The notes under the pieces are model-generated. The model saw only the letters and a list, made by a program, of their open reading frames with translations. It did no database searches and had not been told where the DNA came from. The position numbers and the translations under genes were made by a program. A stretch of 49,171 nt of DNA from an uncultured Bdellovibrionales bacterium (GTDB lineage Bacteria > Patescibacteriota > Minisyncoccia > Moranbacterales > UBA2206): the NCBI GenBank assembly GCA_964387895.1, contig CAYLWX010000003.1:1277-50447 (forward strand), in the 5' to 3' direction. Shown piece after piece: positions 1 through 49,171 of this stretch (positions are counted from its first letter, which is position 1; each line of letters starts with the position of its first letter).

Positions 1-347
1 TTCTTTAACTTTTTCCTCCAGTGAAAAAGAATGCCCGAAGTTCGGCATTCTGAACAAAAAATTCACCGGAGCTCACCAAAAAGGGCAGTTTGCGGAATTT
101 CGCAAACTGCCCTTTAATATTTTTCAATTTGACATTACTCTGCCAGGGGATAATAATTAAACAATGTGTTGGGTTTTGTTAGCTCAAGACGCCAGCCGTG
201 TTCCGAGAGGCTCCGGGTATAAAAGCCTGGCCGAGGCTCCTCGGGGCCTCTCACTATTTTTTCAAGACAGTCAACGTACTGTCTTTTCGCTTTTTTGGGG
301 AATAAAAAAAGCCTCAGGCTGAAACAGTTTGAGGCGGAAGTAAAAAT

Positions 348-803
348 TTATTGGATTAATTCTATGTGGGAGTATCCTCGCTCGCGAAGTTTTTTATAAA
401 TAGGAAGTATTTGTTCGCATACTTCTTCAATGGGAATAGTTTGGTGTTGGGCGTTATAAACCAGTTCTTCAATATCTGATTCTGACATGCCACATTCCCG
501 TATTGCATGATCTATGGAATCATAGAATTCCTCCACTGTCTGGCTTAATTTTTTGGAGCTGTGATCTCGGCGCAAAATTTCTTGTATTTGTCCGTCGGTT
601 TTACCTTTTTTTCTATAGCCTTCCTTAAGGCGGTCGCCGTATATTCTTTGCAGATTTTTAGCTTCAGTTGAGGCTCGGTAGAATCCTCCAGGCAGATTAA
701 AGAAAAAATTGTTTAATTCCGCCCCGGTTACTGCTTCAGGATGTTGTTCGTAATAGTTGTCAAAAATATCTCTCGGTTGATTATGCAATGGTTCTTTTTC
801 CAT
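348..803 (-). CDS. hypothetical protein (151 aa)
   Basis: ATG-initiated ORF with protein-like composition, divergent from tRNA-Arg; no motif recognised. Confidence 0.7.
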   Translation of the reverse strand: MEKEPLHNQPRDIFDNYYEQHPEAVTGAELNNFFFNLPGGFYRASTEAKNLQRIYGDRLKEGYRKKGKTDGQIQEILRRDHSSKKLSQTVEEFYDSIDHAIRECGMSESDIEELVYNAQHQTIPIEEVCEQILPIYKKLRERGYSHIELIQ

Positions 804-823
804 ATGATATTTTTTAGCTATGC

Positions 824-852
824 TTGACTCTGTATACAGTATATACTATAAA
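824..852 (+). promoter_or_regulatory. sigma70-type promoter for tRNA-Arg
   Basis: TTGACT-17 nt-TATAAA ending 17 nt before the tRNA. Confidence 0.55.
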
Positions 853-869
853 AAGTACTGGCGCTATAT

Positions 870-942
870 GCTCTCGTAGCTCAGTGGATAGAGCGCCGCC
901 GTCCTAAGGCGGGCGTCGCAGGTTCGATTCCTGCCGAGAGCA
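870..942 (+). tRNA. tRNA-Arg(CCT), CCA not encoded
   Basis: Acceptor GCTCTCG/CGAGAGC, D arm GCTC/GAGC, anticodon stem CCGCC/GGCGG with loop GT-CCT-AA, T loop TTCGATT. Confidence 0.92.
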
Positions 943-1064
943 CTTTAGTAATTCAAATTTATTGAGATTACACATCAAACGCCCACTTTATATTGGATTT
1001 TGATGTGTGGTAACTTTCTTTTCTTTTGGAATTTGTCGGGAAATTGCTTGATAATGCCCTCCGT

Positions 1065-1162
1065 CAAAATCCCAATCCAGCTAAGCAGAACCAATTTCCA
1101 ATTTTTTTGGAATTTAGTCATTGGACATTTATTGGAAATTGGAATTTGGGAATTGGAAATTT
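1065..1162. repeat. imperfect ~7-nt-period TTGGAAA/TTTCCAA repeat element
   Basis: 1107-1162 is an inverted near-copy of 7639-7695; the same end motif occurs at 47942-47972. Confidence 0.75.
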
Positions 1163-1211
1163 ATGATATATTGCTAAATTGAAGGTTATCCTGTTATCAT
1201 AAATAAGCACT

Positions 1212-2678
1212 ATGATTACTAACATTTCAACACCAGTTTTAGGTGTTCTCAAAAAAATTGAAGAAACCGGATTTGAGGCCTATATTGTGGGTGGTTGTGT
1301 GCGTGATTTGCTTTTGGGAAGGGAAGTAAAAGATTGGGATGTAACTACCAGCGCGAAGCCGGAAGAAATAATGGCTATTTTTCCGGATAGTTTCTGCGAG
1401 AATGAGTTTGGTACTGTAGGAGTGAAAGTTCCCAAATTTATTAAGAATGGGCAAGAGAATGAACATGAGGTCATTGAGGTTACGACATATAGAATCGAAT
1501 CAAGATATTCTGATAAACGACATCCTGACGAAGTGAAATTCGCCAAGACTCTGGAAGAAGATTTGGGGCGAAGAGATTTTACGATAAACGCGCTGGCTTT
1601 AAAAATAAAAAATAAAAAAGAATATGAAATTATTGATTTATTTGGCGGGCAGGAAGATATTAAGCATAAAATTATTCGGGCAGTGGGAAATCCTGGTGAG
1701 CGGTTTTCAGAAGACGCGCTTCGAATGATGCGGGCGGTGCGGTTTCACGCGCAGCTGGGATTTGCTATCGAAGAAAAAACTCTGGAAGCAATTAAAAAGA
1801 ACAAGAAATATCTGGAGCATATCGCCCAGGAGAGAATAAAGGATGAGTTAGTAAAAATTATTTTGTCTGACCACCCTTCAGGAGGAGTGGAGATGCTTCG
1901 CAGTGTCGGGTTGTTGCGATATATCATTCCCGAACTTGAAAAAGGTGTCGGAGTAGCGCAGAACCGCCACCATATTTATACTATTTATCAGCACAGCCTC
2001 ATGTCATTGAAACATTGTCCCTCTTCCAAACTTGAGGTGCGTCTGGCTTCACTGTTTCACGATATCGCCAAACCTCAAACCAAACGAGGCGAAGGGCCGT
2101 ATGCTACTTTTTATAATCACGACCATATGGGAGCCAGGATCACGGAAAAGATTCTCCATCGTTTGCGATTTTCCAATGATGTGATTGAAAAAGTGAAACT
2201 TTTGGTGGACAGCCATATGTTCTACTACAATCCGGATGAAGTAACTGAAAGTTCGGTAAGAAAACTTATTCGAAAAGTCGGTCTGGAAAACATGAAAGAT
2301 CTCATTGATCTGCGTATCGCGGATCGCCTGGGTTCGGGCGTACCCAAGGCCAAGCCGTATAAATTGCGCCACTTGGAATACGTCATTGAAAAAGTTTCCC
2401 AGGATCCCATTTCGGCCAGGATGCTTAAAATTAACGGCCATGATCTTATTAAAGAATTACACTTGGACCCCGGGCCAAAAATCGGTGCCGTTTTGGACGT
2501 TCTGCTGGCTGAAGTTATCGAAGATCCTTTAAAAAATGATAAAGAGCAGCTTTTAGCTCGCGCTAAAGAGCTTAAGGATACAGATCTTTCAAAACTGCGA
2601 GAGCTGGCTAAAGAGAAGATTGAGGAGAAAAAAGAAGAAGAGGATATGGAAATTAAGGGGAAGTACTGGGTGAAGTGA
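1212..2678 (+). CDS. cca: CCA tRNA nucleotidyltransferase with HD domain
   Basis: VGGCVRD..DWD, RRDFTINA and EDALRMMRAVRF motifs; HD motif FHDIAK. Confidence 0.93.
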   Translation: MITNISTPVLGVLKKIEETGFEAYIVGGCVRDLLLGREVKDWDVTTSAKPEEIMAIFPDSFCENEFGTVGVKVPKFIKNGQENEHEVIEVTTYRIESRYSDKRHPDEVKFAKTLEEDLGRRDFTINALALKIKNKKEYEIIDLFGGQEDIKHKIIRAVGNPGERFSEDALRMMRAVRFHAQLGFAIEEKTLEAIKKNKKYLEHIAQERIKDELVKIILSDHPSGGVEMLRSVGLLRYIIPELEKGVGVAQNRHHIYTIYQHSLMSLKHCPSSKLEVRLASLFHDIAKPQTKRGEGPYATFYNHDHMGARITEKILHRLRFSNDVIEKVKLLVDSHMFYYNPDEVTESSVRKLIRKVGLENMKDLIDLRIADRLGSGVPKAKPYKLRHLEYVIEKVSQDPISARMLKINGHDLIKELHLDPGPKIGAVLDVLLAEVIEDPLKNDKEQLLARAKELKDTDLSKLRELAKEKIEEKKEEEDMEIKGKYWVK

Positions 2679-2707
2679 TAATTGCTGTCTTGCAGGAGGA
2701 TAAGACG

Positions 2708-3232
2708 ATGGCGCAAGGAAAAAAAGGAATAAGCAAAAAGGCTCTACTAAAAATGATAAACGACACGTTAAGATCTTTAGAAACTGAAATGGAGTTTAGA
2801 AAACTTCCTCCCCGCATTCCGGGATGTGAAATTCTGGAGGATAGAACAATAGTAATGGTGGATGATACTGTGGAGCTTCTTATGTTTTTTGCCGCGCCTC
2901 TTATGATGGAGACAGGCGGGAAGGCCCACTTTATCTTGCACAAAAGAAAAAGCCTGGTCCAGCTTCTCGAAGTTGTTTTGGAAAAAAATCCGAACATAGT
3001 TTTGATAGACGGTCTTTTGGCGGAAGATATAAAAGGATACGACTTAGTGGCTTTGATAAAGAAGGAGAGACCTGAAGTTTTATGTATTGGGTTTCCTGCC
3101 GGGCCGGAATTTAACAAGAAGTTCATGGTCGCGGGATCAGAAGGAGTGGTGATAAAACGTCTGGATAATCCGGAGGAAGTAATCCGCCAAATCGCGGAGA
3201 TTGTTAGGAGAACCTCAAAAGGAGCGTTATAG
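2708..3232 (+). CDS. stand-alone response-regulator receiver-like protein
   Basis: IVMVDD and IVLIDG receiver-like motifs; GGAGGA RBS before ATG 2708. Confidence 0.6.
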   Translation: MAQGKKGISKKALLKMINDTLRSLETEMEFRKLPPRIPGCEILEDRTIVMVDDTVELLMFFAAPLMMETGGKAHFILHKRKSLVQLLEVVLEKNPNIVLIDGLLAEDIKGYDLVALIKKERPEVLCIGFPAGPEFNKKFMVAGSEGVVIKRLDNPEEVIRQIAEIVRRTSKGAL

Positions 3233-3390
3233 CCTGCGTTTTATAAGCGGGCGCATGGAGGGTAAGGCGCAATTTTTTGAGCCTTGGATCATTTGATCCA
3301 AGGCTCTTTTTAGTCATAAAAAGAGAAAGAGCAGTTCGCAATTTGTTGCGTTCTGCTCTTGCGGCTTGAGGCTGTTGGATTCTTGCCTCA

Positions 3391-3738
3391 TTAGTTGAAG
3401 CAATAGACGCTATATTTTACAATTATCTCCCAGGGTTCTGTTCTTTCTCCCCAGGTAGTCAGGCAAATGTGCAGAAAGTTTTCTTCTATCCAGACTTTTC
3501 TGATGTTGATGTACTCTCTGGTGTCTCTCGTGTCCTTTATATTACGACGTTGTATGTTTCCGTTCGGACTCTTCCAGATGAGAAACACGGATTCGAACAT
3601 GGTTAGTGGTTTTTGTGTAATTCTTCCTACTATAGCAACATTTGGAATGGGAAAGACTGTATTACTGATGAAGTTGTGTTTACTGTTTGACCCTAACGCT
3701 ACTCTGATCTCTTCTTCTGTTAAGGTTTGTTCTAACAT
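3391..3738 (-). CDS. hypothetical protein
   Basis: ORF with GGAGGA RBS before ATG 3738. Confidence 0.6.
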   Translation of the reverse strand: MLEQTLTEEEIRVALGSNSKHNFISNTVFPIPNVAIVGRITQKPLTMFESVFLIWKSPNGNIQRRNIKDTRDTREYINIRKVWIEENFLHICLTTWGERTEPWEIIVKYSVYCFN

Positions 3739-3927
3739 CTTACAAACTCCTCCCATGAAACAAAGCTTGACCCCTTTAATTGCTCAATAAGTTTATTGAA
3801 GCACTTTTTATGATAGCATAATTTTGGAGAAATAAGAAGCCCCGATACGAAATGTATCGGGGCGAAACCCGGAAAGAACTATACTTGATTGACCTCGAAT
3901 GTCCAATTGGACATTCGAGGTCTTTGG

Positions 3928-4515
3928 TTACTGCTTCTTTGGTTCAGGTTTGCCGAAAGGCTTGCCGTGTCCCATGGAACCAGAATTTGCCACTCCCATT
4001 TTTAACACCTCCCTTTCTTCTAATTGCCTTTCTATTTCTGCCAACAGCATGGTCCTGACGACAGTTGCCCAGTCTTTCAGAAACATCTTTGCATTTTCCC
4101 TTCTACCTTCTTCGGGCACGCCGGCAGGACAATTGTATCCAATGAATGCCCAGAGTCTTCCGGGGATGATCTCCCCATCGATGGAGTCCGATGCCCAAAG
4201 TATGGGACTAGCATGATGGTTGTCATCCCCTGCTACTCTCCCATTACTGACGATTCCTACCATAGGAACGCCAGATTTAAGAGCGAATAACGCCAATGGA
4301 AACCCATATGGCGTGGGCTTCCCTTCCCAACCATCGCCCACTCCGTCTGCAATAGCAGGCATGGATAGGTCAGTAAGAACCATATCCCACCCACCCTTTT
4401 TAATAGCCTCCTTTCCAGATTCCCACCCATTTGCAGTTACTAACTCATGAAGCACCAGTAGATCTTTAGCATGTTCTAACTGCTCTTTTGAGTCATCGAT
4501 CACGAGAATACGCAT
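3928..4515 (-). CDS. response-regulator receiver domain protein (no output domain)
   Basis: MRILVIDD and DMVLTDLSMP CheY-like motifs; AAGGAG RBS. Confidence 0.8.
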   Translation of the reverse strand: MRILVIDDSKEQLEHAKDLLVLHELVTANGWESGKEAIKKGGWDMVLTDLSMPAIADGVGDGWEGKPTPYGFPLALFALKSGVPMVGIVSNGRVAGDDNHHASPILWASDSIDGEIIPGRLWAFIGYNCPAGVPEEGRRENAKMFLKDWATVVRTMLLAEIERQLEEREVLKMGVANSGSMGHGKPFGKPEPKKQ

Positions 4516-4731
4516 GTTAGTCTCCTTGAGATATTGGATACTGTTTTAGGCGCCTTTACAAGGCAGTTGAATAACTTTGACAAAGAACATATCTTTTTGT
4601 GTTACAGCCCATAATACTATTAATCTGCAATTTAGTCAATAGTATTGAACTAAAATATAGTATATTTAATTCTAATTTTAACCTAAAATAAGCCATATTA
4701 TTGTTAATATCACTTTTTATCGTCAATATTA

Positions 4732-4760
4732 TTGACTAAGAGTGAAGAAGATGCTATAGT
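4732..4760 (+). promoter_or_regulatory. sigma70 promoter of the TrmB gene
   Basis: TTGACT-17 nt-TATAGT with TG extension; a divergent TTGACT-17-TATTAT lies on the minus strand at 4611-4639. Confidence 0.6.
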
Positions 4761-4784
4761 GCGGATGTAACAAAGGTTTTATTA

Positions 4785-4822
4785 CCCTCACCTCCATCTC
4801 CTCTCCCAGAAGGAGAGGAGGG
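4785..4822. repeat. C-rich/G-rich palindromic REP-like unit
   Basis: CCCTCACC..CTCCTCTCC-CAGAA-GGAGAGGAG; same family as 16224-16342 and 43979-44100. Confidence 0.6.
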
Positions 4823-4829
4823 ATAAGGA

Positions 4830-5594
4830 ATGGACTATATGATCAAAGCACTCCAAAACCTGGGACTTACCGAAAAAGAAGCCAGAGTGTATCTGGCGTT
4901 ATTACAATTAGGACAGGGGTCGGCGTACGCGGTGGCTTCCAAGGCGGGGCTCAAGAAGCCGACGACGTATGTGATTTTGGGAGAGCTTATGCAAAAGGGG
5001 TTGGCGCTCAAAGTCCCAAGGACGCGAAAGCAGCTTTTTGTTGCCAAGTCTCCGGATGAGTTTTTTGCGGCGGCCGAGGAACGGTTTGACGCGGCAAAAT
5101 CAGTGCTTCCGGAGCTTATGGCAATGGCGCAGGGGGAAAAACCGAAAGTACGGACGTTTTATTATGAAGGCATTCATGGTGCGCGTGAAGCGTTGCGGTA
5201 TCGCACAGAAGAGATGAAAGGGAAAGAATTAGTAGGATTTTATGCTTCTCCGCAGGATGCTTCAAAAGAATTAATCGAGGTATTCCTGGAGTGGAATGAG
5301 AAAATGAAAGGAAACGCGGTACGGATGATTGTGCCGGATCATTCTTCTTTGAAACACTGGCGCGCGACCGACCAGAAATATGGCCGGAAGGCAAAGGTGG
5401 TTCCCTGCAAAGAATATTCGGCTAATATTTCGATTGATGTAGGTGATACATTTGTGCGAGTTCTCATGTTTCGTGAATTGCAAGCGATTATCATTGAAAA
5501 TCCGGATGTGGCCAGAACGATGAAGCAAATATTTGAAATGGTCTGGAAAAGCCGGCCGGAAAAGGAGCAGGGAGCGGTTGAGAAGGGAGAATAA
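4830..5594 (+). CDS. TrmB-family transcriptional regulator
   Basis: LQNLGLTEKEARVYLALL..GLKKPTTYVIL..L.QKGL winged HTH; C-terminal FEMVW. Confidence 0.9.
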   Translation: MDYMIKALQNLGLTEKEARVYLALLQLGQGSAYAVASKAGLKKPTTYVILGELMQKGLALKVPRTRKQLFVAKSPDEFFAAAEERFDAAKSVLPELMAMAQGEKPKVRTFYYEGIHGAREALRYRTEEMKGKELVGFYASPQDASKELIEVFLEWNEKMKGNAVRMIVPDHSSLKHWRATDQKYGRKAKVVPCKEYSANISIDVGDTFVRVLMFRELQAIIIENPDVARTMKQIFEMVWKSRPEKEQGAVEKGE

Positions 5595-5668
5595 AGAAGT
5601 AAGAAGAAAGTAAAAAGTGGTGTTAGTGTTTTTTTAACTTCCAATTTCCATGCTATTATTAAAATATT

Positions 5669-7009
5669 ATGATTTTAATAAAAAAGGATCAACTCAATCG
5701 GAAAATACAAAAAACTTTTGACTATCCTGTTGAAATCAATGAAGATGGAATCTATTTTATCGAAATAGTCGCCGTTACTAAAAGTTGGTGGCAGAATTTG
5801 AAAAGCTTTAAATCTTTTTTTAATGACGACGATCTTGCTTTGAAGATAGATGATATTGAATTTCCAAAATTGAACGGTAAAAATGGAATTTTTGATGGCG
5901 AATCTGCTTGGAATGGAAATAATTCAAGGGGACTTTCCAAGGCTAATATATTTATAATTAATCTCAAAAAAGGATCCCACACTCTTCATTTTATCGCGGA
6001 CCAAAATCCGGTATTGAAGAGCGTCAATATATTTAAAGTCGGCGCAGAAATAGAATATGTTCCAGGAGAACTCCAATCAGAAGATGGAGACAGAAGGCAG
6101 TGGATAACCATAGCGGTAGCTAATTTAGATCTGAAACATCTCTTTGTTGCCGCAAGTGCCGGTCAGTACGAAAAGAACAAAGAGGAAAGCCTGGATGCGG
6201 ATAAGAATATAGAAGCAGGAATTATTTATCTGAAATGGCTGTTTGGTATTTATGGAGGCGCCCAGGATGAATATAAAAAAGTTACTGCCGCGTGGAATGC
6301 CGGAAGAAGTTTAATACCATCGGAAGGAGCTATAAGTTTTGACGGTATTGAAGATTTATCCCAAAGAAAACAAGCGCAGGAGCTGGTAAGCAGGGTGGAG
6401 TTAAACATGGAAAAAAAGAATTGGAATTACATACTTATGTATGTTTTTTTTGCTTTATTATTAATAGGATTTTCAATATGGAACACTCCTTTAAGTAATG
6501 CGTTGCAAAATAAAAAATCAATCGTATTAAAAGATAAAACTACGGAAACCGCCGAGCATGACAGGCCTCAATTTGGATTTAAAAACCCTTATGGGGGAAT
6601 AAAATCTATACAAGTGTCCACATTTTATTCTGAAGATTCTGGCTGGAAAACAATGGTTAGCATAGAATATGAAGATAAAAAAGAGGAAAAAATATATAAT
6701 GGTTTTTTGGATAACGCGTATTTATTTAAAGTGGTATCCATTAAGCCCCAATTTTTTATTGTCCTCCAGGAGGGAAGAAATATTATTACTTCGGTTTTGG
6801 ATTATAATGAAAAAAACAAATCCATGCAGGAGATTAAATTTGTTGATGGGAAAAAAAATGTTGAGCAGGACATTTGCTGTTCGTATGTGACTCTTGAGCC
6901 AATGGAAAACGGAGTTCAATATGATTTAGCTGTTCATAATTCGGATTTTGAAGTGGTTTATAAATATGACTTTCTGAAAAAGGCTTTTTATGAAAAGGGA
7001 AAATTTTAA
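5669..7009 (+). CDS. membrane-anchored hypothetical protein with a partial SLT-like segment
   Basis: NIEAGIIYLKWL..AAWNAG resembles the C-terminal SLT motifs; hydrophobic helix near aa 255-272. Confidence 0.6.
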   Translation: MILIKKDQLNRKIQKTFDYPVEINEDGIYFIEIVAVTKSWWQNLKSFKSFFNDDDLALKIDDIEFPKLNGKNGIFDGESAWNGNNSRGLSKANIFIINLKKGSHTLHFIADQNPVLKSVNIFKVGAEIEYVPGELQSEDGDRRQWITIAVANLDLKHLFVAASAGQYEKNKEESLDADKNIEAGIIYLKWLFGIYGGAQDEYKKVTAAWNAGRSLIPSEGAISFDGIEDLSQRKQAQELVSRVELNMEKKNWNYILMYVFFALLLIGFSIWNTPLSNALQNKKSIVLKDKTTETAEHDRPQFGFKNPYGGIKSIQVSTFYSEDSGWKTMVSIEYEDKKEEKIYNGFLDNAYLFKVVSIKPQFFIVLQEGRNIITSVLDYNEKNKSMQEIKFVDGKKNVEQDICCSYVTLEPMENGVQYDLAVHNSDFEVVYKYDFLKKAFYEKGKF

Positions 7010-7023
7010 TTTCAAAACTCCTA

Positions 7024-7635
7024 ATGGCTTCACAAATCTCCCACGTCATTTACGCCAAAAGATATTTTGAGAAACATCCTTCGACGATGAACAAGGATGA
7101 GTTTATTTTGGGATGCGTGTTTCCGGATATCCGGCGGATTGATAAAAATGTGAAAAGAAGCCAGACACATATGCATTTTCCGGACGTAAAGTTGGATTTT
7201 GAAGGGCTCACTTCATTTGAAGCGGGATGGAAGTTTCACGCCTATTGCGATATGAAGCGGGAGGAAATTCTAAATCGGTACGGGTTTTATTCCGTGAAGG
7301 GGTCAGGGGAATTTGAAGGAGTGGTGAGCAAGATACTGGAGGACAAGCTGGTATATCATGAATATAATAACTGGGAAAAGTTACAAAATTATTTTAATAA
7401 TGTTCCTCAAATAAATTTCTCGGTTCCCATATCGCGCGAAACATTCGGATTGTGGTACGCGATTTTAGCGAAATATTTTGAGAAAGAACCGGACGAAAAA
7501 TCAATCCGAGCGTTTTTAGCAAAACAGCCGTCACTCGCGTCACATGTGGATGAAATCATGAGTGCGGTTGGGAAGCTGGAAAAGAACAAAAAAGCGGTGG
7601 AGATATTGGGGAGGGTGAAGGAGGAAGTAGTGTGA
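7024..7635 (+). CDS. hypothetical protein, possible Zn-dependent phospholipase C-like hydrolase
   Basis: N-terminal His (SH), GCVFPD, THMH and FHAYCD motifs. Confidence 0.55.
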   Translation: MASQISHVIYAKRYFEKHPSTMNKDEFILGCVFPDIRRIDKNVKRSQTHMHFPDVKLDFEGLTSFEAGWKFHAYCDMKREEILNRYGFYSVKGSGEFEGVVSKILEDKLVYHEYNNWEKLQNYFNNVPQINFSVPISRETFGLWYAILAKYFEKEPDEKSIRAFLAKQPSLASHVDEIMSAVGKLEKNKKAVEILGRVKEEVV

Positions 7636-7638
7636 CGG

Positions 7639-7769
7639 AAATTTCCAATTCCCAATTTCTAATTTCCAATAAAAATCCCAATGTCTAAATCCTAATCCCG
7701 AGTACTCGGGACAAAATCTCAAGCTCCAATGCCCAAATTTTGCTACTTGGGATTTGGGAATTAGAAATT
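7639..7769. repeat. 7-nt-period repeat element with inverted ends and an inserted 16-bp palindrome
   Basis: AATTTCCAATTCCCAA ... TTGGGAATTAGAAATT ends; TCCCGAGTACTCGGGA at 7696-7711. Confidence 0.75.
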
Positions 7770-7807
7770 AAAAATAATTGTTTTTCGCTAAAATATAATT
7801 ATTCATT

Positions 7808-8101
7808 ATGCAAATAAGAATAGAAAGTATTAAAGAGAATCCGGTCAGTCTTCTCCGAAAAGCCGGCTATACGTTCCAGCGCAAGGAAGGCAATGAGATG
7901 AGTTTTATCTTGCCTCTGGCCAGCGCGGGTTTCCCGCGGTTTCATATTTATGCCAGTGTGTCGGGGCTGGATTTGATTATCAATATTCATCTGGATCAGA
8001 AAAAGGAAACCTATGGCAATGACACGCGGCATCACGGGGAATATGAAAATGAAGGGGCGTTGCAGAAAGAAGGGGAAAGGATACGGGCGGTGGTTAGTTG
8101 A
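7808..8101 (+). CDS. hypothetical protein (97 aa)
   Basis: Compact ORF with FPRFH and HLDQK..HHGEY motifs. Confidence 0.7.
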   Translation: MQIRIESIKENPVSLLRKAGYTFQRKEGNEMSFILPLASAGFPRFHIYASVSGLDLIINIHLDQKKETYGNDTRHHGEYENEGALQKEGERIRAVVS

Positions 8102-8211
8102 TTGCAGGCGGGCAATCTCTTCCACACAGTTTAAGAATTTTATTTTTTAGAGTGGTCTTGCATAGCATGTGAAATGAAAAGAGCGGGTTAAAAACCCGCT
8201 CTCGCGGTGGG

Positions 8212-8502
8212 CTATATGAATTTATTGATTACCCATAAAACGAATCCTCCTATAATGACAAGAAATAATCCCTGGAAAGGCGCTTTGAGTCCAGCGAGAA
8301 TACGTGATGGGTCAAAATACCAGATAGCCTCCAAAAATCCACCGATGACTATAAAGGGAGACAGAGCAATGAGAATCACGCCAAATCCTGTCATAATTGC
8401 TGCAAGTATTGCTATTACAAGCAGCCCCTTATTAAAATCATCATTCTTAAAACCAAAATTAAAATCATACTTTTTTCGACTCACTGCACACCTCCTTGCC
8501 AC
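8212..8502 (-). CDS. small membrane protein (start probably downstream of the GGAGG near 8495)
   Basis: Two to three hydrophobic segments; hairpin at 8180-8202 downstream. Confidence 0.55.
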   Translation of the reverse strand: MARRCAVSRKKYDFNFGFKNDDFNKGLLVIAILAAIMTGFGVILIALSPFIVIGGFLEAIWYFDPSRILAGLKAPFQGLFLVIIGGFVLWVINKFI

Positions 8503-8763
8503 TTGCCAAGTGGCAGTTAAAGTACTGGTTAGTTGTTAAGGAGCTCTTTGTGAAATAAATATACCATCTAACCTCACTATAATTTATCACAGTATACAGG
8601 TAGTGCAAGGTGTTGCTTCCTTATTTTTCCTTAACTTTGATAGCGTAAACAGGACTTATCCTATCAAGTATGAAAATAAAACACAGGAAGCAATGCATGA
8701 CTGATGTGGAATCTTGCTCTGAAAACAAAAAACATACTACAATAGAACGATAGATTTACGCAT

Positions 8764-9999
8764 ATGAATACTTCTCAAAAAACTCGTCCGTTGGCGGACA
8801 GGATGCGGCCGAGAAATCTGGATGAATTTGTCGGACAGGAACATCTAATGGGTCAGGGGAAAATATTGCGTCGTGTTGTTGAACATGGAAAATTGCCTTC
8901 CATGATCTTTTGGGGACCTCCCGGATCAGGGAAAACGACGCTCGCGTATCTCATTGCCCAAAGCGTTCGGTGCGAATTTAAGCAACTTTCGGCGACATCC
9001 AGCGGCGTGAAAGATGTCCGAAAGATTATCAAAGAAGCGGTTGCCGCGAAAGAAAAGAACCGGGAAACGATTTTATTTATTGATGAAATCCACCGGTTTA
9101 GCAAATCACAGCAGGATATTTTTCTGCCTTACGTGGAAAACGGCGCTGTTATTCTTATCGGCGCGACGACCGAGAATCCCAGCTTTGAAGTAAATTCAGC
9201 CTTGCTTTCGCGATGTAAGGTGTTCGTGTTAAATTTATTCGAAGCGGGCGAAATTGAGATTATATTAAAAAGAGCTTTGGTGGAGAGGGAAAGAGGTTTA
9301 GGGGAGAGTCGCGTGGAGATAAAAGAGCCGCTTATCCAATTTTTAGCGCAGTCATCCAACGGAGACGCGCGGGTGGCGTTGAACGCGCTGGAAATTTCTG
9401 TTTCTTTGGCAAAATCAGACAAGAGCGGAGCGATTGTGATTGACGAAGAGGCGATAAAAGAAGCCCTGCAAAAAACGCATCTTCTCTATGATAAAGCCGG
9501 GGAAGAGCATTACAATATTATTTCCGCCCTGCATAAAAGTATGCGGGGAGGAGATGCCGGTGCCGCGCTTTATTGGCTGGGGAGAATGCTGGAAGCCGGC
9601 GAAGATCCGTTGTTTGTGGCGCGGCGGTTGATCCGTTTTGCTTCGGAAGATATCGGCATGGCCAATTCTTTCGCGCTTGCCCAGGCGGTGGCGGCCTATC
9701 AAGCCTGCCATTTTATCGGTATGCCGGAATGCAATGTCAACCTGGCGCAGGCGGTGGTGTATATGGCAAAGTCAAAAAAGAGCAATGCGCTTTACAAAGC
9801 GTACCTGAAAGTGCAAAATGATATAAGAAACTTCCCTAACGAGCCGGTGCCTCTTCATTTGCGCAACGCGCCGACAAAGTTAATGAAGCAAACAGGATAT
9901 GGAAAGGATTATAAATATACGCCGGATTATGAAAACTCCGAAGAAGCCAGACAGGAATATCTGCCGGAAAAGTTGAATGGGAGGAAATATATTGAATAA
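8764..9999 (+). CDS. rarA: replication-associated recombination protein A (RarA/MgsA AAA+ ATPase)
   Basis: PLADRMRP, GPPGSGKTT, FIDEIHRF, GATTENPSF, SALHKSMRG, ASEDIG. Confidence 0.95.
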   Translation: MNTSQKTRPLADRMRPRNLDEFVGQEHLMGQGKILRRVVEHGKLPSMIFWGPPGSGKTTLAYLIAQSVRCEFKQLSATSSGVKDVRKIIKEAVAAKEKNRETILFIDEIHRFSKSQQDIFLPYVENGAVILIGATTENPSFEVNSALLSRCKVFVLNLFEAGEIEIILKRALVERERGLGESRVEIKEPLIQFLAQSSNGDARVALNALEISVSLAKSDKSGAIVIDEEAIKEALQKTHLLYDKAGEEHYNIISALHKSMRGGDAGAALYWLGRMLEAGEDPLFVARRLIRFASEDIGMANSFALAQAVAAYQACHFIGMPECNVNLAQAVVYMAKSKKSNALYKAYLKVQNDIRNFPNEPVPLHLRNAPTKLMKQTGYGKDYKYTPDYENSEEARQEYLPEKLNGRKYIE

Positions 10000-10000
10000 T

Positions 10001-10196
10001 TTTAGGACTTACGCATTTGTCATCCCCGCGTAGGCGGGGATCCAGAATTCAGTGTGGAAAACGATATATACAATGACAGCTAATTTAGTTTATTTTTGCT
10101 TTATAGACGGATTATTATAGGAGAGATACGTGGTATACTCCTGGATTCCCGCCTACGCGGGAATGACAATGGAAAGTCAAATGCGTAAGTCCTAAA
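10001..10196. mobile_element. MITE/REPIN-like element, copy 1
   Basis: Perfect 19-bp TIR TTTAGGACTTACGCATTTG around inverted hairpins GTCATCCCCGCGTAGGCGGGGATCCAG / CTGGATTCCCGCCTACGCGGGAATGAC. Confidence 0.85.
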
Positions 10197-10253
10197 TTTT
10201 TTAGTCTGCAAGTTTAATGCTGGCGGTGTAATATTAAGTGTTGGGGTACTCTT

Positions 10254-11096
10254 ATGAGTGAGAAAATCCACTTTTTAAATGGAAAATTCGTATCGGAGGA
10301 ACAGCTTGTTATTTCTCCGCGCGATATTGGTTTTTCACGCGGATACGCCGTGTTTGATTTTTTAAAAACGTATCCGCATCATCGTCCTTTTAAATTACGA
10401 GAGCACGTACAACGACTTTTTAATTCAGCCAGCTTAATTGGTTTGCATATGCCATGGAGCAAAGAGCAGGTACAGAAATGGGTTTTGGAAACGCTTGAAG
10501 CAAATGAAACCAATGAAGAAAAGTTTATTAAAATAATCGTTTCAGGAGGGATTTCAAACACAATGCTCCCGTCGGAAAATCCGACTATTATTATTTTGGT
10601 AGATTCCGAAATTCGATATCCGAAGGAGTGGTATGAAAAGGGAATCGGTGTAATTACAGTAAAACACGATCGTTATAATCCAAAGGCAAAATCGAATAAC
10701 TATATTGAAGGAATAAAACAAACACAACGAGCGCAGAAGGAAGGTGCGGTTGAACCAGTATATTATTCCGACAAACAAGTGTTTGAAGGGTCAAACAGCA
10801 ACATCTTTGCCGTTATAAATAACGAACTCATTACACCTTCGAATAATATACTCGCCGGTGTTACCCGAGACGTGCTATTGGAAATACTTGATTTAGAAAT
10901 GCCCGTCAGGATAAAAGATTTTACTCTTGATGAATTATTGAATGCTGACGAGGCATTTTTGACTGGAAGCGGCAAAGAAATAGTACCGATTACGTCAATA
11001 GATGGAAGATTGTGCGGTAATGGCGAGATTGGCGCAATTACGAAGGAGGTTATGCGTCAATTTAAAGCGTATGCATTATCTGGATCGTGGAAATAA
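10254..11096 (+). CDS. PLP-dependent aminotransferase class IV (IlvE/D-amino-acid aminotransferase family)
   Basis: RGYAVFD, H..RL..SA, AKS, EGSNSNIF, ILAGVTR, ADEAFLTGS. Confidence 0.92.
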   Translation: MSEKIHFLNGKFVSEEQLVISPRDIGFSRGYAVFDFLKTYPHHRPFKLREHVQRLFNSASLIGLHMPWSKEQVQKWVLETLEANETNEEKFIKIIVSGGISNTMLPSENPTIIILVDSEIRYPKEWYEKGIGVITVKHDRYNPKAKSNNYIEGIKQTQRAQKEGAVEPVYYSDKQVFEGSNSNIFAVINNELITPSNNILAGVTRDVLLEILDLEMPVRIKDFTLDELLNADEAFLTGSGKEIVPITSIDGRLCGNGEIGAITKEVMRQFKAYALSGSWK

Positions 11097-11152
11097 CCTG
11101 TCTATGGACAAACTGGTGTGTATTTGGCAAGATAACAAAGTTAGTAAAAAAC

Positions 11153-11236
11153 GCCGGGGTGGTGGAATTGGTAGACACGCCAGCCTTAGGAGCTGGTAGG
11201 CGCAAGTCTGTGGAGGTTCGAGTCCTCTCCCCGGCA
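11153..11236 (+). tRNA. tRNA-Leu(TAG), CCA not encoded
   Basis: Acceptor GCCGGGG/CCCCGGC, anticodon arm CCAGC-CTTAGGA-GCTGG, long variable arm. Confidence 0.95.
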
Positions 11237-11238
11237 CT

Positions 11239-12171
11239 ATGAAAAAAATACTTATCTCTTCCGACAACTCCAATCAACGTCTCGACAAATTCCTTTTACG
11301 GGAATTTGTTTTGTATACCCGTGGGGAAATTATTCGAGCGGTGAAGGCGGGGAATGTTTTAGTAAATAATAAGATTGTAAAACCAAGTTATATTTTGAAA
11401 GTTGGTGATGAGGTGAAAATATCGAAAATAAAAGAAAGTGATGAGTTGGTACCGAATAAGGAAATCAAATTTGAAGTTGTGTATAAAGACAAAAATATTA
11501 TCGCTATAAACAAGCCGGCGGGGATTTCGGTGCATCCGACAAGCAAAGAGAAATATAATACACTAGTTAATGGACTAATTGCTAGTTTTCCGGAAATAAA
11601 AAATATAGGCGATGGTTCAAAAGAAGCGTGGGCGCGGCCGGGGATTGTGCATCGGCTGGATAAGGATACTTCGGGGATCATGGTAATAGCCAGGAATCAA
11701 AATGCTTTTGATGGATTGAAAAATTTATTTAAAATTCGAAAGATAAAAAAGAAATATATAGCAATTGTGCGGGGAAAGTTATCCCAGAAATCAGGCGTGA
11801 TTGAAAAACCGATTGCCCGCGCGGGGAATTACCGGAAGCAGGTGATCGCCGGAATAAAAACAAAAACCAAAATCCGCCCGGCCGTGACGGAGTATAAGGT
11901 TATAAAAGAAGGGAAAGACTATTCATTGCTTGAAGTAATGCCGCGCACGGGAAGAATGCACCAAATTCGCGTGCATTTAGCTTGTCTAGGTAATCCAGTA
12001 GTCGGAGACAAAGTATACGGAGTGAAAAATAAAGAGACCATGGAAAATATTAACAGACATTTGCTGCACGCGAAAAGTCTGGAGTTTGAATTGGGAGGGA
12101 AGAAATATTTTTTAGAAGCGAAAGCGCCGGATGATTTCGATGAGTTTATTGCAACACGTTTGTATAATTGA
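11239..12171 (+). CDS. rluD: RluA/RluD-family pseudouridine synthase with S4 domain
   Basis: RLDKFL S4 start, NKPAG, HRLDKDTSG, TGRMHQIRVH, GDKVYG, LHA. Confidence 0.9.
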   Translation: MKKILISSDNSNQRLDKFLLREFVLYTRGEIIRAVKAGNVLVNNKIVKPSYILKVGDEVKISKIKESDELVPNKEIKFEVVYKDKNIIAINKPAGISVHPTSKEKYNTLVNGLIASFPEIKNIGDGSKEAWARPGIVHRLDKDTSGIMVIARNQNAFDGLKNLFKIRKIKKKYIAIVRGKLSQKSGVIEKPIARAGNYRKQVIAGIKTKTKIRPAVTEYKVIKEGKDYSLLEVMPRTGRMHQIRVHLACLGNPVVGDKVYGVKNKETMENINRHLLHAKSLEFELGGKKYFLEAKAPDDFDEFIATRLYN

Positions 12172-12220
12172 TATTCTAAAGAATAAGAGCATTCATTTTA
12201 AATAAAACAAAAAATATTTT

Positions 12221-13999
12221 ATGGCGAGTCCTTTGGTATATTTACCAAAATACATGTGGAAATACGCGGGAGAATTCAGAAAATACGTCGTGCTGGCGGT
12301 GGTGTTGAAAGTGATCGCGGAGCTTATCGCGTTGACGGAACCTTTAATAATCGGGAAAATATTTAATTCTATCCAGCTTTCCGCCTCTAATTCTTCTTTT
12401 CTTCCTTCTGCAATAAAAAGCTTCAGTCTTCTTTTGGTAATTATGCTGGCCAATTGGATGTTTCACGGTCCTTCCCGGGTGTTGGAAAAGCGAAACGCGT
12501 TTTTCATTCGCAAAAATTACAAAAAAGAAATGTTCGAGCGGGTGCTCCATTTACCGGCCGGATGGCACCGCGACCATCATTCGGGAGATACGATTGACAA
12601 GATTAACAAAGCCAGTGACGCCCTGTTTGACTTTTCCGGCAGTACCTTCACTATTTTGGAGAGTGCAACAAAACTTGCGGGCTCGATTATTATTCTTACC
12701 TTTTTTGATTGGCGGGTGAGTCTTGTTTCTATCGGGATTAGTGCTCTTGCTATTCTTACTCTCGCAGGATTTGACCGCAAGATTGTGAAAGCATACAAAG
12801 CTGTGTTCAAAGCGGAAAATCGTATGGCTTCAGGGATCCATGATTACATCAGCAATGTGATGACGGTGATCACCCTGCGTCTTCGTCCTCGAGTTTCCAG
12901 GGAAATAGAGGCGCGCTCGATGGCGGGCTACCTTGCATACCAGAGGGGCAATGTGCTGGTGGAGATAAAATGGTTTTGGGCCAGTTTTTTGATTTCGCTT
13001 ATGGTAGTCTCTACTCTTATCATGAGCGCGTATACTTCTTACACCACAACAGGCGTAATCTTAATCGGCACTCTTTTTACTCTTTACAGGTATTTGCAGG
13101 GCGTAGGAGAAACGTTTTATGTATTTGCATGGAGGTATGGAGAGATCATTCGGGAACACGCGGCGGTGCGGGCGGCGGAAGGAATAGAGAAAAGTTTTCT
13201 GGGACTTCCCAGCGCGAAAGAGCGTTTTTTGCCTGCCAATTGGAAAACCGTTCTAATAAAAAAGCTGAACTTTTCTTATCGCTCGGAAGACCGGTCCGGA
13301 TCAAAGGGCGGACAGCTTATTGGTATTTCTCTCTCAATTGAACGAGGAAAGAAAATCGCGCTGATCGGTGAATCCGGATCAGGAAAGAGTACCACGCTTT
13401 CGGTGTTGCGGGGTCTGTATACTCCTTACGGCGCGCAGGTGTTTTGTGACGGAAAGAAACTGCCGTATGGCGCGGCTCATCTTTATGAACATATCACACT
13501 GGTTCCGCAGGATCCGGAGATTTTTAATACTACTATTGAAGATAACATTACCATGGGACTGTCAGTGCCGAAAAAAGAACTGGAGCACGCGATTGAAATT
13601 ACCCGATTTCAAAGCGTGGTGACGCGGCTTCGCAAGGGGTTGAAAACCAATATTATGGAAAAAGGCGTCAACCTTTCCGGCGGAGAAAAACAGAGGCTGG
13701 CGCTGGCCAGAGGAATTCTGGCGGCTCGCGACAGTGATTTTCTCTTTTTAGACGAACCGACCAGCAGTGTGGATACTTCCAATGAACTCGCGATTTATGA
13801 AAATATATTCCGCGAACTAAAAGAAAAGACAATTATTTCTTCCATTCACCGGCTTCATCTTCTGCGGCATTTCGACTATATTTATTATTTTAAAGACGGT
13901 CGAATTCTGACGGAAGGGACCTTCCATTCTATGCTGGAAGACGGGCATTTTAAAGTGCTTTGGAAACAATACCATGCAGAGGCCGCTATAAAAGATTAA
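12221..13999 (+). CDS. ABC exporter (fused TMD-NBD)
   Basis: Multi-helix N half; GESGSGKS, LSGGEKQR, LDEPT, SIHR. Confidence 0.92.
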   Translation: MASPLVYLPKYMWKYAGEFRKYVVLAVVLKVIAELIALTEPLIIGKIFNSIQLSASNSSFLPSAIKSFSLLLVIMLANWMFHGPSRVLEKRNAFFIRKNYKKEMFERVLHLPAGWHRDHHSGDTIDKINKASDALFDFSGSTFTILESATKLAGSIIILTFFDWRVSLVSIGISALAILTLAGFDRKIVKAYKAVFKAENRMASGIHDYISNVMTVITLRLRPRVSREIEARSMAGYLAYQRGNVLVEIKWFWASFLISLMVVSTLIMSAYTSYTTTGVILIGTLFTLYRYLQGVGETFYVFAWRYGEIIREHAAVRAAEGIEKSFLGLPSAKERFLPANWKTVLIKKLNFSYRSEDRSGSKGGQLIGISLSIERGKKIALIGESGSGKSTTLSVLRGLYTPYGAQVFCDGKKLPYGAAHLYEHITLVPQDPEIFNTTIEDNITMGLSVPKKELEHAIEITRFQSVVTRLRKGLKTNIMEKGVNLSGGEKQRLALARGILAARDSDFLFLDEPTSSVDTSNELAIYENIFRELKEKTIISSIHRLHLLRHFDYIYYFKDGRILTEGTFHSMLEDGHFKVLWKQYHAEAAIKD

Positions 14000-14047
14000 C
14001 AAACAGAATGAAATAATATACAATAAAAACAAACATAAAGATATAAA

Positions 14048-14710
14048 ATGATTGAACTCAAAAATGTTACTAAAGTATATGAGCTGGGCGGGGAGAAAAT
14101 TTACGCGCTCCGGGGGGTTAGTTTGAAAATAGAACAGGGGGATTTTATTGCCATCATGGGTCCGTCCGGATCAGGTAAGTCTACGCTGGCCAATGTGATT
14201 GGCGGACTGGATGTGCCGGATCAGGGAGAGGTGCTGGTGGATGGCGCTAATATTAGTAATGTGAAGGACAAGGAACTTTCCGAGTTTAGAAACAAAAAGA
14301 TCGGTTTTATTTTCCAGTCGTTTAATCTCCAGCCTGCGTATACCGCGCTGGAAAACGTGATGATTCCCCTGATGTTTGCCCGAGTTTCTTTCAAAGAGCG
14401 CAAAAATCGGGCGGCGGAATGTTTAAAAGCGGTAGGATTGGGTGATCGCATGAATCACCAGCCCGCGCAACTTTCAGGAGGTCAGAGGCAAAGAGTGTGC
14501 ATCGCCCGGGCGTTGGCTAATGATCCAAAAGTGGTTATTGCCGACGAGCCGACAGGAAATCTGGATTCTAAAAAAGGAGAGGAGATCGTAGAGCTTTTGA
14601 AAGAATTAAATAAAAAAGGAGGCATTACATTAATTATGATCACGCATAATGCCTGGGTAGCCAAACAGGCAAAGAAAATTATTGTGATGAAGGATGGCGG
14701 CATCGAATAA
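14048..14710 (+). CDS. ABC ATP-binding protein (LolD/MacB-type)
   Basis: GPSGSGKS, FQSFNL, LSGGQRQR, ADEPTGNLD, ITH. Confidence 0.95.
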   Translation: MIELKNVTKVYELGGEKIYALRGVSLKIEQGDFIAIMGPSGSGKSTLANVIGGLDVPDQGEVLVDGANISNVKDKELSEFRNKKIGFIFQSFNLQPAYTALENVMIPLMFARVSFKERKNRAAECLKAVGLGDRMNHQPAQLSGGQRQRVCIARALANDPKVVIADEPTGNLDSKKGEEIVELLKELNKKGGITLIMITHNAWVAKQAKKIIVMKDGGIE

Positions 14711-14729
14711 GGACGGAACTAATATATCA

Positions 14730-16214
14730 ATGAAATTTTTTGACTATATCTTAACTTCTTATAAAAACCTCTCCCGTCAGAAAGTGCGGACGTTTTTGAC
14801 GGTGTCGGCGATTACAGTAGGATCGCTGTCTTTGATTCTTATGATTTCTCTTTTAATCGGCGTGCGTCGGGGAGCATTGGACGCGTTGAAAGAATTAGGC
14901 GCGTTTAATCTGATCACTGTTACTTCGGATCCCAATTCGATTGATGATAACCCGAACCTTATACGGGGAGATACCGGCGGATCAGATGACGAAGGGAAAA
15001 AAATAGACGAAGTTACGCTTGGTTCGGTCAAAAAACTTCCTTATGTAATAGATGCTACTATGGTGGCCTCTGTCTGGATGAAAACCGCCCGCCTTGAAGG
15101 TCAGGATAAAAAAACGTGGTCGAATATCATGGCGTATCAGCCGGAAGCAAGGGTCTTTGACATGCCTCTTTTGGCCGGACGAAATTTGAATAAAGAAGAC
15201 ATGGATAATATTGTGGTAGGATGGAAGTTTACCAATATGTACGGCTATGCGGATCACCCGGAGGAATTAATTGGAAAGAGAGTGATTCTTGCCTACGAAG
15301 CCGGCGGGAGTTCTCCAGATTGGGGGCCGCTTCCGGAGAAGCCTCCCGAGAACGCGGATAAGGAATGGTGGGAAGCCCAATCAAGGAAAAGCATTGATAT
15401 TCCGGCAACGATAGTAGGCGTCGCGGATAACAAGATGATGGATGACTCTCAGAATTTTATCAATCTTGCCTGGGCGAAACGTTTAATGACAAGAGTGCGC
15501 TGGGAATATGACGACTCAGTGAGAAAGGAATGCGAGGACAAGTTTCAAAGACAAAAAGACAATGATTTTCAAAATGGACAGAATTATAACGAAGGAAACT
15601 ATCCTTGTGACAATCTGGATGCCACGCGGATCTTCAAAGAGGATGAATTTTCCAAAAGAGGATATGGAGGTATTATCGCGAAAACGGAAGATATGGAGCA
15701 GGTGAAGCTGGTTGCTCCCATGATTGAAAATATGGGGTACGGCACGGTTACCGCGCAGAATATGATTGATGAGATTAATGAGATTTTTACCGCGCTTACA
15801 GTTATATTAGGCGCGATAGGGGGCATCTCGTTGTTTGTGGCTTCCATCGGAATTATCAATACTATGATTATGGCAACCTATGAAAGGACGAGGGAAATCG
15901 GTGTCATGAGAGCCTGCGGCGCGACACGCGCGACGATCCGGAAACTTTTTACTTTTGAAGCCGCGTTTCTTGGATTTTGCGGCGGAGCGCTGGGATTGGT
16001 AATTAGCATCATTCTTGGCCGGATCGCGAAACTTTTGGTAGAAAAATACGGAGCATCTATGGGAAGCATCCCCCTGGATCATATAGGAAGTTTTCCTTTA
16101 TGGCTCATCCTGGCAGTCCTTGGTTTTACTACTTTCATCGGGCTCGTGTCCGGTTTATATCCCGCGGTTAAAGCCTCAAGGTTAAATCCGGTGGAAGCGT
16201 TAAGGTATGAGTGA
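14730..16214 (+). CDS. ABC permease (MacB/FtsX-type)
   Basis: RTFLT.., IGIINTM..ERTREIGV.RACGA, GLYPA.KASRLNPVEALRYE. Confidence 0.92.
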   Translation: MKFFDYILTSYKNLSRQKVRTFLTVSAITVGSLSLILMISLLIGVRRGALDALKELGAFNLITVTSDPNSIDDNPNLIRGDTGGSDDEGKKIDEVTLGSVKKLPYVIDATMVASVWMKTARLEGQDKKTWSNIMAYQPEARVFDMPLLAGRNLNKEDMDNIVVGWKFTNMYGYADHPEELIGKRVILAYEAGGSSPDWGPLPEKPPENADKEWWEAQSRKSIDIPATIVGVADNKMMDDSQNFINLAWAKRLMTRVRWEYDDSVRKECEDKFQRQKDNDFQNGQNYNEGNYPCDNLDATRIFKEDEFSKRGYGGIIAKTEDMEQVKLVAPMIENMGYGTVTAQNMIDEINEIFTALTVILGAIGGISLFVASIGIINTMIMATYERTREIGVMRACGATRATIRKLFTFEAAFLGFCGGALGLVISIILGRIAKLLVEKYGASMGSIPLDHIGSFPLWLILAVLGFTTFIGLVSGLYPAVKASRLNPVEALRYE

Positions 16215-16223
16215 TTTCCAAAT

Positions 16224-16342
16224 CCTCCTCCCCCCCCTCACTGAGGGGAGGACTGAGGAGGGGTGCGGACTATGGGTGAGGCGGAGTGATACTACAAGGC
16301 TTTCATCACCACCCCCGACCCCTCCTCAGGGAGGAGGGGAGG
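16224..16342. repeat. paired C-rich/G-rich palindromes (REP-like, no ORF inside)
   Basis: CTCCTCCCC..GGGGAGG..GAGGAGGGGT ... ACCCC..CCCCTCCTC..GAGGAGGGG. Confidence 0.7.
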
Positions 16343-16354
16343 AACTGTAATTTT

Positions 16355-16552
16355 ATGGACTTAGAACTTCTTCAAAAGCTAGAAGCGCAGGATAAAAAGT
16401 TGCAGGAAATTTATGTCTCGGTCGAAAAAACGAGAAAATATTTCCTCTGGGCGCTTATTATCTCCGTGGCTACCGTAGTGCTTCCTCTGATGGGACTTAT
16501 CTTTCTTATTCCCTGGTTTTTGGGAATACTGTCTTCGGCGTATACTTTGTAA
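16355..16552 (+). CDS. small membrane protein (65 aa)
   Basis: MDLELLQKLEAQDKKL..SVEKTRKYFLW followed by a hydrophobic helix. Confidence 0.75.
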   Translation: MDLELLQKLEAQDKKLQEIYVSVEKTRKYFLWALIISVATVVLPLMGLIFLIPWFLGILSSAYTL

Positions 16553-16564
16553 TACAGATTACTC

Positions 16565-16757
16565 CATGACTTACGCGTTTGGTTTTCTTTTATGTCATTC
16601 CCGCGTAGACGGGAATCCAGGAGCATACCACACGAATATCTAATAATAACCCAGATATAGAGTAAAAAGAATCGAAATTAGTATATTTTTATATTTCACC
16701 TTGCCCATTGAATCCTGGGTCCCCGCCTTCGCGGGGATGACAAATGCGTAAGTCATG
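16565..16757. mobile_element. MITE/REPIN-like element, copy 2 (inverted relative to copy 1)
   Basis: 17-bp TIR CATGACTTACGC(G/A)TTTG with 1 mismatch, same inner hairpins and a homologous spacer. Confidence 0.85.
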
Positions 16758-16798
16758 TACTCTTTGAAAATTTTCACTTTTCTGATAGGATTTGAGCT

Positions 16799-17461
16799 AT
16801 GAACATGGAACACATCAAAGCAATACTTTTTGACATGGACGGAGTTATTGTAGATTCGGAACCGATCCATGACAAGGCAATGAAGCAGACATGTCTTGAT
16901 TTTGGCATTGAACTTCATTCGAAAGAAATGGATGGTTTTCGCGGCAGGAAACTGGAGGATATTATTTCCAGTATCATTCACGCGTATGGAAAGGATGAAA
17001 GACTTGCCGAAGCAATGACCGCGCGCAAGGTGGAACTTTATCTTCTTTACGCGTTAAAAGAAATGGAACTTACTACGGGTGTGTATGAATTTCTAATAAA
17101 TCTTCGAAAAAACCTTCGCTATCAGTGCGCGGTAGTTACTTCAGGAAGAAGAATTTCACAGGAAAAAATTCTTCGTAAATTTGATCTTCTGGATTTTTTT
17201 GAAATAATCGTAACTGCTGAAGACGTCCACTTTGGAAAACCGCATCCTGAACCATACATGATTACCGCTGACAAACTAAAAGAAAAACCGGAAAATTGTC
17301 TGGTAGTGGAAGATGCGGAAAATGGCATTCTTTCCGCTAAAGCCGCCGGATGTGTGGCATGTGGAATTACTACTACTTTTGATGCCGAGCGCCTCAAAAA
17401 AGCCGGAGCGGATGTGGTGGTAGGGAGTTTTGGAGAGTTAGGGAAAATTCTTAATATTTGA
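16799..17461 (+). CDS. HAD-family phosphatase (beta-PGM/YqaB-like)
   Basis: FDMDGVIVDSE, VTSG, GKPHPEPY, VEDAENG. Confidence 0.93.
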   Translation: MNMEHIKAILFDMDGVIVDSEPIHDKAMKQTCLDFGIELHSKEMDGFRGRKLEDIISSIIHAYGKDERLAEAMTARKVELYLLYALKEMELTTGVYEFLINLRKNLRYQCAVVTSGRRISQEKILRKFDLLDFFEIIVTAEDVHFGKPHPEPYMITADKLKEKPENCLVVEDAENGILSAKAAGCVACGITTTFDAERLKKAGADVVVGSFGELGKILNI

Positions 17462-17491
17462 AAAGTAAACAAACTTAACTATGCATGATAT

Positions 17492-18181
17492 ATGAAAATT
17501 ATATTTCTCAATGCTTGGAATGGAGAAGTTGAAAGTGAAATGATAAAATTTATTAAAGATCAGCGTAGAACTGCTGATGTTTTTTGTTTTCAGGAAGCAG
17601 GAGATAGGGTAAAATTTCTTTGCAAAGATATACTTCATGACTTCGAAGAAATTTCTGCGTATAAGTATGTAGATGCTGAAGAAGATTTTCCGCAAGCGAC
17701 ATACGCAAGTAGAAATGTGAGAGTACTTTCTTCGGAAATATTATTTGAAGGGCACATGGATTGCGGGATTGGAATATATACTAAAGTTGAGGTTGGAAAT
17801 ATTAGTATACATATTTGCAACTTTCATGGCATGTCAAAACCGGGTGATAAATTAGATAATCCCGGCAGATTGAAACAATCGCAGGGGCTAATTGAATTTT
17901 TTAAAGACAAGCAAGGTTTAAAAATCATCGGGGGAGATTTTAACTTGCTTCCAGAGACTAAAAGCGTACAAATGTTTGAAGAGAATGGGTACAGGAATTT
18001 GATTAAATATTTCAAAATTCCAACTACGCGCAATCGCTTGGTATGGGAAAGATATCTAAATAATAAACAATATCATTCTGATTATATCTTCGTAAGTTAG
18101 GATGTTAAAATTAAAAATTTTTCCGTCCCGAACATTGAAATTTCAGACCATCTGCCCTTAATTTTGGAGGTTGAATTATAA
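17492..18181 (+). pseudogene. endonuclease/exonuclease/phosphatase (EEP) interrupted by in-frame TAG at 18098-18100
   Basis: FLNAW, CFQE, GGDFN, DYIF; frame continues past TAG to DVKIKNFSVPNIEISDHLPLILEVEL-stop. Confidence 0.85.
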
Positions 18182-18449
18182 TGATGGCATAATTTTATTG
18201 TACTCTTTTATTTCCAGATAAAGTAATTTTGCTTTATATTACATCATTAAATATCAGAAAAAATATCACAAAACGGTCTGCCGCTTAGCTTTCAAAGCAG
18301 GTATATTGACAGAGTGATACTATGAAAGATGTTAAAAAAGAAGAACTTGCATGTATTGACTTTTTGCATATTAGCTGCTAAAAATATAGCAAACACTTTT
18401 GGAAAAAGGGAGTGTTATTAGTTCCATCACAATAAAGGGAGGAAGAAAG

Positions 18450-18980
18450 ATGAATTCTGAAAAAAGTGTAAGTGTAATTAGGAAGGGCTGGGATATGGCA
18501 TCGGGAATTTTGGGTGCTGGAGCTGTTGTGATTCTGGCCTTGCTTGTTATAAGCATTATTGGCCTTGCAACGTTTCGCTTAACAGCGGTTACTTCGGTGG
18601 AAAACTACGAGTATTCCTATAAGTTTGACCGCCTGGCTGGAAAAATCGAACGTCTCAATCAAATTGGCTATATTGTAGCCATACCTGTTTTGGAAAAAGT
18701 TCACAAGATAGACACTCGTCCGATGCAAGTTTGTATTAGCGCGATTCAGCGAGTGCTAAATTGTAAGCTCGTGCAATTTAATCCAGGCGGACTTGAATTA
18801 TTTCTGCAATGGCATGGACGGGGAGATTACAGTAATGAGGGTGGTACAAGGGAAGATCCTACAACTTTTAACGAGATTCTGATGGCATATGCGTATGAAG
18901 GAAGCGGAAAAAGTTATCCGTTTCTTACTATTATTCGAGAGCTGAAGTCAGAAGAAATTTCAGAAGGGAATAAACGATGA
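18450..18980 (+). CDS. membrane-anchored protein, paralog of the next gene
   Basis: GGAGG RBS; N-terminal TM; IDTRPMQVCIS..NCKLVQF..YPF. Confidence 0.75.
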   Translation: MNSEKSVSVIRKGWDMASGILGAGAVVILALLVISIIGLATFRLTAVTSVENYEYSYKFDRLAGKIERLNQIGYIVAIPVLEKVHKIDTRPMQVCISAIQRVLNCKLVQFNPGGLELFLQWHGRGDYSNEGGTREDPTTFNEILMAYAYEGSGKSYPFLTIIRELKSEEISEGNKR

Positions 18981-19471
18981 AAAAGATTTTAGTTTCCCTC
19001 CTGTCTTATTTTCAAGGAGTTAATCCATGGGCTAAGCATTGGCTGGTTATTGCCGTTCGTGGATTCATGATAGTGATCCTTTTTTATCTTTTCTGTATAC
19101 ACTATCTTGAACCTCATCAAGCGGCAATAGTTTGGGATCGTGTTACCGGAAAACTTTGGCTTGATACCAAGCCGGCGTGGCACTTTACATGGCCCTGGGT
19201 TTCCGCCGCGCGTATTGATATGCGCCCTCAACGCGTGTGCATCACCTCAGGGACCAAAGCAGTAAATTGTAAGCTTGTTCGTTTTAAAGCAAGTGCGTTT
19301 AGGGAATTTGTGGCGACGGAGGGATTTCGTTATTACTGGCTCTCTAATCGCCTGTCGTTTAATTGGGGGTATGATGAAGAATATCGCGGATGGAGGGACA
19401 TCTTACGCGGATACGCCTTTAGTGTAAAAAAATATCCCTTTATTGTTGTGGTTCAGGAATATAAGGAGTGA
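18977..19471 (+). CDS. membrane-anchored protein, paralog of the previous gene
   Basis: ATGA overlap; IDMRPQRVCIT..NCKLVRF..YPF. Confidence 0.75.
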   Translation: MKKILVSLLSYFQGVNPWAKHWLVIAVRGFMIVILFYLFCIHYLEPHQAAIVWDRVTGKLWLDTKPAWHFTWPWVSAARIDMRPQRVCITSGTKAVNCKLVRFKASAFREFVATEGFRYYWLSNRLSFNWGYDEEYRGWRDILRGYAFSVKKYPFIVVVQEYKE

Positions 19472-19491
19472 AGATAGTTTGAACCCCTGGA

Positions 19492-19511
19492 ATAGCTATT
19501 CCAGGGGTTCT
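19492..19511 (+). terminator. hairpin after the paralog pair (full inverted repeat 19481-19510)
   Basis: GAACCCCTGGAATAG/CTATTCCAGGGGTTC perfect inverted repeat. Confidence 0.5.
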
Positions 19512-19598
19512 CATTGTATAAAAGGAAAAACTAAAGAGAAAAACCAGGATTAATTCTTTTCTTAATCTTCTATTTCCTCTTTATATAATCCGGGTTAT

Positions 19599-19779
19599 TC
19601 TTTGAAAATTTTCACTTTTCTGATAGGATTTGAGCTATGAATAGGGAACACATCAAAGCAATACTTTTTGACATGGACGGGGTTATTGTAGATTCGGAAC
19701 CGATCCATGAAAAGGCAATGAAGCAGACATGTCTTGATTTTGGAATTGGAGAATTGGAAAAAATGCTTTATGTATGAAG
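19599..19779 (+). pseudogene. internally deleted duplicate of the HAD gene
   Basis: 19599-19748 nearly identical to 16761-16910, then jumps to sequence resembling the HAD 3' end (GELEKMLYV vs GELGKILNI). Confidence 0.85.
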
Positions 19780-20409
19780 TTAATGCGTAATATCCCATTT
19801 TACTCAAACACTCCCGACAATACACACTGTTTTCAGGCTGTTTTTAAAATGGTCTTAAAATATTTCTGGCCGGAAAAGGATTTTTCATGGGAAGAGTTGG
19901 AGAAAATAACTGCCAAGCAAGAAGGGTTATGGACATGGCCTATGGCGGGACTGTTGTGGATGCAGGCGCATGGATTTGAGGTAAGAAATATTGAGGAATT
20001 TGATTATGAAGAATTTGCTCAACTTGGAGAACAATATCTTGAAGAATATCTTGGGCCAGAGGTAGCAAAAACACAAATTGAGCATAGCAGCATCGCGCAG
20101 GAGAGAATAATTGCAAAGAAATTTATGGAAAAAGTTCGCACGGAAAAAAGAATTCCTGTGCTGGATGATGTGAAAAGTCTTTTGCGGAAAGGGTATATAC
20201 TTGTTGTAAATCTTAACTCATGCGCTCTGAACGAAAGGGAAGGATATTCCGGCCACTCTGTAGTTATTACAAGCCTTGATGAAGAATATGTTTTTCTTCA
20301 CGATCCGGGTCTTCCAGCAAGAGAAAACAGAAAAGTAGCGCTGTCTATTTTTGAAAAAGCGTGGGCATATCCGGATGAAAAAATGAAGAATATTGCGGCA
20401 ATAAGGTAG
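19774..20409 (+). CDS. peptidase C39-like protein
   Basis: Putative Cys (HCFQA), His (GHSVVI) and Asp (LHDPG) triad. Confidence 0.75.
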   Translation: MKLMRNIPFYSNTPDNTHCFQAVFKMVLKYFWPEKDFSWEELEKITAKQEGLWTWPMAGLLWMQAHGFEVRNIEEFDYEEFAQLGEQYLEEYLGPEVAKTQIEHSSIAQERIIAKKFMEKVRTEKRIPVLDDVKSLLRKGYILVVNLNSCALNEREGYSGHSVVITSLDEEYVFLHDPGLPARENRKVALSIFEKAWAYPDEKMKNIAAIR

Positions 20410-20552
20410 CTATGATACGTCCGTATATCTTTTTACTCTTATATTTCCGGATGACTATTAGTAATAAAAGATTACAGGTAGTTTATTTTATGATACTATA
20501 TAATGAAAGTTGGTGAATACATAACCAGTAATCACGGAAAGGAGTACGAAGT

Positions 20553-21029
20553 ATGGATACGCTTGTTATTATCGGAGCTATACTTGCTCTCCTGGGGGTA
20601 ATAGGAAGTATGCTGCCGGTTATGCCCGGGCCGATTTTTAGTTTAGCGGCGTTGGTGGTATTGTATTTTGCCAGGGGCGCGGAAACAATATCATTGCTAA
20701 CTCTCGCGATATTCGGATTAGCTACCTTACTTCTGATTCTTATTGATTATGTCGCGCCTGTGTTGGGAGCCAAATTTTCCGGTGCGTCCAAAGCGGGGTT
20801 ATGGGGATCCATAATTGGAGCGCTGGTGGGGATTATTCTCTTTCCACCGGCGGGAATTTTCATCGGTGCCTTTCTGGGAGCGATCGCGGGAGAAATATAT
20901 GAAGGAAAAGAATTGCGTGCCGCGGTGCGGGCGGGAGCGGGTACAGTGGCGGGTAGTGTAGCAGTAATCGCGTTACAAGTCATCTTTTCTTTAGTGGTGC
21001 TGGTGTATTATTTCGCGAAAATTGTATAG
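20553..21029 (+). CDS. DUF456-family membrane protein
   Basis: LPVMPGP, IDYVA..LGAK..GAS, GAFLGA..GE. Confidence 0.85.
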   Translation: MDTLVIIGAILALLGVIGSMLPVMPGPIFSLAALVVLYFARGAETISLLTLAIFGLATLLLILIDYVAPVLGAKFSGASKAGLWGSIIGALVGIILFPPAGIFIGAFLGAIAGEIYEGKELRAAVRAGAGTVAGSVAVIALQVIFSLVVLVYYFAKIV

Positions 21030-21054
21030 TTTCTTAAAACGAGTTAATACTATT

Positions 21055-21087
21055 GGGCGGCGGGATGAAAGTAGAGCCGCCTTTTTT
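21055..21087 (+). terminator. intrinsic terminator
   Basis: GGCGGC..GCCGCC followed by a T tract; similar to 22470-22500. Confidence 0.65.
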
Positions 21088-21264
21088 CTTTACCCTGAAT
21101 CATTGACAAAATAAAAATTACTGGTAGTATACGTTGAAGTTCATGAACAACTAAATATGGCTTAAAAAAGCGACAAGATATGCTTTAAGGGAGTGCTATG
21201 CTAAAAGCCTGTACATATGTAGGTTTTGTGGTTAGTCGAAGTCAATTTGAGAGGGAGACATAAG

Positions 21265-22443
21265 GTGAAAAAGGAACCACGGCGAAGAAGTGACAGGGTA
21301 AGAGACATATTCAAAATGATGAGGTACATGCGTCACGGAATGGTGACTGGGGATGTCCAGAAGAGTACCTACCATGCTTTTCTTGATCTGTTGAACTCAT
21401 TGAATATGGCTCGTCTTATTGCGCAACGCGTGAGTAATCCTCAGGAAAAGAGTTACATTTTTCGAGAAATTACTCAGGTAACTCGCGAAGATCAGGATTT
21501 GCAACCTATTATAGATTTGTGGGAGCGGGGCGATCTTGATTTAGCGATGAAGGATGAAATTGGCCTGTCTCTTCTGCACGCGTGCTTTTTCTGTGGAAAA
21601 ATGAGAGAAGGCATTCAACTTATGGAAGAAGTTTTTATTGAACATCTCTATTCTTTCGAAGCATATTTAAAAGCCTTGTTGGTAACCTGGACACATACCA
21701 AAAAGAAGAGGTATCTTCATGCCGCAAGGGAAATTGCTGGGAATGGAGAAAATAATAAAGAAAGAGCGCTCGGGTTATATCTTATTGCAGAAAGTACAAA
21801 GGAGAAAGACGATCTGATAGAAGCAAAAAGGGCTTTAAGCAGGGTGATTACCTCTTTTCAAGGGGAACCGGAAATTGATAAATTTTATGCTCGCCGGGCG
21901 AGGGTCTTTTTATGGACAGGAAACTATAAAAAGGCAAGGCAAGCGGCGGGTCTCCTGGGTAGTCAGGAACTTTGCATTGAAGTGAAAGCCGACATTGTGC
22001 TTGCGACCAAGGATAAGGGTGATCTTGCCTCTTTGATGCGTGACTTTGAGAGTTGCGCGTGTCCGGGACCGGTGGCAATTGAAAAGATAGGAAAGGCATG
22101 TCTCTCTGCTCGGGGTAGTGATTTTGTTCGTGAGTGTGCCAGAAGAAGAGACAACGCGGCAGAGCGCTGCCTGTTTGCGGGGATAATAGAGGAAAGCATG
22201 GGAGGAACGGAAGCAGATTTCCAGCAGATGTGGCGCGACTATCATGAAATGATGACAATGTCGACCTCTTCTTTCCGTGAACGATGCAAAATAAGCGCGG
22301 TAGAAAAAATGGTGATGGCAGCAGTGCGCAGAGGCCATTTTTACAGCGCGCATAATATTATTATGGATACTCCGGAGGGAAATCCAAAATCTCAATGCAG
22401 AGGATATATGATGATCTATAAGAAGGAGGTGATTCATTTTTAA
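21265..22443 (+). CDS. hypothetical alpha-helical (repeat-like) protein
   Basis: Long ORF; AGGGAG before GTG 21265; TTGACA promoter at 21103. Confidence 0.7.
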   Translation: MKKEPRRRSDRVRDIFKMMRYMRHGMVTGDVQKSTYHAFLDLLNSLNMARLIAQRVSNPQEKSYIFREITQVTREDQDLQPIIDLWERGDLDLAMKDEIGLSLLHACFFCGKMREGIQLMEEVFIEHLYSFEAYLKALLVTWTHTKKKRYLHAAREIAGNGENNKERALGLYLIAESTKEKDDLIEAKRALSRVITSFQGEPEIDKFYARRARVFLWTGNYKKARQAAGLLGSQELCIEVKADIVLATKDKGDLASLMRDFESCACPGPVAIEKIGKACLSARGSDFVRECARRRDNAAERCLFAGIIEESMGGTEADFQQMWRDYHEMMTMSTSSFRERCKISAVEKMVMAAVRRGHFYSAHNIIMDTPEGNPKSQCRGYMMIYKKEVIHF

Positions 22444-22469
22444 TTAAAATGCCATAAGAGTTTCTCAAA

Positions 22470-22500
22470 GGGCGGCTGATGAAAATCAGGCCGCCCTTTT
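22470..22500 (+). terminator. intrinsic terminator
   Basis: GGGCGGC..GCCGCCC followed by TTTT. Confidence 0.7.
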
Positions 22501-22576
22501 CGTTTTTGTCTTGTTCCCCCATCCAAAAAATGCTATCATATCATGATATCTTACCTTAAAAATTACTTATATTCCT

Positions 22577-23818
22577 ATGAAAACCACAGGGAACAATAAT
22601 AATATACAAAAGAAAAAATATCCCCAACTTCAGAGAACTATTGAAACGGACGTGGCGGTTGTTGGCGGAGGGTTGGCGGGGGTGATGAGCGCTTACCTTC
22701 TGGCCAAAGCCGGCAAGCGGGTGGTGCTTTTGGAATCAAAAGAAATTGGCTCCGGCGCGACACTGCTTACTACCGCGTTTATTACGCAGGTAATCGATAC
22801 TAATATTTCAGATCTTGCAGACATGTTCGGCCGCAAAGTGACGAAACTGGTGTGGGAGTCCGGGAGGAAAGCCATTGAAGAATTAGAGGCAATTGCGCGT
22901 GCTGAACGGATTGATTGTGAGTTTAATCTTTGTCCGGCGTACCAGTTTGCCAATACTAAAAAGCAACTGGCTAAACTGGAAAGCGACGCTATGGCTGCCC
23001 GCCGGATGGAGTTTGATGTTTCTTTTCATCGTGAAAACCAGCTGGAAATCAAACACGCCGGGTATCTTAAAATAAATCATCAAGCTAAGTTTCATCCCGC
23101 TAAATTTCTTTTCGCGCTCGCGGAAAAAGCCGTAGCGCATGGTGCTTCCCTGTTTGAAAACTCCAGGGTAACGGATATCGCCGGTGACGGTCCGGTTACG
23201 GTATATACCAAAGAAGGCAAAATAGTCGCTGATGATGTGATTGTTGCTACCCATTGGCCGTTTGATAATCCCAGAAAAACATGGTTCAAAAAAGGAATTT
23301 ATGTGAGCTATGTCCTGGAATTTGAGATGCCCCCCCGCATTCTGCCGGAAGCAATTTATTGGGACCTGGATAACCCGTATCATTATTTCCGCGTGGATTC
23401 CCGCGGAGAATGCGACCGGCTTATTCTGGGAGGGGGCGACCACCGGAAGGAGATACCGGTGGATATTCATAAAATAGACGAGTCGCTGGAAAAATTTTTA
23501 CGTAAAATACTGGGGTCCGGCGTAGTGTTGAAGATGACTAAAAAATGGGCCGGACCGATTCTGGAGCCAAGCGACGGGTTGCCGCTTATCGGCAGGGTTA
23601 ACCCTCATTACTACGTCGCATCCGCGTTCTCCGGCAACGGCATGACGTATTCCGCCATTGCCGCCATGATGTTTCGGGATATGATTTTGGGAATAAAAAA
23701 TCCATGGGAACGCGTGTATGATCCCATCAGAATTCCGACGTTGAAACAAATTTATATGAAAGGCAGGGATTATATTGGAGAGTTTTTTGGAGGAGCGGTG
23801 AAAAATATGCTTAGGTAA
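22577..23818 (+). CDS. FAD-dependent oxidoreductase (DAO/YhfW-like, no Rieske domain)
   Basis: VVGGGLAG, FHPAK, VATH, DGLPLIG, FSGNGMT. Confidence 0.9.
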   Translation: MKTTGNNNNIQKKKYPQLQRTIETDVAVVGGGLAGVMSAYLLAKAGKRVVLLESKEIGSGATLLTTAFITQVIDTNISDLADMFGRKVTKLVWESGRKAIEELEAIARAERIDCEFNLCPAYQFANTKKQLAKLESDAMAARRMEFDVSFHRENQLEIKHAGYLKINHQAKFHPAKFLFALAEKAVAHGASLFENSRVTDIAGDGPVTVYTKEGKIVADDVIVATHWPFDNPRKTWFKKGIYVSYVLEFEMPPRILPEAIYWDLDNPYHYFRVDSRGECDRLILGGGDHRKEIPVDIHKIDESLEKFLRKILGSGVVLKMTKKWAGPILEPSDGLPLIGRVNPHYYVASAFSGNGMTYSAIAAMMFRDMILGIKNPWERVYDPIRIPTLKQIYMKGRDYIGEFFGGAVKNMLR

Positions 23819-23867
23819 GCGACTCTAATTTACCTGCTCGCAGTGTTACAGCGTTACAGGCGGGCGA

Positions 23868-24440
23868 ATGAACACTCGAATGACACGAATAAATAATACG
23901 AATAGTAAATTAACGGAAACCGTAATATTAGGCGGGGGTTGTTTTTGGTGTTTGGAAGCAGTTTATAATAGAGTAAAAGGCGTGCAGTTGGTGGTTTCCG
24001 GTTATGCCGGCGGGACAAAGGAAAATCCCACCTATGAAGAAGTATGTCTTGGGAATACTGGTCACGCGGAAGTAGTGCAGGTTACGTATGATCCGAAACT
24101 TATTTCATATAAAAATATGTTAGGCATCTTCTTTTCCATTCACGATCCGACTACGCGCAATCAGCAGGGGAATGATGCGGGCACGCAGTATCGTTCGGTA
24201 ATTTTTTTTATGAATGACAAGCAGCGCGATATGGCGGAAAGCGTTATAAAAGAACTATCAGAGAAGCATATCTATGATAATCCGATAGTTACTGAAGTGG
24301 TACCGCTTACTGTGTTTTATCCCGCGGAAACCTGGCATCAGCGTTATTTTGAAAAAAATCCCAACCAGGCGTATTGCCAGCTGGTGATCGCGCCAAAAGT
24401 GGCGAAGTTTCGGGAGAAGTACAGGGAGTATTATAAATAA
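23868..24440 (+). CDS. msrA: peptide-methionine (S)-S-oxide reductase
   Basis: GGGCFWC, GHAEVV, QGND.GTQYRS, FYPAE.WHQ.Y, YC. Confidence 0.96.
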   Translation: MNTRMTRINNTNSKLTETVILGGGCFWCLEAVYNRVKGVQLVVSGYAGGTKENPTYEEVCLGNTGHAEVVQVTYDPKLISYKNMLGIFFSIHDPTTRNQQGNDAGTQYRSVIFFMNDKQRDMAESVIKELSEKHIYDNPIVTEVVPLTVFYPAETWHQRYFEKNPNQAYCQLVIAPKVAKFREKYREYYK

Positions 24441-24453
24441 CTTTCATAAAAAC

Positions 24454-24490
24454 AGAAAATCCGTCCCGGCACGATGTGCGGAGACGGATT
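24454..24490. repeat. 37-bp hairpin repeat, copy 1 of 3
   Basis: AGAAAATCCGTCCCGGCACGATGTGCGGAGACGGATT. Confidence 0.85.
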
Positions 24491-24595
24491 CAGGTTAAAG
24501 AGATGTCGGTGCGGATTTCTAACGTCTAGACAAGATTATCCTATCAAAGTTATTTATTAGGAAATTCCATGTTTTTTTGATATTATAGAGTTGCA

Positions 24596-25315
24596 ATGAA
24601 TTCATCTTTTATTCATCACGATGCGGAAGCGGCAAATAGTTTTATAAAACAAAATAAAAAATTGCTCATTGAAAAATTTGCAAGCATAGAAGAGCATCCT
24701 TCCGTAGAAGTTCCGTTTTCTATTTTTATGGCAGGATCGCCTGGAGCTGGTAAGACGGAATTTTCAAAAGCATTAGTTGGTATTTTTCTTAAAATGAATC
24801 CTCAGAAAAGCGCTGTAAGAATTGATGCAGATGACATTAAGGAAATAATCCCGCAATACAATGGGAAAAATTCTGATATAATTCAAGGTGCTTCTGCTTT
24901 GGGAGTAGAGAAATTACTCGATCATGTTTTAAGCAAAAAGCAAAACGCAATTATAGATGGGACATTTCAGAATTTCAAAAAATCAGAGGAAAATATAGAA
25001 AGATCCTTGAAGCGAGGAAGGATAGTGAATATATTCTACATATATCAGGACCCATTGATTGCGTGGGATTTTACTAAAAAAAGAGAGGTATTGGAAGGTA
25101 GATATATCCCTAAAGAAGCTTTTGTTAAGTCTTTCTTTTTAGCAAGGGATAATGCAAATAAGATAAAATCTATCTATGGCAGTAAAGTAAGTCTGCATCT
25201 TATTATAAAGGACTATTCAAATAAACTAGCTGAAATAAAACTAAATATTCAAAACATTGACTCGCACATCGAAATGTTGTATGATCATAAATCATTAATA
25301 TTAAAATTATGTTGA
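24596..25315 (+). CDS. zeta-toxin-family P-loop protein
   Basis: MAGSPGAGKTE, IDADDIKE, IIDGT, R..LEGRYIP. Confidence 0.8.
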   Translation: MNSSFIHHDAEAANSFIKQNKKLLIEKFASIEEHPSVEVPFSIFMAGSPGAGKTEFSKALVGIFLKMNPQKSAVRIDADDIKEIIPQYNGKNSDIIQGASALGVEKLLDHVLSKKQNAIIDGTFQNFKKSEENIERSLKRGRIVNIFYIYQDPLIAWDFTKKREVLEGRYIPKEAFVKSFFLARDNANKIKSIYGSKVSLHLIIKDYSNKLAEIKLNIQNIDSHIEMLYDHKSLILKLC

Positions 25316-25503
25316 AGAAAATAACGCGGTTTTTAGTTAAAAATAAGAAAAAAGTTGGAAATACTTTTTTCGATCTCCCGTTGATTGAACAGGAAGAAAT
25401 AATAAAAAAAGCCACAGTTGAAGCAAATAAAAAACAGAGTGATTTAGTTGAACGGTACAATAGAGAATTTAAAAATATGTCCAAGGGTGAATGTAAAATA
25501 TAG
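25309..25503 (+). CDS. small helical protein, candidate antitoxin or partner
   Basis: Overlaps the zeta-like gene end; FFDLP..EQEEIIKKA..EAN..Q. Confidence 0.6.
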   Translation: MLKKITRFLVKNKKKVGNTFFDLPLIEQEEIIKKATVEANKKQSDLVERYNREFKNMSKGECKI

Positions 25504-25540
25504 AAGCCAGGTTCCTTAACAGGCAAGGGGAAAAATACCA

Positions 25541-26188
25541 ATGAAAGCTACAAATCTTTATTTCAACATGAACCAGTCCAACTCAGCTCTTCTGGTGATT
25601 GATGTTATTAATTCCTGCGCGCATGAGAAATGCGAAATCGAGAAATGGAATATCAGGTTTTCCAGGATAAGAGAAATGGTTCCGGAACTTATAAAGTTTA
25701 TTGATCTTTACAGAAAAAATATTGGAGGGTTAATATCATTTGCCAATACGGTACCCTGGAGAAAGGAATACCTTCAGTAAAATCTCAATGAACTTTATAC
25801 TGATCCCCGGGCGGAGTATTACTCAACAGATGAGAGTGGTTTTGCAGAGCAGTTTTATGGAGTGAAACCAGCTTCGGAAGATATAATAATTACTAAAAAT
25901 TCTTATGACGCATTTTCCGGTACTGATCTGGAGAGAGTACTCAAGGAGAGAGGCATTCATTATATTATAATCGCGGGAATCTTTGGGGACGGATGCGTGA
26001 TGGCGACTGTTTGCGGAGGATTTTCACGGGGATTTAATTTTGTGATGCTGGAAGATCTTGTCGAAACTACCGATGTTCCTGTTCGTCAGGAAATATTAAA
26101 AGAATTGAAAACTTTTACATGGCCGGCGATGTATGGAAAAGTTATGAAAGGAGGAGAGTTTCTTTATTGCTGGCGGGAGGAAAAGTAG
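25541..26188 (+). pseudogene. cysteine hydrolase (isochorismatase family) with in-frame TAA at 25778-25780
   Basis: ALLVIDV; the two ORFs share a frame, joined by 27 open codons; K.SYDAF..T, G..DGCV. Confidence 0.85.
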
Positions 26189-26271
26189 AAAGTATAGAAC
26201 TTCGTAACAAGGCAGGTGAAGCTTAAAGCTGATCCCGCCTTATTTTTTTTGCTGTTTTTCTTTTTGTGGCA

Positions 26272-26360
26272 GCTTGGTGTATATTCCCGCGGTGTTATTG
26301 CCAGTGTGCATTGAGTCTCGAAAAAGAAAATCCGTCCCGGCACGATGTGCGGGGACGGAC
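26272..26360 (+). repeat. mosaic duplicate of GT2-locus pieces plus hairpin repeat copy 2
   Basis: Matches 27272-27287, 27416-27465 and 27987-28029 in order. Confidence 0.85.
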
Positions 26361-26532
26361 TGGTTTTATTTCCGTTAACTTATTCAAAGAATTTAAACTT
26401 CTTCTGTTTCCGGATTGATCCACACGCCTCTATAGCATCTTGAAAAAAAGATTGTCAATGAGAATGCTTGCTCATGTGTATGAAATCAGATATAATTATG
26501 AAATTGTGGAATTAATTTTTTATTACAGAATA

Positions 26533-27600
26533 ATGTCATCTCGGTTACGCTCAATTTACCAATCCAAAAATAATCTTGCTCGGCAACTTACGGTTATTGT
26601 TCCGGCTTACAATGAAGAAGAAAGCATCGCGGATACATTGCAAAGTATTTTAAATCAAACATGCCCGCCAAAAGAAATCATTGTGGTAGATGATTTTTCA
26701 AAAGATAAAACAGGAGATGTCGCGCGCAAGTGCGGGGTTACGGTAATTCGTCCTCCTCGAAACACCGGCTCAAAAGCCGGTGCTCAGAATTTTGCGTTGC
26801 GGCAAGTGAATACTAAATATCTGATGGCGATTGATGCCGATACGGTATTGGAAAAAGATGCTATTGAAAAACTTTTCCGCGCGTTTCGGGATAAAAAAGT
26901 AGTCGCGGCCTGCGGGTTCGTGCTTCCTCGTTATGTGCGTACAATGTGGGAGCGGGGGAGATATATTGAATACCTTTTTGCCTTTAGCTTTTACAAGCCT
27001 ATTCAGGATTATTTTGGGAAGCCATTGATTTCATCGGGTTGCTTTTCGCTCTATCAAACAGAAGCGGTCCGCGAGCAGGGAGGATGGTCAATGCGGACTA
27101 TGGCTGAAGACATGGATTTAACCTGGAGTTTTTACCAAAAAGGGCATAAAGTTCGATTTATTCCCGAAGCATTATGTTACCCTATTGAGCCTCATAACTA
27201 TGACTTTATGAGCAAACAATTGCGTCGCTGGTCGCATGGGTTCGTGCAGAATGTAATGTTACACTGGCGCGGCTTGGTGCATATTCCTTACTTGCGTTTG
27301 GCGGTGGCGGTTTCGGTTTGGGATTCCATTATCGCTTCCGTAGCGTATCTCTTTTTAATTCCAATTCTTGCGGTGTATTTTAAACAGCCTTTATTGTTGT
27401 CGGGATATATCATTGATATTCCCGCGGTGTTATTGCCAGTGTGCATTGAGGCTCGAAAAAGAAAAGAGATAAAAAAAGTGTTGGCAAGTTTTCCGTCTTT
27501 TTTTGTGCTGCGTTTTGTGAATAGTATATTTATTTTGAAAGCCTTCTGGAGCGAACTGGTTTTGAAGCGTTCGCTTCGAGTTTACGAAAAGGGGCATTGA
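26533..27600 (+). CDS. glycosyltransferase family 2 (processive type)
   Basis: VPAYNEE, VVDD, KAGAQN, IDAD, AED, QLRRW (QxxRW); C-terminal TM helices. Confidence 0.92.
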   Translation: MSSRLRSIYQSKNNLARQLTVIVPAYNEEESIADTLQSILNQTCPPKEIIVVDDFSKDKTGDVARKCGVTVIRPPRNTGSKAGAQNFALRQVNTKYLMAIDADTVLEKDAIEKLFRAFRDKKVVAACGFVLPRYVRTMWERGRYIEYLFAFSFYKPIQDYFGKPLISSGCFSLYQTEAVREQGGWSMRTMAEDMDLTWSFYQKGHKVRFIPEALCYPIEPHNYDFMSKQLRRWSHGFVQNVMLHWRGLVHIPYLRLAVAVSVWDSIIASVAYLFLIPILAVYFKQPLLLSGYIIDIPAVLLPVCIEARKRKEIKKVLASFPSFFVLRFVNSIFILKAFWSELVLKRSLRVYEKGH

Positions 27601-27627
27601 TTTTATAATTTTTATTATATCGCTCAT

Positions 27628-27984
27628 ATGAACATCGGTCTTCCCGGAACGGGCATTGGGGGATTATTTTATTTCTTTTCCGCGCTGGTAATGCTGTGGA
27701 TAGAAATAGTGCGGCTGCTGCGCCGGAAAAAAGATACCCACCGCTCGCGGATTGCCAGGCGGGTGATTCCCATGCTGATGGGAATTATACTATCCATGCT
27801 TTTCCTGGACTGGGTAATAAGCATAGTTATTCTTTCGATTCGCTCTTCATCATCCTATGGCGCGGTCGCGCAGCAATCTTCTTATAAAATACTTACATTG
27901 CAGCCGATTCTTCTTTCTATGATTACGCTGGCAGTAATTCTATTGAGCGTGCACATTATGAAATTTATTGTGCGTCTTCGCTGA
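27628..27984 (+). CDS. membrane protein co-transcribed with GT2
   Basis: MNIGLPGTGIGGLFY; about three TM segments. Confidence 0.75.
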   Translation: MNIGLPGTGIGGLFYFFSALVMLWIEIVRLLRRKKDTHRSRIARRVIPMLMGIILSMLFLDWVISIVILSIRSSSSYGAVAQQSSYKILTLQPILLSMITLAVILLSVHIMKFIVRLR

Positions 27985-27994
27985 TGCTCGAAAA

Positions 27995-28032
27995 AGAAAA
28001 TCCGTCCCGGCACGATGTGCAGGGACGGATTT
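27995..28032 (-). terminator. hairpin repeat copy 3, plausible terminator for purC
   Basis: ATCCGTCCC..GGGACGGAT followed by TTTTCTTTTT on the minus strand. Confidence 0.65.
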
Positions 28033-28071
28033 AAAGCAGGCAGTTGACATGGGTTTTCAGGGAGTTGTTTA

Positions 28072-29019
28072 TTAAATATTTACTCCCGTATATACTTTGG
28101 CTACATACCGATATCTACGGCTTGCTTCGGAAACCTGGTCTTCTGTAAGAGGAGGGATAGGGGGATCACCTTCCCCTCTTGCTCGTGCTTCCATAAGTAT
28201 CTTTCTGTATCCAGAATCTTCATGGATTTGGCGAATATATTCTTTTGAGCAGTGGACAACGACTGCTTCTCCTTCCTCTCCTTGTGCGAGATAGTAAGGA
28301 CGGTCTTCATCTGGAGTTCCGAATACGTCTCCTATCATCGGTTTTCTTCCTGGCCCCATGATGACTTCGAATTTTCCATCAGCCACATAAAGACCAGGTG
28401 CCATCGCGAGAGCAACTTCTGCTGCAAGCACTTTAATCATTTCCCATATTTCATCAAGGTTGGCAAATGTGAGACCGGCGATTCGGCAGGCCTCTTCTTT
28501 GGTTAGCGGTCGGTCTACGTGCTCCCATTTGGTGGTGAGTTCCAGTACTGTTTCTGGAAAGGGCGTGCCAAAGGCTGGGATTACTCCTGGAGGAAATCCA
28601 TACTTAGTTGGATCTTTTTGGCCTGACTGAAAAGCTCTTTCAATGCTTCCTGCTACTCTTGCCCGGCAGATGAACTCGAGTGGGATAACGTAGTCTTCTT
28701 CGAGGCAGCTTATGTCCATGCCCTTGATGATTTGTGCTTCGCGAACCAGAAGCGTGGTTTCATCTGCTCGCTCAATGAAATGAGTGGGAATGCCGAGAGT
28801 CTGGGCGATTTGGAAAGATTTTTCCGCACAATGAGAGACGGAAGAGCCTTTTTTTGGAATTTCAGTCAATGCTCTTCCTACATCGAACACGGAATAAAAA
28901 TCGGTTGATTCAAATGCCAGTATGTCATGCCCGGCTCTGTAAATATTTTTTGAACTCCCGTGTCTTACAGGCAGCCATCCTTTCTTCTTCACAATTTCAC
29001 TCACTGTGAAACCCTCCAT
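28072..29019 (-). CDS. purC: SAICAR synthetase (start may be GTG at 29004)
   Basis: GSSKNIY, TD.YSVFD, IPTHF, IPLEFICR..VAGS, TTKWE, DGKFE, GTPDEDR, SKEYIR. Confidence 0.88.
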   Translation of the reverse strand: MEGFTVSEIVKKKGWLPVRHGSSKNIYRAGHDILAFESTDFYSVFDVGRALTEIPKKGSSVSHCAEKSFQIAQTLGIPTHFIERADETTLLVREAQIIKGMDISCLEEDYVIPLEFICRARVAGSIERAFQSGQKDPTKYGFPPGVIPAFGTPFPETVLELTTKWEHVDRPLTKEEACRIAGLTFANLDEIWEMIKVLAAEVALAMAPGLYVADGKFEVIMGPGRKPMIGDVFGTPDEDRPYYLAQGEEGEAVVVHCSKEYIRQIHEDSGYRKILMEARARGEGDPPIPPLTEDQVSEASRRYRYVAKVYTGVNI

Positions 29020-29121
29020 ATAGTGATGAAAAGAAACAAAAAACCAAACATCTGTCTGATTTCTCCTTATGTTCACTCTAGCGTATAAAAAATAAAAATT
29101 CAAGAAGATTATACGTTCCAC

Positions 29122-29150
29122 TTGACGAGGTGTTAAAAAAAAGATACTAT
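29122..29150 (+). promoter_or_regulatory. sigma70 promoter of rplS/tRNA operon
   Basis: TTGACG-17 nt-TACTAT. Confidence 0.6.
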
Positions 29151-29325
29151 AAGAAAGCTAAAAAATAGCGCGGGAAGGCTGTTTTAACCCCGCACCAATT
29201 GCCAGAATAAGTTTCTGATTTTGAATGATTGTCAATATTTGATACGCATAATGTATGCGCATGAGGTGATTGGGACAATCGGGAGGGATTTATTTTTACC
29301 GGATAATTTTTTTTAGATTATTTGT

Positions 29326-29799
29326 ATGTTACAAAAAGTCATTGAATTTAATAAAAACCATGCTAAACTTCTTGGGGGAGAGCGTAAAATACCCGAATTC
29401 CAATCCGGCGATGTAGTGCGCGTGCATCGAAAAATTAAAGAAGGAGACAAAGAGCGAATCCAGATCTTTGAAGGGATTATTATCGCGATCAGGGGAAAAC
29501 AAAGCTCGTCCCCGATGATCACTGTGAGAAAAGTTTCCAATGGCATTGGGATTGAGCTTGTATTGCCTGTTTTTTCTCCCGGTATTGAAAAGATAGAACT
29601 GGTAAAGAGAGCTAAAGTGCGAAGAGCGAAACTCTATTATCTTCGCGGTCTTACTGCCAAGAAGAGTCGTATGAAATACAAAGATCTTTCCGCGTTCGTG
29701 ATCCCCGAAGAAAAGAAATCCAAAAAGCCGGTTTCTCCAATGGAAGAACCTGAAGCAGGGGAAAAACTTGAGGAGGTTGAAGCGGGTTCCAAAGAATAA
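29326..29799 (+). CDS. rplS: 50S ribosomal protein L19
   Basis: [33 protein letters not shown]. Confidence 0.97.
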
Positions 29800-29838
29800 T
29801 AGGAATAAGGTATAATAAATCAGACCAGAGCGCCTCAC

Positions 29839-29924
29839 GGGGATATGGTGGAATTGGTATACACACACGTTTGAGGGGCGTGGCCATCATTGGCGTGAGG
29901 GTTCGAGTCCCTCTATCCCCACCA
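29839..29924 (+). tRNA. tRNA-Leu(GAG), CCA encoded
   Basis: GGGGATA/TATCCCC, CACGT-TTGAGGG-GCGTG, long variable arm. Confidence 0.93.
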
Positions 29925-29934
29925 GAAATCAGCA

Positions 29935-29999
29935 GGATCCTTAGCTCAATTGGCTAGAGTCCCGAGCACTCGGGATTTACACCGAGGGGGTTATAGGTT
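29935..29999 (+). pseudogene. pseudo-tRNA-Val fragment with a 16-bp palindrome replacing the 5' anticodon-stem strand
   Basis: TTAGCTCAATTGGCTAGAG-[TCCCGAGCACTCGGGA]-TTTACACCGAGGGGGTTATAGGTT; flanks identical to tRNA-Val at 30263. Confidence 0.85.
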
Positions 30000-30008
30000 T
30001 GAAGTAAC

Positions 30009-30272
30009 ATGGATTTCTGTGTATACATTGCCTACAATGAAAATCATGATAAATTTTACATTGGCCAAACATACAGTATAAATAAAAGAGAGTCAGAGCA
30101 TAATTCTGGCTTATCTCGGTTTACTTCCAAGTATGATGGTGTGTGGAGAATTGTGTACGTTGAAAAATTTCTAACCAGATCAGAAGCAATGAAGAGGGAA
30201 AAATTTTTGAAAAGGCAAAGGAATAAAGATTTTTATAGAAAGTTAATAAGAGATTCCCAGAAGGACAATTAG
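30009..30272 (+). CDS. small stand-alone GIY-YIG nuclease
   Basis: VYI..FYIGQT..R..EHN, FTSKY, EAMKREKFLK. Confidence 0.92.
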   Translation: MDFCVYIAYNENHDKFYIGQTYSINKRESEHNSGLSRFTSKYDGVWRIVYVEKFLTRSEAMKREKFLKRQRNKDFYRKLIRDSQKDN

Positions 30273-30339
30273 CTCAATTGGCTAGAGCACCTCGTTTACA
30301 CCGAGGGGGTTATAGGTTCGAGTCCTATATTGTCCACCA
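30263..30339 (+). tRNA. tRNA-Val(TAC), CCA encoded
   Basis: GGACAAT/ATTGTCC, CCTCG-TTTACAC-CGAGG, T loop TTCGAGT. Confidence 0.95.
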
Positions 30340-30349
30340 GAATACATTA

Positions 30350-30390
30350 GGATTACTAACTCAATTGGCTAGAGTCCCGAGGACTCTGGA
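30350..30390 (+). pseudogene. second tRNA-Val 5' fragment with a degenerate palindrome
   Basis: GGATTACTAACTCAATTGGCTAGAG-TCCCGAGGACTCTGGA. Confidence 0.7.
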
Positions 30391-30398
30391 TCCACAAT

Positions 30399-30470
30399 GC
30401 CGAAGTAGCTCAGCGGTAGAGCGAAGGACTGAAAATCCTTGCGTCGGCAGTTCGACTCTGCCCTTCGGCA
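30399..30470 (+). tRNA. tRNA-Phe(GAA), CCA not encoded
   Basis: GCCGAAG/CTTCGGC, AAGGA-CTGAAAA-TCCTT. Confidence 0.95.
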
Positions 30471-30524
30471 CAATAATTATACGCTTTTGCTTTAGCGGGC
30501 TTGCCTGTCGAAGCATCAGCGAAA

Positions 30525-30599
30525 GCGGGTATCGTATAGCGGCTATTATATTACCTTGCCAAGGTAGAGATACGGGTTCGACTCCCGTTACCCGCTCCA
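30525..30599 (+). tRNA. tRNA-Gly(GCC), CCA encoded
   Basis: GCGGGTA/TACCCGC, TTACC-TTGCCAA-GGTAG. Confidence 0.92.
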
Positions 30600-30619
30600 A
30601 AAAGATTTTCTTCTTTCTC

Positions 30620-30677
30620 GCGAGAGTAGCACAGTGGTAGTGCACCAGCTTCTCAAGCTGGCTACGCGGGTTCGATT
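30620..30677 (+). pseudogene. truncated tRNA-Gly(CCC) copy (anticodon mutated to CTC)
   Basis: Matches 36728-36785 with one substitution; ends after the T loop. Confidence 0.85.
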
Positions 30678-30725
30678 TGTTTTTAGTGTTATAATGAGGG
30701 GGTAATAAAAATTTAAAAGGAAAAT

Positions 30726-31385
30726 ATGTTTGGAGATACTAGTAGCTTTAAAAATATTCAGGGCGGAACTGAAGAAAAAAAAGAAGACATTCATCATGTG
30801 GCAAAAAAAGAAATAAATATGATTTATGAATCATATGCAACCAATCGTGAAAGGGTTGATGTTATAAAGGAAGCAGTAAGGAAGGTTTCGCATGTCGTAG
30901 AAAATTCAGAGGAGACATTGGCTAATCTTGAAGCGTGTGTGGAAATAGAAAACAAGAAACAATTTGTGGACGCGATTTTTCAAGCCACCCAGTCTTTGAT
31001 TAATTTGAAGATAGATAGTCCAGAGCCTCTAGTGGTTGCAGGGGAAGACTCCAAAGAAAGAATCAGAGTGAACAATCTCCTTCTTTATGAAATAAAAGGA
31101 GATTGTCTTGATCTGCATGTAAGCCCAAATAAGGTTGTAGAGCACCCCTTAAAAGAACTAGCCGATGGATTTTACAAAATAGCTGGTTTGGTCAAGGATA
31201 ACGCAGAAATAAAAAAAATTGAAGGTGAGTCTTGGATTATAGCTCGGCATCCTAAATTGATGAAAAAGTTCGGGTTTACCTTGATCGGGGAAAGTTATGA
31301 GTCAAAAACCGGAGGATTGGTCAATAAAGCATATATGTCTAGAGAGGAATTTCTGGATAGATATCTTAAGAAATATAACGGGTAA
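30726..31385 (+). CDS. hypothetical protein between tRNA-Gly copies
   Basis: 219-aa ORF with AAGGA RBS; C-terminal ESWII..HPKLMKKFGF..MSREEFLDRY. Confidence 0.75.
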   Translation: MFGDTSSFKNIQGGTEEKKEDIHHVAKKEINMIYESYATNRERVDVIKEAVRKVSHVVENSEETLANLEACVEIENKKQFVDAIFQATQSLINLKIDSPEPLVVAGEDSKERIRVNNLLLYEIKGDCLDLHVSPNKVVEHPLKELADGFYKIAGLVKDNAEIKKIEGESWIIARHPKLMKKFGFTLIGESYESKTGGLVNKAYMSREEFLDRYLKKYNG

Positions 31386-31411
31386 TTTTACACGATAAAT
31401 TTTTCTTTCTC

Positions 31412-31482
31412 GCGAGAGTAGCACAGTGGCAGTGCACCAGCTTCCCAAGCTGGCTACGCGGGTTCAACTCCCGTTACCCGCT
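31412..31482 (+). pseudogene. chimeric tRNA-Gly (CCC-type 5' part, GCC-type 3' end)
   Basis: 5' GCGAGAG.. from Gly-CCC, 3' CTCCCGTTACCCGCT from Gly-GCC; two acceptor-stem mismatches. Confidence 0.8.
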
Positions 31483-31653
31483 CACATGATTAGTTTGAAA
31501 AAAATACATTTGAAGTGGACAATTGTAAAATAAAAATAGCAGGTTGTAAACCTGCTCTTGCATCACCTGCTCTTGCATCAGGCTAGAGCCATAATAATAC
31601 TTAATTCAGATTAGTCAATTTATAGAATCTAACGCAAAAGTTTGTTAAAATTT

Positions 31654-32124
31654 ATGTTTAATTTGTTTAAGAAGAAAATGACAGAAAGCGATAGATTTTG
31701 TCTTTGAATATGTTAACAAGAGTCCCGTGTTGAAAGATAAGAAATTTAATGTTTCTGTACCAGAAGCTAATGAAATAATAGCATTGTGGTTTTTTGCTAT
31801 TCAAACAGTGCCTATTTTCAATTTATTTGAAGGTCAATTGCAAAAAAATATTTATAATCGTTGCGTAAGTGGATTTTCAGCAATCAGAGAGAATGATATT
31901 TTGTGGGCGGAACAGAATGTTAATGAATTCGTAAATGACTTTAATGCTAATTATACGAAAAGAACCGTCGGTAGATTTTCTGAATGGCTAACGAGTAAAT
32001 TATATGGAGAGAGGATAAAAGATCCTGTAATACTTGTTGGCTAGATTTGTTTGCAACAACGTCGTCTTTCAAGTGGAAAAAAGCGACAGATGATTATAGA
32101 ATTATTGAAGAAAAAACTAATTGA
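31654..32124 (+). pseudogene. frameshifted AT-rich hypothetical gene
   Basis: MFNLFKKK start out of frame with ORF 31727-32044; another open frame runs to TGA 32124. Confidence 0.5.
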
Positions 32125-32154
32125 TAAATTTTAAACAAAATATCAGGAAAAATA

Positions 32155-32822
32155 ATGGAAGAAATAGAAACATTAATTCGAGAATATCTAAAAAATACTC
32201 ATGAAAAAATCAATAGTTTAAGATTAGTTGATGAAAATATTATTAAGGATATTCAAGTAAAAATCATTAATGCTTCAAAGATAGTTAAAATGTCACCGAC
32301 TGATTTGCTAAAAAATCTTGACTTTCAAAAAAACAATAAAACAATGGAAAAAATTGAGGGATTATTGGCCGAACTTCGGACAATATTTTGGTTAGATAAT
32401 TTTGGCTTTTCTGATATTAAACCGCTTAAAGCTAAAAAATCTTTAAAAAGTCCGGACTTCAAAGCAATATACAAAAATAAAAAAGCTGCAATTGAAGTTT
32501 ATTGTCTTACTGAAAAACATGAGCAGCAAAAAGACAAAATACTTGATTGCTATGTAAACACGGATGATAATTTTATATCGAATTATAAAAATAAGGCTTC
32601 TAATAAGAAATCACAGCTAGATTCAATTAAGTCAGATATGAAATTTTTCTGTGTGTGATTAATTCGAAACTAGTAATTATAAATGAGAAAAGCGATTTTC
32701 AAAAATATTTAGTTCGAATCAGCAGTGATTTAAATTGGAGTAGCAATTATTATTTCGGGGTTTTAACTGGGTTAGAATCCAACGGCATTTTAGATGATAC
32801 AGTTTATCCATTATTACCTTAA
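32155..32822 (+). pseudogene. frameshifted PD-(D/E)XK-like nuclease-fold protein
   Basis: LAEL..SPDF..AAIEVY pattern; after 32655 another frame stays open to TAA 32822. Confidence 0.5.
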
Positions 32823-32970
32823 GCTTTTATTTTATAATTAATAAAAAAGGTCAATAAACTTTATCTTAATGAACTCGAAAGATATTAAACCCAACCCTTT
32901 TCCTTTTTACTCGCTCTTAAAAATTATTTTCAAAAAAAGTTCTAACTTCCGCATAAAAACAGCTCTAAAA

Positions 32971-33159
32971 TTAGACTTTCCAATTTTCAGCACCGTTTGC
33001 AGGTTCTTTTACGGCGTTCTTGATAATGTCAAGATTTCAGCTTTTATGCTCACTGCACCATGCTTGGCATTTCTCCGCAATTTCTTTACTCTCGTACTTT
33101 ATACCGCATTCCTCGCATTGATACAAAGTCTTATTGTTTTGTTGAATGATTTTTGTCAT
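32971..33159 (-). pseudogene. small Cys/His zinc-finger-like protein with in-frame TGA at codon 41
   Basis: MTKIIQQNNKTLYQCEECGIKYESKEIAEKCQAWCSEHKS*NLDIIKNAV..; starts 4 nt after the previous stop. Confidence 0.75.
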
Positions 33160-33163
33160 AAAT

Positions 33164-33586
33164 TTATTTAATTTTAGCTGATTTTGCTAGATAGAATGAA
33201 AGAGGAAGCAGTAATGTCATCTGCAATATGGGAGCCAACCCGACTTTTAATACGGAGATGACTGGCATGGCGGGCGTGTAGCCCCATTTGCCGGTAACGA
33301 GCGCATGTTGCTCTATTACAACGGCGATGAAAAATCCGATTATAGAGAGCCCCAGGAAATCGGCTGGTCGCGTTATGTCTTTTTTAAGAAGCCACAGAAA
33401 CACCAAAATAAAAAGTGTTATAACGACATCGCCCAATGTGCCAAAAAGACACATCGGAAAATGCTGCGAAAAAGATTGGTAACCTGCATACAGAGGAGCT
33501 TGGGCGTTCTCCCAAATAACATGTAGCAAAAAAGCCGCGACGGCCAAAGTTATTATATATTTTGCTTTCATTCCGGCTTTTTCCAT
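33164..33586 (-). CDS. membrane protein (about 4 TM)
   Basis: WENAQAPLY, GD, IE..A...W.Y...MP. Confidence 0.75.
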   Translation of the reverse strand: MEKAGMKAKYIITLAVAAFLLHVIWENAQAPLYAGYQSFSQHFPMCLFGTLGDVVITLFILVFLWLLKKDITRPADFLGLSIIGFFIAVVIEQHALVTGKWGYTPAMPVISVLKVGLAPILQMTLLLPLSFYLAKSAKIK

Positions 33587-33587
33587 A

Positions 33588-33950
33588 TTAGTCTTTATTT
33601 GGAAGGAAGCGTTTTACTATCTCGATCAAGTCCTTTACGTTTCGCGCTTTATTTATTTCAGCATGCGGAATGATGAGTCTGAATCCAGCGGCATCTTCAA
33701 CAAACGCGGCCGGAAGCTGGACATCTTTTTGATTCGGGTGTTGCTTCTGAAATTCGTCCCGATGCAAGAATACAACCTCCTGAGGCAGTGATTTTATAAA
33801 TTTCTCCCATTCCTCCTGCATGGTCACGCCAGGATAGGTAATCCGGCATAAATTGCAGGGATATGTTTTCGGCGAGACAATTTTATGCGCCGTATCTTTG
33901 ATGAGCGATCCGATAGTGTCGTTTGAATTATAAACAAAAATCAATTTCAT
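33588..33950 (-). CDS. hypothetical protein with CxLC motif (thioredoxin-like?)
   Basis: KLIFVYN, YPCNLCRITY, FLHRDEF. Confidence 0.75.
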   Translation of the reverse strand: MKLIFVYNSNDTIGSLIKDTAHKIVSPKTYPCNLCRITYPGVTMQEEWEKFIKSLPQEVVFLHRDEFQKQHPNQKDVQLPAAFVEDAAGFRLIIPHAEINKARNVKDLIEIVKRFLPNKD

Positions 33951-33968
33951 GTATTTAGTTCCAGATAC

Positions 33969-34925
33969 TTAACCATTTGCCGGCTGAGCGTGGATCGGGC
34001 AAAGCTCGCCGTGAATTTTCCGATCGTTGTAGGCAGAAGTCGCGGCGACCGCACCCATCGCAGCCGCGGTGATATCCTGCTTGAATGATCCGAAATGATT
34101 GACCGCATCACCGGCCGCAAATACACCGTCAATGTTTGTCTGCATCATGGCGTCGGTTTTAATGTACCCATGCTCGTCAAGTAGAACACCAAGCGATTTT
34201 GCAAGCTCGACATTTGGTATCGCACCTATTTCTACAAACAGGCCGTCAACAACCAAGTCGGCAGAACCCTTAAACTCGCTGGAAATGATGAGCTTTTCAA
34301 GCATTTTTTTACCGACAATCTCCTTCACTTCCGTGTCTAACAGCACCTCAATCTTATCGCCCAGTTTTTTCATCCGCTCCAGATTGATCGGTTCGGCCGT
34401 AACTTCTTTGCCCCGCACGATAAGGAATAATTTGTTGACGTATTCCGCCGCAAGCACCGCGCCTTTCACCGAAGCGTCTCCGCCGCCGACCATCGCGATT
34501 GTCTTGCCGTTGTATACAGGGCTGTCGCAGGTGACGCAGTAGTGCACCCCCTTGCCGGTAAGCTCTTTCTCGTTTGGCAAATTAAGCCGCCGACGTTCGG
34601 CTCCTATGGCGAATATGATGGCATGCGTTTGATACATTGCTTCTTTTGTGTACACTTCAAAACAGTGCTCCTGACGCGTTACTTCGGTGGCTTCCGCATC
34701 AATCACTTCAACGCCAAGATTATTCGTCTGCTGCTTCATGGCGTCCATAAGCTCGTAACCGTCGATAGCTTGAATGCCAGGGTAATTTTCAATGGTTCCG
34801 GCTTTGGCCGTCTCGCCGCCAAACTCTTTACTGATAACCAGAGTTTTCATCCGGTATCGTCCACTGTAAAGAGCCGCTCCGAGACCGGCTGCGCCTGAAC
34901 CAATTATAATAAGATCGTATTGCAT
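33969..34925 (-). CDS. trxB: thioredoxin-disulfide reductase
   Basis: GSGAAG, IENYPG, GVHYCVTCD, VGGGDA, FAAGD. Confidence 0.92.
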   Translation of the reverse strand: MQYDLIIIGSGAAGLGAALYSGRYRMKTLVISKEFGGETAKAGTIENYPGIQAIDGYELMDAMKQQTNNLGVEVIDAEATEVTRQEHCFEVYTKEAMYQTHAIIFAIGAERRRLNLPNEKELTGKGVHYCVTCDSPVYNGKTIAMVGGGDASVKGAVLAAEYVNKLFLIVRGKEVTAEPINLERMKKLGDKIEVLLDTEVKEIVGKKMLEKLIISSEFKGSADLVVDGLFVEIGAIPNVELAKSLGVLLDEHGYIKTDAMMQTNIDGVFAAGDAVNHFGSFKQDITAAAMGAVAATSAYNDRKIHGELCPIHAQPANG

Positions 34926-34971
34926 AATTACTGTATTCCTATTTACTGACTAGTTTATTACTCATAATTTT

Positions 34972-35208
34972 TTACTTGATATTAAGCAGGCGTGACAAAC
35001 CTTCCTTATCGAAGCCGACGAGAATCTGCCCGTCGATATCAATGACCGGCACGCCCATCTGGTTAGATTTTTTGATCATTTCATCCGCCGCGGCGCGATC
35101 AGTCGACACGTCTTTTTCCTCATACTGAACATTGTTCTCTTTAAAGAACGCTTTGGTCATTTTGCAGTACACGCAGGTTGGGGTGGTATAAATGGTTACT
35201 TTTGCCAT
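34972..35208 (-). CDS. glutaredoxin-like protein (NrdH/YruB type)
   Basis: IYTTPTCVYC, GVPVI, VGFD. Confidence 0.92.
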   Translation of the reverse strand: MAKVTIYTTPTCVYCKMTKAFFKENNVQYEEKDVSTDRAAADEMIKKSNQMGVPVIDIDGQILVGFDKEGLSRLLNIK

Positions 35209-35232
35209 AGGTTTTATAATTGGTTAATAAAT

Positions 35233-35556
35233 TTATTTGTTCGACTCTTTTAATAACTTGACCAGATGCTTCGCAATCGGGTTTTTCTGATTTACTTCAT
35301 AGCAAACCATCTGCCCCATCCGCATCTTGATCACCAGTCCCAGCCGTTCCAGCACGCGCAGTTGCTGGGAAGCGGCCGAGACCGTGATATTAAATACGTT
35401 GGCGACATCGGTGACGCAGATGTCGTGATGTTCCATAAGCAGACGGAAGATGTTAAATCGACCGGAATCTCCGAGCGCCTGGAACACCAAAGGAAAACCA
35501 GTAGTATCGGTTCCTAAACTGGACTTGATTTCGTCTGTTTGCTTTTTAGTTAACAT
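35233..35556 (-). CDS. ArsR/SmtB-family regulator
   Basis: FQALGD..R, ICV.DVA, SAASQQLRVL..GLV. Confidence 0.9.
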   Translation of the reverse strand: MLTKKQTDEIKSSLGTDTTGFPLVFQALGDSGRFNIFRLLMEHHDICVTDVANVFNITVSAASQQLRVLERLGLVIKMRMGQMVCYEVNQKNPIAKHLVKLLKESNK

Positions 35557-35736
35557 GAAAGAATTAAGTAATTATGCAAGTACTTTAAGTATAGCAAACG
35601 AAACAGTGTCGTCAAGTCCTGTCCTTTTCCCACAATTGTTCATCCCGCTCGGGTGAGGCAGTGGCGGGGCTTTCATTCATTACGAATTTTTGATAAAGTA
35701 GGTTCAAGCGAAGTCGTAAAGACACTCCGAATGATT

Positions 35737-35825
35737 TTATTCTTTTTAGGGAATAGAGCTCCGCATTTACATTGCCATGTGGTTCCTCGGTATAAGTCTC
35801 CAAAAAACTTTAAAAATCAAATCTT
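35737..35825 (+). pseudogene. HIT-family hydrolase remnant
   Basis: LGNRAPHLHCHVVPRY histidine triad with no intact N-terminus. Confidence 0.65.
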
Positions 35826-35869
35826 TTTTATTTCTTTTCAAGTGGTTCAGAATGCGATACTATAAAATC

Positions 35870-36286
35870 ATGGAACTTACAAAAGAACAAAAACAAGCAT
35901 TGGCTCTTGTAGCGAAAAAATACCAGCTCCAACTGGTGTTGCTTTTTGGTTCCTTATCTACAGGAAAAGCAAGAAAAGAAAGTGATGCGGATGTGGCGGT
36001 GCTGGCGGAAGGAAAAAGGATTATGCGTTCTTTTGGCGCTTTTCTGGAACTTATCGAAGAACTCTCGAGTATTTTTAAAAGAGAAGTGGATTTGTCTTTA
36101 CTTAATACGGCTAATCCGCTTCTTCTGCATAAGGTAAGCCAGCAGGCGGAGTTACTTTTTGGATCGCGGAAAGATTTTATTAAATTCAGACTCCATGCGT
36201 TTCATCGTTACAATGATTATCTTCCTTATTTTAAAATAGAAGCGAAGCTTAATAAAACTATCCTTCGACAGTATGTCAATGGATGA
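35870..36286 (+). CDS. MNT nucleotidyltransferase antitoxin (MntA-like)
   Basis: LFGS..TG..SDADVAV, VDLS.LN. Confidence 0.9.
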   Translation: MELTKEQKQALALVAKKYQLQLVLLFGSLSTGKARKESDADVAVLAEGKRIMRSFGAFLELIEELSSIFKREVDLSLLNTANPLLLHKVSQQAELLFGSRKDFIKFRLHAFHRYNDYLPYFKIEAKLNKTILRQYVNG

Positions 36287-36719
36287 AAAACTAGTAGAAA
36301 GAAAAATAACTTTAATCAACAGGGATTTGGGGCACTTGCGTATATTGGCTGGTTTTACTGTGGAACAATATCTTTCTAAGGAAGAAAACGAAACTTTGGC
36401 GGAACGTTATCTGGAAAGGATTATCGGCAGAATGATTGATATTAATTACCACATACTAGTCGAAGAAGAGCGCGTAATGCCGTTGGATTACCATGATTCT
36501 TTTATTGAGATGGGAAAGAAAGAATATGTGCCCGTGAAACTTTCTGAAAAGTTAGCTCACGCGGCCGGACTTCGCAACCGTTTAGCGCATGAATATGATG
36601 AAATTGACGAGAAGAAAGTATATCAGGCTGTGCAGTCTTGCATGGAAGATGTGCCAGAATATCTTACAGAAATAATAAAATTTATCGAAAGCGGAAATAC
36701 GCAAGGCAGGTTGGTATAA
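36273..36719 (+). CDS. HEPN toxin (HepT/DUF86)
   Basis: RNRLAHEY (Rx4HxY); overlaps the MNT gene. Confidence 0.92.
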   Translation: MSMDEKLVERKITLINRDLGHLRILAGFTVEQYLSKEENETLAERYLERIIGRMIDINYHILVEEERVMPLDYHDSFIEMGKKEYVPVKLSEKLAHAAGLRNRLAHEYDEIDEKKVYQAVQSCMEDVPEYLTEIIKFIESGNTQGRLV

Positions 36720-36727
36720 TACTCCTC

Positions 36728-36798
36728 GCGAGAGTAGCACAGTGGTAGTGCACCAGCTTCCCAAGCTGGCTACGCGGGTTCGATTCCCGTCTCTCGCT
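36728..36798 (+). tRNA. tRNA-Gly(CCC), CCA not encoded
   Basis: GCGAGAG/CTCTCGC, CCAGC-TTCCCAA-GCTGG, GCGGG-TTCGATT-CCCGT. Confidence 0.95.
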
Positions 36799-36874
36799 CT
36801 TTTGTATTACTACTTTTGATTTTTAAAGTGCGCGGGTGTATGCTATAAACAGTGCTAATTTTTAACAAAAAAAT

Positions 36875-37129
36875 ATGCCAAAAGTGGAAAAAAACGAGGC
36901 GAACATGAAAAATTGTTCCTGCCCGGGGTGTCCCAGCTATAACGAATGCGCCAAGGGAAAATCGGAAGCGCTTTATTGCGCGGGAGAAGTAGGAAAAAGC
37001 GGATGTGAATATCAAATGAACGGCTGTATTTGCGGAGCGTGTCCGGTGCATACCGAATTCGCGCTTACGTCCGGCTATTATTGCATCAATGGTTCCGCCG
37101 ATGAAACAGACGGAAAGATGGGAATGTAA
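36875..37129 (+). CDS. Cys-rich DUF2769-like protein
   Basis: CSCPGCPSYNEC..LYC..GKS.C..GCICGACPV..YYC. Confidence 0.8.
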   Translation: MPKVEKNEANMKNCSCPGCPSYNECAKGKSEALYCAGEVGKSGCEYQMNGCICGACPVHTEFALTSGYYCINGSADETDGKMGM

Positions 37130-37155
37130 TGTCGGCGTGTTACGCCGTCTTTTTT

Positions 37156-38634
37156 ATGAATAATCCAACTGTTGAAAACAGCGAGAGCAACAGGAAAAAA
37201 TGCATTTGTCCCAAGTGTCCCAGTTATCCCGAAGGATGCGCGGGAGAAATATTGTATTGCGCTACCGGAAAAAGCCGATGCGACATTTCCGCCAAGGGAT
37301 GCGTGTGCGACGGGTGTCCGGTGTTTTTTGAAAATAATCTTAAGGGGTTATATTATTGCGACAAGGAACAGCGGGGAAAGTCAGGGTATTCCATGAGAAA
37401 AAAGAGATCTGATGAAGACCCGGTGTTTTATGAAGAAATGACCGCGATTAAGGATGTGGCGGACAGCGGTGAAGCAGGGGTGGCTTCCATGGGGTCGCTC
37501 AAAAAGATGCCTTTTTCCTGGAAAGACATTCATTTTATTCCCGCCCAGGTTTTAAAAATTCCTTTGAATAAAGAAGAAGCGGTGAAGACAAAAATTATCC
37601 TCGGTCCGTCTGCCAAAAAACCGCTCATATTGAACTCTCCGATTCTTATCACGGCGATGAGTTTTGGCGCTACTTCCAAAAATGTGAAGCTGGTTATTTC
37701 CAAAGCAGCCAAACAATTGGGGATTGGATTTAATTCAGGCGAAGGGGGAATTTTGGAAGAAGATTATGAAGCGAAAGAATATTTGATCGGCCAGTATGCT
37801 ACCGGAAGATTTGGCATCACCGAAGAAGTGTTGAAATCCGTCGCGGCCGTGGAAATTCGCTTTGGTCAGGGAGCGTATCCCGGGAAAGGAAGTTATCTTC
37901 CAGCCAGGAAAATAACGCCGGAAGTGGCCAGAATTCGTGGATTAAAACCGGGGGAATCGGCCTACTCGCCAGCCCGTCATTTCGACATGACGAGTCCGGA
38001 AGAAATAAAAGAAAAAGTAGTCTGGATTAAAGAGCTTACCGGAGGCGTTCCTGTAGGAGCCAAGATTGGCTGTGGCAATATCGAAGAAGACATCAAAGTT
38101 CTGGTCGACGCGGGAGTTGATTTTATTTCTATCGACGGCTTTAGCGGCGGCACGGGAGCCACGGATTTGTACGTGCGGGAAAATGTCGGACTGCCGCTTT
38201 TCGCGGCCCTGCCTCGGGCGGTCAGAATTTTACAAGAATTGAATATGAAAGAAAAAATCTCCCTCCTGGCCGGCGGAGGATTGCGCACTGCCGGTGATTT
38301 TGCGAAATGTCTGGCGCTGGGAGCGAACGGAGTGTATATTGGTACCGCCGCGCTTATTGCCATGAATTGCGAGCAGTATCGAATATGCCACACGGGTCTT
38401 TGCCCGACAGGAGTAACTACGCATAATCCGGCCCTCACCAGGCAGTTGGATGTGGAAGAAGGAACCAGGAAACTGGTTAATTTTATAAAAACCACCACGG
38501 AAGAAATAGCGAACTTAACCAGAATTACCGGAAAGGACGACGTAAATAATCTTACGAGTGACGATTTAGTGTCTCTGGAAAAAGATTTAGCCGGCATTAC
38601 GGGGTTGAAGTGGCTGGATGGGAAGAAATATTAA
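37156..38634 (+). CDS. FMN-binding glutamate-synthase-family protein with N-terminal DUF2769-like domain
   Basis: AMSFGA, NSGEGG, EIRFGQGA.PG.G, DGFSGGTG, LALGA, C..YRICHTGLCPTGVTT. Confidence 0.9.
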   Translation: MNNPTVENSESNRKKCICPKCPSYPEGCAGEILYCATGKSRCDISAKGCVCDGCPVFFENNLKGLYYCDKEQRGKSGYSMRKKRSDEDPVFYEEMTAIKDVADSGEAGVASMGSLKKMPFSWKDIHFIPAQVLKIPLNKEEAVKTKIILGPSAKKPLILNSPILITAMSFGATSKNVKLVISKAAKQLGIGFNSGEGGILEEDYEAKEYLIGQYATGRFGITEEVLKSVAAVEIRFGQGAYPGKGSYLPARKITPEVARIRGLKPGESAYSPARHFDMTSPEEIKEKVVWIKELTGGVPVGAKIGCGNIEEDIKVLVDAGVDFISIDGFSGGTGATDLYVRENVGLPLFAALPRAVRILQELNMKEKISLLAGGGLRTAGDFAKCLALGANGVYIGTAALIAMNCEQYRICHTGLCPTGVTTHNPALTRQLDVEEGTRKLVNFIKTTTEEIANLTRITGKDDVNNLTSDDLVSLEKDLAGITGLKWLDGKKY

Positions 38635-38661
38635 AATTAAGCCTCTTTATCATTGACTGTT

Positions 38662-39159
38662 ATGATTGATCCTCACATTGTTTACGAAAAATTGATCAAT
38701 CTGCTTGATGATAATAAAGTTGCCTATAAACTGTTTTCCCATAAAGAAGCGTTTACTTACGAAGAGCTTGCCGAGGTTCAAAAAGAGACGGGCTTCTTTG
38801 GAACGGAAATGAAGTGTGTAGTGTTGAAAGTGGATGATGCGTTTATTGTGTATGTAACCATTCAGGGAAGGCGAGTGAATTTTGACAGAATGAAGGAAAC
38901 ATTGGGGGCGCGTAAAATTCGTCTTGCCAGTTCAGAAGAGCTTAATATACACTTTGGCGCGAAACCAGGCTGTGCGTATCCATTTGGTTTTGATGCTCAA
39001 CATAATATATACGTAGATCCTGTTATTTATACTCAGGAATGGATGCTGTTTAGCCCTGTGTTTCCTTCGAAAACTATTCAGGCAAAGGGGGCTGATCTAA
39101 AGAGAGTATTTGACGGGTTGGAGAATGAGGTTTGTGAGGTTGGGGGATTTAATGAATGA
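38662..39159 (+). CDS. YbaK/ProX aminoacyl-tRNA editing family protein
   Basis: MKCVVLK, RLASSEEL...GAKPGCAYPFG, VD. Confidence 0.85.
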   Translation: MIDPHIVYEKLINLLDDNKVAYKLFSHKEAFTYEELAEVQKETGFFGTEMKCVVLKVDDAFIVYVTIQGRRVNFDRMKETLGARKIRLASSEELNIHFGAKPGCAYPFGFDAQHNIYVDPVIYTQEWMLFSPVFPSKTIQAKGADLKRVFDGLENEVCEVGGFNE

Positions 39160-39210
39160 AGGCCTTTTTTAAAATAAGGCGGTTTTTTAGATTATGGTAT
39201 TTTTACTCTT

Positions 39211-39951
39211 ATGAATTGGAGCTCCAGGCATTTAGAAAATCATGTAAAGGCAAGTCGATTGCTTCATTTGATTATCAAAAACACTTTTTCCTATTTGCAA
39301 AAAAGAGGAGAGGGAGTAAGTGAGTATGAAGTCCAGCAATATATAGTGGATCAAATAAGGAAAAAAAGATTAAGGATGGATAAAGACGCGCCTATTGTGG
39401 CGTTCAATGAAAGTTCGGCCGTTCCTCATTATTTCCCTTTGCAAAAATCAAAAAAACTTGTCCATAATTCCCTTGTGTTGCTGGATTTGTGGGCGAGACT
39501 GGATGAATATCACGCACCATTCGCGGATATTACGTGGGTAGGATTTTATGGAAGACGTGTCCCAAAAAGAATAACACAGGTGTTTACTGTTGTACGAGAG
39601 GCTAGAGATGTGGCAATTGAAGCGGTAAGAACTTCTCTGCAAAAGGGAATTGTGCCAAGTGGTGCGCATATTGATGAGGTGTCAATAAGGAAAATAACCC
39701 AGGAAGGATTCGCGCATGCAATATTGCACAGAACGGGCCATTCGATTGGGTTCCATTCTCCTCACGGAAAGAAAAGCCATCTTAACGCGGAAAATCAGGA
39801 TCCGATTGAGAAAAATATGGGATATACTATAGAACCAGGAATCTATATTCCGGACGAGTTCGGCATAAGAAGTGAAGTTGATTTTTATGTGGATGCAAGA
39901 AACAAAATGGTAGTTACTACGCCGGTGCAGAGGTCGATTATTTTAATATGA
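39211..39951 (+). CDS. M24 metallopeptidase (catalytic domain only)
   Basis: PHY, LLDLW, ADIT, HRTGHSIG, TIEPGIY, GIRSE. Confidence 0.9.
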   Translation: MNWSSRHLENHVKASRLLHLIIKNTFSYLQKRGEGVSEYEVQQYIVDQIRKKRLRMDKDAPIVAFNESSAVPHYFPLQKSKKLVHNSLVLLDLWARLDEYHAPFADITWVGFYGRRVPKRITQVFTVVREARDVAIEAVRTSLQKGIVPSGAHIDEVSIRKITQEGFAHAILHRTGHSIGFHSPHGKKSHLNAENQDPIEKNMGYTIEPGIYIPDEFGIRSEVDFYVDARNKMVVTTPVQRSIILI

Positions 39952-40067
39952 GTTTTTCGCGGTAAAATTCTTCTTGACACCCACCCTTCTTTTCTTTAAA
40001 GTGTTGTTATTGCTCTTTGGTAATGGTGGTAGTACTTTTTAATTCTCTTTGTTGAAAGGAGAAGCCC

Positions 40068-40406
40068 ATGTTTTACGATTTTGCGTGCCTTATGCTCAGG
40101 GGTCCCGGAATTACGGATAGGATTCGGAATGAATTGTGTATTGCTGCTTCTGAGTTGATGGAGAACGGAAGTAAAAGCGGAAGAATTAAAACTGATGACT
40201 TTGAAGGCAAAATAACCACGGAAGGAGAGACCAGTGTGTTGGGATCGATTTCCGGCACGGTATTTTTTGCTGAAGTGGAGTCAGGCAGGGGGAAAACATG
40301 CGCAAAGTTTATAATGAGGTTTCCGCTAAGACGTGAAATTTTTGAAGACGGAAAATCTTTTTGGATGGACGTCTCTACTTCTTCGCAAAACGCCCATCTT
40401 AATTGA
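40068..40406 (+). CDS. hypothetical protein
   Basis: AAGGAG RBS; TTGACA-17-TAAAGT promoter at 39974-40002. Confidence 0.7.
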   Translation: MFYDFACLMLRGPGITDRIRNELCIAASELMENGSKSGRIKTDDFEGKITTEGETSVLGSISGTVFFAEVESGRGKTCAKFIMRFPLRREIFEDGKSFWMDVSTSSQNAHLN

Positions 40407-40516
40407 TGCTTTGGTGGTTCGTGCGCGCTTTTTTATAAGGCCTTATTCTTCTTAGGGAAGGGTAAGGCCTTGACTTTTTGTCTTTTTGGGAGTAAAAAGA
40501 TATGTTTCTTTGAAAA

Positions 40517-40834
40517 TTGAAAGTGGGGTGGGCGGGAGTAGCTGTATTAAATCCACAGGGCTTATGCCCTCAATGCAGAGAGGAGAATATTGTGGAGACA
40601 TGTGATGTTTTGAAAGCTCTTGATGTTAGAAGGTTGCATGAATCATTGGAAAAGCTCGAAGGAGTTAAAGGAGAAACAGATATCGACTTGATTAAAAAAG
40701 CCTTGGAGTTGGCCACAAATGAACTCAAAAGAGTTCTTGCTGCGGCAGCTCAACTGGACGAGGAAGACAGGAGACAAAAGAAGCTGGAGGACCATTTCCG
40801 GAAAGTGAGGGAGTTGGGACCAATAGAAAAGTAG
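40517..40834 (+). CDS. hypothetical coiled-coil protein (start uncertain, possibly GTG 40592)
   Basis: Helical charged ORF; GAGGAG near 40580. Confidence 0.55.
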   Translation: MKVGWAGVAVLNPQGLCPQCREENIVETCDVLKALDVRRLHESLEKLEGVKGETDIDLIKKALELATNELKRVLAAAAQLDEEDRRQKKLEDHFRKVRELGPIEK

Positions 40835-40851
40835 CGTCCCTGACCCCATGT

Positions 40852-40917
40852 GTAGGGGTGTATGCTATACGCCCCTACACAAATAATTGGCTTCAATCCT
40901 GAAGCCTTTTTTTATTT
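40852..40917 (+). repeat. GTAG-type REP hairpin plus terminator, direct repeat copy 1
   Basis: GTAGGGG..CTATACGCCCCT..ACAAATAATTGGCTTCAAT.CTGAAGCC-T tract; repeated at 42851-42919. Confidence 0.85.
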
Positions 40918-41008
40918 CTTGACCCTTTATTTTAATAATGATATAACTATATGTCTCTTTGAAAATTAAATAAAAACGTTATAAACCCTAAACAGAAAGG
41001 ATGACGCG

Positions 41009-42844
41009 ATGTCTCAGATGAATGGCGGAGGTAAAAAAGAAGCGAGAGAGATCAGACTTCCTATGGTTAAGAATATGATTCGGAACAGTTTCCGGATTAC
41101 CTCCATGATGCGAAAGGAGCATCAAACACTGCTGGTTTATCTGGGAGTAGTAATGCTTCTGGATGCTTTTCTCCCCTTTTTGGAACGGGGGATGTTCGCG
41201 CTTCTGGTTGATAAGATGACGGAAGTACTGATTCCCGGTCATGAACCGGTCTCTTTCCTTTGGATCATCGCGTTGATCGGATTTCTTTCTCTGGTTTCCA
41301 GGGAGATTTCTTTTTTGTCTCATTATCTGGATATCAGGTTATGGCTTACCGCGGGAAACTATTTCAATATGATGATTCGCCGGCATCGGGCGGTAATAGA
41401 CGTGGCAAAATACGAAGAGCCTAAATTCAATGATTTAGTCAACAGGGTGAATGAAAAGGGGATGTCTTCGCTGGTAAATTTCATGGATCGGCAGTTTGAA
41501 ATAGTAGTTTCATTCGGAAGCATGATCATGGCCTCACTGGTGATCATTTCTTCAAGCTGGTGGATTTTTCTGATAGTCGCGGCAGGAACTATTCCGGAGT
41601 TTTTAGTGGAGGCTCGTTATGGCCGGTCTACATGGGGAATCTGGGACGCGCGAGGTGAAGTGAGGCGTAAGTATCACAGTTTATGCCGGCATTTTGACTG
41701 GGTTCCCTATCTGGTGGAATTAAAACTTTTCCAGAAAGTAGAGCATCTTTATGAGAATATCAAAGAATTGCTTAGGAGTTTTCTGGAAGAAGAATTAAAG
41801 AATGAACGAAGTAAACTTGTCTGGAGGGCGATCTCTCTTGTGTGCTCTGAAGCGGCAATGGTAGTAGTGCTGGCGTTGTTTGTGCGCTGGGTTACACAGG
41901 GAGAGATGAAAATAGGAGGGTTTCTTTTTGTTTTTGGCTCCATGGGTATGCTGAAAGGTAGTCTGAATTCCTTTTGGGGAAACCTGGGGAGACAATATCA
42001 GGACAGCTTGTTTGTAAGTGATGTGTTTGAGTTTCTTTCTGCCCGTCCGTATATTACTGATACGGAAAGCGCGATCAGACTTCCCGCAAAAACTCCTGAA
42101 ATAGTTTTTGAGGACGTGAGTTTCAGGTATCCTGGTACTGACAGGATGGTGCTCCATAATATTTCTCTTCATATCAAGCCGGGAGAAAAAGTAGCGCTGG
42201 TGGGAAAGAATGGAGAAGGAAAGAGCACGCTGCTTAAGCTGCTTTTCCGGTTCTATGATCCTACGGAAGGCAGAATACTTATCGATGGGCATGATCTGCG
42301 GGATATAGAGCTTTCCAGCTGGCACTATCTTCTTGGGGTGTTGCTTCAGAATTATGGAGAGTACAGTTTTCTGACAAAAGACGCAATTGGAATAGGAGGA
42401 AACGTTCTTCAGATTACTTTGGATAAAATCAAGGAAGCGGCACGTGCGAGTGAGGCTGATCAGTTTATTCAGGAATGGCCGAAAGGGTATGATCAGCAGA
42501 TAGGAAGGGAGTTTACTGACGGAATAGACCCGTCTGGAGGCCAGCGTCAAAAGCTCGCTCTGGCCAGAGCTTTGGTAAGAGAATCAAAAGTATTAGTTCT
42601 GGATGAGCCTACTGCCGCAGTGGATGCCGAGGGAGCAGCAAAAATATTTGACAGGCTCTCCAGGCTTTCAAAAAACAGAATGATGATTTTCATCTCACAA
42701 CAATTCTCGGCAGTAAGAAAGGCCGGAAGAATTCTTGTGCTGGAAGGAGGGCGAATCATTGAAAACGGCAGCCATGAAGAGCTAATGGCTCTTGATGGCA
42801 GATATGCTCATCTCTTTCGTCTTCAGGCGGAAGGGTATAGATAA
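41009..42844 (+). CDS. ABC exporter (fused TMD-NBD) with a degenerate NBD
   Basis: GKNGEGKS, PSGGQ, LDEPT, ISQQFS (H-switch His replaced). Confidence 0.9.
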   Translation: MSQMNGGGKKEAREIRLPMVKNMIRNSFRITSMMRKEHQTLLVYLGVVMLLDAFLPFLERGMFALLVDKMTEVLIPGHEPVSFLWIIALIGFLSLVSREISFLSHYLDIRLWLTAGNYFNMMIRRHRAVIDVAKYEEPKFNDLVNRVNEKGMSSLVNFMDRQFEIVVSFGSMIMASLVIISSSWWIFLIVAAGTIPEFLVEARYGRSTWGIWDARGEVRRKYHSLCRHFDWVPYLVELKLFQKVEHLYENIKELLRSFLEEELKNERSKLVWRAISLVCSEAAMVVVLALFVRWVTQGEMKIGGFLFVFGSMGMLKGSLNSFWGNLGRQYQDSLFVSDVFEFLSARPYITDTESAIRLPAKTPEIVFEDVSFRYPGTDRMVLHNISLHIKPGEKVALVGKNGEGKSTLLKLLFRFYDPTEGRILIDGHDLRDIELSSWHYLLGVLLQNYGEYSFLTKDAIGIGGNVLQITLDKIKEAARASEADQFIQEWPKGYDQQIGREFTDGIDPSGGQRQKLALARALVRESKVLVLDEPTAAVDAEGAAKIFDRLSRLSKNRMMIFISQQFSAVRKAGRILVLEGGRIIENGSHEELMALDGRYAHLFRLQAEGYR

Positions 42845-42850
42845 GAAACC

Positions 42851-42919
42851 GTAGGGGCGTGTGGACTCTATACGCCCCTGTACAAATAATTGGCTTCAAT
42901 TCTGAAGCCTTTTTTATTT
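42851..42919 (+). repeat. GTAG-type REP hairpin plus terminator, direct repeat copy 2
   Basis: Matches 40852-40917. Confidence 0.85.
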
Positions 42920-43115
42920 TTCTATAGCCAAAATAACTGCAGGGAGAATTTTACAATAAAATAGCTTATTTAAGCCTGAATAAGGTTATGGCCTGTATTT
43001 CAATGGCTTATTTAAGCCAAGTTATGGCCTTATCCTTTGACAATTGTTGTTGTTTTTGATAGTATACTCTGTTACCCATTATGGGTAATGTTTTTTAATA
43101 ACTAACTACCAATGC

Positions 43116-43688
43116 ATGCGTATCATTAGTATTCTTGTGACGCTGGCGGTTTCATGGGTCATGATCGTGCCCCAGAGCGCGCTGGCAGAAGGAGGAATCA
43201 CTGATGAAACAAATACATACTTCAAAATAGAAAACGAAACAACCTTGAAAGATGGTGCGGTTTCTGAGCTAATACGAATTCCTTATATCTTCCCGGGATA
43301 TCAGCCTGTAAGGGCATTCCAGGAGGAAGCAAATAAAGAGCTGGAAAGGGATAAAAAGCTTTCCAGATTCAAGGAAAGAATGAAAAACGCGGTGCTTCCC
43401 AGGGGAAAGTTCTCTGTGAATGCCAGTGCCTATACTGCTGCGGCCGATGAATGTGGCAAAAGCGACGGCATCACCGCGAGCGGTGTAAAAGTGAAAGAGA
43501 AACGTACTATCGCGTGTCCTCCCCAGTTTCCGTTCGGTACTAAACTGAAAATTGACGGATACGGGACGTATACTTGTGAAGACCGCGGGGGAGCAATCAA
43601 GGGAAATCACATTGACATCTACATGACTACCAAAGCTCAGGCATTTGCCTTCGGGAGAAGGAATCTACTTGCGGAAGTGGTGCAATAA
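43116..43688 (+). CDS. secreted 3D-domain protein (lytic transglycosylase-like)
   Basis: Signal peptide (ALA); ASAYT, GITASG, FPFGT, EDRGGAIKGNHIDIY. Confidence 0.9.
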   Translation: MRIISILVTLAVSWVMIVPQSALAEGGITDETNTYFKIENETTLKDGAVSELIRIPYIFPGYQPVRAFQEEANKELERDKKLSRFKERMKNAVLPRGKFSVNASAYTAAADECGKSDGITASGVKVKEKRTIACPPQFPFGTKLKIDGYGTYTCEDRGGAIKGNHIDIYMTTKAQAFAFGRRNLLAEVVQ

Positions 43689-43895
43689 AAATAAGATAGC
43701 CTAAAGGCGCTCCAAATCAAATCAGGAGCGCCTTTTGTGTTTGACCGAGCGGGATAATTTTGGTAGGATTATGGCGATAACAAGTACGCTTAGTGTACTT
43801 TTATGTTTTTGCAAAAATAAATGCAAAATTATTCTAACTACTCTAACTTTTGAGTATTTGATTTAGATTAATTAGAATAATTAGACACTTTATTT

Positions 43896-43966
43896 GGTCG
43901 TGTGGCCGAGAGGTTAGGCACGGGTCTGCAAAACCCTTTACTCCGGTTCGATTCCGGACACGACCT
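43896..43966 (+). tRNA. tRNA-Cys(GCA), CCA not encoded
   Basis: GGTCGTG/CACGACC, loop CT-GCA-AA, TCCGG-TTCGATT-CCGGA. Confidence 0.93.
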
Positions 43967-43978
43967 CAAGCTTCCTAA

Positions 43979-44100
43979 CCTCCTCCCCTGCCAAGGGGAG
44001 GAATGAGGAGGGGTCAAAAGGCATAGAATATCATCTCGCCTTACCAACGACCCCTCACCCTTAATCCCTCTCCCCATCCGCGGCGGCTGGGGAGAGGGAG
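43979..44100. repeat. paired C-rich/G-rich palindromes between tRNAs
   Basis: CCTCCCCT..AGGGGAGG..GAGGAGGGGTC ... GACCCCTCACCCT..TCCCTCTCCCC..GGGGAGAGGGA. Confidence 0.75.
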
Positions 44101-44124
44101 AACAAGGAAGGACTGTTTTGTATC

Positions 44125-44208
44125 GCCCGGGTGGTGGAATTGGTAGACACGCAAGACTTAAAATCTTGTGGACGAAAGTCCGTGCGAGTTCGAGTCTCGC
44201 CCCGGGCA
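44125..44208 (+). tRNA. tRNA-Leu(TAA), CCA not encoded
   Basis: GCCCGGG/CCCGGGC, CAAGA-CTTAAAA-TCTTG, variable arm GGAC-GAAA-GTCC. Confidence 0.95.
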
Positions 44209-44218
44209 CGGAAATATT

Positions 44219-44256
44219 ATTAAAAGCTTCCATATGTGGAAGCTTTTAATCTTTTT
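44219..44256 (+). terminator. terminator after tRNA-Leu(TAA)
   Basis: ATTAAAAGCTTCCA/TGGAAGCTTTTAAT followed by a T tract. Confidence 0.7.
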
Positions 44257-44363
44257 ATACTTTCCATTGACCCCTGCCGTAGTAAGTTTTATACTGATAT
44301 GATAATGACTAAAAAACTTGTAGTATAAACAAATACTATTTATACTGTGAGCTGAAAATAATA
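44252..44363 (+). repeat. ~110-bp promoter-bearing direct repeat, copy 1
   Basis: TTGACC-~17-TATACT; near-identical copy at 45676-45790. Confidence 0.85.
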
Positions 44364-44407
44364 CCTATACGGTCTAAGTTTAGCACTTACAATTAATTTA
44401 TAGCATT

Positions 44408-44863
44408 ATGAGGCAAAAAATTACACCCAATTTATGGTTCGATGGCAACGCCAAAGAGGCGGTCGATTTTTATCTATCAGTGTTTCCTGACAGTAAAAAA
44501 ATATCTACATCACACTATCCGCACGAAGGGTTGGCTGACTTTCAAAAGAATATGGCTGGCAAGGAACTGACTATTGACTTTGATCTATTCGGCCAGCGCT
44601 TCACCGCCATAAACGCGGGCCCGGAATTTAAGTTTAACGAGTCCGTGTCTTTTCTGATCGCCTGCAAAGACCAGGCTGAAATTGACTACTATTGGGAGAA
44701 ACTGATTGCCGACGGTGGTGAAGAAAGCGTCTGCGGTTGGCTGAAAGACAAATATGGCCTGTCCTGGCAAATAGCACCGGCTAATATGGAAGAGTTAATG
44801 AAAAAGCCGGGCGCCTTTGCCAACATGATGAAAATGAAGAAGATTACCATCGCTGATTTTTAA
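44408..44863 (+). CDS. VOC-family protein (PhnB/3-demethylubiquinone methyltransferase-like)
   Basis: KITPNLWFD, NAGPEFKFNE, CGWLKDKYGLSWQ. Confidence 0.92.
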   Translation: MRQKITPNLWFDGNAKEAVDFYLSVFPDSKKISTSHYPHEGLADFQKNMAGKELTIDFDLFGQRFTAINAGPEFKFNESVSFLIACKDQAEIDYYWEKLIADGGEESVCGWLKDKYGLSWQIAPANMEELMKKPGAFANMMKMKKITIADF

Positions 44864-45022
44864 CAGCAGAGGGTAGGCGTTTGTTTGTCGAAGACATGAT
44901 TCTTGTGGCTTTCAAACCAATAACAAGTAAAGTTTCTCCAGGTGGTGTTATCTTTGCAAATTATGAGCGGGTGGGAGAAGTTAGAACGGGATCGTTTTAG
45001 AATAATACTAATTGGATACTAT

Positions 45023-45499
45023 ATGGCCGAAAAAAGTAAATTGCTACGAATGGATAATGTCGGCATTGTGGTTGAATCTCTCAATGAAGCTATTTCTTTT
45101 TTCACCGAGCTTGGTCTGAAGCTTGAGGGGCGAACTATGGTCGAAGGAGAATGGGCTGGACGAGTCACCGGGCTGGGCGACCAGCGTGTTGAGATCGCAA
45201 TGATGGTCACACCTGACGGTCATAGCCGGCTCGAGCTCTCGCGATTTCTCACCCCGCCTACAGTTGCCGATCACCGGAACGCCCCGGTGAACTCTCTCGG
45301 ATACCTACGCGCCATGTTCACTGTGAGTGATATTGACGAGACTCTCACCAGACTACGCAGGTGTGGCGCGCAACTCGTTGGCGAGGTGGTTCAGTACGAG
45401 GGTTCATATCGACTCTGTTACATCCGCGGCCCCGAAGGACTTCTCATCGGACTAGCCGAGGAGCTTGGCAATAAACAGGCAAAGCATCAGGCATTTTAA
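45023..45499 (+). CDS. VOC/glyoxalase-family protein
   Basis: RMDNVGIVV, FFTELGL, RLELSRF, YIRGPEG.LIGLAE. Confidence 0.9.
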   Translation: MAEKSKLLRMDNVGIVVESLNEAISFFTELGLKLEGRTMVEGEWAGRVTGLGDQRVEIAMMVTPDGHSRLELSRFLTPPTVADHRNAPVNSLGYLRAMFTVSDIDETLTRLRRCGAQLVGEVVQYEGSYRLCYIRGPEGLLIGLAEELGNKQAKHQAF

Positions 45500-45523
45500 T
45501 TTAGGAACTGATAAAATAAACTT

Positions 45524-45583
45524 ATGAAAATTTTTGTCACCAGTGTATTTGTAAAAAATCAAGAAGAAGCTCTTACATTCTAA
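45524..45583 (+). pseudogene. 5' remnant of a third VOC/glyoxalase gene
   Basis: MKIFVTSVFVKNQEEALTF-stop resembles a VOC N-terminus. Confidence 0.6.
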
Positions 45584-45675
45584 AAAGAGCGGCGCTTGAC
45601 AGCCATTGGTCGTCCATAAGTACTTTTACAACAATAGAACACCCGTCGGCTTACGAACGCAACTGACGGGTGAAT

Positions 45676-45790
45676 TTTTTATACCTTCCATTGACCCCTG
45701 CCGCAGTGAGTTTTATACTGATATGATAAGGACTAAAAAACTTGTAGTATAGACAAAAAATATTATTTATACTATGAGTCTGAAATAATA
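45676..45790 (+). repeat. promoter-bearing direct repeat, copy 2
   Basis: Matches 44252-44363; runs into the ATG at 45790. Confidence 0.85.
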
Positions 45791-46653
45791 TGAAATTACA
45801 TGAACAAATGCATATCTATACCCGTTCGGGAGGGAAGAAGCTGGAGAATTTTGAAAAACCGGTCTTGCTTCCGAAACTGGGAGATGATGACGCGGCTTCG
45901 CACGCGTGGGCGGATGCCCGTTTCGCGACGGATATTATGGCTGAGCACGGATTATTCTTCGCGCTTCTGATGCCTGAAGAATTAGCAGCCAGGGAACGGA
46001 GAGAAGCGCTTCGTTTTTCCAAAAAATTTTCTGAGATTCACAAGAAAGTTGACGGTATGAGTTTAGACAGAGGAGATATACAGTCGTTTGTCAGAAATAT
46101 CATCGGGGAAATGGATGAATTTATCGAGTATAAACGCGCGCAACAGAAAGCACAGGAATCCGGGAAGCTTCGCAGTCTGGTCTGGCCGCTCTTTTTTGAG
46201 CATACCAGACATGAAGCGGAACGATGGGTAAAGCGGTTAAAACGTTTAGTTAAAGGTGAATCAGTATTTGAACGTTCGGAAGTGGTACCGTTCTGGACGA
46301 ACATCATGGAAGAGCATGCCCGTTTTGTGGCGCACTTGCTTGATCCGGATGAATTTGAACTGATTGATACGGCTATGAAAACCAGTCGCGTATTTTCTGA
46401 AATGGAAAAGGGCGGTATGCGGGGAGTGATTAATGCGGCAAGGAAAGAACCGTCTACGGTGGTGGAATCAATGAGGTCAAACCCTGATGTTGACGCGGTA
46501 ATGAGCGCGGCAGAGACTATTCTGGATTTCAAGACCAAAGCGGCGAGAGATATTGAAAAAGCAAAGATTAAGAGTATCATCGACCCGCGTTTGGCGGATC
46601 ACGTGAGAAGAGAGTCGATAAAGTTTGTGGATGAATTGAAGCGGGCGGTGTAA
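45790..46653 (+). CDS. DUF2935-like protein
   Basis: Duplicated IM.EH..F motif with EH..HEA / DH..RE. Confidence 0.75.
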   Translation: MKLHEQMHIYTRSGGKKLENFEKPVLLPKLGDDDAASHAWADARFATDIMAEHGLFFALLMPEELAARERREALRFSKKFSEIHKKVDGMSLDRGDIQSFVRNIIGEMDEFIEYKRAQQKAQESGKLRSLVWPLFFEHTRHEAERWVKRLKRLVKGESVFERSEVVPFWTNIMEEHARFVAHLLDPDEFELIDTAMKTSRVFSEMEKGGMRGVINAARKEPSTVVESMRSNPDVDAVMSAAETILDFKTKAARDIEKAKIKSIIDPRLADHVRRESIKFVDELKRAV

Positions 46654-46662
46654 AGTTCCAGG

Positions 46663-47259
46663 TTATGAATTATGAGTTTCAGAATTCCCAATCGCTTTCA
46701 ACACTTTTGGAATCCTCTTGAAGTCTTTAATCAACGTTTTCCGCATACTGCCGTTGTAGAGCGCGGCGGCGGGGTGGTAGAGAGCGTAGAAAACGCGTCT
46801 TCCGATTTCGGGCATGGCGCGGCGGAAGGCTTGTCCGTGGATCTCCGAAATTTTTCGGTCGGGAAGAAACTTCTCCATGCTGTGGCGTCCCAGTGTGACG
46901 ATAATTTTCGGGTCAATTAGTTTTATTTGTTCCATAAGCCATGGCCAGCACATTTCAATTTCTTCCAGCAGAGGGTCGCGATTGTTGGGCGGGCGGCATT
47001 TTACTATATTGGCAATGTAGACTTCTTCTCTTTTCATTTCTATCGCGCTAAGCATTTCATCTAAAAATTTTCCCGCGGCGCCGACAAACGGACGGCCCAG
47101 TTCGTCTTCTTTTTTCCCCGGGCCTTCGCCAATAAACATAATCTCGGCAGACGCGCTGCCTTCGCCCGAAACGACGCGGTTACAGCCGGGACGCAGGGCA
47201 CATTCTGAACACTCGGACATCTTTTTGTTGAGTTCGTCGAGTTGTTTTTGTTTGTCCAT
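46663..47259 (-). CDS. uracil-DNA glycosylase family 4 (4Fe-4S)
   Basis: CSEC, GEGPG..ED, PFVG.AG, NIVKCRPP.NRDP, YHPAA. Confidence 0.95.
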   Translation of the reverse strand: MDKQKQLDELNKKMSECSECALRPGCNRVVSGEGSASAEIMFIGEGPGKKEDELGRPFVGAAGKFLDEMLSAIEMKREEVYIANIVKCRPPNNRDPLLEEIEMCWPWLMEQIKLIDPKIIVTLGRHSMEKFLPDRKISEIHGQAFRRAMPEIGRRVFYALYHPAAALYNGSMRKTLIKDFKRIPKVLKAIGNSETHNS

Positions 47260-47274
47260 AATTCAGAAGGCCAA

Positions 47275-47357
47275 AGTCTAAATCAAGTCTAAAATCTAAA
47301 AATTTATAATTTAGAATTTATACTTGATTTGTAATTTAGATTTTAGAATTTAGACTT
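47275..47357. repeat. 7-nt-period TCTAAA/TTTAGA inverted repeat element
   Basis: AAGTCTAAA..AAGTCTAAAATCTAAA ... TTTAGATTTTAGAATTTAGACTT. Confidence 0.65.
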
Positions 47358-47858
47358 TTAAATACCGTGTATTCTCACCAACTCAAATCTCCCGCTTTCT
47401 GTGTTCCATACCGCGAATGTCGGCGGGTATATTTCTCCCGCGACATTGCCGGGATTGAGTAGTTTGCATCCGTCAACCATTTCTTCCCACGGTTTGTGCG
47501 TGTGGCCGTAAAACACAAAGTCATATTTTCCCGTGGCGCATAATTCTTTTGCTTCTTTGGGGAAGTGGATGAATGCAATCTTTTTTCCGCTGATTTCAGT
47601 TTCACCAAATTCTTGATATATACGCGACTTTTTATATATTCCAGCAAATTTTTTTTCCTGTAAGTATTCGTTATCCATATTTCCAAACGTGTAATGTATC
47701 GTACCTGAAAAGTTTTCATTCAAAAAATCCAGCGTTTCCATGGACGCGAGATCGCCGCAACAGATGATGGTCCTTATATCTTTTTGGGCGCAATAATCCA
47801 GAACTTTCTTCAAGTTTACAGTATTGTTGTGGATGTCTGAGATGATAGCTACTAGCAT
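47358..47858 (-). CDS. YfcE-family metallophosphoesterase
   Basis: SDIH, CGD, GNMD, H, GHTH, NPG. Confidence 0.92.
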   Translation of the reverse strand: MLVAIISDIHNNTVNLKKVLDYCAQKDIRTIICCGDLASMETLDFLNENFSGTIHYTFGNMDNEYLQEKKFAGIYKKSRIYQEFGETEISGKKIAFIHFPKEAKELCATGKYDFVFYGHTHKPWEEMVDGCKLLNPGNVAGEIYPPTFAVWNTESGRFELVRIHGI

Positions 47859-47924
47859 AATTGTCTGAACCACTGATTAACACGTGATCACACATGATTT
47901 CACTGATTATTTTCTTGCAAGTTC

Positions 47925-47972
47925 ATCCCAAGTACTCGGGATTGGAAATTGGATATTGGGAATTGGAAATTT
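47925..47972. repeat. 16-bp palindrome joined to a TTGGAAA repeat end
   Basis: ATCCCAAGTACTCGGGAT-TGGAAATTGGATATTGGGAATTGGAAATTT. Confidence 0.7.
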
Positions 47973-47988
47973 AAGGACAAATTTATAT

Positions 47989-48825
47989 TCACTCTTCTTT
48001 AAGATTGTCCCTTAGCTTTTTTAGTACCCCAATGTCCTCCATAACCCCTTCATGTTCCGTTTCAACTATCAAATCAACCTCCTGTTTTTTCGCGAAAGAA
48101 ACTATGTGTCGGAACGGTTCTGAACCTATGTATCCTTTGCCTAAATGTTCATGGCGATCACGGCGGGAGCCGAATTCTGTTTTGGAATCATTGCAGTGGA
48201 TTAATTTGATTTTATCTCTGCCGATTTCCCGGTCTATTTTCTTTATCGTTTCCTTGAAATTCCTCCAGTCGTAGCCGGACGCGAAGCTGTGCTGGGTGTC
48301 GAGGCATATTCCGGCGATGGCGGGACTTTTGACTTTATCCATAATTCGGGCGAGTTCCAAAAACGAGTCGCCGATGATGTTGCCCGCTCCCGCGCTGTTT
48401 TCAAAAAGCAGTCGCGTTTCTCCCTGGTAGCCCTCAAGAGATTTTTTGAGCATCTCGGCAGTCTTTTGAAACGCTTCTTCGTCAATGAGTTTTCCCGAGG
48501 AACCGAGATGAGTCATAACATATTTCGCGCCGATTTTAGATCCGCGTTCTAATTCATCCCGCACGACGCTGACGGATCCGTAGCGTACGCGATTATTTAC
48601 TGAAGCGAAGTTAATATAATATGGCGCGTGAATGTAGGCGCGGCGGATATTAAATTTTCCACTGTTCTTTTTAAACGCGGCAATAATTTCCGGAGTAAGT
48701 TCCGGCGCCTTTCCTCCCTGGGGAGGGCGGGTGAATATTTGCATCACTTCGCAACCTAATTCGGCTGCTCGTCTGGGAGCGAAAGTAATACTGCCGGCAG
48801 TGGAGATGTGAGCGCCGATATACAT
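47989..48825 (-). CDS. nfo: endonuclease IV
   Basis: IGAHIS, QIFT, HAPYYIN, HLGS, ENSAG, CLDTQH, HCNDSK, DRHEH. Confidence 0.95.
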   Translation of the reverse strand: MYIGAHISTAGSITFAPRRAAELGCEVMQIFTRPPQGGKAPELTPEIIAAFKKNSGKFNIRRAYIHAPYYINFASVNNRVRYGSVSVVRDELERGSKIGAKYVMTHLGSSGKLIDEEAFQKTAEMLKKSLEGYQGETRLLFENSAGAGNIIGDSFLELARIMDKVKSPAIAGICLDTQHSFASGYDWRNFKETIKKIDREIGRDKIKLIHCNDSKTEFGSRRDRHEHLGKGYIGSEPFRHIVSFAKKQEVDLIVETEHEGVMEDIGVLKKLRDNLKEE

Positions 48826-48853
48826 AGAAAATGTAAAGTTATACTTTCTCTTT

Positions 48854-49025
48854 TGTCATTCCCGCCCCCGTCTTCACGAGGGTAAACTCTGGCGGGAATC
48901 CAGGAGTATGCCACGTATTTTCCATATAATAATCCAACTATAGAATAAAAAGAATAAAAGTTAAATGTATTTTTTATTTCACTCGTTGATTTAAATCCTG
49001 GATTCCCGCCTACGCGGGAATGACA
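48854..49025. mobile_element. MITE/REPIN-like element, copy 3 (no outer TIR; insertion in the left hairpin loop)
   Basis: TGTCATTCCCGC[25 nt]GGCGGGAATCCAGGAGTATGCCACG ... CTGGATTCCCGCCTACGCGGGAATGACA. Confidence 0.8.
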
Positions 49026-49080
49026 TAGTGAGTTTATTTTAAATTTTACATTGTCACTTTGATTTTTACATTTTCAATTT

Positions 49081-49171
49081 TCAAACAATTTCCCATCCAC
49101 TCTCTGTTTCCACGATCTTTCCTTCAATCTCGAATCCGCTGGCTAATTTGTGGCCGCCTCCGCCGAAGATG
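49081..49171 (-). CDS. 3' end of a DHH/DHHA1 phosphoesterase (NrnA-like), truncated by the window edge
   Basis: IFGGGGHKLASGFEI (DHHA1 GGGH motif). Confidence 0.8.
   Translation of the reverse strand, partial: IFGGGGHKLASGFEIEGKIVETESGWEIV

What the first reader, a model, noticed from the sequence alone, without database searches (positions are those of the whole stretch)
29935..30390. Candidate tRNA-parasitic element: GIY-YIG nuclease between a palindrome-bearing pseudo-tRNA-Val and the intact tRNA-Val
Seen: three copies of the tRNA-Val 5' region (29935, 30263, 30350). The two defective copies carry TCCCGAG.ACTC.GGA at the same position after the D arm. An 87-aa GIY-YIG ORF starts just after copy 1, and its TAG stop lies inside the intact tRNA (30270-30272). 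Known: GIY-YIG domains act as homing endonucleases. Inference: a minimal integrase-free unit (pseudo-tRNA plus nuclease) that homes to tRNA genes and is transcribed with the tRNA operon. The palindrome might mark or protect the occupied allele, or make a tRNA mimic.
Basis: partly seen in the sequence, partly recalled or inferred. Interest (0 to 1): 0.85.

Follow-up and report, generated by a model that had tools for sequence, protein, structure and literature searches.

The report
Hairpin-nuclease cassette wedged between tRNA copies
A tiny nuclease gene sits between an intact tRNA-Val gene and broken copies of it that carry the nuclease family's own hairpin motif, and the same layout recurs at tRNA genes in several bacterial phyla, pointing to an undescribed way for selfish DNA to live inside tRNA gene clusters.

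Summary
Window 29935-30398 holds a truncated tRNA-Val copy, an intact 87-aa GIY-YIG gene whose TAG stop is tRNA-Val bases 8-10, the intact tRNA-Val(tac), and a second broken copy. Both broken copies carry the palindrome P, TCCCGAG-NN-CTCGGGA.

It is not a one-off:
- 47 of 53 homologous loci from several phyla have a co-oriented tRNA beside the gene.
- 27 of the 29 closest homologs carry P beside the gene. None of the 24 more distant ones does; those I read (6 of 24) have other hairpins.
- 15 of 20 paralogs in relatives are tRNA-linked. The sister NTS/SsnA-type scores 0 of 20.
- No relative inspected has a gene between tRNA-Leu and tRNA-Val.

P is not a mark specific to tRNA. The genome holds 31 copies, mostly intergenic.

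The closest known system is the Ssn family of single-domain GIY-YIG nucleases. These cut single-stranded DNA next to hairpin repeats that flank their own genes (PMC11893778).

Best reading: a mobile or selfish Ssn-like cassette embedded in tRNA gene duplicates. How it moves is inferred, not shown. I rate it a new variant of a known kind, interest about 0.7.

The parts
29839..29924 (+). tRNA-Leu(gag), first gene of the conserved Leu-Val-Phe-Gly array; upstream border of the insertion
   Evidence: ARAGORN, Rfam 51.8 bits. The array is conserved in relatives.
29935..30005 (+). Pseudo-tRNA-Val copy 1: positions 1-25, palindrome P, positions 32-56, then truncated in the T loop. Its acceptor GGATCCT is the type found in other genera.
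   Evidence: Alignments; repeat D1; not called a tRNA. GGATCC-type tRNA-Val occurs in L008, L009, L011, L012, L014, L017, L021.
29960..29975 (.). Palindrome P (TCCCGAGCACTCGGGA), upstream copy
   Evidence: The DNA hairpin folds at -5.5 kcal/mol, z -3.4.
30009..30272 (+). 87-aa single-domain GIY-YIG nuclease gene. The last 10 nt overlap tRNA-Val, and the TAG stop is tRNA bases 8-10.
   Evidence: ORF list; Pfam PF01541 E 2.9e-15. The alignment of 16 homologs keeps Y6, Y17, G19, R27, H31, N32 and E64 invariant. AF2 pLDDT 92.7. Fold matches are UPF0213, Slx1, I-TevI and UvrC.
30263..30339 (+). Intact tRNA-Val(tac), acceptor GGACAAT/ATTGTCC
   Evidence: ARAGORN, Rfam 70.7 bits. It is the only tac isoacceptor among the genome's 42 tRNAs.
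30340..30398 (+). 10-nt spacer plus pseudo-tRNA-Val copy 3: positions 1-25, a degenerate P, then GGATCCAC, the 3' end of a GGATCC-type tRNA-Val. It abuts tRNA-Phe.
   Evidence: direct repeat D2 29900-29981 / 30315-30396 at 77%.
30375..30390 (.). Palindrome P, downstream copy (TCCCGAGGACTCTGGA, one mismatch)
30399..30471 (+). tRNA-Phe(gaa), downstream border
7696..7711 (.). Dispersed intergenic copy of P inside AT-rich inverted repeats, with no tRNA nearby
47926..47941 (.). Dispersed copy of P (one mismatch)

Best explanation
This is one copy of a selfish, integrase-free cassette that lives inside tRNA gene duplicates. Its only gene encodes a minimal (87-aa, single-domain) GIY-YIG nuclease of the Ssn-like kind.

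Shown here:
- The gene is wedged between tandem tRNA-Val copies. One copy stays intact.
- The spare copies are disabled by the 16-nt palindrome P, which flanks the gene on both sides.
- P varies with the nuclease clade and is also a dispersed repeat in this genome.
- The cassette is missing from the same site in the relatives inspected.
- Different clades of the nuclease sit at different tRNA genes across phyla.

Inferred:
- The gene is transcribed from the tRNA-array promoter and released by tRNA processing.
- The protein binds the P hairpin when the DNA is single-stranded (replication, or DNA taken up by transformation) and nicks beside it, as shown biochemically for four SsnA homologs (PMC11893778).
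- Breaks at P provoke recombination between the tRNA-homologous segments on either side of the gene. This would copy the cassette into unoccupied tRNA genes without destroying the tRNA function, amplify it in tandem, leave tRNA debris, and seed P elsewhere.
For: Architecture.

Recurrence among homologs:
- 53 homolog loci were fetched from the genome collection. 47 of 53 have a tRNA within the +-1.5 kb held. The nearest tRNA is co-oriented in 47 of 47, and 27 of 53 lie within 40 nt of the match ends.
- Of the 10 closest homolog loci read (L025-L032, L034, L036), 8 lie at tRNA-Val (tac, cac or gac) and 2 at tRNA-Ala. Together with the focal locus that makes 11 read, and 8 of the 11 genes end inside the downstream tRNA copy, 6 of them at its T8-A9-G10. 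The ATG follows the upstream tRNA by 0-1 nt in 6.
- L026 has the same order as here: pseudo copy with P, gene, intact tRNA-Val, pseudo copy with P.

The palindrome:
- 27 of 53 loci carry P, with 53 hits in 155,832 nt against 0-1 in 20 shuffles. That is 27 of the 29 closest homologs and 0 of the 24 distant ones (exact matches).
- Symmetric variants occur: CCCCGAG..CTCGGGG and TCACGAG..CTCGTGA.
- Other clades have other palindromes in the same layout. TCCGCCAGCCGGCGGA sits at the same tRNA position in pseudo-tRNA-Lys of G020, and TCCCGCCCTGGCGGGA in pseudo-tRNA-Ser of G031.

Sister-family control: 15 of 20 focal-type paralogs in relatives have a co-oriented tRNA, 13 of them within 30 nt. NTS-flanked SsnA-type genes score 0 of 20.

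P as a genomic repeat: 31 copies against 0-1 in shuffles, and 24 of 31 are intergenic in a genome that is 88% ORF.

The same genome holds a canonical Ssn system: two 99-aa genes flanked by near-canonical NTS and 73 NTS-like repeats with a reversed control of 0. The focal protein is 40% identical to them over 68 aa.

Empty sites:
- In the 16 relatives' arrays where ARAGORN calls Leu followed directly by Val, the gap is 5-211 nt, too short for the gene. In L010, read by eye, it is 37 nt. Here it is 338 nt.
- Contigs of runs X5 and X6 join 29922 to 30269 through 11-15 nt.

A decayed second copy sits upstream of tRNA-Lys(ttt) in this genome, with a 13-nt repeat of the tRNA 5' end.

Literature: Ssn properties come from PMC11893778 (abstract; sections 10, 12, 17; passages found). 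Segmental amplification of a tRNA region by SegB comes from PMC13096335 (abstract only).
Against: - No biochemical or population evidence for movement exists. The route (homologous recombination, a circular intermediate, or transformation) is inference, and simple Campbell-type schemes do not reproduce all acceptor-stem types seen here.
- Membership in the Ssn family proper (CDD cd10448) could not be tested. P lacks the oriented GTCWY tag of the published SRM consensus (read by eye).
- The best solved-structure matches are UPF0213 proteins and Slx1. No solved Ssn structure was found by sequence.
- P copy number does not track the gene among relatives. G009 has 6 P and no GIY-YIG match with this query. 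No relative has a homolog more than 50% identical, yet 13 of 40 have 1-11 P.
- In G020 the clade's palindrome is clustered at the locus (7 of 13 hits) rather than dispersed.
- Which tRNA-Val copy is native is open. G010 shares the GGACAAT acceptor, but contigs in X5 and X6 with near-identical tRNA-Leu carry a GGATCC-type Val at an empty site.
- 6 of 53 and 5 of 20 loci show no tRNA, some of them at contig ends.
- Kin are not independent samples.
Confidence: 0.6

Rival explanations
1. Classical free-standing homing endonuclease of the Seg type. The protein cuts double-stranded DNA of unoccupied tRNA-Val genes, the break is repaired from the occupied allele, and the palindrome only destroys the target in the spare copies to give immunity.
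For: - It has a GIY-YIG domain and a weak PHROG 'homing endonuclease' hit at E 1.9e-4.
- There is a precedent: T4 SegB lies in a tRNA cluster and drives inheritance of that region (PMC2330249, abstract).
- Presence/absence is seen among relatives.
- The same tRNA arrays hold what by eye look like group I introns and LAGLIDADG-like ORFs (neither checked with a tool).
Against: - At 87 aa it is the catalytic domain only, with no DNA-binding module.
- The intact tRNA-Val next to the gene would remain a target.
- P also occurs at 29 places outside this cassette's pseudo-tRNA copies.
- P changes with the nuclease clade while the tRNA position is kept. That fits a cognate binding site better than random disruption.
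Confidence: 0.2
2. Domesticated host system. P hairpins serve as terminators or processing signals, or as marks that limit replacement of the tRNA array by transforming DNA, and the nuclease is a host factor, as proposed for SsnA/NTS in Neisseria. On this view it is not an actively mobile cassette.
For: - P is mostly intergenic.
- Some copies look like terminator stems followed by T runs (flanks printed).
- SsnA lowers transformation by NTS-flanked DNA (PMC11893778, section 12).
- The catalytic residues are conserved.
Against: - The site is empty in all relatives inspected.
- The distribution over tRNA identities and phyla is patchy.
- Decayed copies occur: C17 in this genome, the stop-interrupted copy in L018, and internal stops in several matches.
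- Tandem arrays occur, as in L035.
- The pseudo-tRNA copies have foreign-type acceptor stems.
Confidence: 0.12
3. Inert debris. A local tandem duplication of tRNA-Val decayed, and a small ORF and a common GC-rich hairpin lie there by chance.
For: tRNA fragments without any GIY-YIG gene are frequent in relatives' arrays, for example L012, L014-L016 and L023.
Against: - The same three-part layout recurs in 27 of the 29 closest homolog loci from several phyla.
- Homologs at 51-68% identity keep the catalytic residues.
- The sister-family control is 0 of 20.
Confidence: 0.03
4. Assembly artefact: the extra tRNA-Val pieces come from mis-joined reads of strains.
For: tRNA arrays are repeat-rich, and relatives with other tRNA-Val alleles co-occur in related samples.
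Against: - A single 697-nt contig of run X1 spans 29748-30444 with 0 differences, and X2 contigs tile it.
- The shared stretches (19-24 nt) are shorter than the 31-mers used.
- The same order is seen in an independent MAG, L026.
Confidence: 0.02

Closest known systems
Ssn family / SsnA with NTS (SRM) repeats (Chenal et al. 2025, PMC11893778)
   Same: - It is a single-domain GIY-YIG protein of about 80-100 aa.
- The gene is flanked on both sides by a GC-rich hairpin palindrome that is also repeated through the genome.
- The palindrome differs between nuclease clades.
- The P core TCCCGAG/CTCGGGA resembles the NTS core TCCCGCG/CGCGGGA.
- A canonical NTS-ssnA-NTS system sits in the same genome, and its protein is 40% identical to the focal one.
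   Different: - The gene is embedded between tRNA gene copies. The NTS-type control has 0 of 20 loci with a tRNA against 15 of 20 for the focal type.
- The palindromes lie inside pseudo-tRNA copies.
- P has no oriented GTCAT-like tag.
- The word tRNA does not occur in that paper's main text; its supplements were not seen.
- cd10448 membership and single-stranded-DNA specificity were not tested.
Phage T4 SegB, a free-standing GIY-YIG homing endonuclease in a tRNA gene cluster (PMC2330249; PMC13096335)
   Same: It is a GIY-YIG nuclease gene lying among tRNA genes. SegB drives preferential inheritance (PMC2330249) and, in phage T6, segmental amplification (PMC13096335) of a tRNA region. Tandem amplification of the unit is seen here too, as in L035.
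   Different: By recall, SegB is a larger multi-domain protein. It acts on double-stranded DNA of a co-infecting phage and has no cognate palindromic repeat and no pseudo-tRNA flanks. Only the abstracts were seen.
REP/REPIN-RAYT systems and IS200/IS605
   Same: One nuclease gene is flanked by its own hairpin repeats, and dozens of orphan intergenic copies exist. Those systems recognise hairpins in single-stranded DNA.
   Different: The enzyme here is GIY-YIG, not a Y1 HUH transposase. No tRNA embedding is described for those systems in the abstracts listed.
tRNA-targeting integrative islands and prophages
   Same: A tRNA gene is used as a safe, conserved landing site. A partial tRNA duplicate is left behind and the tRNA function is preserved.
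   Different: There is no integrase. The unit is about 415 nt. The duplicates cover the 5' part or nearly the whole tRNA rather than a 3' att core, and the spare copy carries a palindrome.

Membership tests
Ssn nucleases (cd10448) with SRM repeats | Single-domain GIY-YIG protein of about 80-110 aa | tested here: met
   It has 87 aa, and PF01541 covers residues 3-73. The AF2 model is a single GIY-YIG fold, pLDDT 92.7.
Ssn nucleases (cd10448) with SRM repeats | Assignment to CDD cd10448 / placement in the Ssn clade | not testable with these tools
   No CDD library is on hand, and there is no NCBIfam hit. As a proxy, the protein is 40% identical over 68 aa (E 2e-10) to the NTS-flanked paralog of the same genome.
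Ssn nucleases (cd10448) with SRM repeats | Gene flanked on both sides by hairpin repeats | tested here: met
   P ends 33 nt upstream of the ATG and begins 103 nt downstream of the stop. The same holds in 27 of the 29 closest homolog loci.
Ssn nucleases (cd10448) with SRM repeats | Repeat matches the published SRM consensus HGTCWY...RNCYNB | tested here: not met
   Read by eye. The pseudo-tRNA context is AGTC followed by C, where the consensus needs W, and the flanks of the 31 copies are not conserved. The full pattern has three variable gaps and could not be run in the DNA search.
Ssn nucleases (cd10448) with SRM repeats | Repeat present in many copies in the genome | tested here: met
   31 copies with up to 2 mismatches against 0-1 in shuffles. 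23 copies with up to 1 mismatch, reversed control 0.
Ssn nucleases (cd10448) with SRM repeats | Site-specific cleavage of single-stranded DNA only | not testable with these tools
   This needs purified protein.
Free-standing GIY-YIG homing endonucleases (Seg-like) | GIY-YIG catalytic domain plus a separate DNA-binding domain | tested here: not met
   Only the catalytic domain is present, 87 aa.
Free-standing GIY-YIG homing endonucleases (Seg-like) | Presence/absence at one site among relatives | tested here: met
   No gene lies between Leu and Val in the 17 relatives' arrays read. Joined forms occur in runs X5 and X6. The relatives are of other genera, so this is not within-species polymorphism.
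Free-standing GIY-YIG homing endonucleases (Seg-like) | Cleaves the empty double-stranded target | not testable with these tools
   This needs an assay.
REP-RAYT / IS200-IS605 | Y1 HUH transposase | tested here: not met
   The only Pfam hit is GIY-YIG.
Integrase-borne tRNA islands | Tyrosine or serine integrase and a 3' tRNA att repeat | tested here: not met
   The unit holds one 87-aa ORF. The repeats cover the tRNA 5' part.

The most novel reading that the evidence does not exclude
A cross-phylum class of integrase-free mobile cassettes. A minimal hairpin-specific GIY-YIG nuclease rides between duplicated tRNA genes and uses the universally conserved tRNA sequence as portable homology arms for lateral spread, for example through natural transformation. 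It keeps one tRNA copy alive, disables the spare copy with its own cognate palindrome, and seeds REP-like repeats and tRNA pseudogene debris. On this reading it would be a main driver of tRNA-array turnover in Patescibacteria and Bacteroidota.
Probability: 0.35. Interest if true: 0.85.

Novelty: new variant of a known kind. Interest (0 to 1): 0.7.

Why it matters
- It would add a second lifestyle to the newly described Ssn nucleases. Besides IS-like NTS-gene-NTS units, there would be units built into tRNA gene duplicates.
- It offers a concrete source for the many tRNA fragments and tandem tRNA copies in small-genome bacteria.
- It gives a set of natural nuclease-palindrome pairs (at least four distinct palindromes seen here). 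These could be tested as single-stranded-DNA tools.
- It poses a testable question: how can a mobile element exploit an essential, universally conserved gene without an integrase and without killing the host?

Tried and rejected
- **RNA family:** Rfam at E<=1 on 29000-32000 gave nothing on either defective copy.
- **Protein libraries:** there is no NCBIfam hit for the 87-aa protein. PADLOC hits are marginal only, E 0.004. PHROGs gives a weak homing-endonuclease hit.
- **P as a tRNA-specific mark:** rejected. Only 4 of 31 copies lie within 150 nt of a tRNA, against a mean of 2.2 for random intergenic places, p 0.16.
- **P copy number tracking the gene among relatives:** not clean.
- **Dispersal of the G020 clade's palindrome:** it is clustered at its locus, not dispersed.
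- **Simple circular-integration schemes:** considered on paper. They explain which copy is truncated, but not the acceptor types seen here, so I do not claim them.
- **Promoter and terminator scan:** no + strand site was found. I saw a TATAAT at 29811-29816 only by eye.
- **Small shares in runs X5-X20:** not used as evidence of habitat. Parts without contig cover are not used either.
- **Planned tree:** a tree of the GIY-YIG proteins labelled by tRNA and palindrome could not be made because the script machine was lost. The clade-palindrome link therefore rests on ranking by identity, not on a phylogeny.
- **Base rate of tRNA adjacency:** not computed from random genes. The NTS-type sister family serves as the control.
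- **Literature:** searches found no paper describing small bacterial GIY-YIG genes embedded in tRNA duplicates. Subscription journals and supplements are not covered.
Full report
**What is there.** The window is G000:C3:1277-50447 of a 986-kb, 27-contig genome. After rplS (L19) comes a tRNA array. ARAGORN and Rfam call Leu(gag) 29839-29924, Val(tac) 30263-30339, Phe(gaa) 30399-30471 and Gly(gcc) 30525-30599.

Between Leu and Val lie 338 nt. They hold a truncated tRNA-Val copy (copy 1, 29935 to about 30005) and an 87-codon ORF (30009-30272). The ORF is a GIY-YIG domain (PF01541, E 2.9e-15). Its last 10 nt are the first 10 nt of the intact tRNA-Val, so its TAG stop is tRNA bases 8-10.

Between Val and Phe lies copy 3 (30350-30398). 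It holds tRNA-Val positions 1-25, a palindrome, then GGATCCAC. Both defective copies carry TCCCGAG-NN-CTCGGGA (called P here) in place of the 5' strand of the anticodon stem. An 82-nt direct repeat (29900-29981 / 30315-30396, 77%) shows that copy 3 with its 10-nt spacer duplicates copy 1 with its spacer.

**Not an artefact.** A 697-nt Logan contig of run X1 covers 29748-30444 without a difference, and three contigs of X2 tile the stretch. These runs may be the source sample. The shared tRNA stretches are only 19-24 nt. An independent MAG (L026) has the same order of parts.

**The protein.** Twenty-nine database proteins match, including the window's own (P0001, 100%). Most are 72-100 aa (one is 133), and sources name them only 'GIY-YIG nuclease family protein' or 'putative endonuclease'. 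An alignment of 16 keeps Y6, Y17, G19, R27, H31, N32 and E64 invariant. These fit the GIY-YIG catalytic set, which I name from recall.

The AlphaFold model is confident (pLDDT 92.7). Its best solved neighbours are the UPF0213 proteins 1zg2 and 1ywl, then Slx1, I-TevI and UvrC catalytic domains. There is no second domain.

**The layout recurs.** A scan of one genome per species returned 53 homolog loci. Their record titles name Moranbacteria, Falkowbacteria, Paceibacterota, Bacteroidota, Ignavibacteria and others.
- 47 of 53 hold a tRNA within the +-1.5 kb fetched.
- The nearest tRNA is co-oriented in all 47. One distant tRNA, in L027, is on the other strand.
- In 27 of 53 the tRNA lies within 40 nt of the match ends.
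- Six loci show none (L040, L063, L066, L068, L069, L073). L040 ends in an N run and still shows tRNA-Asp fragments.

I read 10 of the closest loci (L025-L032, L034, L036). Eight sit at tRNA-Val (tac, cac or gac) and two at tRNA-Ala(tgc). Bacteroidota and Ignavibacteria copies sit mostly at tRNA-Asp, and more distant ones at Leu, Asn, Pro, Gly or Lys.

Reading those 10 loci plus this one gives two forms. In one, an intact tRNA is followed within 0-1 nt by the ATG (6 loci), and the gene runs into a second tRNA copy that lacks its 5' acceptor strand and carries P. In the other, seen here and in L026, a truncated P-bearing copy precedes the gene and the gene runs into the intact tRNA. Eight of the 11 genes end inside the downstream tRNA copy, six of them at its T8-A9-G10. 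Tandem arrays of the unit occur (L035). L032 repeats the first 14 nt of the gene after the pseudo-tRNA.

**The palindrome goes with the nuclease clade.** P, allowing up to 2 mismatches, occurs 53 times in the 155,832 nt of the 53 loci, against 0-1 in 20 shuffles. It is present in 27 of 53 loci: 27 of the 29 closest homologs (L025-L053) and none of the 24 more distant ones (exact matches).

Variants keep the symmetry: CCCCGAG..CTCGGGG in L039, L046, L049 and L051, and TCACGAG..CTCGTGA in L040. The centre varies freely while the arms hardly vary.

P sits at different places in the pseudo-tRNA. In pseudo-tRNA-Val and -Ala it lies before the anticodon loop. In pseudo-tRNA-Asp it lies in the anticodon hairpin, the D arm or the T loop.

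Paralogs in relatives of this genome have other palindromes in the same layout. G020 has pseudo-tRNA-Lys, gene, tRNA-Lys, pseudo-tRNA-Lys, with TCCGCCAGCCGGCGGA at the same tRNA position. G031 has pseudo-tRNA-Ser with TCCCGCCCTGGCGGGA.

**A sister-family control.** Among the 20 best matches to the focal protein in 40 relatives, 15 have a co-oriented tRNA. Thirteen lie within 30 nt, one at 100 nt and one at 268 nt. Five have none, and two of those lie at contig ends.

This genome also has two 99-aa GIY-YIG genes on contig C14. They are flanked by inverted GTCATTCCCGCGTAGGCGGGAATCC repeats. Taking these 2 genes with 18 of the 19 matches to them in relatives (the one at a contig end, G010:C11, was not fetched), none of the 20 has any tRNA within +-700 nt. 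The tRNA link is thus a property of the focal kind of gene, not of small GIY-YIG genes in general.

**What is known.** Chenal et al. 2025 (PMC11893778; I read the abstract, sections 10, 12 and 17, and passages found by search) describe the Ssn family. These are single-domain GIY-YIG proteins (CDD cd10448). Four purified homologs cut single-stranded DNA, and only single-stranded DNA, beside a hairpin repeat (NTS, or more widely SRM). That repeat flanks their own gene and occurs up to hundreds of times in the genome, with specificities that differ between homologs.

The NTS consensus they give, CGTCATTCCCGCGMAVGCGGGAATCYRG, is nearly what flanks the C14 genes here. The genome has 73 such repeats (reversed control 0), mostly in inverted pairs about 125 nt apart. 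So a canonical Ssn system is present in this genome, and the focal protein is 40% identical to it over 68 aa.

P (TCCCGAG/CTCGGGA) resembles the NTS core (TCCCGCG/CGCGGGA). It lacks the oriented GTCAT tag and, by eye, does not fit the published SRM pattern.

P is itself a dispersed repeat. There are 31 copies in the genome against 0-1 in shuffles, and 24 are intergenic although ORFs of 90 aa or more cover 88% of the genome. By eye, several sit in the middle of AT-rich inverted repeats; one of the two window copies tested showed such repeats and the other did not. Only 4 lie within 150 nt of a tRNA (p 0.16). Five literature searches found no description of the tRNA-embedded layout. The only tRNA-linked GIY-YIG precedent found is phage T4 SegB (PMC2330249; PMC13096335; abstracts only).

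**Absence in relatives.** The Leu-Val-Phe-Gly array is conserved in the family. In the 16 arrays where Leu is directly followed by Val, the gap is 5-211 nt. In L010, from G010, which has the most similar tRNA-Leu (97%) and the same GGACAAT acceptor, it is 37 nt by eye. No array holds a gene there.

Contigs of runs X5 and X6, from other studies, join 29922 to 30269 through 11-15 nt ending in GGATCC. The longer gaps in relatives hold tRNA fragments with GC-rich hairpins. G026 has a stop-interrupted GIY-YIG gene between a pseudo-tRNA-Phe and the intact tRNA-Phe. This genome has a decayed copy in front of tRNA-Lys(ttt), preceded by a 13-nt repeat of the tRNA 5' end.

**Which copy is native?** Copy 1 and the end of copy 3 have the GGATCC acceptor type. 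That is the tRNA-Val type of seven relatives and of the upstream pseudo copies in L025 and L026, whose intact tRNA-Val genes have three different acceptors. This favours pseudo copies that travel with the gene. The X5 and X6 contigs show, however, that a GGATCC-type Val at an empty site exists next to a near-identical tRNA-Leu. The reverse history, a resident Val disabled and a Val brought in, is therefore not excluded.

**How it most likely works.**

*Shown:* the three-part module of nuclease gene, clade-specific palindrome and tRNA duplicates; its recurrence; its absence at the same site in relatives; and its decay and tandem amplification.

*Inferred:*
- Expression comes by read-through from the array promoter. 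No + strand promoter or terminator was found by the scan.
- Where the ATG abuts the tRNA 3' end, tRNA processing would release a nearly leaderless mRNA.
- The protein binds the P hairpin on single-stranded DNA and nicks beside it, by analogy with SsnA.
- Recombination between the tRNA-homologous flanks spreads or amplifies the unit while one tRNA copy stays functional.

I put 0.6 on this reading as a whole. The weakest step is the route of movement. The classical double-strand homing model gets 0.2, a domesticated system 0.12, debris 0.03 and artefact 0.02.

**Verdict.** The thing is a new variant of a known kind: an Ssn-like nuclease with a cognate palindrome, in a tRNA-embedded architecture that the searches did not find in print. 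Interest is 0.7.

**Limits.** Relatives are not independent samples. Distances are to tblastn match ends, not ORF ends.

Noticed in passing
window 30608-31483: A second 'pseudo-tRNA, ORF, intact tRNA' unit lies next door. A 66-nt direct repeat at 95% (30608-30673 / 31400-31465) covers 12 nt of leader plus the first 54 nt of tRNA-Gly(ccc). The upstream copy (Rfam 38 bits, anticodon CTC, broken T arm) precedes a 219-aa ORF (30726-31385). That ORF has no Pfam family and only hypothetical look-alikes in Patescibacteria. The intact tRNA-Gly(ccc) follows at 31412. No palindrome P is present.
   Followed up: partly
window 31412-31483 and 36728-36799: Two tRNA-Gly(ccc) genes lie 5.2 kb apart with 12 ORFs of 90 aa or more between them. 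This may be an inserted segment bounded by tRNA copies.
   Followed up: no
whole genome; in the window near 10019-10167, 16594-16741 and 49001-49024 (converted from C3 coordinates): There are 73 NTS-like repeats (GTCATTCCCGCG-NNN-GCGGGAATC, up to 3 mismatches; reversed control 0). Most form inverted pairs about 125 nt apart, like miniature non-autonomous elements. Two full NTS-ssnA-NTS units lie on contig C14 inside a sugar-nucleotide gene cluster. This is a canonical Ssn system in a roughly 1-Mb genome.
   Followed up: partly
G000:C12 about 26930-27552 and G000:C1 about 82085-82415 (outside the window): These look like intron-containing tRNA genes missed by ARAGORN. One is a tRNA-Asn(GTT) split by about 570 nt that encodes an HNH-motif ORF. 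The other is a CAT-anticodon tRNA split by about 270 nt. Asn and a third CAT tRNA are otherwise missing from the 42 tRNAs found. I read them by eye.
   Followed up: partly
L007 about 1225-1545 and L011 about 345-715 (relatives G007, G005): tRNA-Phe is interrupted in the anticodon loop by a group I intron-like insert. L011 and L022 also carry an ORF of about 230 aa that looks LAGLIDADG-like next to the array. This is by eye and not checked against Pfam.
   Followed up: no
G000:C17:15394-15640: A decayed GIY-YIG gene (1 TGA, 1 TAA) lies 12 nt upstream of tRNA-Lys(ttt). It is preceded by a 13-nt repeat of the tRNA 5' end.
   Followed up: partly
G000:C3:70741-72172 (outside the window): A 55-nt perfect copy of the 3' part of tRNA-Pro(cgg) lies 1.3 kb downstream of the gene, as an integrated element would leave.
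   Followed up: no
L079 (G020:C31:6178-6894): Seven copies of TCCGCC-NNNN-GGCGGA lie within 700 nt, in several pseudo-tRNA-Lys copies around a GIY-YIG gene and the intact tRNA-Lys. The palindrome is local there rather than dispersed.
   Followed up: partly
window 31550-31579: A perfect tandem repeat of 15 nt (ACCTGCTCTTGCATC, two copies) lies just after tRNA-Gly(ccc).
   Followed up: no
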